DNA of 64,000 nt from a virus (taxonomy: Duplodnaviria; Caudoviricetes). The stretch is taken from positions 1 through 64,000 of the IMG/VR virus record IMGVR_UViG_3300025150_000002. One strand, 5' to 3'. This document shows, one piece after another, positions 1 to 64,000 of this stretch. The notes below the pieces were generated by a model, which did not search any database, was not told the origin of the DNA, and worked only from the letters and a program-made list of their open reading frames with translations. Both the position numbers and the translations under genes were made by a program. Numbering within the stretch: the first letter of the stretch is position 1; every line of letters starts with the position of its first letter.

Positions 1-1
1 T

Positions 2-193
2 GCGGTCAAGAAGGCGTCGAAGCCGAAGGCGAAGCCAGCGGCCAAGAAGGCCTCGAAGGCGAAGTCGGCGGCCAAGAGGGTGTCCAAGAAGGCCTCGAAG
101 CCCGGCGCCAAGAAGGTCGCCAAGAAGGTCGCCAAGAAGCGCACGCCGAGGATCGGAACGAAGACCGACACGACCACGACCTCCAAGAGCTAG
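2..193 (+). CDS. 3' end of a histone H1-like Lys/Ala-rich protein (partial, starts before the window)
   Basis: Frame 2 reads AVKKASKPKAKPAAKKASKAKSAAKRVSKKASKPGAKKVAKKVAKKRTPRIGTKTDTTTTSKS* (TAG 191-193). It is not in the ORF track because it has no start codon in the window. Confidence 0.75.
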   Translation, partial: AVKKASKPKAKPAAKKASKAKSAAKRVSKKASKPGAKKVAKKVAKKRTPRIGTKTDTTTTSKS

Positions 194-621
194 TTGTTCT
201 GGTCGATGTCTTGGGAGGCGGCGGCCTTGGTCGCCGCCTTCTCCCATCTAGCGCAGATCGTCATCACCAACCAACACCTCCTGTCGTCTGACTGAGCGAT
301 GTGACAGTCCTTGACGTCGATGCCAAGCTCACCCGCGAGTCTTTGGTAGACACGCTTCCGCGCCTGGCTCTTGCTAAGGCCCTCATCAATCAACTTCAAC
401 CAATGCGGGTCGAATGCCTTATGGGCCAGTTGCCTAGCTCGCCGTAGCTCGGCGTTCGCCAGCGATCCAAGCGGCTTGTGCTCCTTGCTATCCTTGTGGA
501 CGCCAACCCACGCTTCGCACGGTCGACACATCCAGAGCATCCCGTAGGACCTCTCGTAGACGGCGATCGAGTCTACAAGCTCGGCCGGTTGACGGCAGTA
601 AGGGCAAATCACATCAATCAT
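190..621 (-). CDS. Zinc-finger protein, DUF3268-like (143 aa)
   Basis: Likely start is MIDVICPYC at 621. Contains CPYC...WMCRPCEAWVGVH...PLGSLANAELRRARQLAHKAFDPHW, a pattern typical of this phage family. The upstream part of the track ORF is shadow sequence. Confidence 0.7.
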   Translation of the reverse strand: MIDVICPYCRQPAELVDSIAVYERSYGMLWMCRPCEAWVGVHKDSKEHKPLGSLANAELRRARQLAHKAFDPHWLKLIDEGLSKSQARKRVYQRLAGELGIDVKDCHIAQSDDRRCWLVMTICARWEKAATKAAASQDIDQNN

Positions 622-1306
622 TGGATCTCGTCGCGCCGGTGATCTCGTAGAAGTCGAACGGGTGGCCAAGCGCGTCTTGAATCGACCATTGGTCCCCATG
701 GACCTTCTCAAAGTTGTTGTTGAGGATGTCCGCGTACTTGGGTACGCGCTCCATCGAGTAAACGAACCTGCGCCCCTTGATGGTGGACCGCCAGAAACCC
801 TTCCTGCGTTTGCGGCCCGTCGTCTTAAGCAGATCGTCCGTGAGCTCGGTGTCCGTGACCTCCTCGCAGAGACCCCAGTGGCGAGCCTTGGCGAAGTCGT
901 GCGACGTCCAGGCGACTCCATCGACGAGCATCTCTGGGATGTCCTTGACGTGTACGATCTCCCCGTTGGGAGAGGCCCTGACGAGGGCCACCAGTCCACG
1001 GGCTATGCCGGCATCCAGCGGCCTGGTGTAGCGCTTGTTGTTCCGACCGCAGCACGGGCAGCTAACCCCCTCCATTAGTCGCGACTCGATGTAGTTCTTT
1101 GCGTCCTTGATGGAATCAGAGTCTTGTGGTCGAGGGAGCGGCTGGTGAGCAGGCTCCGGGACCGGCGGAGCAGGAAGACTCTTCCACGACCGGAGAGCTC
1201 CGCATCTGCACCGTAAATCCTTCTGTTCCTTGACCGCCCGTTGCATGATGGGTGCAGGGATAGGATTCGCGCACGCTGGGCATTCAGGCCCCAGGACAAC
1301 ACCCAC
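614..1306 (-). CDS. Hypothetical phage protein with Cys clusters (CPAC, CRC, CPCC)
   Basis: GGAGG lies 6 nt before a GTG at 1306. Coding-like composition; overlaps the next gene's start. Confidence 0.6.
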   Translation of the reverse strand: MGVVLGPECPACANPIPAPIMQRAVKEQKDLRCRCGALRSWKSLPAPPVPEPAHQPLPRPQDSDSIKDAKNYIESRLMEGVSCPCCGRNNKRYTRPLDAGIARGLVALVRASPNGEIVHVKDIPEMLVDGVAWTSHDFAKARHWGLCEEVTDTELTDDLLKTTGRKRRKGFWRSTIKGRRFVYSMERVPKYADILNNNFEKVHGDQWSIQDALGHPFDFYEITGATRSND

Positions 1307-1331
1307 AGGCAGCCTCCAGCTGGAGGAGTTC

Positions 1332-1652
1332 TTATACCCCGGTGTCTGTAGCCTCGACGATCTCATCAAGGACGCAGATCACCCGAAGCTTACCCTTGTC
1401 GTATTCGAAGACCCCGGTCCCCCACTTACCGCCCAAGATCGACACATCATCAAACTCGATCCACACGAGGTGCGATCCCTGACCCAGGTCTCGCAGCGAA
1501 GTCGATGTCCCGCACGATTGGCCGCCCATGACAAGTCCAAGCTGAAGGTCAGGGCACTCGACGACGGACGCCTTCTCGCCTCTGTGTCCGCCCCTGGTGA
1601 CGACCACTCGGGTGCCTACCGGCCACCTATTCGACACGGCCTTGTCGGCCAT
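1332..1652 (-). CDS. Small KOW/SH3-like beta-barrel protein
   Basis: WPVGTRVVVTRGGHRGEKASVV is a KOW-like signature. Start abuts the stop of the upstream gene. Confidence 0.55.
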   Translation of the reverse strand: MADKAVSNRWPVGTRVVVTRGGHRGEKASVVECPDLQLGLVMGGQSCGTSTSLRDLGQGSHLVWIEFDDVSILGGKWGTGVFEYDKGKLRVICVLDEIVEATDTGV

Positions 1653-1936
1653 CAGATCTCAGCGAGTCGGTCCAGCGGGTTCCTGAGCCGCTCGGCCCTC
1701 CGACAACAGGTTTTGCACAGCAGAGAGAGGTTGTAAACGCGGCCGGCCAGAATGTCCTCAATGCCATAATCCGACCTACCGCCAAACGGCGATCGCCTCC
1801 TCTGGACATACTCGGTCTGACCGGAGTCCGTGTTCTTGCCGCAGAGCGTGTCCACAATGGACGGCCTGACGAGGTGAAACTTGCCGCTGGCACCCCAGCC
1901 GTTCTTCCGCAGGGCCCAGAGCTCGAACTTCTCCAT
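1652..1936 (-). CDS. Hypothetical protein (possible Zn-binding: H..LCG...CKTC)
   Basis: ATG start; 1-nt overlap with the downstream gene; ends NPLDRLAEI. Confidence 0.6.
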   Translation of the reverse strand: MEKFELWALRKNGWGASGKFHLVRPSIVDTLCGKNTDSGQTEYVQRRRSPFGGRSDYGIEDILAGRVYNLSLLCKTCCRRAERLRNPLDRLAEI

Positions 1937-2004
1937 ATAGCCGTTCTACCCAGACATGAGGAGATTCAACCCCAAAGCCAGGACACCCGGAGTTCCTACA
2001 CGAG

Positions 2005-2030
2005 AACAGGCGGCCCGAAGGCCGCCTGTT
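2005..2030 (-). terminator. Intrinsic terminator hairpin
   Basis: Perfect 11-bp stem AACAGGCGGCC/GGCCGCCTGTT with a cUUCGg loop on the minus strand, about 20 nt after the stop of the 2051 gene. Confidence 0.7.
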
Positions 2031-2050
2031 TCAATTGACTCGTGTCTACA

Positions 2051-3316
2051 CTAGCTGTTACGCTTAACGCCCGCCCTGGTCCGCGACGCCTGCCGCTTAC
2101 GGTTGCGCACCCCGGAACCGCAGACCGCCTTCTTGGGCAGCTTGATGATCTCGGCCTCGGGCTCCTCGGAATCATCATCGTCATCATCGTCATCAGCGCT
2201 TCTCTTGAGCTTGGACAGCTTGCTCGGCGCGTTGAAGGCCTGGGCGAAGTCCTTGGCGAAGTCCTCCACCTTGAAGACGATACGCTTCACGGTGACATCT
2301 CCCTTGGCCTCGGAGATTACATCACGAGTGCGCATCTTGAGAGCGTTGGAGGTGAGAGTGCAGTCTTCGAGCGCGGTCCGGATTGCCGTGACGGCGTAGG
2401 GATACTGCATCCAATCCCGAACGTGTCCGGCCTCGGTTCCACGGGAGTTCTTTTGATCCTGCAGGAAGTCGTACAGGACCTTCATAGGGTCATTCCGGGC
2501 GAGCGCGGCGCCGTCCGGAATCTCAGCCGTCGCCTTGCTCATATCCCTCTGGTTCACGAACTTGTGGACCAGCGGCAGAACCTTCGCCTCACCGAACTCC
2601 AGAGCGGCCTTGGCGAAGGCGCCCGCCCAGCCATTGCTGTAGAAGGAGCACTTGCTCTTCTTGCCATAGTGGCACGCGGCCAAGACCTTTCGAATCAGGC
2701 CCTGGTGCTTGAGCGTGGCGCTGACGCAGGCGTCGAGCGTCAGGTTGAAGTTGCCGTTGCTGATCCCACGGACCATCGAGCGACCAATTGCGCAGACCTT
2801 GGCGGCGTGCTCACGCTTGCCGCCACGAGCGACGAAGCGGTGCTGCTGGTTGCGGTTGAACCCGGCATCGATGTAGTGGAACATTGTCGGGTCGCAGTCC
2901 GGGAAGATCCACATAGGCACGAACACGCCAGGGCGACCGTTCTTGGTCAGGATCTCGTTGGCCAAGATGATCGCCTTAAGGCGGTGCACGAAATCGAGCA
3001 CGCGGCCACGATGGTCGAGCGCTCCACCCTGGTGGGTGGCCATCCACTTGTTGCTGACGATCTCGTTGGCCAGTTTCTCGATGTGACTGATGCCCGAGTC
3101 GCGGTTCCTCGGATGTACGAGGGTGCACGTTCCGTCGATTCCCTCTCCAGGGGCCAGACCGAGGAGTTGACGCGCACGATCGGCGTCGACGTACACCAGG
3201 ATAGGAGCGTTGGCCGCGCCGATCTTGTACTTGATCGGATTCGTCGTGGACGGCGGCTTCGTCCACGAAAGAAGCTGACTACGAATGCTGTCGGAACGAG
3301 ACGTGGAACGAGACAT
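2051..3316 (-). CDS. ParB/Srx-like N-terminal domain protein with acidic and basic C-terminal tail
   Basis: RNR...W..THQGGALDHRGRVLDFVHRLKAII resembles the NR...W...G..fD..G.llDGqHRL.Ai ParB-like phage family. GAGGGAG RBS before ATG 3316 (alternative start 3394). Poly-Asp tract near the C-terminus. Confidence 0.6.
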   Translation of the reverse strand: MSRSTSRSDSIRSQLLSWTKPPSTTNPIKYKIGAANAPILVYVDADRARQLLGLAPGEGIDGTCTLVHPRNRDSGISHIEKLANEIVSNKWMATHQGGALDHRGRVLDFVHRLKAIILANEILTKNGRPGVFVPMWIFPDCDPTMFHYIDAGFNRNQQHRFVARGGKREHAAKVCAIGRSMVRGISNGNFNLTLDACVSATLKHQGLIRKVLAACHYGKKSKCSFYSNGWAGAFAKAALEFGEAKVLPLVHKFVNQRDMSKATAEIPDGAALARNDPMKVLYDFLQDQKNSRGTEAGHVRDWMQYPYAVTAIRTALEDCTLTSNALKMRTRDVISEAKGDVTVKRIVFKVEDFAKDFAQAFNAPSKLSKLKRSADDDDDDDDSEEPEAEIIKLPKKAVCGSGVRNRKRQASRTRAGVKRNS

Positions 3317-3424
3317 GGAGACTCCCTCAGTTGGTTTGAGTGAACTGTCGGTTACTACTTCTACCCGGACTGGCTGTGGAGAAACGGCGTGCATTCCGTT
3401 TACCTTCCTCAGCGACCGTCGCGA

Positions 3425-3634
3425 TTACTCGCGGATCTCGCCGCCGACCTGAACAAGGTAGCGGCGGTACCAACCCTCGCCACCGACGCAAGTCTTGATG
3501 GTACCGGTCTTGGCGGTTCCGGTCTTGTGCGCGGCCCCACTGCAGATCTTGACCTCGGTCCCTGGCGAGAGCAGAGCTCGGTCGATCAGACCTCGGGGCT
3601 TGGTTGAAGTGTTCGGGTTGTGCGGATCGTCCAC
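3425..3634 (-). CDS. Small KOW-like protein
   Basis: AAGGAG RBS and GTG start; LSPGTEVKICSG...KTGTI is KOW-like. Confidence 0.5.
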   Translation of the reverse strand: MDDPHNPNTSTKPRGLIDRALLSPGTEVKICSGAAHKTGTAKTGTIKTCVGGEGWYRRYLVQVGGEIRE

Positions 3635-3958
3635 GGCTTCTCCTTGGTTGGATTGCTGCCCATGGAGTCTTATACCCGCGTCTCCTGCATGCCCTTATCG
3701 TCGTTGCGCGTGACGCAGCAACCGTGAAGGGGAAGACGGGCCGCGAGATTGATGTGGAATCGCAAACGCAGTAGGGAGCGACTGGAGTTTTCTAGCTAGC
3801 GATCGGTGCGATCTACCACGTCGTAGGGATCCCACGACTTGCCGCAGAACCGGAGGGCCTACTGGGCCGCCCGACAACACTTCGGCCTTCGAGAAGAAGC
3901 TGATCATCGATCGCGGGTATAAGGGCTCGGTCAGAACACCACCTGCAGGGGAGTAGCA

Positions 3959-5830
3959 GTGCCCAGGACGAAGACGCGTAAGGCGAAGCCGTACATCAAG
4001 GACAAGGACAAGCGAGATCACCACAAGAAGCTCGAACTCGTTTTCGACGCGGCCATTAAGAGCATCGAGCCGCTGCCGCACAGCATCACCATCCATGTCG
4101 TTCCTGGTGGAGGAAAGACGCTCGCTGCTATTGCTGCGGCTGCCAAGGCCATCGATTCGGGATTGATCGATCGAGTCATCATCGTCACCCCGCGTAAGTC
4201 TCTTTGCGAGCAGATGAAGGAAGACTTTGCTGACTGGAAGCAGTTCAACATGGGGGTCACAGTGCGCATTGTGCGTAACAACGAAGTCCCATTCATACGA
4301 GACATAGGTAGGAGGGAGCTAGGCTATGTAACCACTTACCAAGCCCTGTCGGCCAACCCAGATGTTCACGTATCGGAGATGAACAAGCCTGGCAACGACG
4401 GTAAGGCCTTGAGGTGGCTGATCATCTTCGATGAGTTCCATCACATCGCCAAGCAGGCAAAGTGGTGTAGTTCGGTCAGGGCCATCGGAGACCTTCCGAA
4501 CGTCGTCTCACGCTTGCTAATGACTGGCACGCTGGCCAGAGCAGACGGGTTGAAAATTCCTTACGTCGACTACCAGCGCAAGGAAGATGGGAACGAATAC
4601 CCGCGCGTCGATATCCGTTACGGTCGACGAATTGCGATTGCAGAGGAAGCGATCCGTCCAGTTTACTTCGCCTTCCAGGACGGCGATCTGCAGAACAGGT
4701 CCGCCAAGAAGGGAGCAGCTAAAACCCTGACGGTGTCAACCCTTCCCAGGGACGACAGTAGGATTTATGCGGCGGCGATGGACGCGCTCATAGATATCAA
4801 TCTCCCCTTCGGAGCAGAGCTACTCACGAAAGGGCTCGATGACTGGATCGGTTGTCGTGATGACGCTGTGGTCCGGTGGAGCTATGAGCCGCGATGCATC
4901 GTTGTCGCGGATTCAATTAGTGATGCGGATCGAATTGTGGATCACATCAATAAGACCTATCGCTCCCGAAGAGTAGTAGCAGTCAAAGCTACTTCTGATG
5001 ACGTCCATGCTCACAAGGTCATCAAGGCCTTTAGGGAGCGTAGAGAGGGTAATGTCCTCGTAACAGTCAACATGGCCCATGAAGGTCTCGATGTGCCTGA
5101 CTGTACGCACCTTATCTATCTCAGCAGAACGCGATCAATTCCGTATCTTACGCAGGTCATCGGTAGGATCACGCGGGTGGACTACGAGGCGATTGGTGGC
5201 GGACGTCCTGCCAGAGAACAGTGGGCCAAGCTGTACGCGCCGGCCGACCCTCGAATGATGGACGCCGTCACGATCATTGAAAAGGAGCAACTTGAAGCAG
5301 CCAACGATGCCCACATTGGTAATCTTACTGCCGTAAGCCTGAACGGCAGCGGATCAGGAAGCGGCAGCTATAGCGCGATTACCATCTTCGCCACGCCTAC
5401 AACTATCACCTACGGAGCGCTGGGTGATGAGCTCTCTCCGAAACTCTCCGACATCATCAACAGGCTCTACGCAGACCCTGAACTCAAGAATCTCGATTTC
5501 ATGATGGCCGTGGCTATCGCACGGGTGACCTCGGCATCTGATCCGGAAATCGTCGAAGAGGTTAAGGTCCGCACCAAGGACTCTAAGTCAAAGGAGTGGA
5601 AGGATCCGTGGAACAATGTAGACGTAGATGATGAGGGATCTCTTCGTCGTGGTATTGATCGGATGTGCCTCAAACTGGACGCCAGGACTGGTAACGGTGA
5701 TTTCGGCGCCACTGCGCGCAAGTTCAAGCAGATGTACGGAGTTGAGAGGAGCGCTCTTAGTCTCAGCGAACTTCGTAAGCAATATCAGCAGGCTATCGAC
5801 ATGTGCAAGAAGGTCAGGATCACCGGGTGA
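3959..5830 (+). CDS. Superfamily 2 (DEAD/DEAH-type) helicase
   Basis: Motif I VPGGGKT, II IIFDEFHH, III MTGT, V TVNMAHEGLDVP, VI QVIGRITR. GGGGAG RBS before GTG. Confidence 0.9.
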   Translation: MPRTKTRKAKPYIKDKDKRDHHKKLELVFDAAIKSIEPLPHSITIHVVPGGGKTLAAIAAAAKAIDSGLIDRVIIVTPRKSLCEQMKEDFADWKQFNMGVTVRIVRNNEVPFIRDIGRRELGYVTTYQALSANPDVHVSEMNKPGNDGKALRWLIIFDEFHHIAKQAKWCSSVRAIGDLPNVVSRLLMTGTLARADGLKIPYVDYQRKEDGNEYPRVDIRYGRRIAIAEEAIRPVYFAFQDGDLQNRSAKKGAAKTLTVSTLPRDDSRIYAAAMDALIDINLPFGAELLTKGLDDWIGCRDDAVVRWSYEPRCIVVADSISDADRIVDHINKTYRSRRVVAVKATSDDVHAHKVIKAFRERREGNVLVTVNMAHEGLDVPDCTHLIYLSRTRSIPYLTQVIGRITRVDYEAIGGGRPAREQWAKLYAPADPRMMDAVTIIEKEQLEAANDAHIGNLTAVSLNGSGSGSGSYSAITIFATPTTITYGALGDELSPKLSDIINRLYADPELKNLDFMMAVAIARVTSASDPEIVEEVKVRTKDSKSKEWKDPWNNVDVDDEGSLRRGIDRMCLKLDARTGNGDFGATARKFKQMYGVERSALSLSELRKQYQQAIDMCKKVRITG

Positions 5831-6627
5831 TGAGTTACACAGATCCAGGAGGTATGGATCCGGGCCCGCCCAAATCCGCGCCAGCCTACTCAAAGTGGCA
5901 TGGCAGTGAGAAGTGGGCGCACCGATGGCGACTTGAGCTCGCAGCCATCATCAGTCGTCTTGAGGATGAACCCAAGCGTCTCGCCCTCTCTGTCCAGGAA
6001 GGGCTTGAGTTCAGCGCCGTTGGTCTCATCAATCGGGAAGATGGTTCTAAGTTTTCATCGTTCAGGGAGTTTTGCGAGGATCCACAGCCTTACGGGCTCG
6101 GAATCCCGTGGCGGAAGATCAACGACTACTTGTCCGCCCTCCTTGGTCGAAAGCAAGCTGATGCCTTGCTTTCGACGCAACCTGTGGTGGTAACCGACCG
6201 TCAAAGTTCAGAGAGGGTAATTGCTCTATGTCAGCTGATCGCCTCATTCTCGGAAGATGAGAAGAAGGCTGTAGTTGACAAACTGCGCGGTTCGTTTGAC
6301 GAGCACGCTAATCTAGCCGCGCCTCACCGAGAACCTAAGAGGGCCGACCGCTCTTTGATGAAGCTGGAAACGCCGTCTGTACGTATTCCTGGTAGTAAGA
6401 GACGCGGGGTTGGTGGGAAAAGCCGAGTGTTTGAGGTTGTGTGTGAGCTGAATCGGCCGGTCACAGCGGTCGATGTCGCTAATGCAATCGATGATCGCCC
6501 AGATCGCCCTACCGGTCTCTTGAATAGCGTGTCTAACACGCTACGCAATCTGGTCGAGGCCGGATTGCTGGTTAGAGAGAAGGGCGATCGATCCTATGTC
6601 TATTCGCCTGTGGAGGCGGAAGGCTGA
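5830..6627 (+). CDS. Hypothetical protein with C-terminal winged helix-turn-helix
   Basis: TGATG overlap with the helicase. C-terminus VFEVVCELNRPVTAVDVANAI...SVSNTLRNLVEAGLLVREKGDRSYVYSP is a typical wHTH. Confidence 0.7.
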   Translation: MSYTDPGGMDPGPPKSAPAYSKWHGSEKWAHRWRLELAAIISRLEDEPKRLALSVQEGLEFSAVGLINREDGSKFSSFREFCEDPQPYGLGIPWRKINDYLSALLGRKQADALLSTQPVVVTDRQSSERVIALCQLIASFSEDEKKAVVDKLRGSFDEHANLAAPHREPKRADRSLMKLETPSVRIPGSKRRGVGGKSRVFEVVCELNRPVTAVDVANAIDDRPDRPTGLLNSVSNTLRNLVEAGLLVREKGDRSYVYSPVEAEG

Positions 6628-6638
6628 TATATAGTAGA

Positions 6639-6722
6639 GAGCAGATCCTGCTCGACCTGACCCCGCAGGAAACGGCCCGCTTCTGGTCGAAGGTGCGCCG
6701 AGTCGGCTCTTGCCCGCCTTAG
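6639..6722 (+). pseudogene. Remnant N-terminus of an HNH endonuclease
   Basis: Reads EQILLDLTPQETARFWSKVRRVGSCPP*, nearly the same as the start of the intact HNH at 6856 (ERILLELTPQELARFWAKVRK). No ATG. Confidence 0.7.
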
Positions 6723-6762
6723 GTCCACCCTCGATCTTGATGGTGAGAGTCTGCCCAATCAT
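6700..6762 (-). pseudogene. Truncated P-loop NTPase/kinase stub
   Basis: GAGGAG RBS and ATG, then MIGQTLTIKIEGGPKAGKSRL (beta-strand plus GxxxxGKS). The frame then runs into the antisense of the HNH remnant. Confidence 0.5.
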
Positions 6763-6855
6763 CGATGTTCTCCTCTGCTACACTATGGAACGAGCCGGAC
6801 AAGGTGCGGCAAACACCTTATACCGGCTCTGACCAGCAGACCGATGGGGGTCCAC

Positions 6856-7362
6856 ATGGCTGCCGACGAGCGTATCCTCCTAGAGCTCACACCTCAAGAG
6901 CTGGCCCGGTTCTGGGCGAAGGTACGGAAGGCCGAGCCCGATCAGTGCTGGCCGTGGATCGCCAAGTCGATCACCTGGGGCTACGGAAGCTGGCGCGTGA
7001 GGAAGACCCTCTTCCGCGCCCACCGAGTCGCTTGGGTGCTGACAAATCGTCAGCAGATCGAGGAGGGTCTTGATGTGCGCCACCTCTGCCACAACAAGGC
7101 CTGCTGCAATCCGGCTCACCTAGAGCCCGGCACTCGTAAGCAGAACATGCAGGACTCAGTCCTTGCGGGGCACACAAAGGGCCTTCGGGTAGGCTCTAAG
7201 AATGGGTTCGCTCAGCTTGACGAGGATAAGGTCCGGGAGATCAAGCGACGACTCAAGTCCGGTGAGCTCCAGAAAAGCATCGCTGCCGACATGAATGTGA
7301 GGCAATGCACCATCTCCCAGATCAACACCGGCCACACCTGGTCTCACGTCACAGTCGAGTAG
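6856..7362 (+). CDS. HNH homing endonuclease
   Basis: RFWAKV...CWPW...YGSW...RAHRVAW...VRHLCHNKACCNPAHLEPGTRKQNMQD, followed by a C-terminal HTH-like segment. Confidence 0.9.
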   Translation: MAADERILLELTPQELARFWAKVRKAEPDQCWPWIAKSITWGYGSWRVRKTLFRAHRVAWVLTNRQQIEEGLDVRHLCHNKACCNPAHLEPGTRKQNMQDSVLAGHTKGLRVGSKNGFAQLDEDKVREIKRRLKSGELQKSIAADMNVRQCTISQINTGHTWSHVTVE

Positions 7363-7374
7363 GCCGTACATGCA

Positions 7375-7403
7375 GAGAGGCCACCCTTTCGGGGTGACCT
7401 CTC
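7375..7403. terminator. Hairpin terminator between the convergent HNH and capsid genes
   Basis: GAGAGG-C-CACCC-TTTCG-GGGTG-A-CCTCTC stem-loop located between the two stop codons. Confidence 0.6.
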
Positions 7404-7430
7404 GCATTGATGGCCTCACGGCCCTGGTGA

Positions 7431-8864
7431 CTAGACCAGGTTCGTGATCGACACCATCGAAAAGAACTCAGGGCGCACCATCGAGATCTTGTGACGCGTG
7501 CGGATCGCACGACGCAGCGACATGTCGTTGGGGTCAACGAAGTTCGGGGTGATCTCCATCGGGATGTAGGGCGAGTAGATCACACCCGTGTCCAGGATCG
7601 ATGGACCCTGGTAACCCATCAGGATCTTGTCCTGCGGGAACACGGGATCGACGTAAATGACCCACTTTCGGTTCAGCACGCCGGCCTTGCTGATGCCGCC
7701 CTGATAGACGTGGCCCTCATCGATGGCGGAGAACCCGTCCATCGTCTCCAGCAGAGCTGCGACCTCCGAAGAGGTGATGGCCCAGTTGGCCGGCGCACGC
7801 TGGGTGCGACGGTGGATGACCTGCGAAGCGGTCGACATGCGGATCACGAGCGACTTGAGGTGCTCGGGGTCCGAGACGGCGCTCGGGGTCGCACGGTCCC
7901 AGGGAACCACGGCGGCCGACTCGACCGCGTTCAGGATGGTGCCGACGATCTCGCGATCGATCTCGGCAGTCATCTCATCAGACATCTGCGCCACGAGGTC
8001 GGCGTCGACGTCCCGGCCCCAGAGGGCGCGGAGGTCGTCGGCGGCCTCGACCGACGCCAGGCTCTTCAGCTTGCGGCTCTCGGCCTGGATCTCCTGGATG
8101 GTGATGTCGAGCTGGACTTCCGGGATCCGAGCGTTGAGCTCGTTGTTGTACCGGTAGTAGACCTCGACGGTCTCACCCAGAGCGGGGGCCGTGCCAAAGT
8201 TGAGGGTGACCGAGCCAGTCTGGTAGTTGATAGTACCAGACCCGCCAGCCATCGACCCAGCCAACGCCGTGAAGGCGCTACCAGCGTCGACACCCAGAAC
8301 CGCCGTCGAGCTCGCCGTGGTGCGGAGCTGAACGGTGCCGCCGATGACCGGGGGCCACTTCAGAGCACCGGTGAACGTCTTGGTGACGCCGTCGCCCGTT
8401 CCGAATGGCTCGCCGTCGATGAAGTTCGACGAGTACCACCGGTTGAAGTTCTTGTTCATCTCCGTGCCAGCGGTGATCTGCCCCTTGTCGGAGGCGTACC
8501 GAGGACGGTAGAACGCGATGCCGCCGATGGGGCCCGTCATCGGCTGGACCGACGCGATGCTAGTCGCGACGAGGCGAATAGCGGTGCGGCGGATCACGGG
8601 GAAGACGAACTTGAGGAAGGGCCCCACGCTTAGTGCACGGGTCTCCTCAGAGAGTCGACGCAGGTGCTTCGACTCGTTCTCCAGCATGAAAGCGCAAATC
8701 GCCTTCGTGTAATGGGCGTGGCCGGGCGGGACGAAATCGGCGATCTCGTGCTCCATCCCTTCGAGGACTGGTGCCCACTTCTGGACGTAAGCACCGACGA
8801 TGCTCTCGTCCGACAGAGCAACACCGTCCATGTTCTCTGTCATCAACTGTCGTGCCTGAAACAT
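7431..8864 (-). CDS. Major capsid protein, T4 gp23-like
   Basis: SVQPMTGP, ESRKLK, AEIDREI and YSPYIPM...RTRH motifs; AGGAGG RBS; directly downstream of the prohead protease. Confidence 0.9.
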   Translation of the reverse strand: MFQARQLMTENMDGVALSDESIVGAYVQKWAPVLEGMEHEIADFVPPGHAHYTKAICAFMLENESKHLRRLSEETRALSVGPFLKFVFPVIRRTAIRLVATSIASVQPMTGPIGGIAFYRPRYASDKGQITAGTEMNKNFNRWYSSNFIDGEPFGTGDGVTKTFTGALKWPPVIGGTVQLRTTASSTAVLGVDAGSAFTALAGSMAGGSGTINYQTGSVTLNFGTAPALGETVEVYYRYNNELNARIPEVQLDITIQEIQAESRKLKSLASVEAADDLRALWGRDVDADLVAQMSDEMTAEIDREIVGTILNAVESAAVVPWDRATPSAVSDPEHLKSLVIRMSTASQVIHRRTQRAPANWAITSSEVAALLETMDGFSAIDEGHVYQGGISKAGVLNRKWVIYVDPVFPQDKILMGYQGPSILDTGVIYSPYIPMEITPNFVDPNDMSLRRAIRTRHKISMVRPEFFSMVSITNLV

Positions 8865-8919
8865 TGCAATCCCTCCTGGTTAGCCGACGTCCTGCCGGCC
8901 GTTGGTTGAATGGGCTCGA

Positions 8920-11742
8920 CTACCGTCGCCGAGCTCCAGACCCGAGGTGCCGGATCTCTTCCATGGTGATGTCGGCGTGCTCCATGTTCGGCACCGGGGT
9001 GCCCCCACGGAGCGTGCCGCCCTCAGTCATGACCTCGCGGTCACGCCGCTCGTGATCCGCAGGGAACTCCCTGCCGTTGCCGAAGAAGCGACGAACGCGC
9101 TCCTGGGCGCCCATCTCGTCGGCGCTCCAATCGGCGGCCTCGGCGATTTGGTTGATGCGCTTCTTGCCGCGCACCTCACCGCGCTCGATGCTGGTCAGGA
9201 TCTCGGACCGCCGAGGGTGACCAGCCAGACGCGTGGCCGCGTAGGACTGGCTCTCCAGCTGCTCTGCGATCTGGGCCGCGCGCTCCAACTGCTCGGACAT
9301 GATGCTGTTACGCTCTGCGAGCTGAGCGATAGTGCGATCCTTGCTGGCGAGGCCCTCCTCCAGCCGCTCAGTCAGCCGAGCGACCTGAGCTCGGAGCTCC
9401 TCGTCCTTCTCCTGCAGCTTCGAGGCCCGCTGCTGAGCGATCTCGGCCTTTCGCTGTTCGAGCTTGATCGCCTGACTCTCCTCGGAGGCGACGAGCTTCT
9501 TGGCCTCTTCGAGGGATCTGTCCGCCGAAGAGAGCGCCGACTCAACCTTGTGCTGGAGCTCCTCGACCGTGCTCAGCAGAGTGACGTCGCCGATCATCTC
9601 GCGGATCGATTCGGCGTCAGGCCGCTCTGAGAGCTTCTTCTCGACGTAGAGGCGGAAGCCGAGGCTCCGGGCCGCATCATTCGCCTCGGCGACCTGACGC
9701 TCCCCGGATTCGATCTTCTGCTCCAGCTTCTTGATGCTCTGCTCCAGCTTCTGGATCACACCGTCCTTGGTGTCCATCAGCTGCTTGACGTCGACAGGAG
9801 GCTTGAAGGGGACCACGATCCGAGCGATCTGCTCCAGGGCCAGCTTGGCTCCGGCAACCTCGGGGTCGGCAGCCATCTCCGACCGGACCACAGACTCGAC
9901 GTCCTTGCGGATGTCGGCGGTGGCGCGGACCAGCTTGGCCGCGAAGTCCTCCTTGAGCTCCTTGACCACGACTGGATAGAGCTCGGACTTGAACTGCTCG
10001 CGTAGCTCCTCACGGCTGGCGGCAAGGGCCTTCTCGACGTCCTGCTCCATCTCGACGCGCATCGCCTCAGTGGCGGTCTCAGAGGCGACATCGCAGGCTG
10101 ACTCGACGATCGACCGAACAGCGTCTGGGAACCGAACGCGAAGATCGTCTGCAGTCACCTGCTCCGCGAGGCCGTCATCGGACTCAGAGAAGAACTTGGG
10201 GTAGGCGGTGCTGACAGCCGGGTCGAGCACGAAGTCGAAGGCCACAAGACGAAAGTCCTCGCCAACTACTTCCTGGCCGGACTCGTGATGCGGGCGGGTT
10301 GAACCGAGTCCACGGCTGGAGACACCAACTGCGCCTCCGGCGCGCAGGATTGCAGCCAGGTTGCGGCCGTGATCCGTGTCCTCGATGATCTGGAACTTGC
10401 CCCAGATGGTGCCGTCAGACTCGATGCGCAGGCCGCGAATGATCGCGCCCGTGTCGCGGATACGGCTGTTGTGGTTGACGGTGTAGTCCCCAAGAAGGAA
10501 ACGACCATCACCATCAAGCTCGAAGCCGTAATACTCGCCCTCGCCGATGGCGGTGACGGTGAAGCCAGTCCGAGTCGCGTCCTTCTTCTGCTGACGAGGA
10601 TCAGCCTTCTTACGCTCCAGGCGAGTCGGGATCTGGTCCACAGATCCAGCGATGGTGAGCGTGTAGTAGTCCTCCGTGTATCCCTTCACCTTGCGGGTGG
10701 AGAGCACAGCCTGAAGCCCGAGCGACTTGGCAATTCGGTGGGCCGCCTCGGCGTAATCCGGGCGCTTCTGCGTGAGGTAGAAGCAGTTGTGCTGAAGGTG
10801 GCCGTCGGTGTCGATCAAGCCAGCGAGGAACTGAAGACGAGTCTCGCGGCTGCCACGTAGGATCTGGTCGGGGACTCGCAGGTCAGGTCCGACGAGGTCA
10901 CGAACAGCACGGAGTAGACGATTGTCCTGACCCCGCTCAGCGGTCAGGTAGACCGTTACTGCCTCGGTTCCAGTGGTCTTTCCTACCTCGTTGGTCTTGA
11001 TCTCCCAGCGCGCGGCGATCTCCTCACACATCTCCTTGATCTCAGGATCGATGGTGGTGATCGCCACGCTGCGCAGAACGTCTGCATCGCCCGTGCTCTT
11101 GGAGCCGTCGCCGAACCAGGCGCCCAGGAAGTAGGGGTCGACCGCAGGTGCCTCAAGCTCGTTCTCGAACTTCTCGACACCCACACTGAACATCTTGTAG
11201 CGGCTCTGGAAGTAGACTCCCTTCTCAGTCCACTCCTTGACGTTGATGTCAACCACCTCGCCCGTCGAGGTGTGGACCACCGACAGGATGTGAGCGTCGT
11301 TGCAGACCCACGGATCGCCCTTCATCGGGTCGATCCGGTAGAGAGGACCGGTTCCAGAAGTAGTCGAAACTACGGTTCGCGCCCGACCGTCAGGGCCCAT
11401 GAGCCGGTCGCCAGTGACGATCTGCTCAACGGGAAGGACACGACCATCGGCCAGAAGAACGGGAGTTCCCTTGCCGAGACACTTTCCGTCACCCGGATGG
11501 TCAACCGCCGCATAGAGAGAGCTCTCGTTGATACGGGCCTGCAGGCGATCCAGCTCGCGGCCCATGATCTTGGTCGGGTAGATGCGCCCGTTGGCCGTCG
11601 GCGTGTCGCAGTGGCCGATCTTGCCCTCGGCGAAGAGCTTCTTGTCGGACCCGTTCTCGGACTCAACAATGCTCGCTGTGAGCCTCGCCACGCCCTGGTT
11701 GTCGATCAGGACACGCCGTTCGGTGATCAGTGCGGTCGACAT
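8920..11742 (-). CDS. Prohead protease (T4 gp21-like) fused to a scaffold-like coiled coil; contains an intein
   Basis: NGRIYP, catalytic-triad-like DHP / VSSRGLGS / FDFVLDPA, then a long E/K/A-rich helical C-terminus. About 602 aa after splicing. AAGGAG RBS. Confidence 0.88.
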   Translation of the reverse strand: MSTALITERRVLIDNQGVARLTASIVESENGSDKKLFAEGKIGHCDTPTANGRIYPTKIMGRELDRLQARINESSLYAAVDHPGDGKCLGKGTPVLLADGRVLPVEQIVTGDRLMGPDGRARTVVSTTSGTGPLYRIDPMKGDPWVCNDAHILSVVHTSTGEVVDINVKEWTEKGVYFQSRYKMFSVGVEKFENELEAPAVDPYFLGAWFGDGSKSTGDADVLRSVAITTIDPEIKEMCEEIAARWEIKTNEVGKTTGTEAVTVYLTAERGQDNRLLRAVRDLVGPDLRVPDQILRGSRETRLQFLAGLIDTDGHLQHNCFYLTQKRPDYAEAAHRIAKSLGLQAVLSTRKVKGYTEDYYTLTIAGSVDQIPTRLERKKADPRQQKKDATRTGFTVTAIGEGEYYGFELDGDGRFLLGDYTVNHNSRIRDTGAIIRGLRIESDGTIWGKFQIIEDTDHGRNLAAILRAGGAVGVSSRGLGSTRPHHESGQEVVGEDFRLVAFDFVLDPAVSTAYPKFFSESDDGLAEQVTADDLRVRFPDAVRSIVESACDVASETATEAMRVEMEQDVEKALAASREELREQFKSELYPVVVKELKEDFAAKLVRATADIRKDVESVVRSEMAADPEVAGAKLALEQIARIVVPFKPPVDVKQLMDTKDGVIQKLEQSIKKLEQKIESGERQVAEANDAARSLGFRLYVEKKLSERPDAESIREMIGDVTLLSTVEELQHKVESALSSADRSLEEAKKLVASEESQAIKLEQRKAEIAQQRASKLQEKDEELRAQVARLTERLEEGLASKDRTIAQLAERNSIMSEQLERAAQIAEQLESQSYAATRLAGHPRRSEILTSIERGEVRGKKRINQIAEAADWSADEMGAQERVRRFFGNGREFPADHERRDREVMTEGGTLRGGTPVPNMEHADITMEEIRHLGSGARRR
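10468..11481 (-). mobile_element. LAGLIDADG intein in the prohead protease (338 aa)
   Basis: DHPGDGK|CLGKGTPVLLADG...CNDAH...FLGAWFGDG...FLAGLIDTDG...FLLGDYTVNHN|SRIR. Confidence 0.92.
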
Positions 11743-11764
11743 GTATGCTCCTTGTTCACTTATC

Positions 11765-11833
11765 GTGGAGCCGGGAGTCGAACCCGGTCCGACTAGTTGT
11801 TAGGCCAGCCTGCTCGCCGTCGAGCATCTCCAC
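11765..11833 (-). ncRNA. tRNA-like cloverleaf, non-canonical
   Basis: GUGGAG/CUCCAC acceptor stem; UGCUCG-ACGG-CGAGCA arm; GGCUGG-CCUAACAA-CUAGUC arm with an 8-nt loop; perfect T arm CCGGG-UUCGACU-CCCGG; no encoded CCA. Confidence 0.65.
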
Positions 11834-11871
11834 AAACCTTTGCCAGCCCATCACTAGGCTAGCATCACTTG

Positions 11872-12864
11872 CTACAGCTGCGCGAGGCCCCGCTTGAGGT
11901 CACGGGACAGGCTGTTCAGGTCCTCGATCGCGTCGTCCACGTCGGTGTTCGAGCGCTCCGAGATCGCACGGAGGAGCAGACGGGCATCAGCGGCGACGCC
12001 CTCGAAGTACTTGCCGAGACGGACACGGGGGTGATCCGAGCCGACCTTCTCGCGTGACTCGCGGAGCTCAGCAGCCAGACCGTGGGCAACCTCCTCGGAG
12101 GTGTCACGAATGGCCTCGAAACCCTCGATGATCTTGTTGCCGAGAGTCTGCATCTCGTCCTCAGACTCGGTCTGCTGGGTCAGAGCCTTGAGCTCACCCA
12201 CCAGGTTGGTCAGCGACTCGGCCTTCTCGCTGGGGCGCGGGGAGGCGTCGTGGTAGCGCCAGCCCTTGAGCTTGCGCATCGCACAGGTGCCGTCGACCTT
12301 CTCGTTCGGGTTGTTCTCGGCATCGCCGGCCCACGAGGGGTTGGCGCCACCAGGGAGCTCATCTGGGTCGTGATCGGGCTCCAGAGAGAGGTACTTGCCC
12401 TGGGTCTCGATGATGAAGGACATCGCGTTGACGACGGTCTTGTAGTCGTCCTCGGACAGCTTCTCGTTGCGCTCGTTCAGTGCGTAGTACTGCTTGACCA
12501 CATCCCAGGCTGACTCGTAGGCCGCCATCTCCTCATCACCACCCATGTCGTAGGTCGAGGGGGCGAAGTCCTTCTCGTCCTCTCCGCCGGAGATCGGGGC
12601 GCCCTTCGACGGGAAGGGAGGCGACTTCGGGGCTGGTGCGGGAGGGGCCGAAGATGCACCTGGAGCGGCGGGGGCGGCAGGCGGCGGACCTCCGGGGGCC
12701 TCATCGCCATCCGGCTCAGCGTGGCCCATACCCTGTGCCATGCTGGGGTCCGGCTCCATGTCGTCGCCCATCTCGTTGAGGCGGCGCTGACCCTTCGTAG
12801 CCCGGACAAGACCGAGCGTCTGAAGGTCTTCCATCAGTGATGTGGTTGGCTTCTGATCGTACAT
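11872..12864 (-). CDS. Hypothetical head-associated protein with a Pro/Ala-rich linker
   Basis: 330-aa ORF co-oriented upstream of the protease; many L-x-E sites. Confidence 0.65.
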   Translation of the reverse strand: MYDQKPTTSLMEDLQTLGLVRATKGQRRLNEMGDDMEPDPSMAQGMGHAEPDGDEAPGGPPPAAPAAPGASSAPPAPAPKSPPFPSKGAPISGGEDEKDFAPSTYDMGGDEEMAAYESAWDVVKQYYALNERNEKLSEDDYKTVVNAMSFIIETQGKYLSLEPDHDPDELPGGANPSWAGDAENNPNEKVDGTCAMRKLKGWRYHDASPRPSEKAESLTNLVGELKALTQQTESEDEMQTLGNKIIEGFEAIRDTSEEVAHGLAAELRESREKVGSDHPRVRLGKYFEGVAADARLLLRAISERSNTDVDDAIEDLNSLSRDLKRGLAQL

Positions 12865-12866
12865 TG

Positions 12867-13712
12867 CTAACTCCTGTCCGGGGGTGATGCCGTGGTGTTG
12901 TCCCGGGTCAAATGAGTGAGGAAATTGATGCCCGCAAGTAGGCGCGGCACCACTTGCCGGACCTCCTCATGGACCTGGAGCACTTCTGCTTGAGCGCCTC
13001 GATCAACATCGTTGAGGATGGAGATCGCAGACTTGAGGTCCTCGGCGATATCGCTGGCCGCCTCGATAGCGCCGGTGTTGCTGCTGCCGGCGTTGTGAAG
13101 GGCCTTGAGCGCTGCTACTGCGTGGGCCGCGCCCTCCTTCAGGATCTTGTGGAGCACGTCGAGCGCTTCGACCGTGACAGAGCTGCCGTCAACCCACTCA
13201 GGGACGGCGACTTCGGCCGCGAACTGCTCGTTGATGGCTTCTTCCCACCAGGTCTTGCGGCCCAGACTCTTCAGCTGAACAGCCACAGAGATGCGTCGGT
13301 GGAGATCGCCCTTCACGTCCATGGCGCCGGCGATACCGCGCACCATTGGTGTAGCTTGGTCGTAGTTCTCGGAGAGGATCAGGTCAACCGCTGACTTTGC
13401 GGTCTCCATGACCTCGGCCCCGATGTCTGAAGCGGGAGTCGGGACTGAGTAGATGTCTGGCTTGCCAAAGTGAACTTCACCGTCTTGCTCAGACACCGGA
13501 ACACGCATGAGCACGCCCTCCTTGCGGGCGATGACGTGATGCGTGTAGGAGGCGATCAGCTCAGCTGGACCACCATCCCAGGACTCGCTCTGAAGAGCAT
13601 CAGCGATACGATCACGACGGGCTTCGAGAGAGCCCTCCTTCAGCTTGGTGATGAGGTCAACCTCACCACGGGCTTCCCGGAGAGTCTCAGCGATGTTTGT
13701 GTTGAGTGACAT
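12867..13712 (-). CDS. Hypothetical head-associated helical protein
   Basis: GGAG RBS and ATG at 13712; first gene of the minus-strand head operon. Confidence 0.65.
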   Translation of the reverse strand: MSLNTNIAETLREARGEVDLITKLKEGSLEARRDRIADALQSESWDGGPAELIASYTHHVIARKEGVLMRVPVSEQDGEVHFGKPDIYSVPTPASDIGAEVMETAKSAVDLILSENYDQATPMVRGIAGAMDVKGDLHRRISVAVQLKSLGRKTWWEEAINEQFAAEVAVPEWVDGSSVTVEALDVLHKILKEGAAHAVAALKALHNAGSSNTGAIEAASDIAEDLKSAISILNDVDRGAQAEVLQVHEEVRQVVPRLLAGINFLTHLTRDNTTASPPDRS

Positions 13713-13967
13713 CAATTGCTCCGTGTAGTCCCGGTTCTAAAACCAAGTGATGCTGAGGGCAAGAGCCATTTTCACAAGGGATAGATGTATCCGGCCAGAA
13801 TCGAGCAAGTAAGCCGTCGTTGGCGCTCCTAAAAGACGTTTCTGATATCGGAAATGGGCTGGATGCTACACAACTAGCACACTTATGGTTTTTTACTGGA
13901 CCGAAGTGATGTGAGTCGGATAGACTCGTGATGCGGTGGTGATTCCGACAGACTCATTCGGGAAAGG

Positions 13968-13984
13968 TGATCAACGGTTGATCA
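13968..13984. promoter_or_regulatory. Perfect inverted repeat, candidate operator
   Basis: TGATCAAC-G-GTTGATCA, 36 nt upstream of the RHH gene in the divergent head/tail intergenic region. Confidence 0.35.
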
Positions 13985-14020
13985 GACTCGTCCCTTTCGG
14001 GAGGTCTCACGTTGGAGGCA

Positions 14021-14530
14021 ATGATTCAAACAATGGCATCAGACAACGTTCGCCTCAACTACACCATCTCCGAACAGATCGACGAGCAGCTGTCCAGTTA
14101 TTGCGAGATCACTGGTCGCACCGCGTCTGATCTGGTTAGGCAACTAGTCAGTGAGGTCCTGGAGGACGACCGTCCTCTACCGCCTCCAGCGGAGATCGAC
14201 GCTTTTCTTCGCAATGGGGACCGACGCGAACGCCGTACGGACATGTGGATGTCGGCGCGGTATCTGTCTGCGCTGGACACCAAGCTGGAGGACGAGGGCT
14301 ACTCGGGAAAAAGCGGCGTGATCGCCTACCTGCTCCACGATTTCCTGAACGCACGCGGGAACCACGCAGGGACTGAGATGGTCCGCATTACCACGTTCGT
14401 AGATCGCCTCACCTATGTGTATCTGATGGAAGAAGCGTCCAAACAAATGACCTCCTTGGAGGAAGTCATCGCCTCTCTATGCAAGGAGGCCGTTATCCCA
14501 GGCGGCCACCCAACCCGTCTGAACGGCTAA
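14021..14530 (+). CDS. Tandem ribbon-helix-helix (CopG-like) DNA-binding protein
   Basis: Three RHH-like units (VRLNYTISEQIDEQL..., RRTDMWMSARYL..., VRITTFVDRLTY...). GGAGG RBS just before ATG 14021. Confidence 0.65.
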   Translation: MIQTMASDNVRLNYTISEQIDEQLSSYCEITGRTASDLVRQLVSEVLEDDRPLPPPAEIDAFLRNGDRRERRTDMWMSARYLSALDTKLEDEGYSGKSGVIAYLLHDFLNARGNHAGTEMVRITTFVDRLTYVYLMEEASKQMTSLEEVIASLCKEAVIPGGHPTRLNG

Positions 14531-14544
14531 TCAAGGAGCATTCA

Positions 14545-15420
14545 ATGGCTGCGCATAACAACATTCCGAACCTAGAAGTGTTCGGTAAGGGTCGGGGCGA
14601 CTTCAAGCTGCCCTGTGGTCACGTTGACGGCGACGGGCGCGTGTTCGACACCGTCTACCTTCGGGAGATGACTGGCATCGAAGACGATCTGATGGCCGAC
14701 GACGAGCTCCACCTCTCCGAGCGCATGACCCGCATCATCGCGAACTGCACGGAGAAGCTCACGACCAACGCGCCTGGTGAGGGGCAGCAAGTCATCACGG
14801 ACCGCGACGCGATCAACGCTATCGTAGGCGACGACTTGAAGGCTGGGCTGCCCTTCACGATCGCGGACCGCATGGCGTGCCTGCTCTACATTCGGCGCCT
14901 GTCCCTCGGAGACAACTACAAGATCGACGGCCGCCTCTGCCCATCGTGCAACAAGCCGGTCAAGAACAAGAGCCTCAACCTGGCTGATCTGAAGGTGTCG
15001 CGCTGTAAGGACGCCCGGCTGAGGAACGTCGCGGTGAACCTCAAGAAGAGCAAGAAGCGCGCGGTGCTGAAGGTACTCTCAGCAGCCGGAGAGCGCCTTG
15101 TATCAGAGGCGCGGCCTGATGCGAAGAACGCGCGGTCCTACGCCATACTGAGCCGTCTGGTATCGATTGACGACAAGGCTCCGACCGGAGACCCAGAGGT
15201 CGATCTGCCGATCGTTCAGACATTGCCTCGCGTAGACCGCATTCAGCTCATCAACGTGATCAATTTGATGGAAGGAGGTATCGAGACAGAGGTTGAGGTC
15301 AAGTGCAGCCGGGCCGGGTGCAACGCCGAGTTCAAGTTCGACCTGGATCTGGGTCAGGTTTTTTTCTCCAACCCCGAGGAGGAGGAGGAACTCAGCGTGG
15401 AGACTCTGGACTGGGTGTAG
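14545..15420 (+). CDS. Tail assembly chaperone / baseplate hub assembly protein (T4 gp26-like)
   Basis: LPCG...LREMTG.EDD...DR..CLL.IRRLSLG..Y...CPSC...LNLADL pattern; AAGGAG RBS; upstream of the tape measure. Confidence 0.7.
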   Translation: MAAHNNIPNLEVFGKGRGDFKLPCGHVDGDGRVFDTVYLREMTGIEDDLMADDELHLSERMTRIIANCTEKLTTNAPGEGQQVITDRDAINAIVGDDLKAGLPFTIADRMACLLYIRRLSLGDNYKIDGRLCPSCNKPVKNKSLNLADLKVSRCKDARLRNVAVNLKKSKKRAVLKVLSAAGERLVSEARPDAKNARSYAILSRLVSIDDKAPTGDPEVDLPIVQTLPRVDRIQLINVINLMEGGIETEVEVKCSRAGCNAEFKFDLDLGQVFFSNPEEEEELSVETLDWV

Positions 15421-15740
15421 AGACCCCGATCATCTACGACCAATCCGGTTGGTGGACCGTAGACGGCCCACGGTTCTTCGCGTTTCTCCCTCTCGGGCAA
15501 AGAGTGCTGCTTGACCTCGATATCTTAATTCTGGCCAAAGTGTTCCATTGGTCAGAAGAGTCGGTCCTGCGGATGTCAGCGTCAAGGCGACGCCGCATGG
15601 TCAGACTACAAGAAGAGGTCGCCAGACAGGAAAAGGCGGAGGCAAAAGGTCAAACCACCAATCCGCAACCAACAATGCCCACGGGTCTAAGCCCAGGACA
15701 CTTACCTTCGGAGGCGATTGCCTTAGACTACGGTGTATAG
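15363..15740 (+). CDS. -1 frame extension of the tail chaperone (G-T type), LAKVFHWSEESVLRMSASRRRR segment
   Basis: Open -1 frame with no good start of its own; heptamer T TTT TTC at 15360-15366 in the upstream gene. Confidence 0.6.
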   Translation, partial: FLQPRGGGGTQRGDSGLGVETPIIYDQSGWWTVDGPRFFAFLPLGQRVLLDLDILILAKVFHWSEESVLRMSASRRRRMVRLQEEVARQEKAEAKGQTTNPQPTMPTGLSPGHLPSEAIALDYGV

Positions 15741-15762
15741 GAAGCGCATCAAAGGTCGATAA

Positions 15763-18700
15763 ATGCCGAGGAATCCTAACTATCCGATTCAAGGTGAGTT
15801 TCGCGGCGGTCGTTCGATCATCACGAACCTCAACTCGATCCGCAACGCCCTCGACACCACACGCCTGGCCGCCACCAAGACGTTCGCCATTGACCGTCAG
15901 GTCAAGAACCTCGGCATCCAGATGGGCTACAACGCGGCCCAGACAACCCAGATGGCAGAAACCATCACCGGGCTGTCCAACGTTACAGGACTCAGCACCG
16001 ACAAGACCGGCGAGCTCGTCAACGCGATGGCGGCCGCCGGTCTGTCGGCCGGTGAATTCGACTCGACACTCAAGAACACCACTGACACGTTCGGCGCCCT
16101 GTCGGAGGGCGGCGCTGAAAACCTAGAAATGATGGCCGAGCTCATCGGTCGTCACAAACTGAGCGCCGCAGCTGTCGTGAGGACCAACGCCTCGTTGAGA
16201 AATATGGGGATAGGGCTAAAGGATCTGACCAACAAGGTCACCGTCTGGCAGAAGAACTACCAGATCCCCGGCATGCTCGCCCAGATGCCACAGGCCGTGG
16301 CCTTCGCCGAGAAGTCGATGATCAGCTTCAAGGCGCTTCTTGGGGTTAGCGCCGAGAAGATCATAGCCGACACGATGAAGACCGGCGCGATCTTCGCCAA
16401 GGTTTATGGCGTAGACATCGGTGCCGCCATTCAGATGGCGCAGCAGAATCAACAGCACTTCCTGCAGCAGCAGGCCACGAACGCTGATGTGTTCCTTGGC
16501 CTATCCGATAGCTACAGCCCGCTTACGAACGCTATGTTCGAAGTTGGCATGCAGTTCGAGCAGATTCAGGCCTTGATGAAGAAGGGTCAAGAGGACCCTG
16601 CGGCCTATGCCGAGCAAGTCCTGTCAATGAAGAAGCAGTTGGAGGCTACCTACGGCAAGGGGTCCAACTTCGTCCAGCGGTGGTATCAGCAGACGCTTCG
16701 CGCATCGTCCGAGCAGGCCAAGATGTACTTGACCGAAAAGGACGCGCTCAAGAAGTATAGGGATGCTCAGGCAGAGGCGGCCCGCATTGCAAAAACGTCT
16801 CAGGGAGTGGGTGGTAAAGCCTTCGAGGACATGACAAGGAAGTTCAGAGCTGTTGGAGCGACCGTCCTAGAGACCTTCCACAACCTCCTGACGCTTGGTA
16901 AGACGATCCTCGGCCTCACAATTGCCGACAACCTCACGAAGTCGTTTGAGGGCCTTCATGCCTGGATAAAGAGGGTCAACACAGGAGTCAGGCGCTTCTC
17001 TGAAAACTTCGCGCAATGGATGCGAGACAATCCGAAGATCGTCTCTGGTGTTCAGCAAGTCATCAAGGCTGGTGTGATTCTAGGCGGGCTCCTCGGCTCC
17101 CTGGCTGGGACTGCAACCAGTCTGATCATTCCGTTCAAGACGCTGGAGGCTCTGCTCACGAGGCTACCGCTGATTGGCGGGAGGGCGTCGTCCGTGTTCG
17201 GAGGAATCGGCAAGGTCTTCTCCACGGTTGCCAATAAGATCCTCTTGCCAATCGGCATCATCTACGCAGCGATTAAGGCCTTTGATGACTTTGGCAAGGC
17301 GCTCAAGAACCCGAGCCTCACCGGACCTGAAAAACTGCTCAATGGCGTAAGGGCTGTCTTCGTGGGCATTGTCTCGGCCTTCGATGATCTACTAATGGGC
17401 ATCCCGACGAAAATCGTCAAGTCGTTCTTCCCGAGCATGCGCGGATCTCTGGTTGACGGTGTCAAGCGCCTATTCATCAGCCTCCAGGCCCAGATGATTA
17501 GTTCTGGAGGCACTGCATCCACGACTGTGTTCCAGCAGATTCAGATCTGGTTCGGCGAAAAGATGGATCAGATCTGGGCGTGGATGTCGACCAAGCTCGG
17601 TGGGTGGCGCGAGAGCGCCAAGGAGATGGGCGCCAACGTCGGCCGCGCGCTTGGTCAACTCGCGAAATGGGCGTGGGACGGGATCAAGTGGCTGTTCAAT
17701 CCGTCCAATTGGAAGAGGGGTTGGGATCGAGTTGTGCGCTGGTTCAATGGCGACGGCGGCCCTGCACTCAACGACTCGTTCACCAACATCTTCCTCGGCA
17801 TAGGTACGGTTATCTCGGACTTTGTAGTGTCTGCCCGCGACGAGATTCTTGGTAGCTTCGGCACCAGTTGGGATGAGGTGTGGCTCAGACTTCAAGACTT
17901 CGGCGACCGGTTCAAGGAGTGGACGATTTGGTTGAAAGATGTCGGTGTCGGCCACGTAAAAATGGCGTGGTTGAACATCAAAGACTCGGTCATCGATTCT
18001 ATGGCAACAGTTGCTGATAAAGTGTTGAGCGGGTGGGCAAAGATTAAGGAGATGTCCGCAAAGGCCGCTGACTGGATCCTTAATTTCGTAATTGGACCAC
18101 TCGTCAGGGGTTACGCCGAGATCGCCCTTGGGGCCGCTAAATCTGATTATCTGGCCAACGACGACCGTGCGGCGTGGGTCGAGGCTCAGAAGCTCTATAG
18201 CGAGAGAATGAAGATCGCCAATAGAGCGCCTGATGCGGCGGCTGCTGCAGCAAGGATCTCCGCCAACGAGGATGCTCTTGCGCTTCTTAAAACCACCAAG
18301 GGGGCTCAAGCGGCCATCCAGAAGGAGCGGGAGGCCCTCCTCGTTAATCAGGGTAAGGCTGAAGCCGAATACGAAGACCGTCGAGCCGAGCGAGCTCGCG
18401 CGGCTGCCTCACGTCTAGAGGAGGCGCGACAGAAGGCGCGACAAACTGGGGATGGTATCCGAGCTCGCCGAGAGGCTGAGCGTACAAACGCTGAGCGTCT
18501 AGGTGCCTGGGCAGATCAACTTCGCGGAGGCTTCGTCGCTCGAACCGAGGCCATCATTACCAGCCTTCATAGTGAGCAAAGCAGAGCAACGGAGGCTGGT
18601 AACTCCAGAACCGCGACAAGGCTTGACGGCAAGATCGAGGATATGCGCGAGACGCTTAATCATTTCAAGACCCTGAAGAATCCGGACCAGATGCAGGAGC

Positions 18701-19041
18701 TCATGACGCGCGTTGAGAAGTATGCCGGGGCCGACGCGATGAGGGAGGCGAGGGCGACGCCAGCCTACGGAATAGAGCTTCCATCAGCACGCCCTGAGCT
18801 CGTCGATGTTAAGGCTGCTGTCAGGGCGGCCCGCGAACGTGCGGCCCCAACTCCACCGGCTCCGGCTCCGGCTCCAGCCGAAAACCCGCTCGGTATGGGA
18901 ATCGGAGTGCAGGCCGTCAAGGACATGAACAGCATGACGCTCACCCTTCGATACGACACTACTCAGAAGGCGGATGACTTGTTTACGGTCAACGGACCTG
19001 ATCGACTTCAGCTCCCCATCTCGTTCGGAATGGGGTGGTAA
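15763..19041 (+). CDS. Tail tape measure protein
   Basis: 1092 aa, helical, with W/F-periodic repeats; sits between the chaperone and baseplate genes. Confidence 0.8.
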   Translation: MPRNPNYPIQGEFRGGRSIITNLNSIRNALDTTRLAATKTFAIDRQVKNLGIQMGYNAAQTTQMAETITGLSNVTGLSTDKTGELVNAMAAAGLSAGEFDSTLKNTTDTFGALSEGGAENLEMMAELIGRHKLSAAAVVRTNASLRNMGIGLKDLTNKVTVWQKNYQIPGMLAQMPQAVAFAEKSMISFKALLGVSAEKIIADTMKTGAIFAKVYGVDIGAAIQMAQQNQQHFLQQQATNADVFLGLSDSYSPLTNAMFEVGMQFEQIQALMKKGQEDPAAYAEQVLSMKKQLEATYGKGSNFVQRWYQQTLRASSEQAKMYLTEKDALKKYRDAQAEAARIAKTSQGVGGKAFEDMTRKFRAVGATVLETFHNLLTLGKTILGLTIADNLTKSFEGLHAWIKRVNTGVRRFSENFAQWMRDNPKIVSGVQQVIKAGVILGGLLGSLAGTATSLIIPFKTLEALLTRLPLIGGRASSVFGGIGKVFSTVANKILLPIGIIYAAIKAFDDFGKALKNPSLTGPEKLLNGVRAVFVGIVSAFDDLLMGIPTKIVKSFFPSMRGSLVDGVKRLFISLQAQMISSGGTASTTVFQQIQIWFGEKMDQIWAWMSTKLGGWRESAKEMGANVGRALGQLAKWAWDGIKWLFNPSNWKRGWDRVVRWFNGDGGPALNDSFTNIFLGIGTVISDFVVSARDEILGSFGTSWDEVWLRLQDFGDRFKEWTIWLKDVGVGHVKMAWLNIKDSVIDSMATVADKVLSGWAKIKEMSAKAADWILNFVIGPLVRGYAEIALGAAKSDYLANDDRAAWVEAQKLYSERMKIANRAPDAAAAAARISANEDALALLKTTKGAQAAIQKEREALLVNQGKAEAEYEDRRAERARAAASRLEEARQKARQTGDGIRARREAERTNAERLGAWADQLRGGFVARTEAIITSLHSEQSRATEAGNSRTATRLDGKIEDMRETLNHFKTLKNPDQMQELMTRVEKYAGADAMREARATPAYGIELPSARPELVDVKAAVRAARERAAPTPPAPAPAPAENPLGMGIGVQAVKDMNSMTLTLRYDTTQKADDLFTVNGPDRLQLPISFGMGW

Positions 19042-19347
19042 ATGGCAGTCAAGCGCAACCCCATCGGTCCACTTACCACCTCTTCGCTCCGACGCATCAA
19101 CGAGGTCTTTTTCTGGGCGCCGACTCGACCACGGTCGATCGCACCTCGCGACGATGATGAGGTCTACTCGATTCGCAGCCACGATCGTCTGGACAACATC
19201 GCTGCGGACCGCCTAAGCGATCCGCAGCTTGGCTGGGTGATCCTCCTACGCAACGACCTACGCCTGGTGCCAAACGACCTGGTTCCGGGACGCAAGATCT
19301 TCATTCCCACTCGCGAAAGTCTGCGAGTGAGAGGATTGATCTCTTAA
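19042..19347 (+). CDS. LysM-like baseplate/tail protein (P2 gpX / T4 gp53-like)
   Basis: YSIRSHDRLDNIAADRLSDPQLGWVILLRNDL...LVPGRKIFIP. Confidence 0.75.
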   Translation: MAVKRNPIGPLTTSSLRRINEVFFWAPTRPRSIAPRDDDEVYSIRSHDRLDNIAADRLSDPQLGWVILLRNDLRLVPNDLVPGRKIFIPTRESLRVRGLIS

Positions 19348-20969
19348 TGAGTTTAACCATCTCTCCTCTTCCAGATGACAGCGCATCTCCGACTGGTAGA
19401 GCTCAGCACGGTCAGCGGGACGTCGGCGACCTATTCTCGCCATTCTTTCGGGTGTCATTCAAGAATATCTCGAAGGCAGAGGCTGACGCGAACACAAACG
19501 AGACCGATGGCGCGGACCAACTGATCGCTGATCGTTTCGCGTCATCGGACGAGTTCCGGACGGACGGAACTGCGCTTCTGCCCCCCGAAGAGAACGCCGA
19601 GACCTTCAACCTCGACTCCAGGCTACTGCCCAAGACGGCGGCCAGCTTGAAGATTGAGTCAAAGTCCAGTGCTGCGCTGAGGTTCACGCTAACACTCACG
19701 CCGCCTTACGAAGATGGAATTCGAATCCTAAACAGCCGGCTGATCAACTTCGGAACACTAGTCAAGGTTCAGTGGGGTTACGCGGGTTGGGGGGCCGGCG
19801 CCAACATCCTCAGCGACATCTTTGTTTTCCGGAACAACTTTCCGCAGGCTGAGTTTGGCGAGGACATCAAGATCGTCATATCTGGGGACGATCTCACCGC
19901 GTCTGTAGGAACCCGCAACGCGGCCACACGAAAGTGGCTCTTCAGTGAGTATCCGAATGACTGCGCAATCGTTCGGCAGATCGTCGCACGTACTAAGGTG
20001 AAGCTGGATACCTCTGCAGTGCCGGCTGAGTCGAGTTTCCTAACCGGAGCCAACCGTCCAAAGCCGGAAACGGGAGGAGCGACACCGGACGCTGCCATAG
20101 AGCAGACCGTCAACGACTGGTCCTTCATAAGAAGGCTGTGTCACGATCACAGCCTCTCGTTCACATCCCAAGGGGTCGACTTCAAGATTTTCTCGCTGTT
20201 CGACGCGTCGACAGCTCAGAACTACTCCTATCGTCTGCTTTACCGTCGCAAGCCCGAGACAAAGCGCGACATCCCTGTCTCGAACATTCGGGGCAACATA
20301 ATGCCCTGGACCTTCCTGCCGGCAGAAGGGAGAGGTCTGGTTCAGTTCACGTTCAATGACAACAATCCGAGCGCGAGCCAGATCAAAAAAGAATCTCCGG
20401 CGTCGGGAACGAAACCTGGTCTCGCACCCGGCGGAGCCACTGGTGATGCCGCTGGAAAACCGAATAACGTGGTCAGTCTGGGCGGTGATGGAGATGGCGA
20501 ACAAGTCAATGATGAACAGGTGGGCTCGTTTACTGTTCGTCCTCGGCCGAACAAGTTCGAAGATAAGCCACCACTGCTCTCAGTACCATCTGGCGCCCAC
20601 AACGCCGAGGAAAAGCTGGAAAACGAGATCAATAAGATCCGAGCGTTCTCGAACCCAATGGTCGGGGTTGCGGCGCCCGGTGTAGTCGATCTGTGGCCCG
20701 GCATAACAGTCATGCTTGAAGGCACAAGCGACCTCTTCGACGGCCCCTACTTCGTTAGGGACGCTACGCACACCATTAGTAGTAGCGGCTACGACATGGA
20801 TTTGACGCTACTTCGACACACGATAAAGGGAGGTCTCGGCGAGAAGCCTGTAGCTAACCCTGTCACTCCGACGAGTGAGGGCGACAAGGATGAGGTTGAG
20901 TCTGCGGTGGAGGAGGACGGCAGGGCCGACCTCCTAGACTTCATAGACACGCTGCCAGGGCTTCGTTAA
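19347..20969 (+). CDS. Baseplate hub protein (gp27 / P2 gpD-like)
   Basis: Position between the LysM gene and the spike; QTVNDWSFIRRLC and PGITVMLEG...FDGPYFV...HTISSSGYDMDLTL are hub motifs. Confidence 0.7.
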   Translation: MSLTISPLPDDSASPTGRAQHGQRDVGDLFSPFFRVSFKNISKAEADANTNETDGADQLIADRFASSDEFRTDGTALLPPEENAETFNLDSRLLPKTAASLKIESKSSAALRFTLTLTPPYEDGIRILNSRLINFGTLVKVQWGYAGWGAGANILSDIFVFRNNFPQAEFGEDIKIVISGDDLTASVGTRNAATRKWLFSEYPNDCAIVRQIVARTKVKLDTSAVPAESSFLTGANRPKPETGGATPDAAIEQTVNDWSFIRRLCHDHSLSFTSQGVDFKIFSLFDASTAQNYSYRLLYRRKPETKRDIPVSNIRGNIMPWTFLPAEGRGLVQFTFNDNNPSASQIKKESPASGTKPGLAPGGATGDAAGKPNNVVSLGGDGDGEQVNDEQVGSFTVRPRPNKFEDKPPLLSVPSGAHNAEEKLENEINKIRAFSNPMVGVAAPGVVDLWPGITVMLEGTSDLFDGPYFVRDATHTISSSGYDMDLTLLRHTIKGGLGEKPVANPVTPTSEGDKDEVESAVEEDGRADLLDFIDTLPGLR

Positions 20970-20975
20970 ACCGCT

Positions 20976-22289
20976 ATGTTCGAACCAAACCCCATCGTTC
21001 AGTGGATCATCAACGTTAGCGAGCGTGGTCTGGAATACGCCGCGCGTCGCTATTACGGGCTCTACGGCGCGGTGGTGGAGTCGAATGACGACCCCAGGTC
21101 TCAGGGCCGCGTTTCGGCCCGAATAGGAGTGCTGGGCATCGGAACAGCTGACCGCGCCGGTAGATTCACCCCAGCGGTTCACTCAAAGATGCTCAAGCCG
21201 ATGTCCATCTACGCTGGTGAGGAGCACGGTCTCTACTTTCCGCCTGAAGACGGCGACATGGTTTACGTGTCGTTCGACCACGGAGACCCTCAAGCCCCTC
21301 GCTTTCACGGCAGCTGGTGGGGCAACCTAGACTCGTCGTTGACGGCGTCCGGATCACAGGTTCCGACAGAGTTCAAGGTGTCTGGTCCGCCGACTAAGCG
21401 CGGCATCAAGACCAAGTTCGGCCACGGGCTCGTCTTCAGCGACGATCCTCAGGATCCGTTCGTCCAACTGTGGAGCGGCAAGCAGGACGGAGCTCAGGGA
21501 ACTGAGGCAACCAAGCAGCAGAGGGTTACGCTCGCCAATGAAGGCGCGACGACCAAAAACCAAGGTGTCTACGTTGATACATTCTACGGACACAAGGTCC
21601 ACCTGGACGACGTCGAGAAGACAGTTCTGATCTCTGGTCTGAGCGCTGACCCAGCTGGGGAGGTGGCAAACTCGATCAAAATCGATGACACCGCTCAGAA
21701 GGTAACCATCAAAACCAGTAACCCGGTCCCCCAGACGATCGTTCTCGACGGAACCACTGGGAACATCGATATCATAAGCCCAGCCATCATCAACGTAACG
21801 GCGCTGGGCGCCATGAACTTGACGGCTACGGGTGCGATCACCATGGCCGCAGCTGGAGGTATAGCCACGGGCTCTGGGGCGGTGCCTCCGGCCCCAGCAA
21901 TACCAGGTGCGTCGGTCGAAACGGGCGTCGGTACAAAGCTCATCAACTTCGCCGGTGTCGTCACGGAAACCCTGGCCGGTTTCATTCAGAACGTGGCGAC
22001 CTCCATCTCTATTACGACGCCCATCTTTACCATCAACGCCCCTGTAGCGGTCATCGGACCGCCGGGGATCGGAATCACCCTCCTCGGTGGGCTGGTGACT
22101 ATCGGGAACCCCGGTACTGCTCAGCAGGTGACAAACGCGCAGCTCATTGAGTTCCTAAAATCACACACACATATTGGAAACCTCGGAGCTCCGACGCCGT
22201 TGTCGCCTGCGTCCACACTACTGCTCCAGGACCCGTCTAACCCCGCCTTGCCGAACCCCCTCTACGTCACCCAGACAAAGATGATCTAG
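20976..22289 (+). CDS. Baseplate spike (gp5/gpV/VgrG-like)
   Basis: OB-fold YGAVVESNDDPRSQGRV...YFPPEDGDMVYVSFDHGDP, beta-helix repeats, and an apical HTH (SHTHIG) metal-binding motif. Confidence 0.85.
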   Translation: MFEPNPIVQWIINVSERGLEYAARRYYGLYGAVVESNDDPRSQGRVSARIGVLGIGTADRAGRFTPAVHSKMLKPMSIYAGEEHGLYFPPEDGDMVYVSFDHGDPQAPRFHGSWWGNLDSSLTASGSQVPTEFKVSGPPTKRGIKTKFGHGLVFSDDPQDPFVQLWSGKQDGAQGTEATKQQRVTLANEGATTKNQGVYVDTFYGHKVHLDDVEKTVLISGLSADPAGEVANSIKIDDTAQKVTIKTSNPVPQTIVLDGTTGNIDIISPAIINVTALGAMNLTATGAITMAAAGGIATGSGAVPPAPAIPGASVETGVGTKLINFAGVVTETLAGFIQNVATSISITTPIFTINAPVAVIGPPGIGITLLGGLVTIGNPGTAQQVTNAQLIEFLKSHTHIGNLGAPTPLSPASTLLLQDPSNPALPNPLYVTQTKMI

Positions 22290-22291
22290 CT

Positions 22292-22660
22292 ATGGCCAGA
22301 ATCAAGGGAGTTTCGGTTCCGTTCAAGTTCACCCGCCGGGGTTATCCCGAGTCGTGCGTAGACGAAAAGTGCCTACACGACTCGATCTTCAGCATTCTGA
22401 GCACAATCCCTGGCGAAAGAGTAATGCGGCCCGAGTTCGGGTCTTACCTTCGAGTCCTTCTGTTCGAGTCGATGTCTCGCGCCACAGGGTTTAGGGCGAG
22501 GGCTGAGGTGTTTAGGGCTATTGGCGCCTGGGAACGACGAGTGGCCGTCCAAGACGTACTATTCGAACTGAACGATACAACGATAATCGTCCATGTAACA
22601 TGGAGGTCTGGCGGAAACCTTGAGGCCAGGACAACTCTGGCGTTGCCGAGGGTGGCGTAA
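22292..22660 (+). CDS. Baseplate wedge protein, gp25/GPW-like
   Basis: ILSTIPGERVMRPEFGS.L..LLFE...WERRV. Confidence 0.88.
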   Translation: MARIKGVSVPFKFTRRGYPESCVDEKCLHDSIFSILSTIPGERVMRPEFGSYLRVLLFESMSRATGFRARAEVFRAIGAWERRVAVQDVLFELNDTTIIVHVTWRSGGNLEARTTLALPRVA

Positions 22661-22662
22661 CT

Positions 22663-25227
22663 ATGAGCATCGAACTTAGCCCAACAGCACGTCAGATTAT
22701 CCGATCAACCTTCTTCGGCAAGGATTTCGACACCCACCGTCAAGAGATCATTGATGCGCTGAATTCAATCTTCGGATCAGACGTGGTCTCGAACATCGTC
22801 TCGTCAGAGCAAGGCGTTGTTCTGACTGAGATGAACGCATACGCGCTGTCGACCCTGTCCTGGTATGGTGACCGTCAGGCGGACGATACGACCCTGCAGT
22901 TCGCGCGGCTCCGATTTGCAGCCGTGACCATTGCCCGACAGCTTGGATACAAGGCCACTTCGTCAGTGCCAGCTGTCGTCGACGTGCGCGTCCAGCTCAC
23001 GAGCGCGCCAGGAGTCCAGCTCACCATTCCGAAGGGTCAACGAGCGTCTGGTCCGGACGGACTGGTCTTCGAAACCCTGGCTGACGTGGTTTTCGACCAG
23101 GGACAGGTCGGGGCGGGAACCCCTGCCGGTATGACCGTCACCTCTTTGGCGGTCGACCCATCCACTCCGGCCACGGTTTATCTGGCCTCCAACAACGGTG
23201 TCCTAAAAACGACATCGTCCGGCGCTCTTTGGAGCTCGGCGAGTGCCGGGCTGACCATCGCCAATGTCGTCGACATGATCATTGATGTTTCAGCCCCGTC
23301 GACACTCTACGCATGCACCATCACGTCCGGGGTGTTCAAGACGACGGACGCGGCGGTCTCTTGGACAGCGTCTAACTCGGGGCTAACCAACCTGAAGACG
23401 ACGGCAATTGCTATTGACCCGATCACGCCTACTGTTCTCTACGTCACCACCAACGCTGGTGGAGTCTACAAGTCGATCAATGCTGGAACTACTTGGTCGG
23501 CAGTAAACGGCGGCATAACCGACTTCGTTCTCCAAACGGTCTCAATCAACCCTGTGACGCCGTCCATTGTATACGTGGGCGGTTACAGTGGCGGTGTCTA
23601 CAAGACAATCAACAGCGGCCTGTCGTGGACCACAGCTAACACCGGGCTGGCTAATACAAACGTCACCGTGCTCGCTATCGACCCAGTCACCCCAACCACC
23701 ATTTACGCTGGCACGGCGGGGGGAGGAGTCTACAAGTCGGTCGACAGTGCGACCACCTGGGTCCCTGTGAACAGCGGCCTGACGGGGCTGTCGATCACCG
23801 ACATCAAGATTGACCCGGTGACTCCAACAATCGTCTACGCCACATCGTCGGATGGTGGTGTCTTCAAGACGATCAACGGCGGAACGAGCTGGGCCGCAGC
23901 TCAGACCGGGCTAACCCAGGTAGCCACAACTGCAATCGTGATCGACCCGACAGCTTCCACTGTGCTCTACGTAGGAACAGCTGAAGGTGGCGTGTTCACC
24001 TCAGTGAACTCGGCCTTTACGTGGGCCGCGACAAACAACGGTATCGACGACCCGATCCGTACAGTTCAGATGCGGGAAGGCCAGACCCTTACGGCCACGT
24101 TCCGTAGCACGGGAAATCAGTTCCAGACCTACGAGCTCTCAACTCCCGGAGCGTTCACGATCTCTCAGGACTCACCATCGGTCAGTGTCGGCGGCATCCT
24201 CTGGCCTGAGGTGAAGCTCCTAACCTATGATCAGGTCGACCAGGTCGAGATCGAGTATGGACTTTCTCCGCCTAGAGTGATCTTCGGCGACGGTATCGCC
24301 GGAAATATCCCGAACAAGGACGCGGAGATCAAGGTCACCTACTTCGTGACCTCGGGGACGCTAGGTTCTATCGCCTCCAACACCATCGGGAGCTTCATCG
24401 GACCAATCATTGCCGGAACTACTCCGATTGGAACAGTTCTCTCTAACGCTAGCCCGTCGACACCTGGCTCAGATCCTGAGTCGATCACCAGTATCCGAAT
24501 CAACGCTCCTCAGGTCTTCCAGGCGGGCCAGCGAGCCGTAACAGCGGCCGATCTCACTGGTTGGATCAACTCTTTCGTCGACCCGGTTTACGGCGCTGTA
24601 ACGAAGGGTCGGGCCACATCCCCGCGATCGTCCGCCGCTGATGCTGAAGCTCAGAGCATTCTGGGCAACCTGGTGGCGTTCGGTGTACCGTCTTCGATCA
24701 CGAGCAGGTTTGAGGGATACATCGACACTATTCTGTCGTCAAATTGCGCGGCCAACGTCGTCAACGCCCAGATTTTGTCATCAGATTCAATTGGTCGTTA
24801 CGTGGCCGCGCCGGCTGGCCTCGCCAGGAACCTGGCGACGTTCCTGAACACCATCACGGAAAGCACCGTGGAGGCTGTTGTCACCGACGGATCGGTTAAC
24901 CTGCTCTCTGTAGATGCGTTTATCGACATCAAGGTCATCAGCACCATCACGAATGACGCGCTTCGTAACTCGATTAAGGACAACGTCCGGAATGTGATCC
25001 AATCGCTACTTCTGGGCCGTGACTTCGGAGACTCGCTCCGAATCGGAGACGTCTACCAGGCGGTCGAGGATGTCGAGGGTGTGGATTACTCCAATGTCAC
25101 TCTGGTGGTGAGAAACAACATCGGAGACGATATCAGTGTCGCGCGTCTGAACGAGTTCAGCGGCCTGGTGATCCAGGACTACGAAGTCATAACAATGGGC
25201 GCCACTCCATCTGTAGAATTCCTGTAA
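22663..25227 (+). CDS. Baseplate J / gp6-like wedge protein with an inserted 7-blade beta-propeller
   Basis: KDFDT...ARQLGYK N-terminus; DPESITSIRINAP...RAVTAADL and VYQAVEDVEGVDY J-like segments; seven ~44-aa repeats at 23131-24045. Confidence 0.82.
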   Translation: MSIELSPTARQIIRSTFFGKDFDTHRQEIIDALNSIFGSDVVSNIVSSEQGVVLTEMNAYALSTLSWYGDRQADDTTLQFARLRFAAVTIARQLGYKATSSVPAVVDVRVQLTSAPGVQLTIPKGQRASGPDGLVFETLADVVFDQGQVGAGTPAGMTVTSLAVDPSTPATVYLASNNGVLKTTSSGALWSSASAGLTIANVVDMIIDVSAPSTLYACTITSGVFKTTDAAVSWTASNSGLTNLKTTAIAIDPITPTVLYVTTNAGGVYKSINAGTTWSAVNGGITDFVLQTVSINPVTPSIVYVGGYSGGVYKTINSGLSWTTANTGLANTNVTVLAIDPVTPTTIYAGTAGGGVYKSVDSATTWVPVNSGLTGLSITDIKIDPVTPTIVYATSSDGGVFKTINGGTSWAAAQTGLTQVATTAIVIDPTASTVLYVGTAEGGVFTSVNSAFTWAATNNGIDDPIRTVQMREGQTLTATFRSTGNQFQTYELSTPGAFTISQDSPSVSVGGILWPEVKLLTYDQVDQVEIEYGLSPPRVIFGDGIAGNIPNKDAEIKVTYFVTSGTLGSIASNTIGSFIGPIIAGTTPIGTVLSNASPSTPGSDPESITSIRINAPQVFQAGQRAVTAADLTGWINSFVDPVYGAVTKGRATSPRSSAADAEAQSILGNLVAFGVPSSITSRFEGYIDTILSSNCAANVVNAQILSSDSIGRYVAAPAGLARNLATFLNTITESTVEAVVTDGSVNLLSVDAFIDIKVISTITNDALRNSIKDNVRNVIQSLLLGRDFGDSLRIGDVYQAVEDVEGVDYSNVTLVVRNNIGDDISVARLNEFSGLVIQDYEVITMGATPSVEFL

Positions 25228-25245
25228 GGGATTGGGTAGATAGAC

Positions 25246-26106
25246 ATGGCAGATCTCACCCCACAAAAGGAGAAGCGACGTAACCACTCATTGGTTCAGG
25301 CGGAATCCCTTGTTGGTAGGAAATTCGGAGAATATACCGTCATCCGCCTTGAAGAGCCCAGAGTTTACGATGCTCGTGGTGCCTATATCCGCCGTTATGT
25401 TTGTCGGTGTTCCTGTGGCGGTGAGAGGGCGATCGCGTCGAGCACTATAAAAGGTCGACCGCCTTACTCGTGCATCAAGTGTCGCAGGTCTCGAAACCTA
25501 AGACCAACTGAAGATTTCCGGGCTGCCAGGTGTCGCTACTCTAAGAAGAACCTGGAAACCCTCGCAAAGGTAGAGATAGCAGTTGGTGCGAAAATCGGCT
25601 GGTTTACCGTCATCACCGAGATAAAGAGTAAAACCAACCAGAAATTGTGGCGTTGTCGCTGTGAGTGCGGGCAGGAGGTGATCAAGACTCCATCTCAGAT
25701 TCGCTATTCGACAACCACACGCTGCAGGACATGTTCCGATCGTCGAAAGACGATGCACGTAGAGGTGAGCGCCTTGTCTCACGTCATCAATGGTTACCGT
25801 CAACGGGCCAGACGGCGAAACCTGGTGTTCGAGTTGTCACGAACTGTTGTGCTTCAACTCATTCAATCAGGATGTTCCTACTGCGGCGAGGCCGCGAGTA
25901 ACACCTACAAAAAGCCGAGCACAGGCGAACTCTACCATTACAACGGAATCGATAGGGTTAACCCTGCAGAAGGCTACATCGTCGATAATGTTGTCACGTG
26001 TTGCAGCAGCTGTAACGTCGCTAAGCTAGACCGCAGCAGGGATGAGTTTGTGGCCCATGCGAGGCGTATCACTGAGCACCTAAGTGTGGTGGAGACAAGG
26101 ATTTAG
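25246..26106 (+). CDS. Free-standing HNH homing endonuclease
   Basis: Two CRCxCG modules, then CSYCG...NGIDRVN...GYIVDNVVTCCSSCNVAK; inserted between baseplate genes. Confidence 0.85.
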   Translation: MADLTPQKEKRRNHSLVQAESLVGRKFGEYTVIRLEEPRVYDARGAYIRRYVCRCSCGGERAIASSTIKGRPPYSCIKCRRSRNLRPTEDFRAARCRYSKKNLETLAKVEIAVGAKIGWFTVITEIKSKTNQKLWRCRCECGQEVIKTPSQIRYSTTTRCRTCSDRRKTMHVEVSALSHVINGYRQRARRRNLVFELSRTVVLQLIQSGCSYCGEAASNTYKKPSTGELYHYNGIDRVNPAEGYIVDNVVTCCSSCNVAKLDRSRDEFVAHARRITEHLSVVETRI

Positions 26107-26108
26107 GT

Positions 26109-27122
26109 ATGTCCGAGCTGACGCCACAAAACCAATATCCAATCCCGAGCGAATACGAGGAGCCCTACTTCGCATCGGCCAAGTCCTACTTCTTGGCGAC
26201 CGACATGGCCGACTGGTCGCTCGCGGAGAAGGACAACCTCATTTGGTCTGGTGGTGGTTCGTTCTCGTGGAACGGCACTACAGGATCACTGACGTGGGCC
26301 GCACCAGTCGAGCTCCGAACTAAGACCACGGTCTGGAAGGCCATAGTACAGGGTCCGCCTTCTCCGGGCGGGGTGGTCGTGCTCCAGGATGGTGAAGTCG
26401 CCTTCTTCGCCCACCCACGCCTGCAAATCGACGATAAGGTCGTCTCGCTGGTAGTTGGTCCGGTCACGCTGATCCCTGGCGTACGCCTTCACGACATCAC
26501 CATCTTCGCGGCCCGCGTCGGAACGACTGTCTTCTTCGCAGATGGAAAGTCGCTCAAGGACGGCGAGTCTGGCGAGATCTTCGGCGGCGGCACAGGGTCA
26601 GTAGTTCAGCCCCACGAGCACCAGCCAGCGAAGGTAATCGAGCCGCCCGGAGCTGGTACAGCCGTCCTCGACCTGAACATCATCAGCTTCTCTCCGGCTA
26701 ACCTCAAGAGGGTAAGGCTTTACCGAAACGGCGAGCTGCAGAACGATCCGGCCGACTATACGGTCGACACGGGAACCGGTCTGATCACGCTCGTGGTTCC
26801 AACGGTTAGGCCCAATCTATTTGAACCGGATCCAGAGCGTTTCACGGCGTTCATGGAGACGAACCCTCCGATCATCACGACCGGTGATCACGCCCACATG
26901 GCTCCGCGAATCGTCGAGCCTCTGGCCGGCACGTTCCAGATCGACATGCTGGTAACCGCGCTTGATTACCCTGCGCTCCAGCGCATCGAACTGCACCGAA
27001 ACGGCTCTGTGCTCTCTGAGCCTGATGACTACACGCTCGACCTCAATGCAGGACTGGTCAATTTGGTGCTGCCATCTGCGTCCGGCGAGCGTTTCATGGC
27101 GTTCCGAGAGGTTCAGTACTAG
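26109..27122 (+). CDS. Tail/baseplate structural protein
   Basis: Within the baseplate operon; two (Y/H)RNG...DY modules and HxH motifs. Confidence 0.6.
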   Translation: MSELTPQNQYPIPSEYEEPYFASAKSYFLATDMADWSLAEKDNLIWSGGGSFSWNGTTGSLTWAAPVELRTKTTVWKAIVQGPPSPGGVVVLQDGEVAFFAHPRLQIDDKVVSLVVGPVTLIPGVRLHDITIFAARVGTTVFFADGKSLKDGESGEIFGGGTGSVVQPHEHQPAKVIEPPGAGTAVLDLNIISFSPANLKRVRLYRNGELQNDPADYTVDTGTGLITLVVPTVRPNLFEPDPERFTAFMETNPPIITTGDHAHMAPRIVEPLAGTFQIDMLVTALDYPALQRIELHRNGSVLSEPDDYTLDLNAGLVNLVLPSASGERFMAFREVQY

Positions 27123-28939
27123 TGCCCTACTTCGAGTCGTCTATAGGATTCGGACATAATCCGTTTGGACACCATCAGTATGGATTCGGCGACTGGGCCG
27201 AGGAGATGCTCTGGAAGAACCTCCCAGAGGTCTATCGAGACTGCGACGATGCAGGACCGGCCGGTAGTGAGGTCGATCAGCCTCTTCGCAAGTTTCAGAA
27301 CGCCCTCAAGCCGTCGTATCAAGACCTTCGAATCAAGTGGCACCTCTTTCCGTTTCTGTGGGATGCGATCAAGGTCCCGCTCGATCAGCTAGCGCAGCTT
27401 GGCTATAACGTCGGGATCAACGTCGATCCGACGAAGTCGGAAGGTCTTCAGCGCTCATCGGTGTTGAACGCGAGCCAGCTCTGGCTCAACAAGGGCACCG
27501 ACAAGGGCTATGAGCTCACGGCTGCCTTCGAGGGTTTGCTGGTCACTGTGACCCCACTGTGGGCCCAAACTTGTGGCCCGGCTCGACAGATCCTTGGCAC
27601 CCCCACTGGGGCCGTCACTTGTCGATTCGACCTTTCGACTACCCGGATCATCGAGAGACCTGTTAGTCCGGGAACTGTCCATATCAAGGTCACCACCCAG
27701 TACGAAATCGAGGAATCTATTCGCGACGACGGGGCCGGAAACCTGGTTGGATTCGGGAACCAGATGTTCGGGAAGCTTTCAAGACTCGACCTCATCAGCG
27801 TCAACACCATGCAGCTGACCGCGATCATCGGCGTGCTCTTTGTCGGGGACACGGTCACACAGGGTCCTGCAACCGGGATCGTCGTGGCGGTCAACGGTGC
27901 AGCGGTCACCATCAACACCACCGTCGGTGTATTCACTACTGGCGCCATCGTCGATACCACGTCCGGGGCCACTGCTACCGTCGCCGGCATTACCTCCGAC
28001 ACGCTCGCGTCAGGGGAGACCTTCGAGGGCCTCACTTCGGGAACCGAAGGTTCAATGCGCGCATTCAATACGACCTACGCCGTCGTGGACCGCATCACGA
28101 CGTTAGCTGGCTTTACTCCGGGTGAGACCCTCGTCGGGCTGACCTCTGGCAACTACGCGGTCGCCGGGACCACCACCGAACTCATTCAGGGGCCACTACA
28201 GGCACGCATCGATCTGACCGGTGTGGTCGGCACACTTACGATAAATGAAGAACTGACCGGAGTAACCAGCGGTTCGGTCGCCATCGTCCGCGATGTCGTA
28301 GGAGCCTCGCTCTACGTCGACACGATCACCCTCCCTGGTTTTACCATCGGCGAGACAGTCACCACGGTCGGAGGCTCTGGAACGGTCGCTGCGATCGACT
28401 TCGGCACAATCGACTACATTGCTGGTGATATGTCAGGCCGTACTACATGCCTCAAGGTTGGTGAACCAGTCCGCTATGTAGTAGACCTGATAGAGTCTGG
28501 TCCAACCCAGTTCATCGCCAACTACGACGAGGTGGTAGCAGACCTGATCCCTATGGACCTGATCCTAGAAGATCGCTACGAAAAGTGGCCGATCACAGCC
28601 ACCCCCATCCGCATAAGCGGCGGGTTCATGTCTCGTGGCGAGTGCAGGTCCCACTCGCTCCGTCTTTTCTTTGCCACCCCAGACAACACCGAGATCGAGG
28701 ACTTCGTCGATGTGAGTCGGCGCATCGCCACCTCACTTGATCGATTCCGACCCATTCACGTCGAGTTTGATAGTATCTCGTTTGATGGATCACACGCATC
28801 ATCACAGGTGTGGCGAACAGATAGAATCAACGCCGATTCGGCTGCGGCTACTGTGTGGTATGCGCCGGTCACCGGCGAACAGCGGGCGTCCACCCAGATC
28901 TGGACCACTGGTCCATTTTCCGCGACGGTCGCGAGGTAA
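27122..28939 (+). CDS. Baseplate wedge / P2 gpI-like tail protein with repeated inserts
   Basis: LPEVYR..D...L.QLGYNVG...LWLNKGT..GY N-terminus; several F..GET..G.TSG repeats; C-terminal FRPIHVEF. Confidence 0.65.
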   Translation: MPYFESSIGFGHNPFGHHQYGFGDWAEEMLWKNLPEVYRDCDDAGPAGSEVDQPLRKFQNALKPSYQDLRIKWHLFPFLWDAIKVPLDQLAQLGYNVGINVDPTKSEGLQRSSVLNASQLWLNKGTDKGYELTAAFEGLLVTVTPLWAQTCGPARQILGTPTGAVTCRFDLSTTRIIERPVSPGTVHIKVTTQYEIEESIRDDGAGNLVGFGNQMFGKLSRLDLISVNTMQLTAIIGVLFVGDTVTQGPATGIVVAVNGAAVTINTTVGVFTTGAIVDTTSGATATVAGITSDTLASGETFEGLTSGTEGSMRAFNTTYAVVDRITTLAGFTPGETLVGLTSGNYAVAGTTTELIQGPLQARIDLTGVVGTLTINEELTGVTSGSVAIVRDVVGASLYVDTITLPGFTIGETVTTVGGSGTVAAIDFGTIDYIAGDMSGRTTCLKVGEPVRYVVDLIESGPTQFIANYDEVVADLIPMDLILEDRYEKWPITATPIRISGGFMSRGECRSHSLRLFFATPDNTEIEDFVDVSRRIATSLDRFRPIHVEFDSISFDGSHASSQVWRTDRINADSAAATVWYAPVTGEQRASTQIWTTGPFSATVAR

Positions 28940-28946
28940 GTCCTAA

Positions 28947-30569
28947 ATGGCTAAGGTATTCGCACTCAATCGCTCAGCCGCTCAGCCGGTCACCATCAAC
29001 ACCATCACACCAGTGGTCGAAAACCTTGGTAGTGCGATCCCGGGCATGCAAACCACGTCTGTGCTTCCGGCACGATGTGTCAACCTTTACACCGTTTTCC
29101 AGGGTAACCCATATCTGCTTACCCTATCGGCGGCTGGCAACATCGAAATCCATAGATACGTCAGCGGCGCGTGGACTCTTGTTGGAGGTCCGTTCACTCC
29201 AGCTGTAGGTCACGTCTTGACACCTCTATGCATCCACGTCGTTAATGACACTGTCCTTACCCTTTGGACCGACGAAGGCGCATCTAACGACGGAATCGCA
29301 TCGTCCATCTCGCTGACCGGGACGTCGTGGTCATCGCCAACAACTGAGCTCGCACCTATTGGTGCGTCAAACGGCGGGCATTCGGTTCACTATAAGGGGG
29401 CGATCTGGTTCGCTACAGCCATCGGGGTTTGGTGCTACGCGCCGCTGGCCCGGTTCATGACGCTCTCGGGTGTTGTCGGCTCGTTTGTCCCCGACGAGAC
29501 ACTTGTCGGCGGGACAAGCTTGACCTCTGCAGTGGTGAGGAGTTTCAACAGCCCTGTGGTCCGCGTAGACACGGTGTCCGGATCTGGGTTTGTAACAGCC
29601 GAAACCGTAACGGGCACAACCAGTGGTGCAACAGGAACAATCACAACCATCACCCGGTTTGTAAACGCCCTTCCTGATACCGGCAATGATGCCGCGCTGG
29701 GTGGGGTCGCTGGAAGCGCGAACCTCCTCGGTTCGTTCACCAGTTGGGATGGCGCGCTCTACTTCGTTCAACCCAAAACAGCTGCTGGGCCGATCAGGCT
29801 CTATCAATTGAGCACTGCATGGGAAGCGGCGCTTAACGTACCCGCACCACAATGGACGAACCGGTCTTTCTCTGGACTCGTTGAGGCTGGGTTCGCCACC
29901 GTGAGCGCTGACGCCGGAATGTGGTCACTGTTCGTTAACCGTCTAGACGAGCTGTGTTTGTTCTACTCAGGTTCTGGAAGCACAAAGCTCGCGAAGACGA
30001 CGAGCAAGACGGCACCATTGGTGTTCACCGATCTCACGAACACGTTCCTTCCGTCGACCATCTCGACCAAAACAAACCTAGGAGTGACGCTCTACACGGA
30101 TGACCGACGACGTACGAACCTGCTCCAATCATTCCTGATCCGCGACCTGTCTGGGGCGTCGACAATTCTGACCAACTGGGACGGAGCCTCAGCTCTCACG
30201 GTGGTGGGATCGATCGCAGGAGCGGGCTTCATCCTCCCGGCATCGCGGTTCGGTCAGGAGTCCACGTTCACAAACCTGCAGCCTACGATCCATATCACAG
30301 ACGTGTCAGAGCCGTTTCCGGGACGCATTCGCATCGACTACGTCGTCAGGGCCGATCCGGCTCGGACGGTAGATATCCTTCCGGAATACTCAATCGATGG
30401 TGATGAATACTTCCCGATGACGACTGGGGCAGATGACAGCGGCACGACCGGTCTACCGGCGTCTCCGGGCGGAGATGCCTACTTTTTCAACTGGGACACG
30501 TTCGCGGACCTTGACGGGGACTTCAACAATCTCCCACTTCGCATCGTCGACCGGATTAGCGGAGTCTAA
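28947..30569 (+). CDS. Tail structural protein
   Basis: 540 aa, S/T/G-rich, shares the F..ET..G.TSGA module; operon context. Confidence 0.55.
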   Translation: MAKVFALNRSAAQPVTINTITPVVENLGSAIPGMQTTSVLPARCVNLYTVFQGNPYLLTLSAAGNIEIHRYVSGAWTLVGGPFTPAVGHVLTPLCIHVVNDTVLTLWTDEGASNDGIASSISLTGTSWSSPTTELAPIGASNGGHSVHYKGAIWFATAIGVWCYAPLARFMTLSGVVGSFVPDETLVGGTSLTSAVVRSFNSPVVRVDTVSGSGFVTAETVTGTTSGATGTITTITRFVNALPDTGNDAALGGVAGSANLLGSFTSWDGALYFVQPKTAAGPIRLYQLSTAWEAALNVPAPQWTNRSFSGLVEAGFATVSADAGMWSLFVNRLDELCLFYSGSGSTKLAKTTSKTAPLVFTDLTNTFLPSTISTKTNLGVTLYTDDRRRTNLLQSFLIRDLSGASTILTNWDGASALTVVGSIAGAGFILPASRFGQESTFTNLQPTIHITDVSEPFPGRIRIDYVVRADPARTVDILPEYSIDGDEYFPMTTGADDSGTTGLPASPGGDAYFFNWDTFADLDGDFNNLPLRIVDRISGV

Positions 30570-30571
30570 CC

Positions 30572-32947
30572 ATGGTTGCGGGTCCTGTACAGTCCTTCTC
30601 CCGAGACAACATCAAGGCGCGCTGGACCGAGCGATATACCTCGGACGCGGTCAACAAGAAGTTCGTAGGGATTCCTCGTGGCTGTTATCTCGGCTTCGTG
30701 CCATCTCCGACCGGCCTCATCCTCTCGCTGAAGCCAGACAAGTCGATCGCCTACTCAGCCCCTTCGGGCGTCTTCGTCGAGGGTGAGACTCTCACCGGTG
30801 GTACCAGCGGTGCCACCGCCGTCGTACGCGTCGTCAGCCTGAACTACATCCTGATCGACACGATCGTTGGCGGCCCGTTCGCAGTCGGAGAGACCATCTC
30901 CACTGGCTCTGGGTCTGCATCAGTAGAGCACTTTGGCGAAGAAGGTGTCTCCCTGGCCCGTGTCGTGTCGAGCTCTTCCTTGGCTGCAGGGCGCAGCGAA
31001 CACATGATCGATGTGATCACGTCGGACACTGTGGATCTAAACTTCACCGGGTTTGCCGACGGTGTCTACTACGTGATCCTGACAGCCTCTTACGAAGTTG
31101 GTCAGACCACTATCGGTAACATCGTCACTCGGACTACACCTCCGCCCACCGGACCGCAGGAAGTGCTGATCTGCGTCGCGACTAAGGTCGGTGTTGGTTT
31201 GACGGTGTCAGCTACAACCCCGCTCACGCGCCACGATCCTCATGCGTTCGTGGGAACTCGGATCGGTTTCATGCCAGGCGGTTCAATTGAATCGCTCCAG
31301 CAGGCCATCATAGCCACCGACGAGATCGTGGCGGCTCGCCAGTTCTCCGACGGCACGACCGCTCCTGCGTTCAATCCCGTCAGTCCTCAGACAACGGGCG
31401 TTCCTTTCAGGCTGAACACAGACCTCGGCAACGTCGCAATGGGCGGGCGCCTCGGTAAGGTCGCCTCGGCGATCGGGGGCAACCAGTTCACCCTTGCCGG
31501 TCCGGCGTCCCAGGCGAACGTCTCTGGCTCTTTCTCGACCAGAAACCGTGACGTTGAACCGTTTCGGGACCTGTCCCCGGCCACCGGAATCGGCCTACCG
31601 ACCGGTATCGTACCAGCGATCAAGGCTGGTGGTTCTGAAGCCGTCCAGCTAACTCTCTCTGGCATCGTCGGCTCCTTCGCCGTGGGACTTCCGGTCATTG
31701 GAAGCAGCAGCGGGGCTACAGCTATCATCAAGACGGTTGATGGTACCGGCACCGTTCTGACTGTCGGAGACTTCGTAGGCACGCCGTTTATCGGGGAGGT
31801 TATCACCCAGACGGCACCGCCGGCGACCGGGACCATCGCTCCGGGCGGCATCGATCTGCTCGAAGGAGCGATCACAGGTCTCACAGGAACCACGACCGGG
31901 TCCAATGTCTGTGTGGTCATCGACACGGCCACTGGACGAAAGGCGATCGACTCCAGCGGCAACCCGATATTCGGTCGCCTGGTCTTCGACCCCACTGGCG
32001 GTTTGAGCAACTCCGGCGACTACGACTTGAGCACGTCTGGTGGACTCTTGAACTTCACCGCGAGCACTACGACGGTTGTCGTCTCGTCGGCGCCCGGAAC
32101 TGTCACGACACCTGACATGATCGCCGTCGGCGACTTGATCGAGGGCGATGACGGACGCTTCTACGAGGTGGCCTCGATCGCGGGTAGCCCGAACGTCACG
32201 TCATTTAACGTCCCTGTGTCTAAGCCATACGTAGGACCGACCCAGGTAAACGTTGCGAGCCGTCGACGACGCCGGTTTCTGCTGGAGTTCAAGATCGTAT
32301 CGTCAGGCGTTGAATCAGCTGCCACGCTTGCCGCAGGGACCTACAAGTTCTTCTTCCCGGCGTGGTTTACGCTGGAGAAATCGAACCTCGACGCTACGCT
32401 GCAGATGCTCGCGCCGGGCGATACATCAGTCCCTCAGGCATCATCGTCGCTTGCAGGTGTCGCCCTGGCCGCGCCAGGACACGTCTCCTCTCCCGCAGCT
32501 CTGATCGGGGCGATCCAGACCGCCACCTCCGGCGGCGGCGGCCCGATCGGTAACGGTAACTTCCACACGATCAACTTCTCTGCTGGCGCCTCTCAGAGCG
32601 CTCCAGGCGTCTTGGATGTAGCGCTATCTGCGGGGGCATCCGGACCAGCGGGTCCGACAGGTCCGACAGGTCCGACAGGGCCCATCGGTCCAGGCTTCTC
32701 AAGCATCGAGCCCTTCCAAAGCAAGGTTCTGGCGACCGCTGGTCTCCCTGCGAGTGGTACGATTGGTTACACTTTCAGCGGCGCGGTTCGTGGGTTCAAC
32801 ACCCAGACGTCCCTGCTTAATACCGGTGCCTTTGGTCCCGGTCAGTACGAGATCTCCAACATCACAGTCTCGACGAATACGGTGAACGTGAGTTGGAGCG
32901 GTGTGGCGAACTTCAGCCTCTCAATCGGAGTGACGGCATTCATCTAA
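30572..32947 (+). CDS. Tail fibre-like protein with a short collagen-like segment
   Basis: 791 aa, beta-rich, GASGPAGPTGPTGPTGPIGPG near the C-terminus (GGTCCGACA x3 at 32651-32677). Confidence 0.6.
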   Translation: MVAGPVQSFSRDNIKARWTERYTSDAVNKKFVGIPRGCYLGFVPSPTGLILSLKPDKSIAYSAPSGVFVEGETLTGGTSGATAVVRVVSLNYILIDTIVGGPFAVGETISTGSGSASVEHFGEEGVSLARVVSSSSLAAGRSEHMIDVITSDTVDLNFTGFADGVYYVILTASYEVGQTTIGNIVTRTTPPPTGPQEVLICVATKVGVGLTVSATTPLTRHDPHAFVGTRIGFMPGGSIESLQQAIIATDEIVAARQFSDGTTAPAFNPVSPQTTGVPFRLNTDLGNVAMGGRLGKVASAIGGNQFTLAGPASQANVSGSFSTRNRDVEPFRDLSPATGIGLPTGIVPAIKAGGSEAVQLTLSGIVGSFAVGLPVIGSSSGATAIIKTVDGTGTVLTVGDFVGTPFIGEVITQTAPPATGTIAPGGIDLLEGAITGLTGTTTGSNVCVVIDTATGRKAIDSSGNPIFGRLVFDPTGGLSNSGDYDLSTSGGLLNFTASTTTVVVSSAPGTVTTPDMIAVGDLIEGDDGRFYEVASIAGSPNVTSFNVPVSKPYVGPTQVNVASRRRRRFLLEFKIVSSGVESAATLAAGTYKFFFPAWFTLEKSNLDATLQMLAPGDTSVPQASSSLAGVALAAPGHVSSPAALIGAIQTATSGGGGPIGNGNFHTINFSAGASQSAPGVLDVALSAGASGPAGPTGPTGPTGPIGPGFSSIEPFQSKVLATAGLPASGTIGYTFSGAVRGFNTQTSLLNTGAFGPGQYEISNITVSTNTVNVSWSGVANFSLSIGVTAFI

Positions 32948-33528
32948 TGAGACACATCATCTGGCTAAAGGCCGACGGGTCTATTGGTGGGTTTCACATC
33001 ATCACCGGAGGATGGGCCCCAGACTTCGACCCGAATGATCTAACCGAGTCCAACACACAGGCCAAGTTCGTTCGGGATCACCACGCAGCTAACCCGAGCA
33101 ACGGGTTCCACTCGTTCTTCGAGTACGAGTGCCCGTGCAGTCCATCTGCAGGATTCTGCGACTGCCCTAACAACACGTGCGCAAACTGCCATGTCGACGG
33201 GGGCCTGCTCAAGATCAAGCCCACGCTATCGTTGCTGCTCACCAACCAGGTGGTAGGAGCTACCTCCGAGATAGCACCTCTCGTGCTGGCTGCAGGAGCC
33301 GAAGTCCCAATCAAGTTCACTGGCTCCCTCCCAGACACTACAGTGGTGTCTGTCGACCGAGTCGGCGGACCTGATAGCTTCGAGACGCTGCCGACGACGT
33401 TCACTTTTGGTGGTAACGAGACCCCAGAGCAGACCTTTTTGGTCCCGGCCAAGGGCCAGATCAGTGTGTTCAGGATAGATGCGGGCAAATACGTGCGGCC
33501 TAGGATCGTAGTCGTGAAGGGCTGGTAG
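32947..33528 (+). CDS. Cys-rich hypothetical protein, possible fibre assembly factor
   Basis: TAATG overlap with the fibre gene (ATG 32947); CPCSPSAGFCDCPNNTCANCH. Confidence 0.5.
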   Translation: MRHIIWLKADGSIGGFHIITGGWAPDFDPNDLTESNTQAKFVRDHHAANPSNGFHSFFEYECPCSPSAGFCDCPNNTCANCHVDGGLLKIKPTLSLLLTNQVVGATSEIAPLVLAAGAEVPIKFTGSLPDTTVVSVDRVGGPDSFETLPTTFTFGGNETPEQTFLVPAKGQISVFRIDAGKYVRPRIVVVKGW

Positions 33529-33532
33529 CCTG

Positions 33533-34303
33533 TTGTTCTACAGATGTCTCTACGAGCGTCGGTACACATCGGTCGACCTAACAAACGCTTACTCCGGCAC
33601 GCCTGTCTTCATTATCGGAGGAAACCCGAGCCTGAAGACCCTGCCATTGGACCGGCTGGAGTCTTCCAGGCTTCCTACACTAGCGCTCAACAATGCGCTA
33701 TACGTTTACCCAAACCCGACGATGTGGCTCACTGCGGACCGCCCACTCTGCTACGGAGGGCACTTCTTCGCACGCCCGGATATCACCAAGTTCGCCTACA
33801 TGAACTACCGGGACGAGGTGGTCCAGGCGACGGGTAGAGCGCTCAAAGACCACCCAATGATGTTGTTCTACACGGCGTCGGAAGGAGAGATCACCTCTGG
33901 GTTCTTCGAGGACAAACCGGCCTTCACCTGGTGTAAATCGGTCTTCCCGTTGGCATTGCAACTTGCGTGGAGGGCCGGCGCTCGACGCGTCTACTTGGTG
34001 GGTTGCTCGTTTCTGACCAATGGTCAGGTTCCGTACGCATGGGGTGCTCGTCTTACACCCCCACAAGTCACATGGAGCCAGTTGACCTACGATGACGACA
34101 TCAATCGTCTAAGACGGTTGCGGCCCATCTTCGATGCCCATGGATTCGAGATAGTCAGCTGTACGCCGAACAGCAGGGCGAACGAGATCTTTCCGCTGGT
34201 TGACCTAGCATCTGCAATCGCCGTCGAGTTGGCTAGGCTTCCTCAGCCAACGCCGGTTAGCGAGTTGATACACAGCTCAGAGACTAGACTTCCAGGACTT
34301 TGA
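33533..34303 (+). CDS. Maf/DUF115-like glycosyltransferase-fold protein
   Basis: VFIIGGNPSL...LALNNA and RVYLVGCSF match the Maf / sialyltransferase-like Rossmann pattern. Confidence 0.55.
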   Translation: MFYRCLYERRYTSVDLTNAYSGTPVFIIGGNPSLKTLPLDRLESSRLPTLALNNALYVYPNPTMWLTADRPLCYGGHFFARPDITKFAYMNYRDEVVQATGRALKDHPMMLFYTASEGEITSGFFEDKPAFTWCKSVFPLALQLAWRAGARRVYLVGCSFLTNGQVPYAWGARLTPPQVTWSQLTYDDDINRLRRLRPIFDAHGFEIVSCTPNSRANEIFPLVDLASAIAVELARLPQPTPVSELIHSSETRLPGL

Positions 34304-36743
34304 AGCGACCGGTGCGGAAGCGGCTGAGGCGAACCAGATCCTCTCCCTCAGGGAAGAGACTCATCTGACCGCCCTTGGACTCGCCGCCGCCACCGCCGCT
34401 GTAGGCCGGACCTCGCGGGCCGCCGGACTTCTTCTTCTTCGGATCGTAGATGTCCTTGTGGTCACCACGGTTCACCGATGTCATGCCCTCGGGAGTAGGC
34501 TGGTCGGCGGGAATGGAGCCCACATGGCTAGGAGACTTGCCTCCCTTACCTCCGCCTCCGCCTCCGCCCTTACCTCCGCCACCAGCCGGGTTGGCCGCAG
34601 GAGCAGCTCCTGGCTTCGCGGCGCCCAGCCTCGGAACTGCAGGTGACGGCGCCGCAGGCGCCGCCTTCCCTGCCCCGGCGAAGGCCGGCTTGGCTGCGTC
34701 TGGACCGCCCGTCAGCTTGGGCGGCGCGGCAGGCCTTTCAGCAGCAGCAGGAGCTGCCTGCCTAGGCTCTCCGCCCTTCACAGCCTGCGCGTAAGGACTC
34801 GGCTTCGGCTCAGGCTTCGGCTCAGGCCTCTGAGCTGCGGCCTTGGCGAAGATGCTAGGCTTTTCCGGAGCGGCCGGAGCAGCCGGAGCAGGCTTGGACG
34901 CTGGCGCCGGTGCCGGCGGCTTTGCCCCGGGGCGTGCGAACGACGGCAGCTTGGACTTCTTTGCGGCCTGCGCGGCTGCAGCATCAGCGTCCGCCTGCGC
35001 GGCAGCCGCGTCGCCGGGGGCGGCGGCTTGGGCCTTCTCAGCCTGTGCCTTCTCAGCTTTCTTAGCCTGCAGCTTAGCTTCGCGGGCTGCTTTCGCAGCC
35101 TCTGGGTCTGGGATGTCCTTCTTCAGCGCAAACCGCTCGGCTTGCTTCTGCTTGATTGCAGCTTGGTCCGCAGGATCCTTAGGAAGATGCTCAGCTGGAA
35201 CATCTAGCTCGGCGCCCTTTTGAGCGTGCCGCGCTTTGGCCGCCTTGATGTCGGCCAACTCCTTCTCGCGGCGCTCCTGCGCAGGACTCTTGCCGCTGGG
35301 TCCGGGAGCTAGTTCATCTGGCGCGGCACCGGCCATTTGTTGACGACCCTGCTTTTCCAGGGCTGCTCTCTGCTGCTGTTGCTCAGGCGTTTTACCGGCC
35401 TGGTGTTGCTTCTCCCACTTCTTGTGGACCTCTTCGTCTCCAATGGTTTTTTCGGCGCGCGAAACCGCCGCGTCGCCGGCCCGCTGGTCAGCCTTCTCCT
35501 GCCGACGCCTTTGGGACCTTGGTGACCCAGCGACATCTTGATGGAACTGATCGAGCTTACGATCCTTGAGGATCTGTCTTCCACCTGTAGCCTTCGCTAC
35601 GGCCAACTGAATCCTCTGCTTTGCCTTCTCGGCCAGCTTCGGATCGTCTCCTGTGTCTGGCCCATGCTCATCTTCGAAGTCGGACAGAGCCTGATGAGCT
35701 GCGTCCTGAGCAGCTCGGGCGTCAGCCTTCTGTTGAGGACTCTGCCCGCGCAGATGTGCGATACCCCTTCGAGCGGCCCCCGCCACCCGTCCTAGCAGAC
35801 TTCCCTTTGGTTGCGCGCCAGGAGCAGCGCCAGGAGCAGCGCCAGGAGCAGCGCCAGGAGCAGCGCCAGGAGCCGCGTCTGGCTCGCCTGCGGCTAGTGC
35901 TGGAGCGTCAGCAGCCGGAGCAGCAGGAGCAGCAGGAGCAGCAGCCGCCTGGTCTCGTTGATGTGTTTGCTGAATGCGCTGAGTTAGTTCATCTGGGGTC
36001 AGCCCGGCCCTGCCTGCAGCACCTTGCTGGGCCTTGGCCTGAGTCGTGGCCTTGTAGGCGGCCTTGAGAGCCTGGTGGCCCTTCAAGCCGGCCGCCTCGC
36101 CCGCCTTTCGGAGTCCCCTAACATGGCCCAGCGCCTTGCCGAGACCGGCGACCGCTAGTCCGCCAGCCGCGCCAGCAAGACCGCCAAACGCGCCGCCGGC
36201 GGCCATTGCAGCTGACTTCTTCGGATTCTTTCGAACCCACTGGCCGGCCTTGTGAGCAACCGAGCCCTCATCTCCTTGGGCCCCAGCGACACCCTTCACG
36301 AACTGGCCAGCACCCCTAAGCGCTCCGCCCACAACCCCACCGACCGCCTTACGGGCACCCTGTCCAATCTTGTGGGATATGGATCCCTCGTCTCCGCGAG
36401 CGCCAACGACGCCCTTCGCGAACTGACCGAGCGTCGAGCTCTTAGGCTGGGGCGGTGCCGCTTGAGGCGCTTGACCCTGCCCCCTAGTCAATCGGAACGA
36501 GCGATGAGCAGGCGCGGCCGCCTGACGCGGTTGAGTGGGCGGTCCGCGACGCTCAACGAGCATCAGCGGTGTACGCCGCATGTTGATCTGACTCTCACCG
36601 ACCATGGTCCGATAGACCACCAAATCGCGAGGATCGATCAGGTCTTCGGTCAGGCGCGGAGACCGGTCCTCTCCGAGGCAGTAACCACGGAGTTTCACGA
36701 ACTTGTGCTTAGACACAAGGAGTAGTGCGGAGCGATCAGCCAC
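34284..36743 (-). CDS. Low-complexity Ala/Pro/Gly/Lys-rich protein (819 aa)
   Basis: Long open frame with consistent codon bias; duplicated GQF.KGV.GA.GDEGS..HK.GQ segment; APGA repeats. Confidence 0.7.
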   Translation of the reverse strand: MADRSALLLVSKHKFVKLRGYCLGEDRSPRLTEDLIDPRDLVVYRTMVGESQINMRRTPLMLVERRGPPTQPRQAAAPAHRSFRLTRGQGQAPQAAPPQPKSSTLGQFAKGVVGARGDEGSISHKIGQGARKAVGGVVGGALRGAGQFVKGVAGAQGDEGSVAHKAGQWVRKNPKKSAAMAAGGAFGGLAGAAGGLAVAGLGKALGHVRGLRKAGEAAGLKGHQALKAAYKATTQAKAQQGAAGRAGLTPDELTQRIQQTHQRDQAAAAPAAPAAPAADAPALAAGEPDAAPGAAPGAAPGAAPGAAPGAQPKGSLLGRVAGAARRGIAHLRGQSPQQKADARAAQDAAHQALSDFEDEHGPDTGDDPKLAEKAKQRIQLAVAKATGGRQILKDRKLDQFHQDVAGSPRSQRRRQEKADQRAGDAAVSRAEKTIGDEEVHKKWEKQHQAGKTPEQQQQRAALEKQGRQQMAGAAPDELAPGPSGKSPAQERREKELADIKAAKARHAQKGAELDVPAEHLPKDPADQAAIKQKQAERFALKKDIPDPEAAKAAREAKLQAKKAEKAQAEKAQAAAPGDAAAAQADADAAAAQAAKKSKLPSFARPGAKPPAPAPASKPAPAAPAAPEKPSIFAKAAAQRPEPKPEPKPSPYAQAVKGGEPRQAAPAAAERPAAPPKLTGGPDAAKPAFAGAGKAAPAAPSPAVPRLGAAKPGAAPAANPAGGGGKGGGGGGGKGGKSPSHVGSIPADQPTPEGMTSVNRGDHKDIYDPKKKKSGGPRGPAYSGGGGGESKGGQMSLFPEGEDLVRLSRFRTGRFKVLEV
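35815..35874. repeat. 12-bp tandem repeat x5 (GCGCCAGGAGCA), encoding (APGA)n
   Basis: Read directly; the last copy has one mismatch. Confidence 0.9.
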
Positions 36744-36753
36744 GTAGCCGTCC

Positions 36754-37098
36754 TTAGACGATCAGAGCTCTGAGGTAGTGACGGAACTCCATTGGGCCGG
36801 CCAGGGATGCCTCGATGCGGCCCGATGTGAGTCGCACACGGACGTAGCGGTGTGTCAGTGGTACACCGGCCGTGACGAGGTCGACCATCCGACGGTGGTT
36901 CTTGAAGGTCAGGTTGACCGTCGTCACGTTTGCCATGAGGTCAGGGTCGTTGGTCGCCCCACTCTCGATGACGACGACGGCGGCGTCAGTGACCGATGAG
37001 ACCCACAGCACGGCGTCTACGGGCTGCTCGCGGAACTCGACCCACAGCTCGTCCTTGGGGAACGCGACGAGTGGGATATCGTCCTTCTTGATGTGCAT
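36754..37098 (-). CDS. Hypothetical protein
   Basis: ATG with GGGAG RBS; compact beta-rich ORF in the minus-strand operon. Confidence 0.6.
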   Translation of the reverse strand: MHIKKDDIPLVAFPKDELWVEFREQPVDAVLWVSSVTDAAVVVIESGATNDPDLMANVTTVNLTFKNHRRMVDLVTAGVPLTHRYVRVRLTSGRIEASLAGPMEFRHYLRALIV

Positions 37099-37142
37099 CT
37101 ATGTCTCCCGTGTGTTCTTGCTACGAGTGCGCGGATCTGGCG

Positions 37143-37505
37143 CTAGTCACCGGCGATGATGGCTTCCAGCTCCGTGCTATTGGCGCCCGAAGTGACGAAT
37201 AGGGCAGTGATGCCGTTCTCCGACATGAGAATACCGTCGCCGGGCCCGAACGAGAACGCGGGCGCCACTACGCTGTTGAACTTGAGGCTAACCGGGAAGT
37301 TGGTCCGCAGGAACACGCGCTTGGCCAGCGAGACGCCGCCAAAACTCACCTCCTGGTCCACCGTGCTTCCGGCCACCACCATCGGGAAGTGCTGAGTCAC
37401 CTCCGACACGAGTAGTGTGTCAGCGATCACCTTCTGGGCTTCGATGGTGCCCGCAGCGTTGTAGATCTGAAACGTCCCGTTGATCTTGACTGTCTTTGAA
37501 GCCAT
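37143..37505 (-). CDS. Hypothetical beta-sandwich-like virion protein
   Basis: GAGGTG RBS before MASKTVKING at 37505. Confidence 0.6.
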   Translation of the reverse strand: MASKTVKINGTFQIYNAAGTIEAQKVIADTLLVSEVTQHFPMVVAGSTVDQEVSFGGVSLAKRVFLRTNFPVSLKFNSVVAPAFSFGPGDGILMSENGITALFVTSGANSTELEAIIAGD

Positions 37506-37562
37506 GGTCCGCACCTCGTGCTGGCATTCTACACCTTCGCATCAGTCATGCGAAGGTAGATG

Positions 37563-38534
37563 CTACTTCGACTTAGACTCGGTCCCCTTCGACCGCTTTA
37601 TCTTCGCCTTCGTTTCCTCATTGGACTTAGGGGTCGACACGCGCCCCTCGTAGATGGAATCGAGCTCCCCGGGTGTCTGTGGGGGGATGATCGCCTTGAT
37701 CTTGTCGGCCACGGCCTGGGCCGCAGGACCGAGCAGCACCGGCACCGGTAACTGCTCGTCGCCCTCGACCGCCAGATCGGCCACTTTGGCCGGCTGCTCG
37801 GGGATCTTGAGATCCGCCTTCACCCGGTTAGTGAACTCCTCTACCTCGTCCACTGCCTTGAAGTCAGAGCCAGGCAGCACGTCGATGCGAACTGTATTGT
37901 TCGTGATGGTGTAGATCTTCCGCGTCTGGTTGCGGCCTGCGAGCTCACTCGTGAACGTGAGCTCGGCGAGGCCGATAAGTCCCTCCTTGAGAGCCTCTTC
38001 GGTGGGACGCCAAGCGTTGACGCTGTCAGGGAGCGAACCCTGATGGCCTAGATTGGCTTCGAGGTAGAGTGTTCCGCCCTTCTTCATGGATCCGACTACG
38101 TTCGAGATCAGACCCTTGGGGTGAGGAACCTCGTCGAGCCCCTCTGCCCAAAACACAATGTCGAACGACTCGACCGGCTTGTCGTCGCCCATACGAAGGC
38201 TGAAGGTCGCTCCGATCACGTCATCTGCGAGCTCAGACACGACAGGAAGAGCTCGGTGGTAGATCGACCGTGGCTCAAGCGCAACCACTGTCGATGCGCC
38301 AGCCCGCAGCGCGGCAACAGCAAGCCCGCCATTGCCAGGGCAGACGACCAGGACGTTCTTGCCGGCCACATCGGCCCCAAGGCGGGTCATGTAGCTCACA
38401 GGGTCGAACTTACCGGGTAAAGAGACGTCTTCGCCGAAGTTGATGCTGAACGAAAATGCATCGCCAGGGGTGAAGGACGATGACGCCTTGAAGGTCCGAA
38501 TCCGAAGATCCATGTCGGTGTCAGTAGTGGTCAT
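37563..38534 (-). CDS. Class I SAM-dependent methyltransferase-like protein
   Basis: GKNVLVVCPGNGGLAVAALRAGASTVVALEP (motif I variant), SFDIVF, MKKGGTLYLE. Confidence 0.7.
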   Translation of the reverse strand: MTTTDTDMDLRIRTFKASSSFTPGDAFSFSINFGEDVSLPGKFDPVSYMTRLGADVAGKNVLVVCPGNGGLAVAALRAGASTVVALEPRSIYHRALPVVSELADDVIGATFSLRMGDDKPVESFDIVFWAEGLDEVPHPKGLISNVVGSMKKGGTLYLEANLGHQGSLPDSVNAWRPTEEALKEGLIGLAELTFTSELAGRNQTRKIYTITNNTVRIDVLPGSDFKAVDEVEEFTNRVKADLKIPEQPAKVADLAVEGDEQLPVPVLLGPAAQAVADKIKAIIPPQTPGELDSIYEGRVSTPKSNEETKAKIKRSKGTESKSK

Positions 38535-38542
38535 CAATTACC

Positions 38543-38788
38543 TCAGCTTTCGCTGGTTGTCGGGTTATCAGGAGTGCGAGTACGGAGTGGGCTACGAGTC
38601 GGCCCCTCCAGCTTAATGAGGCTACAAAGCCTCTCGAAGTCTGCTTCGTGGATCTCGAAGGTCATGAACGGCCGCTTGCAGCTCTTGCAAGTGCGACGTC
38701 GCTGCTTGCACACATCAACCGGTTTGGTCTCCGGGATGGTGGTCTTCAAGACGTACGTCTTGTCGTTTTCGCAGCGAGGACATTTCAT
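38543..38788 (-). CDS. NrdR-like Zn-ribbon protein lacking the ATP-cone
   Basis: MKCPRCENDKTYVLKT...RRRTCKSCKRPFMTFE parallels the NrdR N-terminal CPxC...RRRRECxxCxxRFTTYE; only 81 aa. Confidence 0.7.
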   Translation of the reverse strand: MKCPRCENDKTYVLKTTIPETKPVDVCKQRRRTCKSCKRPFMTFEIHEADFERLCSLIKLEGPTRSPLRTRTPDNPTTSES

Positions 38789-39120
38789 CGAACGCGGAAC
38801 CGTGTGCCAAAACTCTTGCGAGGTGCTCCGGCGACCAGTTTGCGGGCCGCGTAACGCGACCGCTGCTTGCGCTCTCGCTTGGCCCGAAACACGTCGCGCT
38901 CTGGCTTATCAATCCGCTCCATTGTCTTGCGCATGTTGTTCGTGATGCGGTCCACCTTGTGTGGCTCCATGAGTCCGCCCACTCCGGACTTGGCCTTAGG
39001 AAGTGGCTTCACACGAGACTTGAACAGTGATGATTCCTCCAAAAAAGAATCAGCTTCCTGCACGAGGTCGGCAATACCGTGCAAGAGGTCACTTACGCGT
39101 TGGTCACGTGGAAGGCGCAT
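38785..39120 (-). CDS. Hypothetical basic protein
   Basis: ATGA overlap with the downstream gene; follows terminase. Confidence 0.55.
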   Translation of the reverse strand: MRLPRDQRVSDLLHGIADLVQEADSFLEESSLFKSRVKPLPKAKSGVGGLMEPHKVDRITNNMRKTMERIDKPERDVFRAKRERKQRSRYAARKLVAGAPRKSFGTRFRVR

Positions 39121-39163
39121 CGAAATATCTTACACCTAACTGATGGGATAGGTCCAGCTACCG

Positions 39164-40816
39164 CTAGATGATGTATGTGGGAAACCCACTCCAATCGTCT
39201 CCGCCTTCCATCGGCAGGGGCGGCTCATCGGGCCATCTGAAGTTGCCATCAGCGGTCATTATGGCCTCTCCAGGAACCCCGGCGGCCTCGACGGCCACAC
39301 CCAACGAAATACCGCCTATTCCAATGTGCTGCCAGTTTGTGGCGAGGTAGTGGACAACGGCCGCGAAGGCGTCAGCTAGATCCTTCGACCCGGTCTTCGG
39401 GTGGTCAACCTTCGTTCCCTGATCGTTCAGCTCAAGCTCGCGAAGCTCCTTCGCGAGCATGGGGTAAACAGGCGTCTCGATCCGTCGCTCATACATCGCA
39501 CCCTGGGCCGCGAGGTACGGATCAAGCGTGCGTTGAGTCGAGATCTCCTCTGTCTTGAACCCGTGTCTGGCAATCAGCTGCAGGTTTGGGAGGCCCATCC
39601 AATGGTCCGCTGAGACGGACCGAATCGGAAGCCCTCCCTCGCGCAACTTATAGATGAGTCCTCGAACCAGTTCGTGCTCAATCTCGCCTGCATGAGGAGG
39701 GACAATGCGAAGACACATGTCGATGTGAATGATCGGGGCGTCCTCTTTGACCCGTTCACGAGTGACCGGGTCGAGACGGTCTACCTCTGTTTCTCCCGCT
39801 ACGTGGCCAACGCAGATGCCAGTGGCGTCTTTGTTTTTGGAGAGGTCCATGTGGCAGTGGCGGTGAGCATTAGGACAGCATCTCGGAACCGGATCACCAT
39901 GAACATTCGTCATGGTCATGTTGCCCCAGATGGGATTGATCTCCCGACTGGTGGTCCACTCGTAGACATGGAACGGGTGCGGCCGCTCCGGCTTCTGCAT
40001 GTCCTGGATGGCTTCTCGGTTCGAGAAGAACGGTCGGAACGACTCAAGCGCGATACCGGCGATATCGCGGGCCGCACCCGCCGGATCGTTCATGAACTCC
40101 TTGTAGTACTCGTCTGGGAACTTGAACCAGATCTCATCTTCTTCAGGCTGCTCTTCGTCCTTGAGAACCCGAACTCGACCGTGGTTTTGGTGTACAGCGG
40201 CACGCCACCATTTCTGACCAGCGAACGCGCCGGGCCGAACATCCCATGTCGCGTAGTCGCGACAGAAGACGTTGTTGTCCTCATCGGTAATGGCCTCGCG
40301 GAGTCGTCGCTCGGTAAAGTCGTGTATCGACTTTTTCGACGAGATCATGATCAGCCGACCGCGAAGACCCTTCGCCGCATAGGTGCCTCGAATACGACGG
40401 CGAAGCGAGTCGTAGATGCCCTCGGACTTATCATCCTTTCCACCACCCGCCGATACGTGGTTCCGTTGCTGCTTCGCGAAGAAGTTACCCTCGTCCATCA
40501 GCGCGGCCCAGACGTTGAGACCGAGAGCGGCGCCTTCACTCGAACCACCGGCGATGATGACGATGTCCTTTCCAGGAAACCGTATCTCCTCCTTGGTGTA
40601 ATCGTATCGTCCCTTCCAGAATGGGGCCAGCGTCATCTTCGCGACGATGCCCTTGAAGACGACTCGCTGAGCTGCCTCTTTGGTGTGCGAGATTGGGACG
40701 ATGTGAATAGTCTCGCCGCGTCCCAGGCCCAGGGTGTCAGTGGGGCGCTTAAGGCAATAGAGCTCGTATATGATTCGCAGCAGCGCTGTGGTGGAGAAGT
40801 AGTCCTTTCCATTCAA
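39164..40816 (-). CDS. terL: Terminase large subunit, main body (Walker A Lys onward, Walker B, nuclease)
   Basis: GKDYFST, LGLNVWAALMDEG (Walker B), MISSK, CHMDLSKNKDATGI and DHPKTGSKDLADA nuclease motifs. Begins out of frame with the N-terminal part. Confidence 0.88.
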   Translation of the reverse strand: MNGKDYFSTTALLRIIYELYCLKRPTDTLGLGRGETIHIVPISHTKEAAQRVVFKGIVAKMTLAPFWKGRYDYTKEEIRFPGKDIVIIAGGSSEGAALGLNVWAALMDEGNFFAKQQRNHVSAGGGKDDKSEGIYDSLRRRIRGTYAAKGLRGRLIMISSKKSIHDFTERRLREAITDEDNNVFCRDYATWDVRPGAFAGQKWWRAAVHQNHGRVRVLKDEEQPEEDEIWFKFPDEYYKEFMNDPAGAARDIAGIALESFRPFFSNREAIQDMQKPERPHPFHVYEWTTSREINPIWGNMTMTNVHGDPVPRCCPNAHRHCHMDLSKNKDATGICVGHVAGETEVDRLDPVTRERVKEDAPIIHIDMCLRIVPPHAGEIEHELVRGLIYKLREGGLPIRSVSADHWMGLPNLQLIARHGFKTEEISTQRTLDPYLAAQGAMYERRIETPVYPMLAKELRELELNDQGTKVDHPKTGSKDLADAFAAVVHYLATNWQHIGIGGISLGVAVEAAGVPGEAIMTADGNFRWPDEPPLPMEGGDDWSGFPTYII

Positions 40817-42429
40817 CCCCAGCGGGTGCTGTTATGAACGGAGATCCCATTGGCCGTGAATCGCGTCGGCCCAGGGACACCGATATCAGCAACACCCACT
40901 GGGTGGTTTGCCTCCTTCAGAGTCTTGATTTTTTCGTAAGCAACTGTGCTCGGGTAAGCCTCGGCAAGCGTCGTTACGCCCGCAACGTCACTAAAGTCCT
41001 CGCAGAACTCCTTGAACATTGATCGAGAAAACTGGACTGAGGAGCGCCCCAATCGATTCCATCCAAGCGGTGAGACCCCGCGACTTCTTCGCGATACTGC
41101 TTGCTGCTGCAACAGATGGGCGGCATCACCATAGGTAAAGGGGACGACATCTACATTGGTATTGGCGCGTGTACTGGAGACATAGTTTGCAATTTTCTCT
41201 GTTTCTTTCTCCTTCGCGAATACCTGACCAATGTGCTCCATGAACAGCCTGAGATTGTCAACACCTGTAACCTGAAGGCAGTAGCCGGTGGTTTCTTTAC
41301 CGTTCCTACTGGCCGTGTATTCGCGCGTTCGACTCTGGATGCTCCACCGAAGAAGAAGCAGCTGGACTTGCTGAATGAACCTCTCAGATGTCATTGCAAG
41401 CTGGAATCGGGGCGGCGATCCATCTCTATAGGCAACCGTACCCTCGGCGGCCCACACACGGTTGAGGAACAGAGCTACTTGATTCAGTGGTGCTCTACAT
41501 ACAGCATCTGGAACTTCCGCATCAGAGCAACCCATCCTGAAGATGCCCATCTGCTTGAGCCAGTCGCGGAAACCGCTGGTGATATAACGGCTTACATTAA
41601 CCTCCCAGGCGTTTCCCTTCGCATACGGCTCTGGCTTGGTAGCGTTGAACCCGAGAGCTTCGAGAGCCTCGATGAACTCCTGACCAGTTTTCTTACGACC
41701 ATCGCAGTAGCGAGCGCGAGTATCGGAAGATGAACCGTCAGTGACCATGTAGGCCAGGAGCTTCACCTCTTCGTCCCGAAGAGAGAAGTTCGACGGACGG
41801 TAGGTGATTTGTCTAGGCCGCAAAACGTAGTCCGACTCGACATCAAGCTGATCCGCTCTTACCCACCCACGCTGCGTGAGCACTCGGTGATCGGGGGTCA
41901 GCTTCACTCGCATCCCATTACGGAGTGTGAGCTCTAGCACCTTCATCACGCCCGAGTCGGTGCCCACAGTCGTGTCGTGGTGCCCGACTCCATCAGTCTC
42001 GTGGACGGTGAGGACACGTGTTTTCCGACCGATCAGGTCTCCAAGGATGGGCATGGAGCCGTCGGAGCACTGGACAAGGGCCTGCTTGTCGATGCAACCT
42101 GTGAGGATGCACTCAGCGTAGTCGCCCTCGAAGAACTCAATCATGTCCTCCTTGAGCTTTGGCCACAGTGTACGCGCCGTCTCCCCCAGGTAGTATTCGT
42201 CGTTGACCCACTGCGTTATAGGCACTGGCGGCCCAGTGTCTGGGTCCCATTCCATTCGTTCAGCTGCGTCGACGAGTTCCTGCTGCTGCTTTGAGGCTAG
42301 CTCCTGCACCAGCAGGTCTAGGGCTGCTTTCTCCTCCGCAGTCAGTCCTTTGATCTCTTCTTCGATGAGCTTTCGCGCCTCATCTACTGGACGATGGCTG
42401 CGGAAACGACCATTCGAGTAGACGATCAT
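40813..42429 (-). CDS. terL: Terminase large subunit, N-terminal part with intein; stops inside Walker A
   Basis: PVPITQWVNDEYYLG...LWPKL...ECILTG|intein|STRWG*. Joining to the next ORF restores GSTRWGKD. Confidence 0.85.
   Translation of the reverse strand: MIVYSNGRFRSHRPVDEARKLIEEEIKGLTAEEKAALDLLVQELASKQQQELVDAAERMEWDPDTGPPVPITQWVNDEYYLGETARTLWPKLKEDMIEFFEGDYAECILTGCIDKQALVQCSDGSMPILGDLIGRKTRVLTVHETDGVGHHDTTVGTDSGVMKVLELTLRNGMRVKLTPDHRVLTQRGWVRADQLDVESDYVLRPRQITYRPSNFSLRDEEVKLLAYMVTDGSSSDTRARYCDGRKKTGQEFIEALEALGFNATKPEPYAKGNAWEVNVSRYITSGFRDWLKQMGIFRMGCSDAEVPDAVCRAPLNQVALFLNRVWAAEGTVAYRDGSPPRFQLAMTSERFIQQVQLLLLRWSIQSRTREYTASRNGKETTGYCLQVTGVDNLRLFMEHIGQVFAKEKETEKIANYVSSTRANTNVDVVPFTYGDAAHLLQQQAVSRRSRGVSPLGWNRLGRSSVQFSRSMFKEFCEDFSDVAGVTTLAEAYPSTVAYEKIKTLKEANHPVGVADIGVPGPTRFTANGISVHNSTRWG
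40831..42096 (-). mobile_element. LAGLIDADG intein in TerL (422 aa)
   Basis: ILTG|CIDKQALV...LTPDHRVLTQRGW...YMVTDG...VADIGVPGPTRFTANGISVHN|S. Confidence 0.92.
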
Positions 42430-44427
42430 CTACTCACCATCCGTTAGCCGCTTCGGATCGTTGTCGACAACCGCGCCATTTACATCGATGGTGTTGGCAT
42501 CTTCAGTAGCCGCCCTGAGGATCTTCTCGGCAAGCCCGAGCAGTCGGTGGCGGGAGTTGGGGTTGTCAAGCGCGGTGAGCGGGTGGTCCTGACCAAACCG
42601 GTCCGCGAAGGTCGGCTGCTTGTCGATCCTGGCCCGGATCTCAATGCCAGCCTTGGGTAGGTAACCGGTCTCCTGGAGAATTCGGGTCTTGGTGCTCAGG
42701 GTCTTGGTAGCTATGTCCAGAAACTTGGCCTTTTCGCTGTTGTGTACGACTATGCCATCTGCGACAAAGTTGTGCTCCTTGTGCCCTACTTCGATGTCGT
42801 AAACAACTGCTTCCCCGCACGCTTCGATAGAGATCACCGACTCGGCGTGGAACGGCCGCTGTAGCTTCCTACGTGTGAAGTTAAGCGAGTGACTTGTCCC
42901 GCTCTTGATGAAACTACCATCCTTCAGGATGTGGTCGTCGGTCCTAGTCCGAGAGAGAATTCGACCGGATGCGTAGCCCAGACCATCGACTAGGCACTTC
43001 AAGTCCCGCACGAGCGCGTAGTTACAGAGCTCGACCGACACCTTCATCGAGTGGTGCGGCTTTGGTCTACAGCGGTGCCCGTCCCCATCCATGAATCCTA
43101 CGAGGAATGCCTCCCGATAGTCCTCAGACAGGCCGAAAACCCAGCCAGGAATGCGCTTGACGTGGGCTCCGTCAATCCAGCCGAGCCGGTCAAATACCCG
43201 TGCGAGCGCGACGGACGTCGAGTAGATGTTCTGACACCCTTGGTCTGTTGGGCGAATGTAGGCACGAGGATTAAACTGGCGCATCAGCTTGAGATAGACA
43301 TCGGCCAGATGACGGTCCTTACCGGGGTTTGCCACCAGCGTCGCCGTTCGCGAAGCGCGGTTGATCCAACCATCTGCAAGCCAGAACCCGAACAATCGAC
43401 AGAAATCGGGTGTTACCCGAGTTGGCAGGGTCAGATCGCTACAACCAGTGGCGCCGTGGCCGCCTGTCAACTCCCAGTGCGGTTTGTCCAAAACAAGGCC
43501 TACTCGGTCGAACATGTCAACCATCACGTGCAGCCGCACTCCATGCTTCCCTTCACGGATGTGGCTCCACTGGATCTTTAGCCCGTGGTCCTCCAGAAAC
43601 CGAGTTCTGAAGCCGTGCTTCTTCCACGTAATAGAGGCTGAATCCAACGTATCTTTGCCAAGAGTCGTCAGCCGCACGAAACTATCGTCTGAGAATCGCG
43701 GAGCGAGGGCGCGCAAAATGGGAGGAGCTGCGACAAACGCAGGCTCCGTCGCGATGACTATCTTGTCACCGACAACCCTAGGTGACACACTTCGGTTGCT
43801 CGTCGTGAGCTGGTCAAGGGCGGTCCACCGCAGACTACCCTTGGTGCTGCAGATAAATGGGTGATTCCCTGTGGCTACGATTTCGCGGTGCCGGGTTCTT
43901 AGCCTGTACACAGGCTGCTTGCCCTTCGGAATAAGCGCCACAACAGGGGCCATAACCGCCCCTCCCTCATCATGCACCATGACCAAATCACCGGCTTTGA
44001 TGTCCTGAATCTGCACCATACCTCGATTAGTCCAGATCCTGGTTTCGCCGAGTAGGCATCCGCTCTTGGCCATCGAATACTCTTGGAAGGCGGCAGCCGT
44101 AAGAGCGTCCAGCTTCTGCACGGTCATCCCGAGCTCGATATTGGCGTAATCGGGGTTGTCCTTGATGCGCCCAACTCGTTCTGCGACCTGCTCTCGCCAG
44201 TACTTGACATCCAGTGCTACCGTAGACCGGGCCACACCCAATAGGCCAGCCATCTCAGTCTGAGGAACCTCCTGACACATCATCTCCCAGATGTCTTGTC
44301 GACGACGCTCAATCGCCTGAGCGGTGTGCTTCTTCCGCTTGCTTTCCAACTGATCGAACTTCTTGCGAAATTCGTCGATTGATGCCTGAGCAGCCGAAGC
44401 CTTCTTGCTCAGCCTCTTCTTGGCCAT
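42430..44427 (-). CDS. Probable terminase small subunit (N-terminal HTH) with intein
   Basis: HTH QTEMAGLLGVARSTVALDVK; immediately upstream of TerL; about 225 aa after splicing. Confidence 0.7.
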   Translation of the reverse strand: MAKKRLSKKASAAQASIDEFRKKFDQLESKRKKHTAQAIERRRQDIWEMMCQEVPQTEMAGLLGVARSTVALDVKYWREQVAERVGRIKDNPDYANIELGMTVQKLDALTAAAFQEYSMAKSGCLLGETRIWTNRGMVQIQDIKAGDLVMVHDEGGAVMAPVVALIPKGKQPVYRLRTRHREIVATGNHPFICSTKGSLRWTALDQLTTSNRSVSPRVVGDKIVIATEPAFVAAPPILRALAPRFSDDSFVRLTTLGKDTLDSASITWKKHGFRTRFLEDHGLKIQWSHIREGKHGVRLHVMVDMFDRVGLVLDKPHWELTGGHGATGCSDLTLPTRVTPDFCRLFGFWLADGWINRASRTATLVANPGKDRHLADVYLKLMRQFNPRAYIRPTDQGCQNIYSTSVALARVFDRLGWIDGAHVKRIPGWVFGLSEDYREAFLVGFMDGDGHRCRPKPHHSMKVSVELCNYALVRDLKCLVDGLGYASGRILSRTRTDDHILKDGSFIKSGTSHSLNFTRRKLQRPFHAESVISIEACGEAVVYDIEVGHKEHNFVADGIVVHNSEKAKFLDIATKTLSTKTRILQETGYLPKAGIEIRARIDKQPTFADRFGQDHPLTALDNPNSRHRLLGLAEKILRAATEDANTIDVNGAVVDNDPKRLTDGE
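42739..44058 (-). mobile_element. LAGLIDADG intein in the TerS-like protein (440 aa)
   Basis: MAKSG|CLLGETRIWTNRG...ATGNHPF...FWLADG...FLVGFMDGDG...VYDIEVGHKEHNFVADGIVVHN|SEK. Confidence 0.92.
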
Positions 44428-44571
44428 GGTCTCCCTCGGATGTCCGCCGTACCACTATAGCAACAGTTCGGCCCGTACAGACCTAACATAAGCTACATTA
44501 CCTTGTTGTGTATCCGTGAATGATGCTATCCTCTCAGTGTCTGAACCTCCATCAGTAGATTTCGTGGAGAC

Positions 44572-46266
44572 GTGGTAATGGGTAACTCGCCTCAGATAGA
44601 TCGCGTCGCGCGGATTCGCAGCGTCCTTGCGAGCGCAGGAGCCGCCATCAACGAAACGCCGTCACTTGTGGAAGATGGCGCTCACGCGGTCCCCCTTGGA
44701 CTACGACGAAGCATCTCGCGAACTGCGATTCGCATGATCGACGAGGCCGAGCTTAGGAAGCGCAGTCGCATCGATCAGCTTCTCGCCATCGCTGAGTCCG
44801 TGCTCTCTGAGGCACGTAAGCCGATGAGCACGGATGAGTTCGAGGCCGCCAGAGCCAAGCGCTTCGCTGCCCGTGAGGCAGCAAACAGGAAGAAGAAGAT
44901 CAAGGCCCGAATGGGCGCCATTGAGAAGGCCGAGGAGGGCGGCAAGAAGCTAAACCCTAAGGATATTCGGGCGCGACTAGTCGACCCCGACCTTCGCAAG
45001 AAGAAGAAGAAGAAGGCGATGCCGAAGGCGTCGGGGAAGCAAGCCCCGCCCACAGACCCGCCTCCTCCCCCGCCTCCCCCGGCAGCTGGCGCAGCAGCCG
45101 CGTCCGCAGGCTCGGTTCATGGCAAGATCGCTGCGCTAGAAAAGTCACACAACGAGCTCAGAGCCATCGTCCACGATGCAGCTGACCGTGGTGGCGGCGC
45201 CGGCAATGCGCTTCGTCAGGCACGCGAGCGTCTACGGCAGGTTGGCGCCAAGGCCGATAGAGGACAGATCCACGCTCCTCCAGGACAATCGGTCGGTCGT
45301 CGCCGCCAGATGCCAATGCCGCCTGATGAGATGCCCGGCAAGTTCGCCCGCGCTCAGGATAAGAAGTCCAAGGACTTGGACTGGTTGGAGAAGGAGCGCC
45401 AGCGCCGTACGGGCGTCACGAAGTCAGCCGGCAAGCTGGCCCGTATGCAGCATCGGCACGAGCTGCTGCGCAGTCGCGACCACGATCAGGCCAAAGGCTA
45501 CGACCAGTCACCTCCCCGAACTACCGGTAAGAAGGACCATCACGTCGCCTCGGACGGCAGTGAGGTTCACTCGTCGGGCAAGAAGGACAATAAGAAGTTC
45601 GCCAACGCGACTACGTTCCGCGACTCCGATGACGACGCGATGCTTCACACCGACAAGTCGACGGAAGGGTCCCGCGCGTCGGCAGACTCGGACGAGTTCG
45701 TCTTCAAGGGTGACACCAAGAAGGACCCTCGTCAGAAGTGGTATCGCGTTTCGAAGGAGGGTGGCTACGCCTCGGCCATGGCTTCGCTGGGTAAGGCCTA
45801 CCACAAGTCTCCTGACATGAGGTCCAAGGTCGCGGCTAAGGTCAAGTCCACCGGCTTCACCGACGCCTCTGGGCACCAGATCGACGTCAAGCCCACGGGC
45901 GCCCTACACAACGAGCGCGGCGCCTGCGTTCACAAGGATACGGGCCGCCTGACCTCTGTCGGGAAAGCGCTGAAGAAGCACCGTCCTGACGAGTTCTACC
46001 GCCTGTGCAAGGGCCCGCACGGCGGCAGTGGTACAGCGGCAGGTCGTAGCGAGTACGAGCGTGGTTTCGACCCGCGTCACGACGATGCTCACAAGGTCCG
46101 CAAGCTCCACAAGGCGGCGGAGGCCGGTAAGGCCGACAAGCCTGAGAAGAACATCGCGCAGCACATGGCCGCTCGTCCAGGCCGCCGAGCCGATATCCAC
46201 GGCGCGGTCAGGAGCATCGGGCGCAAGGCTGTCCGCACCAAGTGGAAGATGCGGAACAAGGGCTAG
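44572..46266 (+). CDS. Basic K/R-rich hypothetical protein, candidate internal head protein
   Basis: 564 aa; GGAG RBS; poly-K and poly-P tracts; N-terminal I/L-x-E sites. Confidence 0.65.
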   Translation: MVMGNSPQIDRVARIRSVLASAGAAINETPSLVEDGAHAVPLGLRRSISRTAIRMIDEAELRKRSRIDQLLAIAESVLSEARKPMSTDEFEAARAKRFAAREAANRKKKIKARMGAIEKAEEGGKKLNPKDIRARLVDPDLRKKKKKKAMPKASGKQAPPTDPPPPPPPPAAGAAAASAGSVHGKIAALEKSHNELRAIVHDAADRGGGAGNALRQARERLRQVGAKADRGQIHAPPGQSVGRRRQMPMPPDEMPGKFARAQDKKSKDLDWLEKERQRRTGVTKSAGKLARMQHRHELLRSRDHDQAKGYDQSPPRTTGKKDHHVASDGSEVHSSGKKDNKKFANATTFRDSDDDAMLHTDKSTEGSRASADSDEFVFKGDTKKDPRQKWYRVSKEGGYASAMASLGKAYHKSPDMRSKVAAKVKSTGFTDASGHQIDVKPTGALHNERGACVHKDTGRLTSVGKALKKHRPDEFYRLCKGPHGGSGTAAGRSEYERGFDPRHDDAHKVRKLHKAAEAGKADKPEKNIAQHMAARPGRRADIHGAVRSIGRKAVRTKWKMRNKG

Positions 46267-46271
46267 TAGCA

Positions 46272-47216
46272 GTGGCGAAGTCTCCAGGATCCAAGGCCGG
46301 TGCGGCGTCTCAAGAGGGTCTTGCACCCTGGGAGGCCGCCGTCCTAATTCCACTCGACGATCTGGTTCTCTGCGACTGGAACGTCAACGAAATGGACCCT
46401 CCGGAATTTGCCGCTCTACTCAAGGCGGTTCGCGAGGGAGGGTTCGACGAGCCTGGCCAGGTTATCCCTATCGAGAAGGGGGACTACGCAGGGAAGTTCC
46501 TGCTTCTCGGTGGTGAGCACAGGAAGAAGGTGTGCCTCGCGCTTGAGATGACGCACATGCCGTGCGTCGTAAAGAAGCACCTCACTGGGGCTGACGAAGA
46601 GACCCTGATGATGTGGAGCGTTGAGCGAAACAACATCCGTGGAAAGATCAACGAGCAGCGATTCGCCGAGCTGCAGAAGCGAATCACTGGTAGAGGAAAA
46701 ATATCTGCCGAAGCTGCTCGACGCCGTATGTTGATCCGAGACGAACGGCACGCTCATCTCAAGGAACGCTTCAGCCAAGACGTGATCGACGTCATGGTCG
46801 AAGAGGGCAAGAGGGGGATTGGTGACGGGTCGTCGGGATCCGCAGCGCCTTCGGAGAAGGTCAACGTCGGAGCGTCGCCGGACAAGCGTCGCCCGCCATC
46901 CGATGATGACGACTACGATGACGACGGCGTTACCACCGCACCCGGTAAGGGGAAGAAGAAGGCGTTCGCGGACCAGCGCGCTCTTCTGACGTCGCTGAAG
47001 GCGTTCCAGCAGGATGTCCTGCAACAAAGCGCCGACACAGTTGAGCAGGGTTATCTCTACTTCGGAATTGCGGGCCACACCCATCTCGTAGTGAACGAAA
47101 CAGCCACCCTGAACAAACTAGTGGGTGAGCTGGTCGAGTGCTGCAAGGCGAACTCAGACAAGATCAATGAGTTCCTCATAAGCGCCATCAAAAAGGAGCT
47201 CCCCCTGTGGCTGTAG
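46272..47216 (+). CDS. ParB/Srx-domain protein
   Basis: LIPLDDLVLCDWNVNEM...GGFDEPGQV...LLGGEHR.KVC...MPCVV...ERNNIRG. Confidence 0.8.
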   Translation: MAKSPGSKAGAASQEGLAPWEAAVLIPLDDLVLCDWNVNEMDPPEFAALLKAVREGGFDEPGQVIPIEKGDYAGKFLLLGGEHRKKVCLALEMTHMPCVVKKHLTGADEETLMMWSVERNNIRGKINEQRFAELQKRITGRGKISAEAARRRMLIRDERHAHLKERFSQDVIDVMVEEGKRGIGDGSSGSAAPSEKVNVGASPDKRRPPSDDDDYDDDGVTTAPGKGKKKAFADQRALLTSLKAFQQDVLQQSADTVEQGYLYFGIAGHTHLVVNETATLNKLVGELVECCKANSDKINEFLISAIKKELPLWL

Positions 47217-48937
47217 ACATCGGAGCTGTGATCGCCGAGTCGATCAACAGGAGCTATAGCTGGAACACCCTGGTGGAGAGCTACCGGGAGAAGGTCCGGG
47301 CTCGCATTCGAGATGTCACCGACGGTAGCCTGCACGAGGCTATGGCTGACCCAAATCTCCGCAAGGACCCGGAATATCGTAAGGGTTACAAGACTGGGTG
47401 GCGAGCCTCGAAGGAAGGTCGTCCTCACGCCCCGGAGCAAGGTGGTAACTACGGGGCTGGCTACTCAGCCGGCTATGAGGCGTCCGGTCACGCCAACCAG
47501 CTTGTTCAACACCACGAAGCCGGAGACCACGACACCGCAGCTGACTACAGCATGGAGAACGTTCACGGTAAGCACTACGCTCAGCTCTACGGGGCCGGTA
47601 AGGGTCAGAACTTCGAAGACGCGCTTATGCGCTGGGACAGCCCTGGAAGAAACGCCGCAGGGGAACGCACCCACCACCAGTCCGTCAAGGACTCCGTCGA
47701 CGTAATCAACAAGATCAATCAGAACCTTGATCTACCTGACGAGCAGCACAATGTGCGCGCCGCACCACATCCTGCTGATTTCGGCCCCGCGATAGTCAAC
47801 AAGCTGAAGTTCCACGCCGGACTAGAGGGTGGAAAGAAGAAGCGTCAGGCCGGCCAAGAGGGTGGGCAAAGTATAGAGCCTGAGGGAGGGATTGACGTCG
47901 CCGATGAGCGTGGTCAGCGCCCGGATGAGCTAGCGGCGGGCGCCGAGGGCGCAGCTCAAGCTCAAGCGGATCGTGCTGCGCGCATCGAACACGCTCGAAA
48001 GACGCTTCACAACGACCTGGAGACGCTAGCATTCGGCGAAGACGCGATCTCTAAGCACGATGCTGGTACGGAAAAGCACCCAGGAATTGAAGCGTTCCGA
48101 GCCGCACAACATCAGGGTTACGACCCCGCCGTCCACCACGCCCATGACCTGTGGAAGAAGGGGCTCATCGAGCACATCAGAAAGAGCAAGGCTTCTGGTG
48201 AGGGTCCACTACAGACAATGACCGGTATCAAGGCTGGTCAGGCCGGCCCTGATTCCGATACTGCACACCTGCAACATACAGGTCACGTTGAGTTCGACCC
48301 CGCTGAGGCTCTAATTCACTCCATATCAGCCCCTGAAGGCTTCAGGGCCAAGGGGTGGAAGGTGCGGGCCGCGCAGGCTCAACCCGGCCTGGAGAACTTC
48401 ACCAAGGCTCGTGCGGCCAAAGACCCGACTAACCCGAAGAAGCTGACCTCTGTCCACCCGGCCAACGGGCAGGTCGAGGGTGCGACGAATAGGGCCGTCG
48501 CGTGGCTTCACAACCAGGACCAATACAACCCTGAACACGAGATGTGGGCCTACCACTTTGGTGTGAGCGACAAGGCTCGTCAGGCGCGAGAGAAAAAGCA
48601 GGCGAAGCTGGCTCTGAAGGGCCAAGACCTTTCGCCAGATGATCAGATGCTTAGACAGGAGCCAAGCGCTCAGTTCAAGGCCCATGGCTCTCTCTCTTCG
48701 CCCAGGTCAAGGGAGACGGCCGAGAAGCTCAAGGCGCAAAGAGCCGAACTGCGCGGGCGCATCTATGCCCGTCGCAAGGCGATGGAGCAGGCCTTCGAGC
48801 TGGCGCTCAAGGTCGTGGCGGAGTGGCTTAACGAGTACGTCCAGATCCCCTCTGATCGCATGCCGGTTGTGATCGAGGAGATTTACTCCAGGATCCAGGC
48901 TAACTACGGTGTCCTCTTCGAGGATGAGGAGGGCTAG
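47207..48937 (+). CDS. Hypothetical His-rich protein
   Basis: 576-aa ORF in a tightly coupled operon. Confidence 0.65.
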   Translation: MAVDIGAVIAESINRSYSWNTLVESYREKVRARIRDVTDGSLHEAMADPNLRKDPEYRKGYKTGWRASKEGRPHAPEQGGNYGAGYSAGYEASGHANQLVQHHEAGDHDTAADYSMENVHGKHYAQLYGAGKGQNFEDALMRWDSPGRNAAGERTHHQSVKDSVDVINKINQNLDLPDEQHNVRAAPHPADFGPAIVNKLKFHAGLEGGKKKRQAGQEGGQSIEPEGGIDVADERGQRPDELAAGAEGAAQAQADRAARIEHARKTLHNDLETLAFGEDAISKHDAGTEKHPGIEAFRAAQHQGYDPAVHHAHDLWKKGLIEHIRKSKASGEGPLQTMTGIKAGQAGPDSDTAHLQHTGHVEFDPAEALIHSISAPEGFRAKGWKVRAAQAQPGLENFTKARAAKDPTNPKKLTSVHPANGQVEGATNRAVAWLHNQDQYNPEHEMWAYHFGVSDKARQAREKKQAKLALKGQDLSPDDQMLRQEPSAQFKAHGSLSSPRSRETAEKLKAQRAELRGRIYARRKAMEQAFELALKVVAEWLNEYVQIPSDRMPVVIEEIYSRIQANYGVLFEDEEG

Positions 48938-49248
48938 TGGGCTATCTATCCAATAACCTACCTCAACGGCTTGACCAGATCGTTGAGTGCCCCGCGCTCT
49001 ACAAGCTGGTCCTGCACGTCCGTCATCGCAGCGAGTTCCACGCCTTGATTGCCGGAGAAACCGACGACACCATCGGCAAGATCATTCGATCTGTAGTGCC
49101 AGATCCCGAGGATTGGCAGTACGGCGCCGGACGTCTGGTCGGCCCCAAGGGGTTCGTCGAGTTCAGGTTTCACATCCCTAGTCACCGCTCACGAGCCCAG
49201 GAAGAACTGCGATTCAAGGGCTACTACACAGAGACAGTAGACGAGTAG
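48937..49248 (+). CDS. Hypothetical protein
   Basis: TAGTG stop/start overlap; 103 aa. Confidence 0.55.
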   Translation: MGYLSNNLPQRLDQIVECPALYKLVLHVRHRSEFHALIAGETDDTIGKIIRSVVPDPEDWQYGAGRLVGPKGFVEFRFHIPSHRSRAQEELRFKGYYTETVDE

Positions 49249-49327
49249 AGTGTGATCGAGTGATGTATTGTGCATCAACAGGCGGTAGACTGTTTGATAT
49301 CAACTGCCGCGAGGCCGGGGTTTACGA

Positions 49328-50764
49328 ATGAGCAAGAACAAGTTCAGCACAGCCGCGTCGGGTTTCCGCCAGAGGCTTTCTGAAAACTCGCCGCTTGAGG
49401 CCCCTGTTCGCGGCTTCAGCCGTTACGCCCGAGACATGAGCCCGGCAACCCGTGAGCTGGTATTGCGCGCACGCATGCCTGAGATCATGTCGTTCGCCGA
49501 GGATCGCCGGATCGACCCGGCTGTCCTCGCCGGAGTCGTCGAGGCATCGATGCGCTTGGGCCGCATCCCTGACCTCGGCCTCTACGGCCTTGCCGGCGAC
49601 GAGGCGCTCGCCGTCAAGGATTTCGTAGCTACCGCAATGCTCGGGCTTGAGTACGAGCTCAACCAGGGTCTGCCGGTGCTCTCCGAGGACGCCGGCAAGG
49701 CAGCACAACACAAGGGCTACGCTGACCACTATCGGCGCCTTGCCGACCATCACGCGCAGTCGATGGACTTCCACACTCAGGCAGCCAAGGAGGCGAACCG
49801 AGAGGGCCGTCCGTTCACGGCAGCTCGTCACCAGGGCAAGCTTGCTATGCTCAAGCAGCTCCATATGTCGCACGCAGCGTTGGCGGACTACCACGACTGC
49901 GAACACGCGCGCTGCAACAAGAATGCTCAGCGGACCGCCGTCCCGACTGGGGCTGGTCCGACCAAGGTCGACCAGCCGACCGGAGCTCCAGAGGCGACCA
50001 CACACCCGACTCAGGGCTCGACGGCGGCCCAGCGTCAAGAGACGCCTGCTACACACCAGGAGCAAACCACGGCTGCCTCATTGGCGCCCATCATGAAGCC
50101 CATCGGATCCGCCTTCCTTCAGCGATCGCCTATTCGCTCGGTCGCCATCCGAAAGAAGGACAAGGACCGTGAGAGCGATGTCGCCTTCCGCAAGGAGCAG
50201 GCCGACAACGAGAGGCGTCGTATCCGTGCCAAGTCTTCGAATGGGTTCTTCCAGAAAACATCGATGATCGAGGACATGCTCAGCGAGGCCGCGAAGTCCG
50301 AGGACAAGAAGAAGGAGAAGAAGAAGAAGAAGGGTGGCGCCAAGACGCCCACTAAGAAGGAGCTCGGTCTCAAGGCCGACCCGGATAAGGTCGGATTGAC
50401 GGCGGCCAACGCCAAGGTCGCCGGGCTTTTCCAGCAGCTTGGCCACAAGATGGACCACGCCTGTGCCCAGTTGAAGCAGCACAAGGTCAACGACAAGTGG
50501 GCCAAGAAGCTGCACAGTGCCTGCCTGAGCAAGGGCGCTCCTAATGCCTACCACGAGGTTGTCAAGGAGTCGTTGACTGAACCTTGGATCCGCGATCAAG
50601 GGTTCGTGGACGAGGCGGCTCAGCTTAACCACCTCTGGCAGACGACGATGTCGGCTGAGACCGAGACGACGGTCAGCAAGGCGTCTCCGACATCACCTGA
50701 GCCACTGGTGTTCACGATCAATCGCATGATCGACATGTCTCAAGGTCGCGGTTCGATCTACTAA
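49328..50764 (+). CDS. Hypothetical protein, candidate internal head protein
   Basis: 478 aa; His-rich segment and poly-K; repeated LSE/VVE/VKE sites. Confidence 0.65.
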   Translation: MSKNKFSTAASGFRQRLSENSPLEAPVRGFSRYARDMSPATRELVLRARMPEIMSFAEDRRIDPAVLAGVVEASMRLGRIPDLGLYGLAGDEALAVKDFVATAMLGLEYELNQGLPVLSEDAGKAAQHKGYADHYRRLADHHAQSMDFHTQAAKEANREGRPFTAARHQGKLAMLKQLHMSHAALADYHDCEHARCNKNAQRTAVPTGAGPTKVDQPTGAPEATTHPTQGSTAAQRQETPATHQEQTTAASLAPIMKPIGSAFLQRSPIRSVAIRKKDKDRESDVAFRKEQADNERRRIRAKSSNGFFQKTSMIEDMLSEAAKSEDKKKEKKKKKGGAKTPTKKELGLKADPDKVGLTAANAKVAGLFQQLGHKMDHACAQLKQHKVNDKWAKKLHSACLSKGAPNAYHEVVKESLTEPWIRDQGFVDEAAQLNHLWQTTMSAETETTVSKASPTSPEPLVFTINRMIDMSQGRGSIY

Positions 50765-50774
50765 GGCGGCATCA

Positions 50775-51785
50775 GTGGGACTGTTCATGGCGCCATTCTC
50801 AGGGAACGCGGTTGGTGGAGGTGGTCACGGACTCATCGATCCACCACCCCCTGGTGTGGACCCTCAAAGCGGTCCCAGGAGCGAGGTTGATACGGTCAAT
50901 CGGTCACCTCTCCACTTGCTACGTACCACAATGAACAAGCACAAGCCGAAGATCATGAAGATCGTCCCACCTGGTCAACAGCGCGGTGCGCTCGCGCCTC
51001 CATACGCCTGGGAGCCGCGCGAGCGCGATGATTGGAAGTATGCGCTGTCCCAACCAAAGAGCGGCCTGAAGGAGGCTCAGGGCGAGTTCAGTACTCGTGT
51101 GGTGCCGCCCAGAGCCCCTAAGCCGCTGGAACACCCAAGTGGCGGGTTTAACACTCCGCGACGCGGTGACACGCGTCGTCTCAAGCGACCTGTTGATCCC
51201 CGTCATACCCGTGTCGAGCAAATCAGGGCGGAGCTTCAGAAGCTCCACCAGGAGGTGCGCGCTCTCATGGCCAGACAGCGCGACCTCGTTCAACAGGGTA
51301 AGCGTCAGTTGACGACTCAGCCGGCGAGTTCGACCCCGCAGGGCTCGTTCAAGGGCACAGGGTCTTCAGACCCGGGGCACTGGGGTCCGCGCGAGGCTCT
51401 CTGCAGGTCGGAGCTGTTCCTTGTAGAGGCCGACTACACTCCCTTTGGGATCCAGCGAGGGCCAGGTGATGATCCTCATCCCTCCGCTGAGGGGACCCCT
51501 GAGCTGGCAAAGGATGAGAAGGGTCCGGATGTTCTGAGGCGTGAGTTCTTCCGAGAGCGGCGCGCGCGGCTGAACCTACCACTCGGACTGAGTCCGAAAA
51601 AGGAGCCGCCGAAGCAGTCCGCCGAGATCATCCAAATTCATCAGCGCGTCGCGCAGGCGCAGGCTCGCATCCACCAGCTCACTCAGGAGCTGCAGCAACT
51701 ACGCCAGCAGATGCGGACCGCAAAGTCAGAGTCTGTTGGACTCGGTTCTAACAACATACACCGCACAGTCCTACTGTTGAAGTAG
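50775..51785 (+). CDS. Hypothetical Pro/Gln-rich coiled-coil protein
   Basis: 336-aa ORF in the operon. Confidence 0.55.
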   Translation: MGLFMAPFSGNAVGGGGHGLIDPPPPGVDPQSGPRSEVDTVNRSPLHLLRTTMNKHKPKIMKIVPPGQQRGALAPPYAWEPRERDDWKYALSQPKSGLKEAQGEFSTRVVPPRAPKPLEHPSGGFNTPRRGDTRRLKRPVDPRHTRVEQIRAELQKLHQEVRALMARQRDLVQQGKRQLTTQPASSTPQGSFKGTGSSDPGHWGPREALCRSELFLVEADYTPFGIQRGPGDDPHPSAEGTPELAKDEKGPDVLRREFFRERRARLNLPLGLSPKKEPPKQSAEIIQIHQRVAQAQARIHQLTQELQQLRQQMRTAKSESVGLGSNNIHRTVLLLK

Positions 51786-51789
51786 ACTA

Positions 51790-53475
51790 GTGAGTGATGC
51801 AGAATACGGTGAAGAGGTCAACATGAGCGCCAACGACGCGATTAGCATGATCCTGCACAATTCCACTGGTAAGCGCGCCAGTGGGCGAGAGATGTTGGTC
51901 TCCGAGAAGCGCTCGATCTTGGACCCCAAGATTGCCGCTGGCCTAAGGGAGCAGTGGAATAGTGCCGGTCGCGATAACGCGAAGGTGTTGATGCACCTGA
52001 CCGAGAACGACGGTGCAAATTCCTTCTACGTCACCGGTTGGGACGGCAAGGACAAGTTCGTGGCTCTCACCGAGTCCGGCCTAACCTATGTCGACTACCG
52101 GAAGCTGGAGAAGATGGCGCATGACGCCGACTGGAACCCAGAGACCCGACTGATCGAGGTCCGCACTCCTCTTCTTCGTGAGAACATGGAGCGGACCGAC
52201 ATCGACATGCTCTTGGATCGTATCAAGAAGACGTTGACCAAGAGCAACAAGACGCGGCGAAAGAGCCGTCTCCGGAACATGGGGAAGTTCTTCGACGTGT
52301 CTGTAGTCGAGTCCGACACCAACGCGGAGAAGGCGGCCAACTCGGGCCCAGATTCCGAGATGGAGTTCGAGAAGGTCAAGGAAAAGGACGACCGTGTCCC
52401 TGAGGGGCCTAAGGCACCGAGCACGACTAAGCTTCCAACGGGACGCTTCAAGGAGTCCTTCAGCTGGGATCAGCTAGACGCCAACGGTCGCCCGGTTCGC
52501 CGTGGCCTGCAACATCCTTGGATGGAGTCCAACAAGACCGAGCCTCAACTCGACAAGCGTCAGCATGTCCGTCAGAACTCAGAGGGGTCAGGCGGCTCCG
52601 GCTCCGGCACCCCAGGTGGTAACAAAACCGACGCACAGTTGAGCGATCGCGAGCAGATCGATGTTCGGAGTGAGTCGAACCAGACTCAGCCTCAGCTCGA
52701 TAAGCGTCAACATGTGCGCCTGAACAAGGAGAGCGGCCCCAGTTGTGGCGTTACTCTTGGCGGTAACAAGACCGACGCTCAGCTGACCGACCGTGAGCAG
52801 GTCGATGTAAGGAGCGAGGCTCAGTCACTGGGCGCGAAGGACTCGTCCGATCGTTCGGACGATGAGGATACGACGACCTATGCTGGGGAGACCGGCAAGG
52901 ACAAGGAGTTCTCATCCCGTCCGAAGATCGCGGTTCGGCATGAGGCCCTGAACCTGAAGAGCAAGGGCAAGAGTCTCTTCGGCCCGGATGCTTCAAAGAA
53001 GGCCCCCATGGGTGCCAAGAAGCCCCTTCTGATGCTCGTGCTCATGAGTAAGGGAAAGAAGGCTCCGAAGCGGACCATGTCCGAGGGAACCACCTTCTGC
53101 CCACGCTGCGCGGGAACCCACGCCGACGACGGTCACCCCAAGGCGAAGTTCGGCCCCATGCGCGGCCTGTTTCCCGCTCCTCCCAAGACGAGGCCCGGTC
53201 AGGCACCCGAGGAGTCGTGCCCGACCTGCGCGGCTAAGCGGGCACAGACCGGTGGAGGCCTGAAGCTCAGGCTGCAGATGGGCAAGAAGCCACCGAGCAC
53301 TTTCGAGTCACGTCTAAACCGCTCCTCACTTCGTCTGGCCGAGGGCAAGATGCCTGAGTCCTTTTTGGCTAACATCGAGAAGATGCGCGCCAAGGGAAAA
53401 GGATCGGCCGACAAGAGCGGTGCTCCAGCCTTCGGCAAGAAGAAGAGTAAGTTCAACCTCAGCAAGGGTCTCTAG
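51790..53475 (+). CDS. Hypothetical protein with an internal tandem repeat, candidate processed head polyprotein
   Basis: 561 aa; 49/48-aa duplicated unit bounded by E|S or E|A; basic C-terminus. Confidence 0.7.
   Translation: MSDAEYGEEVNMSANDAISMILHNSTGKRASGREMLVSEKRSILDPKIAAGLREQWNSAGRDNAKVLMHLTENDGANSFYVTGWDGKDKFVALTESGLTYVDYRKLEKMAHDADWNPETRLIEVRTPLLRENMERTDIDMLLDRIKKTLTKSNKTRRKSRLRNMGKFFDVSVVESDTNAEKAANSGPDSEMEFEKVKEKDDRVPEGPKAPSTTKLPTGRFKESFSWDQLDANGRPVRRGLQHPWMESNKTEPQLDKRQHVRQNSEGSGGSGSGTPGGNKTDAQLSDREQIDVRSESNQTQPQLDKRQHVRLNKESGPSCGVTLGGNKTDAQLTDREQVDVRSEAQSLGAKDSSDRSDDEDTTTYAGETGKDKEFSSRPKIAVRHEALNLKSKGKSLFGPDASKKAPMGAKKPLLMLVLMSKGKKAPKRTMSEGTTFCPRCAGTHADDGHPKAKFGPMRGLFPAPPKTRPGQAPEESCPTCAAKRAQTGGGLKLRLQMGKKPPSTFESRLNRSSLRLAEGKMPESFLANIEKMRAKGKGSADKSGAPAFGKKKSKFNLSKGL
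52528..52818 (+). repeat. Coding tandem duplication (147 + 144 nt)
   Basis: SNKTEPQLDKRQHVRQNSE...GGNKTDAQLSDREQIDVRSE / SNQTQPQLDKRQHVRLNKE...GGNKTDAQLTDREQVDVRSE. Confidence 0.9.
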
Positions 53476-53500
53476 ACATCTCGTCAATCAAAGAGGTGCG

Positions 53501-53875
53501 ATGAGCAACCACAACCTGAGAACACAAGCTGAAGAGCTCGAAGCGCTGCTATCCGCGTCACCACGAGTGATGGCGACAGCGCCGCACATCGACGAGTCCT
53601 ATCTCGTGGCTGCTGCATCGGTTGAATCCCCTGAGGCCGAGGCAGTGAACGAGGACAGCTCGCTACTGCCCGAGCTGGTACGCTCGATAGTGGACTACGC
53701 CATCCGCCGTGCACCCGCTACGGCGTCCGCGAGCGCTATCGGTGAGGCCATCGGCGAGGGTGTGTTCGAAGCAGCCAACCAGTTGAAGCTCGATGATGGG
53801 AAGCTTGTGGAAGCCGTGGACGCCTTCCTAAACGAGCTTCACGAGTCAGTGCTCGACGTTCTGGCCGGAAAGTGA
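53501..53875 (+). CDS. Small acidic hypothetical protein
   Basis: GAGGTG RBS before ATG 53501. Confidence 0.65.
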   Translation: MSNHNLRTQAEELEALLSASPRVMATAPHIDESYLVAAASVESPEAEAVNEDSSLLPELVRSIVDYAIRRAPATASASAIGEAIGEGVFEAANQLKLDDGKLVEAVDAFLNELHESVLDVLAGK

Positions 53876-53879
53876 CCCG

Positions 53880-54203
53880 ATGCGCCGTCACAAACTGATT
53901 TGTTTGGAGAAGGCGGGCTTAGTCCAAGAGGTTCGTGATTGCGGCTATGGCGCTGCCGTGACGTCCGGGATGTCCGAGCTTAACCCGTCCGGAGATGGAG
54001 TTGAAGACGAGCGCCTGCGCGCCTACATGATCCGAAAGGCGCGAGAAGACGCCATTGCCCGCGACCGACGCATGCGCCGGCTTCGCAAGCTCGCCCGCAT
54101 GGACTTCAAGATGGTCGGTGGCGTGGCGCCTATTGGGTTCTATGGCGGCGGGGGCGGCGAGGGCTCGTCAATGCGTCCCGGCAGCATGTCCGCCCGAAGC
54201 TAA
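53880..54203 (+). CDS. Hypothetical protein
   Basis: Last gene of the plus-strand block; its stop overlaps the dnaX-like stop. Confidence 0.55.
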   Translation: MRRHKLICLEKAGLVQEVRDCGYGAAVTSGMSELNPSGDGVEDERLRAYMIRKAREDAIARDRRMRRLRKLARMDFKMVGGVAPIGFYGGGGGEGSSMRPGSMSARS

Positions 54204-55219
54204 CCCTTCTTGTAGCAAGCCCTCATGCAGCGCGTCACAAAGATGCTGTGCTGCTCTCGCTTCGGCTCCTCCCAGAGGGATCCGGTCAGGTGTCCGAGAG
54301 TGGTTGCGATAGACATCCGAACATCATCGAACTTGAGTGCGTCACGGGCCAGGAACTCGCAAACAGTCTCCCTATAGCCATCAGGGTCGTTCTTGACGTT
54401 CTCGGACTTGAGGATATCGCGGACCGTCGGCCAGTCCTTCTCGACCAGTCCCTTCACCAGCGCGAAGATATCCGGCGATCCTGTGCTTATCTCCTCCTCG
54501 GCGGTGTCCGAGCCCACTTTGTAGGTTCCGCGCAGGAAGGACTCCAGCAGAACGAGCAGGTCTCGAACCGATCCGTTTGCTCGACGGAAGAGGTCCTCAG
54601 ACGTGGCATCGTCCGGTAGATCGCGCTTTTCGTCCTCGCAAACCTGCTCGATGATCGAGCCACACTGCTTCATAGTCATGCGGCGGAAATTGATCTTCGC
54701 GCATCGTCCTAACAGGGTACGTTTGAGTCCCTTCTTGTTGGTTGTGCACAAGAAGATCAACGAGTGCTCGACCGGCTCCTCCAGGACCTTGTTGAGAAGC
54801 TCCTGGGCTTGGGGGGTTATCTGTTGTGCCTCGTCGAAGACGTAAACCTTACGCTTGAAGAAGTTAGGGTAGGTCCGCATGTCCGACGTAATGGCGCGCA
54901 TGTCATCGATGCCGCGACAGTCAGCGCCGTTGATCTCCATGAAATCTGGATTACCCTCCATGGTCCTGCATGGAGAGCACTGGAGGCACGGGTTAGCCGT
55001 GTCAGCCTCGCAGACAGACATCCTGGCGATGATCCTGGCCAGGGTCGTCTTACCGCAGCCGGTAATCCCCTCGAAAAGCCACACCCGTGAGGCGTTGGGA
55101 TCGCTAAGGATCGACTGGGCGTCCTTCAGGTGGAAGGTGGGGCAGATTTCGTTCAGGCGCTGCGGTCGATACCGTGTCTTGAGGTCGCCTAAGCCGCGAG
55201 CGGTAATGCGGAATACCAT
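54200..55219 (-). CDS. dnaX: DNA polymerase III gamma/tau-like clamp loader AAA+ ATPase
   Basis: KYRP-like TRYRPQ, WLFEGITGCGKTTLARIIA, C..C..C Zn module, EINGA..RGIDD.R, VYVFDEAQ, K.LEEP, L.RC. Confidence 0.85.
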   Translation of the reverse strand: MVFRITARGLGDLKTRYRPQRLNEICPTFHLKDAQSILSDPNASRVWLFEGITGCGKTTLARIIARMSVCEADTANPCLQCSPCRTMEGNPDFMEINGADCRGIDDMRAITSDMRTYPNFFKRKVYVFDEAQQITPQAQELLNKVLEEPVEHSLIFLCTTNKKGLKRTLLGRCAKINFRRMTMKQCGSIIEQVCEDEKRDLPDDATSEDLFRRANGSVRDLLVLLESFLRGTYKVGSDTAEEEISTGSPDIFALVKGLVEKDWPTVRDILKSENVKNDPDGYRETVCEFLARDALKFDDVRMSIATTLGHLTGSLWEEPKREQHSIFVTRCMRACYKKG

Positions 55220-55240
55220 GGTTGTGTTCTACCCATAAAC

Positions 55241-55272
55241 CAAAGAAAGAGGACCCCTGACGGGGCCCTCTT
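55241..55272 (-). terminator. Intrinsic terminator after nrdJ
   Basis: Minus strand AAGAGG-G-CCCC-GTCA-GGGG-T-CCTCTT followed by TCTTTGGTTT. Confidence 0.65.
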
Positions 55273-55303
55273 CCCTTCCGATCACCTCCTGCATAGGAAC
55301 AAG

Positions 55304-58300
55304 CTATGGAAGAGCCTGATCCTTAGTGGCCCGAGCTGGCACGACACACGAGTCGCCGTCGCAATACTTCGGCGTCGCGTCGATGTCATGCCCGATGTTG
55401 TTGAAACTAGCATCACCAAGGAGCGATGACGCGGCCTCGTATTCCTCCTTCGTGATGGTGATGTATGGCGCCTGTTCGTAGCCGTGGTCGTCCAATGGGA
55501 GAAACGAGACCGTCTTCATGCGGCCCTCGTAGAGCTCCAGGCAGCGCTGGATGTCGCTCGCCTCTTCAGGCTTGAACGTGACAGTGACCGACACGCTGTT
55601 GTCGGACCACACCTTCTGCATCTGGGCCGCGTTCTCCATCTGCTCCCAGATGGAGACCTCGGACTTGCCACGATCGAAAAGCTGTGCCTTGATCGGGAAA
55701 TAGATGACGGCGGTTCGACCGTGCTGGTCATAGACGTCGTCCTCAACACGGTAGCCAGCGTTGCGATACTCCTCGACGATCGGGTTGTGCTTCGCAACAC
55801 GAACCGTGCGAAAGTAGTAATCGGCGTGCTCGAAGTGAATGCCAGGGGTAACCCCAGGCAGAAGCGACGTCGTCCCGGCTGGCTTGACCGTTGTCTTCTT
55901 GATGGACTTACGAACGCAGAGCCACTCCGAGTAGATGCGATCCAGCTTGGTAACGTAGGCGTAGCCCTGGTCGCACCAGGTAAAGTGCTTGCGTCGGCCG
56001 TGGCGCTTGAAACTCTGGACGATCCCCGACTGACTGAGACCGATCCGACGGTTACGAAGCATAACCGCGTTGGTCTTAGGGTTGTGAGTCGGGATGAGGG
56101 AGACCGTCTTGGCGTAGAGGTAGGCGTACTTAATTGTGCGCTCAAACTCTTCGTAGCTGCTGTGACGGCTTGGAAACAATTCTACGAGGTTGCACTGGTA
56201 CGTGAGGACGTTGCCGAAGACCGCCATGTGGTTCTCCGGCTCCTCGAAGCAGTAGGTAGTGTGTTTGCCGGACAAGCGCTCGACGCTTATAACTTTCTGC
56301 TTACGCGCACGATCGATCGAAGCTCCATCTGGATAGGCGTTGTTTACCGCATAGCGAGGTCCGATGGCGTCGATGGTCTTGAGTCGGGTGGGGATCTCAG
56401 CACACTCATAGCTCGGAATCTGGCAGTACCAGAGGTCGTAGTTGCGCTCACCGAAGTTCGTGACATCGCCCTCTTCGCCGAAGAGTCGAATCGTAGAGTG
56501 GTTTATGCCAATTCTGCGGAGTAGGATTTGGAGGTCCCGCATCTTCGACTCGGCGCCGTAGATACGATAGCCCTCAGCTTTCACGCCCTTGTTGGTGATG
56601 GTTCCGTCCGACTCGATCCAACCGGCCACGAACTGGAGAGTCGACTCCCGGTCCATGTTGAACACTGACTGCGGAAGTCCGTTCGTCTTATCGTTGATGT
56701 GAGTGGCATCCTCCATCGTCAGTAGACCGCGCAGGCAGAGTCGGTTGTAGGGAGCAGAGTAGCCCTCCAAGATCTGAGGCTTGTACCACACGCCACCAAC
56801 GTCCAGATCCTTGAGCGCACCCTTCTCGCCACAGATAGCGACCATTGGGTAGTCAGCCTGCTTCTCGATATACCCGTCACCGGCGAACAAACCCCACTCG
56901 AATGCGTTCGGCTCGTGGCGACCGCTGATTGGGGCCGAGATGTCGAACTCAACGACCTTGTCGCCGGACTTGAGATTCTGTGTCTCAACCCGACGGAAGA
57001 CTTGCTTACCAGAGGGCCTGACGTGCCAACCATGATTGGCGGTACAGTCAAGGTAGGACCCGTCCGAGAGTGTCACTCGGTAAAGATCTCGTCCCAGCCC
57101 CGTGATACGCGGCTCAACGGTGGACCAGCTATCACCGTTCCACACGTCGACCTTCTTCCCGACGAGGTCTTCGATCGGGAGAACTCCGGTCCTGGTTTGA
57201 ATCTTCGTCTGCCCACTAACGCACAGTTCGTAGCTCTCCAGACTGATCTCAGCGCATGGGTTAAACCCGAGCACTCGATGGTCGTTGCACGGTTCACCCA
57301 TACGGCCGAACTTGCGGGCGTTATCGAGCCATATGTAGCCTGGCTCACCAGCCTTCGCAGAGATGGCCGCTGTCTGGGTGTAGTCCATGCCTACATCGGC
57401 TAGGACGCTGTTGTTGCTAGCCCATCGATGGGTCTTCATGGCCGCTGAGTTGAGAGCCGGGTTCTTCAGGTTGAGGAACCCCTCATCAGTGCCATCTCCG
57501 AACATAATGATCGCGGTTCTTCTGATGTTACCCGCTACGACACAAACACCAATCAGATCGCAGAGGTCGACGATGGCCTCAGACGTGATTGGCTTACCGA
57601 TCAGCGGCTCCAGAACACGTCTGACCTCAAAGATGAGCTTGATGAGCGGGTCTGGTCCCGAAGCTGTACCACCAAACCCCTTGATGAGAGAGCCGTAGGG
57701 GCGGACCTTGCTGTAGTCGATCTCCTTCGGCAGCGAGCCGTTACCGACGTAGGCCTCCAGCACACGGAAGAGGATGTCCACCCAGCCCTCACGGCTGTCC
57801 TCGACGACATGAGTGTCATCGCCCTGGGCGGGCCGCACGATCGTGACCTTGCCCGCGCCACGGCAGTCGCTGCCGACGCCAACACCCAGCATGGAGAAGT
57901 CCATGAGGAAGCAGAACGGCTCTGCGAAGGAGATGTCGATGTCCTGCGTGCTGGTGAACGCGCAGTTCGACGTGAGGATGAACCCGTCGATCACGAACTG
58001 CTCGTAGCCCGGAACCTCAGCGCACAGAACCGGCCACTCACCCGTGAGGCCAGCGATGGACTTGACCTTCATCCAGTCGCGCTTCGAGGTCCCGACCGCT
58101 GTCTCCCAGCGCTCACGCTGATCCTTGCGCAGGAAGAACTTGGAGTCGAGGTCGATCGGCGTGATCTTGATGGCGTAGAGAGCGCTACGGTCCTCCACGA
58201 GGTTGTTCGTGGCCCCAGCCTGGATCGTCTCGATCGGCTCCGACACGCGCACACCCAGATCGCGGAAGAGCTTCGCAACCTCAACGAGCTCATCACGGCG

Positions 58301-59386
58301 AGCCGACGAGATCGAGACGTTGCCCTTCTCATCGACATGCCCATCAGCTGCCACATAGCCGGAGAGGAAGCCCCACACGTAGCGCTGATCCTTCTGGTAG
58401 TCACCGGTCGGAACAGAGCCCCACGCGATGGGGCACTGCCGCAGCACCAGCTCGCCATCACGCGTAACAGCGTCCAGGACATCGGCAGCCGCAACCAGCT
58501 GAGCCACATCGGCCTTGGCGCCGAACAGGTGGAGCTCACCGTTGGACCGCGTGCCATCGCCGAAGAACATGCCGTGCAGGAAGCCGATGGGGCTCGGCTT
58601 GAAGTTCCGGTAAGGCTTCACGATCGGAACGTAGTCGCCGACACGGAGCTCCTCGGTCGCGACGCGCTCCCACTCCTGCTTGGTTGTCCGACGCCGGAAC
58701 CAGCGGTGGTTCTGAGACGAGACGATCTTGGTCGCGTTGCCGCTGCGGTCCTCGAACTCGATCTCCAGGCAGGGGTGCCGCTCGACGTGAGAGATGTTGG
58801 CCTCGACCCACTTGGAGGTCGAGACGCCGGCAGCACGGGAGACGTTCTTCGCGTGCGATCCGTAGTCGTAGGCAGACGAGAGGACGTGAACCTTCTGCCC
58901 CTCGATGTCACCGAGCCGCGTCCACCCGTGCTCACGGGTGAGGATCTTCGTGTCCTCGTGCAGCGGGTTGTTAAGAGCTGCACTACCGTGCCTCTCGACG
59001 TAGTCCGTACCCATCATCCAGAGGCCGCGCCCGCCAGGCAGGAACTTGAAGTCCCACATCAGGCGGAACATGGTCTGCGCGCTACGCTGCGCCTTACCAT
59101 CAGACCACGGGAGGTTGTGATGGCGGCAGTGCCACTTCTGGATGGAGTAGATGCCGTTGACGATTCGCTCCAGCGTCTGCCAGAACTCCTCTGTCTTGTC
59201 GTTTGTCTCGGAAACCGGCCGCGCGTACGTGCGCTTGAAGGTGAAAAGACCTACTGGACCCCAGTCGGGTTCTCGCCCTTCAAAGGTCGATAGGAACTCA
59301 GGGTCGAGGCGGAACCTGTCGAGCTCTTGAACGCTGATTACGGGTCGCTTGATGGCGTTCGAGTAGTACGAAGTGGTCCCGCTCAT
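55304..59386 (-). CDS. nrdJ: Class II (B12-dependent) ribonucleotide reductase with two inteins
   Basis: FKRTYAR, FLPGGRGLW, NN|C, GVGVG, VVAGNIRR, NPCAEISLESYEL|CNLVE, TTVKPAGT, C-terminal YCDGDSC. About 683 aa after splicing. Confidence 0.93.
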   Translation of the reverse strand: MSGTTSYYSNAIKRPVISVQELDRFRLDPEFLSTFEGREPDWGPVGLFTFKRTYARPVSETNDKTEEFWQTLERIVNGIYSIQKWHCRHHNLPWSDGKAQRSAQTMFRLMWDFKFLPGGRGLWMMGTDYVERHGSAALNNPLHEDTKILTREHGWTRLGDIEGQKVHVLSSAYDYGSHAKNVSRAAGVSTSKWVEANISHVERHPCLEIEFEDRSGNATKIVSSQNHRWFRRRTTKQEWERVATEELRVGDYVPIVKPYRNFKPSPIGFLHGMFFGDGTRSNGELHLFGAKADVAQLVAAADVLDAVTRDGELVLRQCPIAWGSVPTGDYQKDQRYVWGFLSGYVAADGHVDEKGNVSISSARRDELVEVAKLFRDLGVRVSEPIETIQAGATNNLVEDRSALYAIKITPIDLDSKFFLRKDQRERWETAVGTSKRDWMKVKSIAGLTGEWPVLCAEVPGYEQFVIDGFILTSNCAFTSTQDIDISFAEPFCFLMDFSMLGVGVGSDCRGAGKVTIVRPAQGDDTHVVEDSREGWVDILFRVLEAYVGNGSLPKEIDYSKVRPYGSLIKGFGGTASGPDPLIKLIFEVRRVLEPLIGKPITSEAIVDLCDLIGVCVVAGNIRRTAIIMFGDGTDEGFLNLKNPALNSAAMKTHRWASNNSVLADVGMDYTQTAAISAKAGEPGYIWLDNARKFGRMGEPCNDHRVLGFNPCAEISLESYELCVSGQTKIQTRTGVLPIEDLVGKKVDVWNGDSWSTVEPRITGLGRDLYRVTLSDGSYLDCTANHGWHVRPSGKQVFRRVETQNLKSGDKVVEFDISAPISGRHEPNAFEWGLFAGDGYIEKQADYPMVAICGEKGALKDLDVGGVWYKPQILEGYSAPYNRLCLRGLLTMEDATHINDKTNGLPQSVFNMDRESTLQFVAGWIESDGTITNKGVKAEGYRIYGAESKMRDLQILLRRIGINHSTIRLFGEEGDVTNFGERNYDLWYCQIPSYECAEIPTRLKTIDAIGPRYAVNNAYPDGASIDRARKQKVISVERLSGKHTTYCFEEPENHMAVFGNVLTYQCNLVELFPSRHSSYEEFERTIKYAYLYAKTVSLIPTHNPKTNAVMLRNRRIGLSQSGIVQSFKRHGRRKHFTWCDQGYAYVTKLDRIYSEWLCVRKSIKKTTVKPAGTTSLLPGVTPGIHFEHADYYFRTVRVAKHNPIVEEYRNAGYRVEDDVYDQHGRTAVIYFPIKAQLFDRGKSEVSIWEQMENAAQMQKVWSDNSVSVTVTFKPEEASDIQRCLELYEGRMKTVSFLPLDDHGYEQAPYITITKEEYEAASSLLGDASFNNIGHDIDATPKYCDGDSCVVPARATKDQALP
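56195..57223 (-). mobile_element. NrdJ intein 2 (343 aa), ends in Gln
   Basis: ESYEL|CVSGQTKIQT...CTANHGW...FAGDG...GWIESDG...TYCFEEP...FGNVLTYQ|CNLVE. Confidence 0.9.
57965..58966 (-). mobile_element. NrdJ intein 1 (334 aa), class 3 type starting with Pro
   Basis: AALNN|PLHEDTKILT...SQNHRW...FFGDG...YVAADG...VLCAEVP...FILTSN|CAFT. Confidence 0.88.
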
Positions 59387-59868
59387 GTAAGTCCCTTACG
59401 CAGTTCATGGCCACTGGATGTGGTTTGATGTGTAGGGATCGGAATGAGTGATGCGAACCTGCTCAACCACCCGACAACCCTCGCGACCACAGTCATAATA
59501 CCGCTCAACCCGCGCCAGTGGTGTCGCGGTTACAGGTTGACTGACTGCAGTGATAGACCGGTGTTATACCGGGTTCGATGAGCGGTTGAGATTGCGATCT
59601 CGATCGATGATCTGGTTTTAGTGAGGCTAACTTTGGGCTGTCTCACTGCTGCCACATCATTCTCTCGTCGTCGTTGTCGACCGCTACGCCTAATGTGATA
59701 ACCGCCCCATGCCGAGCTCGTCAAGTGTCCCCTGCTGCGAACGCGACAACCGACGCGTGGCGTTGAAGATGTAGTTTCGTCTCTCGCGAAGCGCATCGAT
59801 AGCGCTCTGGTGATGGAGGATGAGTCTGCTAGAATACACATCGCTAGACATTGCTCTGCGGAGAGACT

Positions 59869-60678
59869 ATGGGCTTACTCGACTACGTTGCTGCGCCACG
59901 ACAACGCGTCGCTTATCTCTTCCCTGAAGTTCCAGGTTCGGGAGTTCTGAGCAAACCGCAGCTTCGGTCAGGTGGCGGCGCTCGCCCAACTGCCAGCCTC
60001 AACGATGTGTTCGTCTTTCAGTTCTGGCCCAACCAGGTAACAGACAACTACACCCCGAACTGGGCCACGAAGCAGATTCCTGGCGCTAGTCATCCGCTCT
60101 ACCAGTGGGTGAGCGGAAATGGTCGTGACATCTCGTTCACGGCTAACTTCGTGTCTGAGGTTCGCGAGGACAGCTTCACCGTACAGGGCGCGAGCGCAAA
60201 CAGCTCGTTCACCGCAAGAATACAGGCAGCAAGCGCCGGTTCTGCAGTTCGCGCCCAAGAAACCCTGGGTGCGGCGTTTTTACCGTCGTCACGCTACACA
60301 GTGAATGTGGCTGGCGCCATTGCTGCACTACAGCAGTACCTCTATCCTACCTACTCCGACCACGACGCGAACAAGGGCATCACCAGACCCCCTAAGAAGC
60401 TGGTGCTGGTGCTACCGGGAACCAAACTAGGTCGACAGGAGGGGAACGACGGCATTCTCTGCATCCTGAAGGCGGCGAATGTTACGATGGAGTCGTGGTT
60501 TCCGACCGGCGAGTTAAGGGCCGCATCAGTAGCCCTATCATTCGCGGAGATAATCCAGTACACGTCAGGCGAAGGGACCAACATCCGCTACATTGGCGCC
60601 GAGATCTACGAGGGCCTGGCCGACAAGTACGTAGTAGACAACGTCTCCGTGAGCGCTCCAGCAGACCTATCCTTCTGA
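59869..60678 (+). CDS. Tail tube initiator / CIS-tube-like baseplate protein
   Basis: FQFWPNQVTDNYTPNWATKQIPGASHPLYQWVSGNGRDISFTANF...PPKKLVL...LRAASVALSFAE. Confidence 0.7.
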   Translation: MGLLDYVAAPRQRVAYLFPEVPGSGVLSKPQLRSGGGARPTASLNDVFVFQFWPNQVTDNYTPNWATKQIPGASHPLYQWVSGNGRDISFTANFVSEVREDSFTVQGASANSSFTARIQAASAGSAVRAQETLGAAFLPSSRYTVNVAGAIAALQQYLYPTYSDHDANKGITRPPKKLVLVLPGTKLGRQEGNDGILCILKAANVTMESWFPTGELRAASVALSFAEIIQYTSGEGTNIRYIGAEIYEGLADKYVVDNVSVSAPADLSF

Positions 60679-60687
60679 GGTTAGAAC

Positions 60688-61017
60688 ATGAATCCATTTG
60701 ACACGAGTGTTCGCAGCTACCGGTTCTACGAGCGAGATACGGCTAGTGGTGGCACAGCCCCAAACCTGACGTTGGATTTCGCCGACTGCAAGCTGGTCTT
60801 CATCGATAAGGGAGATGGAAAGACGAACTTCAACAGTCAGGGCGTGATCGTCGCCAATGATCACAACACCAACGAGATACAGTTCTCATTCGACGGCATC
60901 ACCGTCGAAGGCGACCTTCTACCTCAGGAGTCCATGAACTTCTTCACCTTCCGACGAAAGGTGATCTACCTCCGAGGCGAGGCTGGCGCCGAACCGTTCC
61001 GAGTCTGGGCCTGGTAG
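60688..61017 (+). CDS. Small beta-rich virion protein
   Basis: VANDH..NEIQFSFDG...GDLLPQES...RRKVIYLRG...FRVWAW; GAGG RBS. Confidence 0.55.
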   Translation: MNPFDTSVRSYRFYERDTASGGTAPNLTLDFADCKLVFIDKGDGKTNFNSQGVIVANDHNTNEIQFSFDGITVEGDLLPQESMNFFTFRRKVIYLRGEAGAEPFRVWAW

Positions 61018-61081
61018 ACGAGTATGTCGATAAGCCTTTGCCCCCTGGTAAGCTATAGGCCGAAAGCCCGAGGACAGTAAC

Positions 61082-63145
61082 ATGCTAAGTCGTGGTGGCG
61101 GCGCAGTCGCATTCCAGAAGGTCGTGAGCAAGGTCTCCGATCTGCCATCTCCTCTGGACGCCGAGCCGGGTTCGCGCATCATCGTCCGAGAGACCGAAGA
61201 GGTCTATGGGCTCAACCACACGACTCGCATGTGGGAGCCCATCGGCACCCTCAAGAAGGTCGGTGGTAAGAGTCCTGAGGAGCTCGGGCGCCACGTTGAT
61301 ACCGAGGGGAACCCGCACAAGACAACGCTTCAGGATGTGCTCGCCGCAGGGCAACAGGCATCCGTTGACGGCGAGATCCTCATCACCGGCAAAGGGGCGT
61401 CGCAGATCCGCCTACTCTCTGGCACATCCGCGTTGCGTGTCGGCCCGGACGTCGGCAACAAGGACGGCGTCTTCTGGATCAACGCAGGGCCTGGCCGAAC
61501 GACCATCCTTCGAGTAGTCAACTCGGATGGGGCTGACCAGGTCGTGCTCGGCAGTGACGGATCACTCACATCGAAGGGAGTTGCGCGCTTCGAAGGTGGA
61601 TTCAAGGGTCCGGCACACTTCGAGGACGCTATCACAGCGGCTGAGGGTGTAAACAGCGCCGAGGGCTATGACCTCGTACTATCGGGCGACAAGGGTGTAA
61701 TGCTGCGAGTTGGGGGCCAGGAGCGAGCTTTGTTCCTGGACGACGGACTAGCCCTGAGGGGTAACTTGTCCGTCAAGGACCTGAGCCTCACCGGACAAGT
61801 TCACGGGAGCATTATCCCGTCCAAGCCCGATCTCAAGCTCGGCGATCCAAACGCGCGATGGTTGGCAGCGTTCGTGGGGTCCATCAATGTTGGCGGTCAG
61901 GTAATGGTGAAGGTGCCAGCCAACAGCAAGGATCACCCATTCCAGATCGTCAGTGACGTTCCCGGCGACAGTGTGGTTCTCACCGCTGGTGGGTCGCTTG
62001 GGCTCGGAACAGACAGCCCGGAGGCCCGCCTCGACGTTCGCGGCCGTGTGCTAGTCGATGGTGGTCTCGCACTGACAGGTTCAGGCCTGGCGTCCAGCGG
62101 TTGGAGTGTTCAGTTTGCCGACACCTTGACCATCGCGCACAACGGCATGCCGGCCATCACGGCCGGTGCTGATGGTACCGTGCTGTCTAGTAACACCAAG
62201 ATAGCTGGCGATCTGGTCGTGGTCGGAAAGCTCGCCCTGGGCAGCCTCTATGGACTCAAGCACGAAGAGATCGAGTTCAAGGGTGGGTCGGCGACCTACC
62301 GGGCCTCGATGCACAAGTTCACCGGGCCGATCAAGGTCGACACCACCGAGCCGCGCCCACTGGATGTCCCCGGTCTAACCGTCGACAACGGCAATCTGCT
62401 CGGCCAAGGCGACATCAAGGGCTGGAAGTCGGCTCAGTTGGATGAGAGTCTCGTGGTCGGCACCACCACGATCGTCAATGGCACAATCGACGCTCCAGAC
62501 GGTCTCACCGTTCGCGGGCCGCGACTCGTCGCCGACACACTTCACCTCCGCAACGGATTGATCAAGTCCCACGCGCTTCGTCTTGAAGGAGCGAATGGTT
62601 CGGCTGAGTTCTCGATGGGCGGCCCGACCTGCGGCCTGACGTTCGAGGGCAAGCGCTGGGAGGTCAATGGCATCAGCCAGTTGACTGCAGACGATGTAAG
62701 CACCAAGGGGCTCAAGGTCGAGGGCGGCGCCATTCTCTGCGGCGGGGCCGCCAACTTTAGCAAGCAGGGCCTCGCACTGACCGGCGTTCTCAGTGTCGGC
62801 GGGCTAGGATTCAAGCGGCTCGAAGAAGACCTTGAGCTCAACGGTGTTCAGGTCGCCACACAGTTCCAGTTGCCGGTCGGGGTTCGGATTGAGGCGGTGG
62901 TCGTCAAGCTCAAGAGCGACGTGTCGGGAGCGAGGTTCCTGCAGGTCGGCGATCTCGCCACGCCTGATCGGTTCGCAAGCCCCAACACGTCTCTGCGGAC
63001 GGGTTCTGTAATCCGTGGCCTCAACCACTGCGACCGAGGTCAGTCCGTCCAACTCACCGAGGGACCAGTTGTGATCTCTTGTGATGCTCCGGCGACCGGT
63101 AAGGTCCACGTCACCGTCTACTTCGTCGACCCAGCGGCGCTCTAG
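61082..63145 (+). CDS. Large beta-rich tail fibre/structural protein
   Basis: 687 aa, G-rich beta repeats (LGLGTDSPEARLDVRG), C-terminal beta-sandwich. Confidence 0.6.
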   Translation: MLSRGGGAVAFQKVVSKVSDLPSPLDAEPGSRIIVRETEEVYGLNHTTRMWEPIGTLKKVGGKSPEELGRHVDTEGNPHKTTLQDVLAAGQQASVDGEILITGKGASQIRLLSGTSALRVGPDVGNKDGVFWINAGPGRTTILRVVNSDGADQVVLGSDGSLTSKGVARFEGGFKGPAHFEDAITAAEGVNSAEGYDLVLSGDKGVMLRVGGQERALFLDDGLALRGNLSVKDLSLTGQVHGSIIPSKPDLKLGDPNARWLAAFVGSINVGGQVMVKVPANSKDHPFQIVSDVPGDSVVLTAGGSLGLGTDSPEARLDVRGRVLVDGGLALTGSGLASSGWSVQFADTLTIAHNGMPAITAGADGTVLSSNTKIAGDLVVVGKLALGSLYGLKHEEIEFKGGSATYRASMHKFTGPIKVDTTEPRPLDVPGLTVDNGNLLGQGDIKGWKSAQLDESLVVGTTTIVNGTIDAPDGLTVRGPRLVADTLHLRNGLIKSHALRLEGANGSAEFSMGGPTCGLTFEGKRWEVNGISQLTADDVSTKGLKVEGGAILCGGAANFSKQGLALTGVLSVGGLGFKRLEEDLELNGVQVATQFQLPVGVRIEAVVVKLKSDVSGARFLQVGDLATPDRFASPNTSLRTGSVIRGLNHCDRGQSVQLTEGPVVISCDAPATGKVHVTVYFVDPAAL

Positions 63146-63215
63146 CCTCGGATCGACGATGCTTAGGGGGCCCTCGACTCTCTGAAATCGATAGACTGGA
63201 GGTCCAGGAAAAGTT

Positions 63216-63671
63216 ATGGGCACCTTCGGTCTCGGCGGTCTACACAGGAAAAGCACTTGGCTCTACCCAGTACCCACGGCTGCGTTTCTGCCGCCTACAG
63301 CCATTGATGGTGCCGTAGCTGTCGCCCTCGATACCAATGTCGGCTACCAATAGTACGCGGCACTCCCGGGATGGATCGCCTTTTCCGGCGGCGGCGGCGG
63401 CGCCGGCACTAGAACATTCAACGAAATCCTTACAGGGACCATCAACGGCATCAACACGGTATTCACGACAACTGTTGATTTCGTGGCTAACTCGGAGTCG
63501 GTTTACTTCAACGGGGTGAGACAACACCCAGGCGCATCAAACGATTACATTATCTCGGAGTCGGGCGGAGTAGGTACCGGATACGACACAGTGACGTTAG
63601 TTGTGGCCCCACGAGCAAGACCAAGTCCTAAGGTCGATGACCGGGTTACGATAGATTACGAACCCGCGTAG
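63216..63671 (+). CDS. Virion structural protein interrupted by an in-frame TAG (63351-63353)
   Basis: ATG 63216 MGTFGLGG...VGYQ*YAALPGWIAFSGGGGG...FNEILTGTINGINTVFTT...SVYFNGVRQ...DY...DYEPA* is one continuous frame. The track shows only the last 62 aa. Confidence 0.6.
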
Positions 63672-63685
63672 GAGTGGTGTAAAAA

Positions 63686-64000
63686 ATGTCCAGGACATTC
63701 ATCCGTCAAGACACGCAGATTCAGTCGAGTGATGCTTACGACGATACCGTCGCTCCCTCGCTGGCGAACTTCGAGACAAATCCGACGCACATCGAAACGG
63801 ACCTCAACAACGTCCGGTCGATGCTATCGCACCTGCTCGACGTTCAAGTCGGTAATTGGTATGACGTTATCTCGACGCCGGTCACACTAGAAACCGGCTC
63901 GCAACGAGGCGTCAGTGACCTCAACACCGCGCTGCACCTGGTCGAGAAGAAGCGCATTCTGCGGGACGTCTGCAATCTCGTGGACATCACCGTTCCGGCT
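63686..64000 (+). CDS. Virion structural protein, 5' part (runs off the window)
   Basis: MSRTFIRQDTQIQSSDAYDDTVAPSLANFETNPTHIETDLNNVRSMLS... open to the end of the window; GGAG upstream. Confidence 0.7.
   Translation, partial: MSRTFIRQDTQIQSSDAYDDTVAPSLANFETNPTHIETDLNNVRSMLSHLLDVQVGNWYDVISTPVTLETGSQRGVSDLNTALHLVEKKRILRDVCNLVDITVPA

Follow-up and report, generated by a model that had tools for sequence, protein, structure and literature searches.

Why does a T4-like phage keep an RNA with the shape of a tRNA between two of its head genes? The locus lies in the window, i.e., the whole stretch of 64,000 nucleotides analysed here, which comprises the first 64 kb of a single virus contig of 203,521 bp (58% G+C) from a T4-like phage. 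On the minus strand, a divergent promoter region (about 13716-14030) is followed by a gene for a 282-aa protein, a gene for a 330-aa acidic, proline-rich head-module protein (11872..12864), a 129-nt intergenic region, a protease gene and a capsid gene. Domain matches identified the protease gene (8920..11742, start codon ATG at 11742) as that of an S77 (gp21-type) prohead protease with a Hint and LAGLIDADG intein; its ORF comprises 940 aa, whereas those of relatives have about 600 aa. Directly downstream lies the gene for a gp23-type major capsid protein (7431-8864, minus strand; Pfam Gp23, E 7e-59). No Pfam or PHROG family was found for the 330-aa and 282-aa upstream proteins, and the Atlas leads for both were weak and came from low-confidence models.

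Compared with the deposited and cultured phages of the phage collection, the best identity of the major capsid protein was 34.5%, and no nucleotide match to any of them was obtained. A search of sequencing runs located DNA of this phage mainly in groundwater/aquifer metagenomes and also in hot-spring and sediment samples; no RNA run was among the matches. Relatives of the 330-aa gene were not found in GTDB genomes, and no host was therefore inferred from this gene. The T-arm/acceptor 3' sequence of the element matched ordinary tRNA-Ser(GCU) genes of Saprospiraceae/Haliscomenobacter in GTDB, as well as small elements inside betaproteobacterial tRNA arrays, and these matches are uninformative on the host of the phage or the origin of the element.

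The tRNA-like element consists of 71 nt plus the discriminator A11763 (72 bases; 11763..11834, minus strand) and is located in the 129-nt gap between the 330-aa gene and the protease gene, which are both on the same strand. The sequence and cloverleaf given in a preliminary description of this DNA are exact on the minus strand, and the cloverleaf was also detected by ARAGORN, by a sub-threshold Rfam tRNA match and by RNAfold. Sequence and fold place the acceptor stem of 7 bp, including U1.G72, at 11834-11828 with 11770-11764, the D arm with the loop ACGG at 11825-11812 and the 'anticodon' arm, a 6-bp stem with two G.U pairs, at 11810-11791 (all on the minus strand, as are the features below). 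As described earlier, the 'anticodon' loop has 8 nt (CCUAACAA, 11804-11797), the T arm CCGGG-UUCGACU-CCCGG (11787-11771; loop UUCGACU) is perfect and CCA is not encoded; the 3' side reads A73-U74-A-A instead. A single-stranded A/U-rich trailer starting with U74 (11754..11762) leads to the Shine-Dalgarno sequence AAGGAG of the protease gene (11748..11753), which begins 10 nt past the discriminator. The hairpin reported just 5' of the element was likewise found (11841..11864; UGCUAGCC / GGCUGGCA, 8-10 bp) and ends 6 nt before it.

ARAGORN reported 'tRNA-???(aa)' at 11762-11835. The Rfam tRNA model (RF00005) scored 22.7 bits (E 0.015 in a 301-nt search; gathering score 29), and at a relaxed threshold its alignment ran from end to end with insertions in the anticodon stem and loop. 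No Rfam family reached its gathering threshold over the element. The minimum-energy fold of the whole intergenic region in RNAfold contained the 5' hairpin and the four-arm cloverleaf (z = -2.57). A sigma-70-like promoter or terminator was not found in the intergenic region. A T4-type late promoter in the trailer was considered and rejected; TATAAATA does not occur anywhere in the window.

To collect relatives, the 330-aa upstream protein served as the anchor, which makes the selection independent of the RNA. In a large protein collection, 55 homologues with 33-77% identity were identified, and syntenic DNA was taken from IMG/VR, JGI metagenomes and exact-protein look-ups. After removal of duplicates, 21 further distinct intergenic regions between a 330-aa homologue and an S77 protease gene were obtained. 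In each of the 21, a tRNA-like element of 50-74 nt occupies the same place, down to anchor-protein identities of 58% (L024, L028) and 46% (L025), and the flanking ORFs are co-oriented in 22/22. The element is single-copy and always found at this gene junction; no further copies were present in the 203-kb genome or in one 135-kb relative. Three more distant relatives (34-44% anchor identity) lack it. In one of these, L019, the same junction is occupied by a hairpin with a U tail that resembles an intrinsic terminator; this suggests that the junction is a transcript boundary in the wider group.

A covariance model (R1) was built from the family, and the alignment was fitted to it. The 22 members scored 50-79 bits, except for the reduced copy L025 at 32 bits, and ordinary tRNAs in unrelated contigs scored at most 37 bits. 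In the R1 alignment, standard pairs occupy 98.2% of the cells of the 22 sequences, compared with 28-48% when the partners were slid. Both-sided, compensatory changes were observed in 18 of 21 pairs and across all four helices (acceptor 7/7, D stem 3/4, anticodon stem 4/5, T stem 4/5); acceptor position 6:67, for example, varies between A-U, U-A and G-U. Values of pairing and covariation as high as these were reached by none of 500 shuffles. A model-free check, in which a perfect 5-bp T stem around a YYRA loop and a fully paired 7-nt acceptor were required, found the 7-bp acceptor and 5-bp T stem in 21/22, and unconstrained RNAfold returned the cloverleaf for 20/22.

The nucleotides of the elbow are conserved in the same way. 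UUCRA in the T loop and the pair G53-C61 are found in 22/22, and a D loop with GG in 21/22, where GG closes the loop in 19. The claim in the preliminary description that the D arm lacks the GG motif was thus wrong, as the ACGG loop in the window itself has it. The 6-bp D stem that had been drawn holds for this phage and not as a trait of the family, in which the conserved stem has 4 bp. The anticodon stem is kept with covariation in 21/22. The comparison with syntenic regions that had been proposed earlier showed the element to be far beyond chance, since the same structure with compensatory changes was found at the same locus in 21 further distinct sequences. The covariation indicates that it is under strong structural selection and that it is a new structured-RNA family of 22 members that is absent from Rfam.

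These data bear directly on whether the element could be a decaying tRNA pseudogene or a functionless chance fold. The sub-threshold score and the aberrant anticodon loop would suit such an origin. A neutral relic would however have lost its pairing, and here compensatory changes occur in four helices over 22 sequences, the nucleotides of the tertiary contacts are invariant, and pairing was kept while the flanking protein diverged to 46% identity. A relic is ruled out by this covariation, and the reading as a whole is considered highly improbable.

A second question is whether the element still decodes. Among the 22 sequences, the 'anticodon' loops range from 3 to 11 nt, are unrelated in sequence and have no common triplet. 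Loops in relatives include CCUCAACAA, CAAAA, UCCAAC, CCACCA, CCCCAAAA and one 11-nt loop, and some relatives have the tetraloops GUCA, GCGA, GUAA or GUGA at this place. The anticodon stems have between 4 and about 11 bp, the arm is missing altogether in L025, the variable region measures 1-4 nt and the linker from acceptor to D arm 0-2 nt. ARAGORN called only 3/22 copies and assigned them three differing anticodons, '(aa)', Phe(aaa) and Gly(acc), and the Rfam tRNA threshold was reached by none of the 21 copies searched (the window and 20 relatives). Of the features of a canonical tRNA, the family has the cloverleaf of four helices, with 7 bp in the acceptor and 5 bp in the T stem, and the T-loop/G53-C61/GG elbow nucleotides; it falls short of the Rfam gathering score and has neither the 7-nt anticodon loop with U33 nor an anticodon shared by the orthologues.

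A functional tRNA with an enlarged anticodon loop that acts as a quadruplet/frameshift or nonsense suppressor, e.g., for recoding of the terminase gap, is hardly conceivable against this background. It is true that the 8-nt loop in the window contains CUA and UAAC, on which the earlier suggestion of a frameshift/suppressor tRNA was based, and that ARAGORN reports a tRNA at the site. Neither CUA nor UAAC is conserved, however, and that suggestion falls: the orthologous loops share no anticodon, several are tetraloops, one copy is armless, the three ARAGORN calls disagree with each other and no copy searched passes the Rfam threshold. The loop also has no visible complementarity to the terminase gap region, and a link between the two was dropped for this reason and because the loop is not conserved. 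The variable loops, the missing arm and the disagreeing calls rule out a decoding, suppressor or quadruplet tRNA. The earlier view that this is not an ordinary decoding tRNA is thereby borne out, also by Rfam, which gave no match to a standard tRNA or a known family at threshold.

The bases next to the predicted cleavage sites are conserved as well. U-1 is found in 19/22, U+1, which pairs with G or A at position 72, in 20/22, and A73 and U74 each in 21/22, after which mostly A-A follows. CCA is encoded in none of the 22 copies. The order of the module is constant, namely stop codon, hairpin, tRNA mimic, A/U-rich trailer and ribosome-binding site, and the Shine-Dalgarno sequence of the protease gene is located 5-17 nt past the element across relatives. 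A stable hairpin (-7 to -37 kcal/mol) ends 1-6 nt 5' of the element in 22/22, even where its sequence is unrelated. This is the case in the three most divergent members, L025, L028 and L024, in which the hairpin runs into the upstream stop codon or directly adjoins it. Where the hairpin could be aligned (15 members), pairing reaches 94% and 4 pairs have compensatory changes, and in five relatives (L014, L015, L022, L023 and L027) it abuts the acceptor stem with a 1-nt leader.

A further short motif, UGAUG (11863..11867 in the window), was observed, which is invariant in 15 aligned relatives, while GAUG is present in 19/22. It opens a mini-ORF of 1-5 codons, which in the window reads AUG CUA GCC UAG (11865-11854).

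Two regulatory pairings were considered and rejected. In the first, the hairpin arms would pair alternatively with the arms of the anticodon stem and form a switch. GGCUGGC/CUAG is common to the hairpin and the anticodon-stem arms in many members, and both change together in L010; however, L020 does not co-vary, L013 implies another partner, L014, L015 and L027 share nothing, and the CUAG core is palindromic, so that the pattern is inconsistent. In the second, the acceptor 3' strand (CUCC) would sequester the Shine-Dalgarno sequence, and this strand is not conserved (CAUC or CACC in several members).

The reading that explains these features best, and to which we give about an even chance of being right, is that the element is a domesticated tRNA that lost decoding and is kept as a tRNA-shaped processing signal in the head-gene transcript, which would make it the phage counterpart of the t-elements of plant mitochondria. 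Judged by the pattern of conservation, selection is keeping the parts that are read by processing enzymes, i.e., the 12-bp acceptor-T stack, the elbow and the cleavage-site bases, and is freeing the decoding end. Of the three options given in the preliminary description, an RNase P/Z processing signal fits the anatomy best, because the family retains the acceptor-T stack and the elbow, the bases U-1, A73 and U74 are conserved and a putatively protective hairpin is located just 5'.

We infer co-transcription and every cleavage step of the following scheme. The minus-strand head operon (282-aa, 330-aa, protease and major capsid protein genes) would be transcribed through the intergenic region, and the RNA would fold into an L-shape with a coaxial acceptor-T stack and an elbow formed by the D-loop GG and the T loop. 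Host RNase P would cut between U-1 and U+1 (11835 | 11834). The upstream mRNA would then end in the stable hairpin plus 1-6 nt and should resist 3' exonucleases. The downstream protease-capsid mRNA could exist in two forms. In the first it would retain the tRNA-like element as a base-paired 5' end; in the second, another cut after A73 (11763 | 11762) by RNase Z, or by RNase E in the A/U-rich trailer, would leave a short leader with the ribosome-binding site. The trailer is thus a candidate zone for cleavage by RNase Z/RNase E and a candidate 5' end of the protease mRNA. In both forms, the two halves of the operon would no longer be coupled in decay and translation.

The 3' side can be compared with the one other tRNA that ARAGORN found in the whole genome, a normal tRNA-Ser(UGA) at genome positions 193585-193669. 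CCA is likewise unencoded in this genuine tRNA, and its trailer likewise begins with U, from which it follows that the host must trim CCA-less precursors and add CCA. Pellegrini and co-workers are said to have found in 2003 that RNase Z favours U at position 74. Bacterial RNase Z cuts CCA-less precursors immediately 3' of the discriminator, and CCA is a strong inhibitor of the enzyme (PMC7479834).

Three observations speak against processing. An anticodon stem is still present although neither RNase P nor RNase Z requires it, which hints at a need for the full L-shape or at robustness of folding. The 1-nt leader in five relatives could hinder binding of the RNase P protein and is more like a coaxially stacked architecture. 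Finally, the conserved A73-U74-A-A could mean something else, e.g., it could be part of some late promoter. Since tRNA-like leaders boost translation without cleavage, the same anatomy also fits a role other than processing.

Such a role could be that of a cis-acting tRNA-like leader, which stays on the protease-capsid mRNA with or without 5' trimming and boosts initiation by ribosome docking and/or shields the 5' end from decay. In T4 biology the protease-scaffold region and the major capsid protein are required in high copy number, and a leader of this kind would serve that need. It would also explain why the whole L-shape is selected, including the sequence-free anticodon helix and the GG/T-loop elbow, and why the element hugs the ribosome-binding site. 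There is a precedent from experiments: in a purified system, translation rose 2-6.3-fold without cleavage when tRNAs or the yjdF tRNA-like aptamer preceded a Shine-Dalgarno sequence (Trachman et al., 2022; PMC9142559). The effect requires the elbow Gs and is almost unaffected by the 3' ACCA (PMC9142559). However, yjdF without its acceptor stem lost only 25% of the effect, and here 7/7 acceptor pairs covary; the Rfam yjdF model gave no match up to E = 10. A leader also leaves the universal 5' hairpin and the conserved U-1 and A73/U74 unexplained, and the Shine-Dalgarno spacing varies three-fold. In addition, RNase P in the cell should cut the near-tRNA 5' end anyway, so that this reading overlaps with the processing signal rather than replacing it. 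We regard the cis-acting leader, the main rival of the processing signal, as rather unlikely, and the processing and leader roles could coexist in the living cell.

The same conserved parts could instead be read by a protein in trans. The element would then be excised, probably CCA-tailed, and accumulate late as a mimic that titrates or misleads a host factor reading the acceptor end or elbow; candidate targets are a tRNA-directed toxin, a defence nuclease, a modification enzyme or a sensor of uncharged tRNA. The conservation of the acceptor stem, A73, the elbow and the T loop matches that of substrates for tRNA-binding proteins, and drift of the anticodon is expected if decoding is irrelevant. 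Non-coding tRNA-like RNAs that are released by RNase P/Z are known elsewhere, such as mascRNA and the gammaherpesvirus vtRNAs, and a stable t-element RNA occurs in plant mitochondria (PMC1920247). Against this, each genome has one copy, which is part of an operon and lies 10 nt from a ribosome-binding site, neither in a tRNA cluster nor behind a promoter of its own. It has also stayed beside the protease gene while the proteins diverged by about 50%, which speaks for a role in cis. A partner protein is not evident, and no phage-encoded CCA-adding enzyme, RNase Z-like metallo-beta-lactamase or RNA ligase was found in the genome. The anticodon-nuclease decoy suggested earlier is made unlikely by the variability of the loop; decoys aimed at enzymes recognising the acceptor end or elbow are possible. 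A released mimic is considered quite improbable.

Both ideas could be combined into a tRNA decoy that is at the same time a punctuation mark. The element would be excised, CCA-tailed by the host and act in trans during virion assembly, e.g., by soaking up a tRNA-directed defence toxin or a sensor of uncharged tRNA or ribosomes for which the acceptor end and elbow alone are the target, and the cut that releases it would also set the ratio of the head proteins. This is a long shot; if true, such a dual role would be undescribed for any phage.

The processing signal remains the preferred reading. Phage tRNA genes are usually discussed only as aids to codon usage or as substitutes for tRNAs that host defences have destroyed. 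Here the tRNA shape was kept over tens of percent of protein divergence while the anticodon dissolved, so that the shape itself must be the function. If this function is processing, the logic of tRNA punctuation and t-elements would extend from organelles and eukaryotic lncRNAs to bacteriophage operons, and the hairpin, tRNA mimic and ribosome-binding site would form a compact, portable module for adjusting protein ratios within an operon. The family also matters for the annotation of metagenomic phages, as tRNA finders mostly miss it or mis-call it as tRNA-Phe or tRNA-Gly.

A literature search did not reveal a description of a comparable element, or of such a role, in a bacteriophage, and the nearest systems are found elsewhere. 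By analogy, the element is in its working most like the t-elements of plant mitochondria, non-canonical cloverleafs at whose ends RNase P and RNase Z produce mRNA termini (Forner et al., 2007; PMC1920247) and which can carry a non-templated C or CCA when excised (PMC1920247). Both are tRNA-derived non-canonical cloverleafs that adjoin or lie between coding regions and have no decoding role, and the T arm in the window, GGTTCGACTCC, fits GGTTCRANYCC, the motif used to find the plant t-elements (PMC1920247). The two differ in that one is found in an organelle and the other in a bacteriophage, there is no sequence relationship, and the ends were mapped in plants and are predicted here. Moreover, the phage element is always preceded by a dedicated hairpin and has a ribosome-binding site within about 10-20 nt on its 3' side.

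In mascRNA and MEN-beta (MALAT1 and NEAT1), a tRNA-like module in a long transcript is cut by RNase P at its 5' side, which gives the mature 3' end of the upstream RNA. The phage element resembles these in having a reduced anticodon arm and an adjacent structure that would protect the upstream 3' end, a triple helix there and, as proposed, a hairpin here. In contrast, those are eukaryotic nuclear lncRNAs, and the downstream product of the phage element is coding. The mascRNA-menRNA model (RF01684) matched only 17 nt of the T arm at 13.3 bits (gathering 42.5), and the element is not a member of that family. Nor is it a tmRNA: ARAGORN found none, and the Rfam permuted tmRNA model scored 10.1 bits against 47. 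The yjdF aptamer is ligand-gated via a purine-rich J1/2 pocket, with an off-state in which the T loop pairs with the ribosome-binding site, and is located in a promoter-proximal leader, whereas the phage element is intercistronic and its family has no conserved anti-SD pairing.

With the phage's own tRNA-Ser(UGA), the element shares the cloverleaf, the T loop, the D-loop GG, the unencoded CCA and a trailer starting with U. Unlike canonical phage tRNAs, it lacks a conserved 7-nt anticodon loop, stays below the Rfam threshold, has a variable region of 1-4 nt and an acceptor-D spacing of 0-2 nt, and is located inside a protein-coding operon. Canonical tRNAs do occur within polycistronic transcripts, both in mitochondrial tRNA punctuation and in the E. 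coli thrU-tyrU-glyT-thrT-tufB operon, where they set mRNA ends via RNase P and 3' endonucleases. In those systems the marks are functional decoding tRNAs, whereas the phage mark lost decoding and was apparently kept only as a signal.

The segment 5' of the tRNA-like cloverleaf carries a GAUG motif that opens a mini-ORF (11854-11867, minus strand), and the equivalent position was compared in the loci of relatives (L001-L032). In 18 of 19 GAUG-bearing relatives the motif follows the stop codon of the upstream gene by 1-3 codons, the exception being L032, where it lies farther downstream of this stop, and UGAUG is found without variation in all aligned relatives (15/15). The mini-ORF that starts at the GAUG comprises only 1-5 codons (MLA*, MLT*, MSA*, M*), which are made up by the 5' arm of the hairpin; its AUG is in most cases in the same frame as the upstream gene, and its stop codon differs among phages (UAG, UGA or UAA). 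Possible readings are that the mini-ORF opens the hairpin as a reinitiation or start-stop device, that the motif is a U-turn loop motif, or that it reflects inheritance.

In the distant relatives L019 and L021 (34% identity of the anchor protein, the 330-aa head-module protein), a plain GC-rich hairpin replaces the tRNA-like module at the equivalent gene junction (L019:3490-3530; L021 about 960-1000). With its U tail, the L019 hairpin is consistent with an intrinsic terminator.

Exact complements of the 8-nt "anticodon" loop (UUGUUAGG) were identified at 33166-33173 and 33577-33584 (minus), 411 nt apart and on the strand of the element. Counting both strands and including the element's own site, three such 8-mer matches were observed vs 0.53 expected. 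Because the loop is not conserved among relatives, the two additional matches are probably due to chance or a repeat.

Outside the window, a 17-nt stretch matching the T arm of the element exactly (CCGGGUUCGACUCCCGG) was identified in the phage's own genome (G000:C1:151807-151858, minus; L034:1501-1552). It is preceded by a long hairpin, followed by CGCUCUUUU and located between two plus-strand ORFs, and reached 19 bits with R1, the covariance model of the element family. This locus may be a terminator made from the 3' half of a tRNA, or a second, far more degenerate tRNA-like relic.

The prohead protease ORF downstream of the element (8920-11742, minus) contains a Hint + LAGLIDADG homing intein at roughly residues 86-420, with Pfam matches at residues 88-176 and 290-367. 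Since the protease orthologues have only ∼590-606 aa in all relatives examined, the intein is specific to the phage of the window.

A search of GTDB representative genomes found no relative of the 330-aa protein. P0009, with 73% identity to this protein, is encoded on a contig labelled 'MAG: Nitrospira sp.' by one source (longest contig 400 kb); this label either results from mis-binning of a phage contig or gives a weak hint at the host.

Finally, tRNA-like mini-elements of ∼52 nt were identified on Piscinibacter and betaproteobacterial MAG contigs (L046:417-468, L052:5238-5290, L054:4426-4478; all minus). Their T arm is perfect, and an acceptor stem and a short hairpin are also present, whereas the D arm is missing. 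The mini-elements are located inside tRNA arrays, 4-6 nt from ordinary tRNA genes; ARAGORN made no call for any of the three. These bacterial mini-elements are similar to the reduced form of the phage element in L025, the copy without an anticodon arm.

Follow-up and report, generated by a model that had tools for sequence, protein, structure and literature searches.

A stop-initiated gap inside the Walker A motif of terL

The large terminase gene (terL) of a 203.5-kb groundwater phage genome carries an 8-nt gap that opens with a stop codon and separates the glycine and lysine codons of the Walker A motif, and sequence comparison with related phages suggests that the protein is probably made by translational bypassing of this gap. 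That ribosomes hop over the break is the likeliest reading, as relatives carry breaks of 5, 6, 8 or 16 bases at the same spot. The gene lies on the minus strand of the 64,000-nt stretch of DNA analysed here, hereafter the window (Table 1). On that strand the end of an intein, CAT AAC (AAC at 40833-40831), is followed by AGC ACC CGC TGG GGT, and then by TGA, AT, GGA, the codon AAG (40807-40805) and GAC TAC. Two open reading frames meet at this point. The first, 40813..42429(-), encodes 538 aa, namely a 111-aa N-extein (...ECILTG), a 422-aa intein (C...VHN) and STRWG before the stop. The second, 39164..40816(-), encodes 550 aa in the -1/+2 frame and opens with TTG AAT GGA AAG (LNGKDYFSTT...). 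By tblastn, the N-extein is 81% identical to residues 1-112 of the uninterrupted homologue P0005; the remainder of terL, which is read in a different frame from the upstream part, is 87% identical to residues 116-663. P0005 is the intact terminase of a phage that is sibling to L004, one of the gap-bearing alleles described below. The gene upstream of terL, which encodes an HTH protein and has an intein of its own, is context of the gap and separate from it.

Table 1. Features of terL and its upstream neighbour, with positions in the window
Feature	Position	Strand	Basis or remark
Upstream neighbour, HTH protein, TerS-like by position, with own LAGLIDADG intein	42430..44427	-	Pfam Intein_splicing, LAGLIDADG_3, Hint_2
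terL N-extein, 111 aa, MIVYSNGRF...YAECILTG	42097..42429	-	ORF; ends in ATPase strand beta-1
Type B intein, 422 aa, Cys1...VHN, +1 Ser, at LTG/S of Walker A	40831..42096	-	Pfam Intein_splicing 8e-12
LAGLIDADG_3 domain in type B intein	41227..41481	-	Pfam 2.5e-14, residues 317-401 of the 538-aa ORF
S-T-R-W-G, first five C-extein residues (AGC ACC CGC TGG GGT)	40816..40830	-	Sequence
Candidate take-off codon GGT	40816-40818	-	Gly before stop TGA
8-nt coding gap TGAATGGA: TGA (40813-40815), AT, GGA	40808..40815	-	Sequence
Candidate landing triplet GGA	40808-40810	-	End of TGAATGGA
terL remainder: AAG (Walker A Lys), Walker B, nuclease domain, stop codon	39164..40807	-	ORF

The C-terminal ORF was recognized by neither Pfam nor PHROGs, and its identity as a terminase follows from tblastn, in which the 550-aa ORF matches annotated terminases at ~30% identity with E down to 3e-59, together with the fold. 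A sequence search of the PDB with P0005 gave no match; Foldseek with its AF2 model retrieved the terminases of HK97 (6z6d, 1.8e-16), Sf6 (4idh) and T4 (gp17, 3cpe). In this model a strand (106-111) leads into a loop (112-116) and helix alpha-1 starts from K117, with the change from P-loop to helix at the G116/K117 junction. Judging from the model, the terL product is a large terminase with an ASCE ATPase and an RNase H-like nuclease, whose Walker A lies between beta-1 and alpha-1. The gene is single-copy, no second terL being found in the 203.5-kb genome. Between gap-bearing alleles the dN/dS of the downstream ORF is 0.045-0.09 (dS 0.9-1.8), and this part of terL is under strong purifying selection. 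Megablast found no close relatives in the phage collection, nor did the single-protein scan of IMG/VR find relatives; scans of IMG/VR for sequence patterns around the 8-nt and 5-nt gaps gave no match, and the genome_contigs collection contained relatives of only ~30% identity, in MAGs, with no clue to the host. The locus turned up in no RNA run.

A natural series of gaps at one codon junction

Positions 40808-40818 are identical in a contig at about 65x, which may come from the source sample, and in contigs from two other samples, thus in three samples; the support consists of Logan contigs spanning the junction, so minor variants below the contig level are possible, and run X7 is without junction coverage. 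Uninterrupted relatives (P0005, P0007, P0008, P0010 and P0012) read LTG-STRWG-KDYF (LTGSTRWGKDYF). Gapless relatives have identities of 77-87%, and removing the 8 nt from the window gene gives LTG-STRWG-KDYF, an exact match to them. The sequence-only reading of the window had stated that an 8-nt insert splits the terminase Walker A right after the intein and that its deletion yields G-STRW-G-K-D. Both statements are borne out, the former by the agreement of the three samples and the latter by the sequence of the uninterrupted relatives. The assembly error that it had listed as an option does not hold, given the identical contigs and the recurrence of the same or analogous inserts in unrelated assemblies. 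The alignment of homologues that it had proposed as a check reveals that the insert recurs in eleven lineages and always begins with a stop.

These eleven divergent lineages come from independent metagenomes (JGI, ENA and Logan assemblies), and all have their gap at the same Gly/Lys codon junction, directly before AAR GAC. The gaps measure 5, 6, 8 or 16 nt. The sequence TGAATGGA follows GGY in three lineages, the identical 8 nt being carried by L004-L009 and by L031/L032; other 8-nt gaps are TGAATGGT (L021) and TGAATCGC (L168). The 5-nt gaps are TAAGC, TGAGT, TAGGT and TGAGC. The 6-nt gap, TGAGGA, is in frame, and the 16-nt gap, TGACCTCGAAATTCTC, was found in contigs of two runs; each of these two lengths is represented by one contig lineage. 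The first codon of the gap is a stop in 11/11 lineages, with TGA, TAA and TAG all represented. The preceding codon is GGY in all eleven, compared with 30/53 gapless alleles (p = 0.005 by a Fisher test without phylogenetic correction, and the lineage counts are not phylogenetically independent). At the 3' end of the gap the candidate landing triplet is GGA in four lineages, GGT in two, AGC in two, and AGT, CGC and CTC in one each, and it conforms to NGN in 10/11. Gaps of 5 and 8 nt place the downstream part in the -1 frame, the 6-nt gap in frame 0 and the 16-nt gap in the +1 frame; since shifts of -1, 0 and +1 are demanded, no single direction of frameshifting fits the series. Deletion of the gap restores WGKD in every lineage.

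Probable translational bypassing and its alternatives

We favour bypassing because the gap length differs among alleles, the length of the P-loop is invariant and the phiHau3 precedent is supported by mass spectrometry. In the proposed scenario, peptidyl-tRNA-Gly would sit on GGU while the stop UGA occupies the A site, and would then unpair; the mRNA would slide by 8 nt, the tRNA-Gly would re-pair on GGA and decoding would restart at AAG. A continuous precursor would thus be made, and splicing of the intein would give ...ECILTG-STRWG-KDYF..., with a normal Walker A loop. Two features are as a bypass would have them: the take-off codon directly precedes the stop (GGT TGA in the window, and likewise in 11/11 lineages), and removal of the gap gives a protein colinear with the uninterrupted homologues. 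For L004 the product of the hop would be 663 aa, the same length as P0005, from which it would differ by 4 residues (99.4% identity). Both the hop over TGAATGGA and its efficiency are what we infer from such comparisons. They agree with the +8 stop-hop from GGT to GGA put forward in the sequence-only reading; the Gly-Gly layout on which that proposal drew stands in the window (GGT and GGA), but the family as a whole follows it only approximately.

Some features fit the hop less well. In the window, the take-off codon GGU and the landing codon GGA both specify Gly and differ at the wobble position, where a tRNA-Gly with a GCC anticodon would mismatch GGA. The CUC end of the 16-nt gap is a poor landing site. 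Local RNA structure around the window gap is not significant (z = -0.8). Type A alleles (see below) have a hairpin, GGYGUU..AACACC, at 13 nt on the 5' side of the take-off codon; because the gapless L170 has one too, it is not specific to gap-bearing alleles.

Among the alternatives, a -1 frameshift is unlikely. Here, while the stop occupies the A site, the P-site tRNA-Gly would slip on U GGG GUU GA, exchanging GGU for GGG, and the gap would be translated, so that the P-loop would gain three residues (STRWG-LNG-KDYF; product peptide STRWGLNGKDYF). The window and every other allele with a 5- or 8-nt gap indeed have the downstream part in the -1 frame, and a G-run with a stop behind it could plausibly be shifty. 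The differences between these gaps are moreover synonymous in the -1 frame (TTA/CTG/TTG for Leu, AGC/AGT for Ser, GGA/GGT for Gly), which reads L-S, L-G or L-N-G, so the 5- and 8-nt cases taken alone are compatible with such a shift. However, C UGG GGU UGA contains no X XXY YYZ heptamer, the downstream structure is not significant, and the frame relation changes from one relative to another: a -1 shift rescues neither the 16-nt gap, which requires +1, nor the 6-nt gap, where a stop has to be passed with no change of frame. The two or three added residues between WG and K occur in no homologue, although a one-base change would suffice to produce them; indeed, an in-frame insertion at this place was seen in 0 of about 140 homologues, and it is lacking in P0005, near-identical as this sibling is to the L004 hop product. 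According to the structural model, the extra residues would separate Gly from Lys in GxxxxGK, right where the loop passes into the helix.

That the enzyme consists of two non-covalently assembled chains, the N-extein with STRWG (117 aa once spliced) and a 550-aa C-fragment re-initiated at the TTG that overlaps the stop (TTGA), seems to us quite improbable. Split phage enzymes arising from endonuclease insertion are known, Aeh1 NrdA being an example and a parallel to such an arrangement; most alleles have a TTG or GTG close to the stop, at a distance of no more than a few codons, and automatic annotation yields two ORFs. The split would nevertheless sever the modelled Walker A loop between Gly and Lys, the TTG is not preceded by a suitably spaced Shine-Dalgarno sequence, and neither the position nor the type of the candidate start codon is conserved, the nearest start in L034 being 18 codons upstream. 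L026 has an in-frame TGA directly before GGA AAG, so in that allele no fragment could include the Walker A lysine. In addition, the stop falls exactly after Gly every time, which termination alone need not do.

Lastly, a frame broken inside an essential motif, in a genome assembled from a metagenome, might point to a dead or defective terL or to a sequencing or assembly artefact, but this reading, to which we give almost no credence, is already contradicted by the agreement over the site of the 65x contig with those of two further samples, by the same or analogous gaps in at least eleven lineages from different assemblers, by a downstream dN/dS of 0.05-0.09 at saturating dS and by the lack of a second terL in the genome.

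Inteins and a possible origin of the gap

The boundaries of the window intein were set against intein-less homologues. It reads CIDKQ..., LTPDH and ...VHN/S, with Cys1, a block B TxxH, a C-terminal HN and a +1 Ser, and is a class 1 intein with a LAGLIDADG endonuclease domain, which we call type B. The TerL family of the window is an intein hot-spot. Another class, type A, is inserted 21 nt upstream of the gap and 6 nt upstream of the intein site of the window; by sequence its only PDB match was I-HmuI (1u3e), with an insignificant E = 0.28, and its AF2 model is poor (pLDDT 56). The gap is present in 7/7 alleles having a type A intein with HNH_3/NUMOD1/HTH domains, in 2/5 with type A mini-inteins, in 1/5 with type B inteins (the window) and in 0/~45 intein-less alleles. 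Gaps are therefore confined to intein-bearing alleles. A rule by which only endonuclease-bearing inteins carry gaps is imperfect, the mini-intein alleles L021 and P0031 having one. In P0024, L028, L036 and L067 the same type B intein is found in a gapless gene.

How such gaps arose is suggested by analogy with T4. We tentatively consider it possible, though not the likelier case, that the short stop-initiated gaps provide self-immunity within a mobile cassette combining an HNH intein with a bypass, and that they can outlive the intein. The gap would have arisen as a self-protection device of the type A HNH-endonuclease intein, as in T4 mobA/gene 60. The endonuclease would recognize the Walker A codons, which are invariant and lie downstream of the place where it is itself inserted; because W-G-K-D cannot be disguised by synonymous change, a frame-breaking insert 21 nt away would block self-nicking, and ribosomal hopping would pay for it. 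The window lineage may then have exchanged its HNH intein for one of the LAGLIDADG type at a site 6 nt away and kept the gap, or alternatively may have gained the gap alone by partial gene conversion under attack. Either way, the gap of the window looks inherited, and its essential ATPase would sit behind two post-transcriptional steps. The scar of intein homing that the sequence-only reading had offered as another explanation is upheld in part, and in spirit, as the gap travels with inteins.

Implications

A single codon junction thus provides a natural allelic series, with gaps of 5-16 nt, all three stops and several landing triplets. With near-identical gapless siblings to serve as controls, the rules that govern short-range hopping can be tested directly on this series. 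The strict link between gaps and inteins ties protein splicing, homing endonucleases and recoding to one catalytic loop, and suggests that the logic of T4 mobA, by which a gap makes a site immune to an endonuclease where codons cannot change, is general. Gene callers break up such terminases into a pair of ORFs and may rate the phage genomes as defective.

Comparison with known systems

To our knowledge, natural bypassing has been found in very few systems, namely T4 gene 60 and its relatives, the yeast mitochondrial byps and, as a candidate, the phiHau3 terminase. Nor do we know of an adjacent frame-breaking gap reported for the P-loop inteins of phage large terminases. Those outlined by Kelley et al. 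2016 (PMC5050341) resemble the window intein in their position in the Walker A loop of TerL. The unprogrammed +5/+6 stop-hops of E. coli, which occur at a low level (~1%) in synthetic contexts (Weiss et al. 1987, as cited in PMC10732093), are alike in that peptidyl-tRNA re-pairs a few nucleotides past an A-site stop, at a similar distance. Unlike them, the terL site is kept by selection, in a gene that is both essential and single-copy.

For T4 gene 60 and mobA we follow Huang 1988 and Bonocora 2011 as relayed in a preprint (bioRxiv 10.1101/2022.08.31.505936). As described there, gene 60 shares with terL a Gly take-off codon, a stop, a restart after a Gly-like landing triplet and a gap situated where an essential enzyme is highly conserved. 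It differs in the length of its gap, 50 nt as against 5-16 nt in the terL family, and in its take-off stem-loop and nascent-peptide signal, of which we found no counterpart in that family. The T4 bypass insert lies 20 nt from the MobA nick site and blocks self-nicking (bioRxiv 10.1101/2022.08.31.505936). A link to an HNH-type endonuclease at ~20 nt from the site of the element is thus common to T4, in that account, and to type A alleles, where the distance is 21 nt. The T4 endonuclease is described as free-standing, whereas in the terL relatives it is inside the intein, and the intein of the window is of the LAGLIDADG rather than the HNH type.

The closest parallel in position is the coding gap between g6 and g7 of the large terminase of the Streptomyces phage phiHau3 (Smith et al. 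2013; PMC10732093, RNA Biol 2023), which reads TGG GGC-TTACTCCGGT-AAG GAC and has GGT as landing triplet. As in the window, the gap comes between the Walker A codons for Gly and Lys (W-G/K-D), is short (10 nt in phiHau3), follows a GGY take-off codon and, once removed, restores a conserved protein. A variant with UAA in place of UUA was bypassed in E. coli, the junction peptide GWG-NDPLL being identified by mass spectrometry (PMC10732093). The two systems differ in the A-site codon, a rare Leu UUA proposed to act as a sensor of host tRNA in phiHau3 and a true stop in the window. The phiHau3 protein also belongs to another terminase family and has no intein, whereas the family of the window offers a natural series of 5-, 6-, 8- and 16-nt gaps over many lineages.

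Structure of the interrupted terminase gene

We read the terL junction from the minus-strand DNA as CAT AAC, the intein end, then AGC ACC CGC TGG GGT TGA AT GGA AAG GAC TAC; the order GGT, TGA, AT, GGA, AAG is exactly that proposed in the sequence-only reading. The intein (CIDKQ...NGISVHN) matches the Pfam families Intein_splicing (8e-12) and LAGLIDADG_3 (2.5e-14). The second open reading frame is the large terminase. It was not recognized by Pfam or PHROGs, and tblastn matched it to 348 phage records at about 30% identity with E-values down to 3e-59, many of these records being annotated as terminase large subunit. The AlphaFold model of P0005, a homologue without the gap, matches large terminases from HK97, Sf6, T4 and D6E, the best at E = 1.8e-16. 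In this model a strand (106-111, ECILTG) is followed by a loop (112-116, STRWG) and by a helix from K117, so that the break separates Gly from Lys in GxxxxGK. A single contig of 203,521 bp (58% GC) makes up the genome, with terL in one copy. Directly upstream lies a gene for an HTH protein, small-terminase-like by position, with its own LAGLIDADG intein (C...VVHN/S), so that both packaging genes need protein splicing.

Features of the window and its genome
Feature	Position	Strand	Content or basis
Gly codon GGT	40816-40818	-	read from DNA
In-frame stop TGA	40813-40815	-	read from DNA
Gly triplet GGA	40808-10	-	read from DNA
First terL ORF	40813..42429	-	111 aa ending ECILTG + 422-aa intein + STRWG, then stop
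Second terL ORF	39164..40816	-	other frame; LNGKDYFSTT...; 550 aa
Upstream HTH gene	42430-44427	-	own intein
tRNA-like gene	11762-11835	-	8-nt anticodon loop
tRNA-Ser(tga)	193585-193669 (genome)

A series of gaps at one junction

Close relatives were sought among 5.8 billion proteins. All uninterrupted ones (662-663 aa, 77-87% identity) have LTGSTRWGKDYF, and deleting the window's 8 nt yields this very sequence, which bears out the earlier claim that their removal restores a correctly spaced P-loop. One relative, P0024, has the window's intein and a continuous HNSTRWGKDYF; in several others, gene calling had given a protein of about 550 aa beginning at the gap spot. We compared the DNA of these last loci with that of 160 loci drawn from JGI metagenomes and IMG/VR. 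The inserts sit exactly between a Gly codon and AAR GAC. Aligning TerL homologues with and without the intein had been proposed as a check on whether the insert or stop recurs; both do so, at the Gly-Lys junction of 11 lineages, and about 53 distinct alleles have no insert.

Gaps between the Gly and Lys codons of terL
Gap	Length	Loci
TGAATGGA	8 nt	window; L004-L009; L031/L032
TGAATGGT	8 nt	L021
TGAATCGC	8 nt	L168
TAAGC	5 nt	L007
TGAGT	5 nt	L013 (P0015 lineage)
TAGGT	5 nt	L029/L030
TGAGC	5 nt	L035
TGAGGA	6 nt, in frame	L026
TGACCTCGAAATTCTC	16 nt	L034 = L096

The first codon of every gap is an in-frame stop, all three stops being used. The take-off Gly codon is GGY in 11/11 lineages versus 30/53 gapless alleles (Fisher p = 0.005, kinship ignored). 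The last gap triplet has a middle G (GGA, GGT, AGC, AGT, CGC) in 10 of the 11, and tRNA-Gly could form two or three base pairs with such a landing triplet; the exception is CTC, at the end of the 16-nt gap. Locus L026 (L026:150-200, one 2.2-kb contig) has two gaps in one P-loop: GGT/TGAGGA/AAG, in frame behind its stop, and, nine bases upstream, a 5-nt insert, ATT/AGATC/GGG, with AGA as the A-site codon and a matched pair of Ile triplets (AUU, AUC).

A contig of about 65x depth, possibly from the source sample, and contigs from two more aquifer/groundwater samples cross the window's gap site with zero differences; this support is at contig level, minor variants lying below its resolution. The 16-nt gap was recovered in contigs of two runs, again with zero differences. 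For the window's phage in sequencing run X7, contigs are broken on either side of the junction (window 40785-40868), and in run X28 a 10-kb contig of a relative about 90% identical stops exactly one base past the 16-nt gap (L034:4001). These breaks may reflect branching of the assembly graph where the populations are polymorphic for the intein or the gap.

Judged from its coding sequence, the gap-bearing terL is in use. Between gap-bearing alleles, dN/dS of the downstream out-of-frame ORF is 0.045-0.09 at dS 0.9-1.8. With its gap removed, the product of L004 has the length of intact P0005 from a sibling phage (663 aa) and differs from it at four residues, all near the C-terminus.

Possible readings of the gap

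We consider it probable that the gap is crossed by ribosomal bypass. Bypass is favoured because it would give WGKD in all lineages, however long the gap and whichever frame it sets, whereas the other two readings fail in some lineages. A -1 frameshift, by P-site slippage on G GGY beside the stop, is unlikely. When translated in the -1 frame, the gaps of 5 and 8 nt differ synonymously, but a rule of "stop plus NGY" also forces such a pattern. Moreover, the shift fits these two lengths only, since the 16-nt gap needs +1 and the 6-nt gap is already in frame. It would also leave two to three extra residues (LS, LG, LNG, LNR) between the P-loop Gly and Lys; no in-frame insertion between WG and K, hence no LNG-type allele, occurs among about 140 homologues, although one base change would suffice. 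A two-chain enzyme made by re-initiation, to which the TTGA overlap in the window lends itself, is very improbable: the P-loop would be cut, no Shine-Dalgarno sequence lies at usable spacing, and the start codon is not conserved, the nearest being 18 codons upstream in L034 and none being possible in L026.

As to what might stimulate bypass, the local fold at the window's gap is not significant (z = -0.8), and the hairpin upstream of the take-off codon in type A alleles also occurs in gapless L170; neither search identified a stimulatory element. As a side observation, the tRNA-like gene has the anticodon loop C-c-U-A-A-C-A-A in an Infernal alignment and is called tRNA-?(Leu|Val) by ARAGORN; its Rfam tRNA score of 22.7 falls short of the gathering score (29). 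The genome has one other tRNA, tRNA-Ser(tga). Expanded anticodon loops are known to promote hopping or frameshift suppression, as in hopR1, a tRNA-Val.

Inteins and a proposed origin of the gap

Every gap-bearing allele has a P-loop intein, of one of two types. Type A (ECIL/C...SSN/TGSTRWG) lies 21 nt upstream of the gap and encodes an endonuclease with HNH_3, NUMOD1 and HTH domains, the HNH residues being invariant in six alleles. Type B, the window's LAGLIDADG intein, is inserted 6 nt further on. In raw allele counts that ignore kinship, the gap is found in 7/7 type A alleles with endonuclease, 2/5 type A mini-inteins, 1/5 type B alleles (the window only) and 0 of about 45 intein-less alleles. 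In a tree built on the 105 residues that follow the Lys, each gap allele has close gapless siblings, and the window groups as sister to L004 (support 100/90), which has an identical gap but a different intein.

In T4, self-nicking is blocked by the 50-nt bypass insert, which is 20 nt away from the site that MobA nicks (bioRxiv 10.1101/2022.08.31.505936). By this analogy, we infer that the gap would have arisen to protect carriers of the HNH intein from their own endonuclease; the window would have kept it or gained it separately. Two gap-bearing mini-intein alleles are exceptions to a simple endonuclease-gap rule.

The window's terminase family is also an intein hot-spot, with sites at about 109/112 (P-loop), 117/119 (GK/T), 222/224 (Walker B DE), 302, 370 and 589/590 of P0005, as placed by tblastn breaks in L010, L012, L014, L017, L021, L023, L025, L047-L049, L054, L067, L075, L078 and L084. 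Some genes have three inteins; flanking pieces are in frame at all other sites, gaps occurring at the P-loop site only. In the wider family, the cultured Rhodobacter phage RcKickapoo (L003, OP009274.1, 34-3171) has a terminase annotated at 1046 aa, with a P-loop intein after GAIGGGK and no gap; this intein begins with Arg-Leu-Ala, not Cys or Ser, and may belong to a non-canonical class.

Comparison with phage phiHau3

The literature on short-gap terminase bypass comprises Streptomyces phage phiHau3 and two prophages. In phiHau3, g6 ends ...LKGWG and g7 starts KDPLL..., and with UAA replacing UUA the junction peptide was detected by mass spectrometry in E. coli (PMC10732093, RNA Biol 2023). Its DNA reads TGG GGC/TTACTCCGGT/AAG GAC, with the same W-G/K-D junction as the window, a GGY take-off codon and a GGT landing triplet; however, its 10-nt gap opens with the rare codon UUA and that of the window with a stop. 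The window is thus a stop-codon version of the phiHau3 architecture, in an unrelated-looking terminase family. What appears new is the series of gaps of several lengths, together with its link to inteins.
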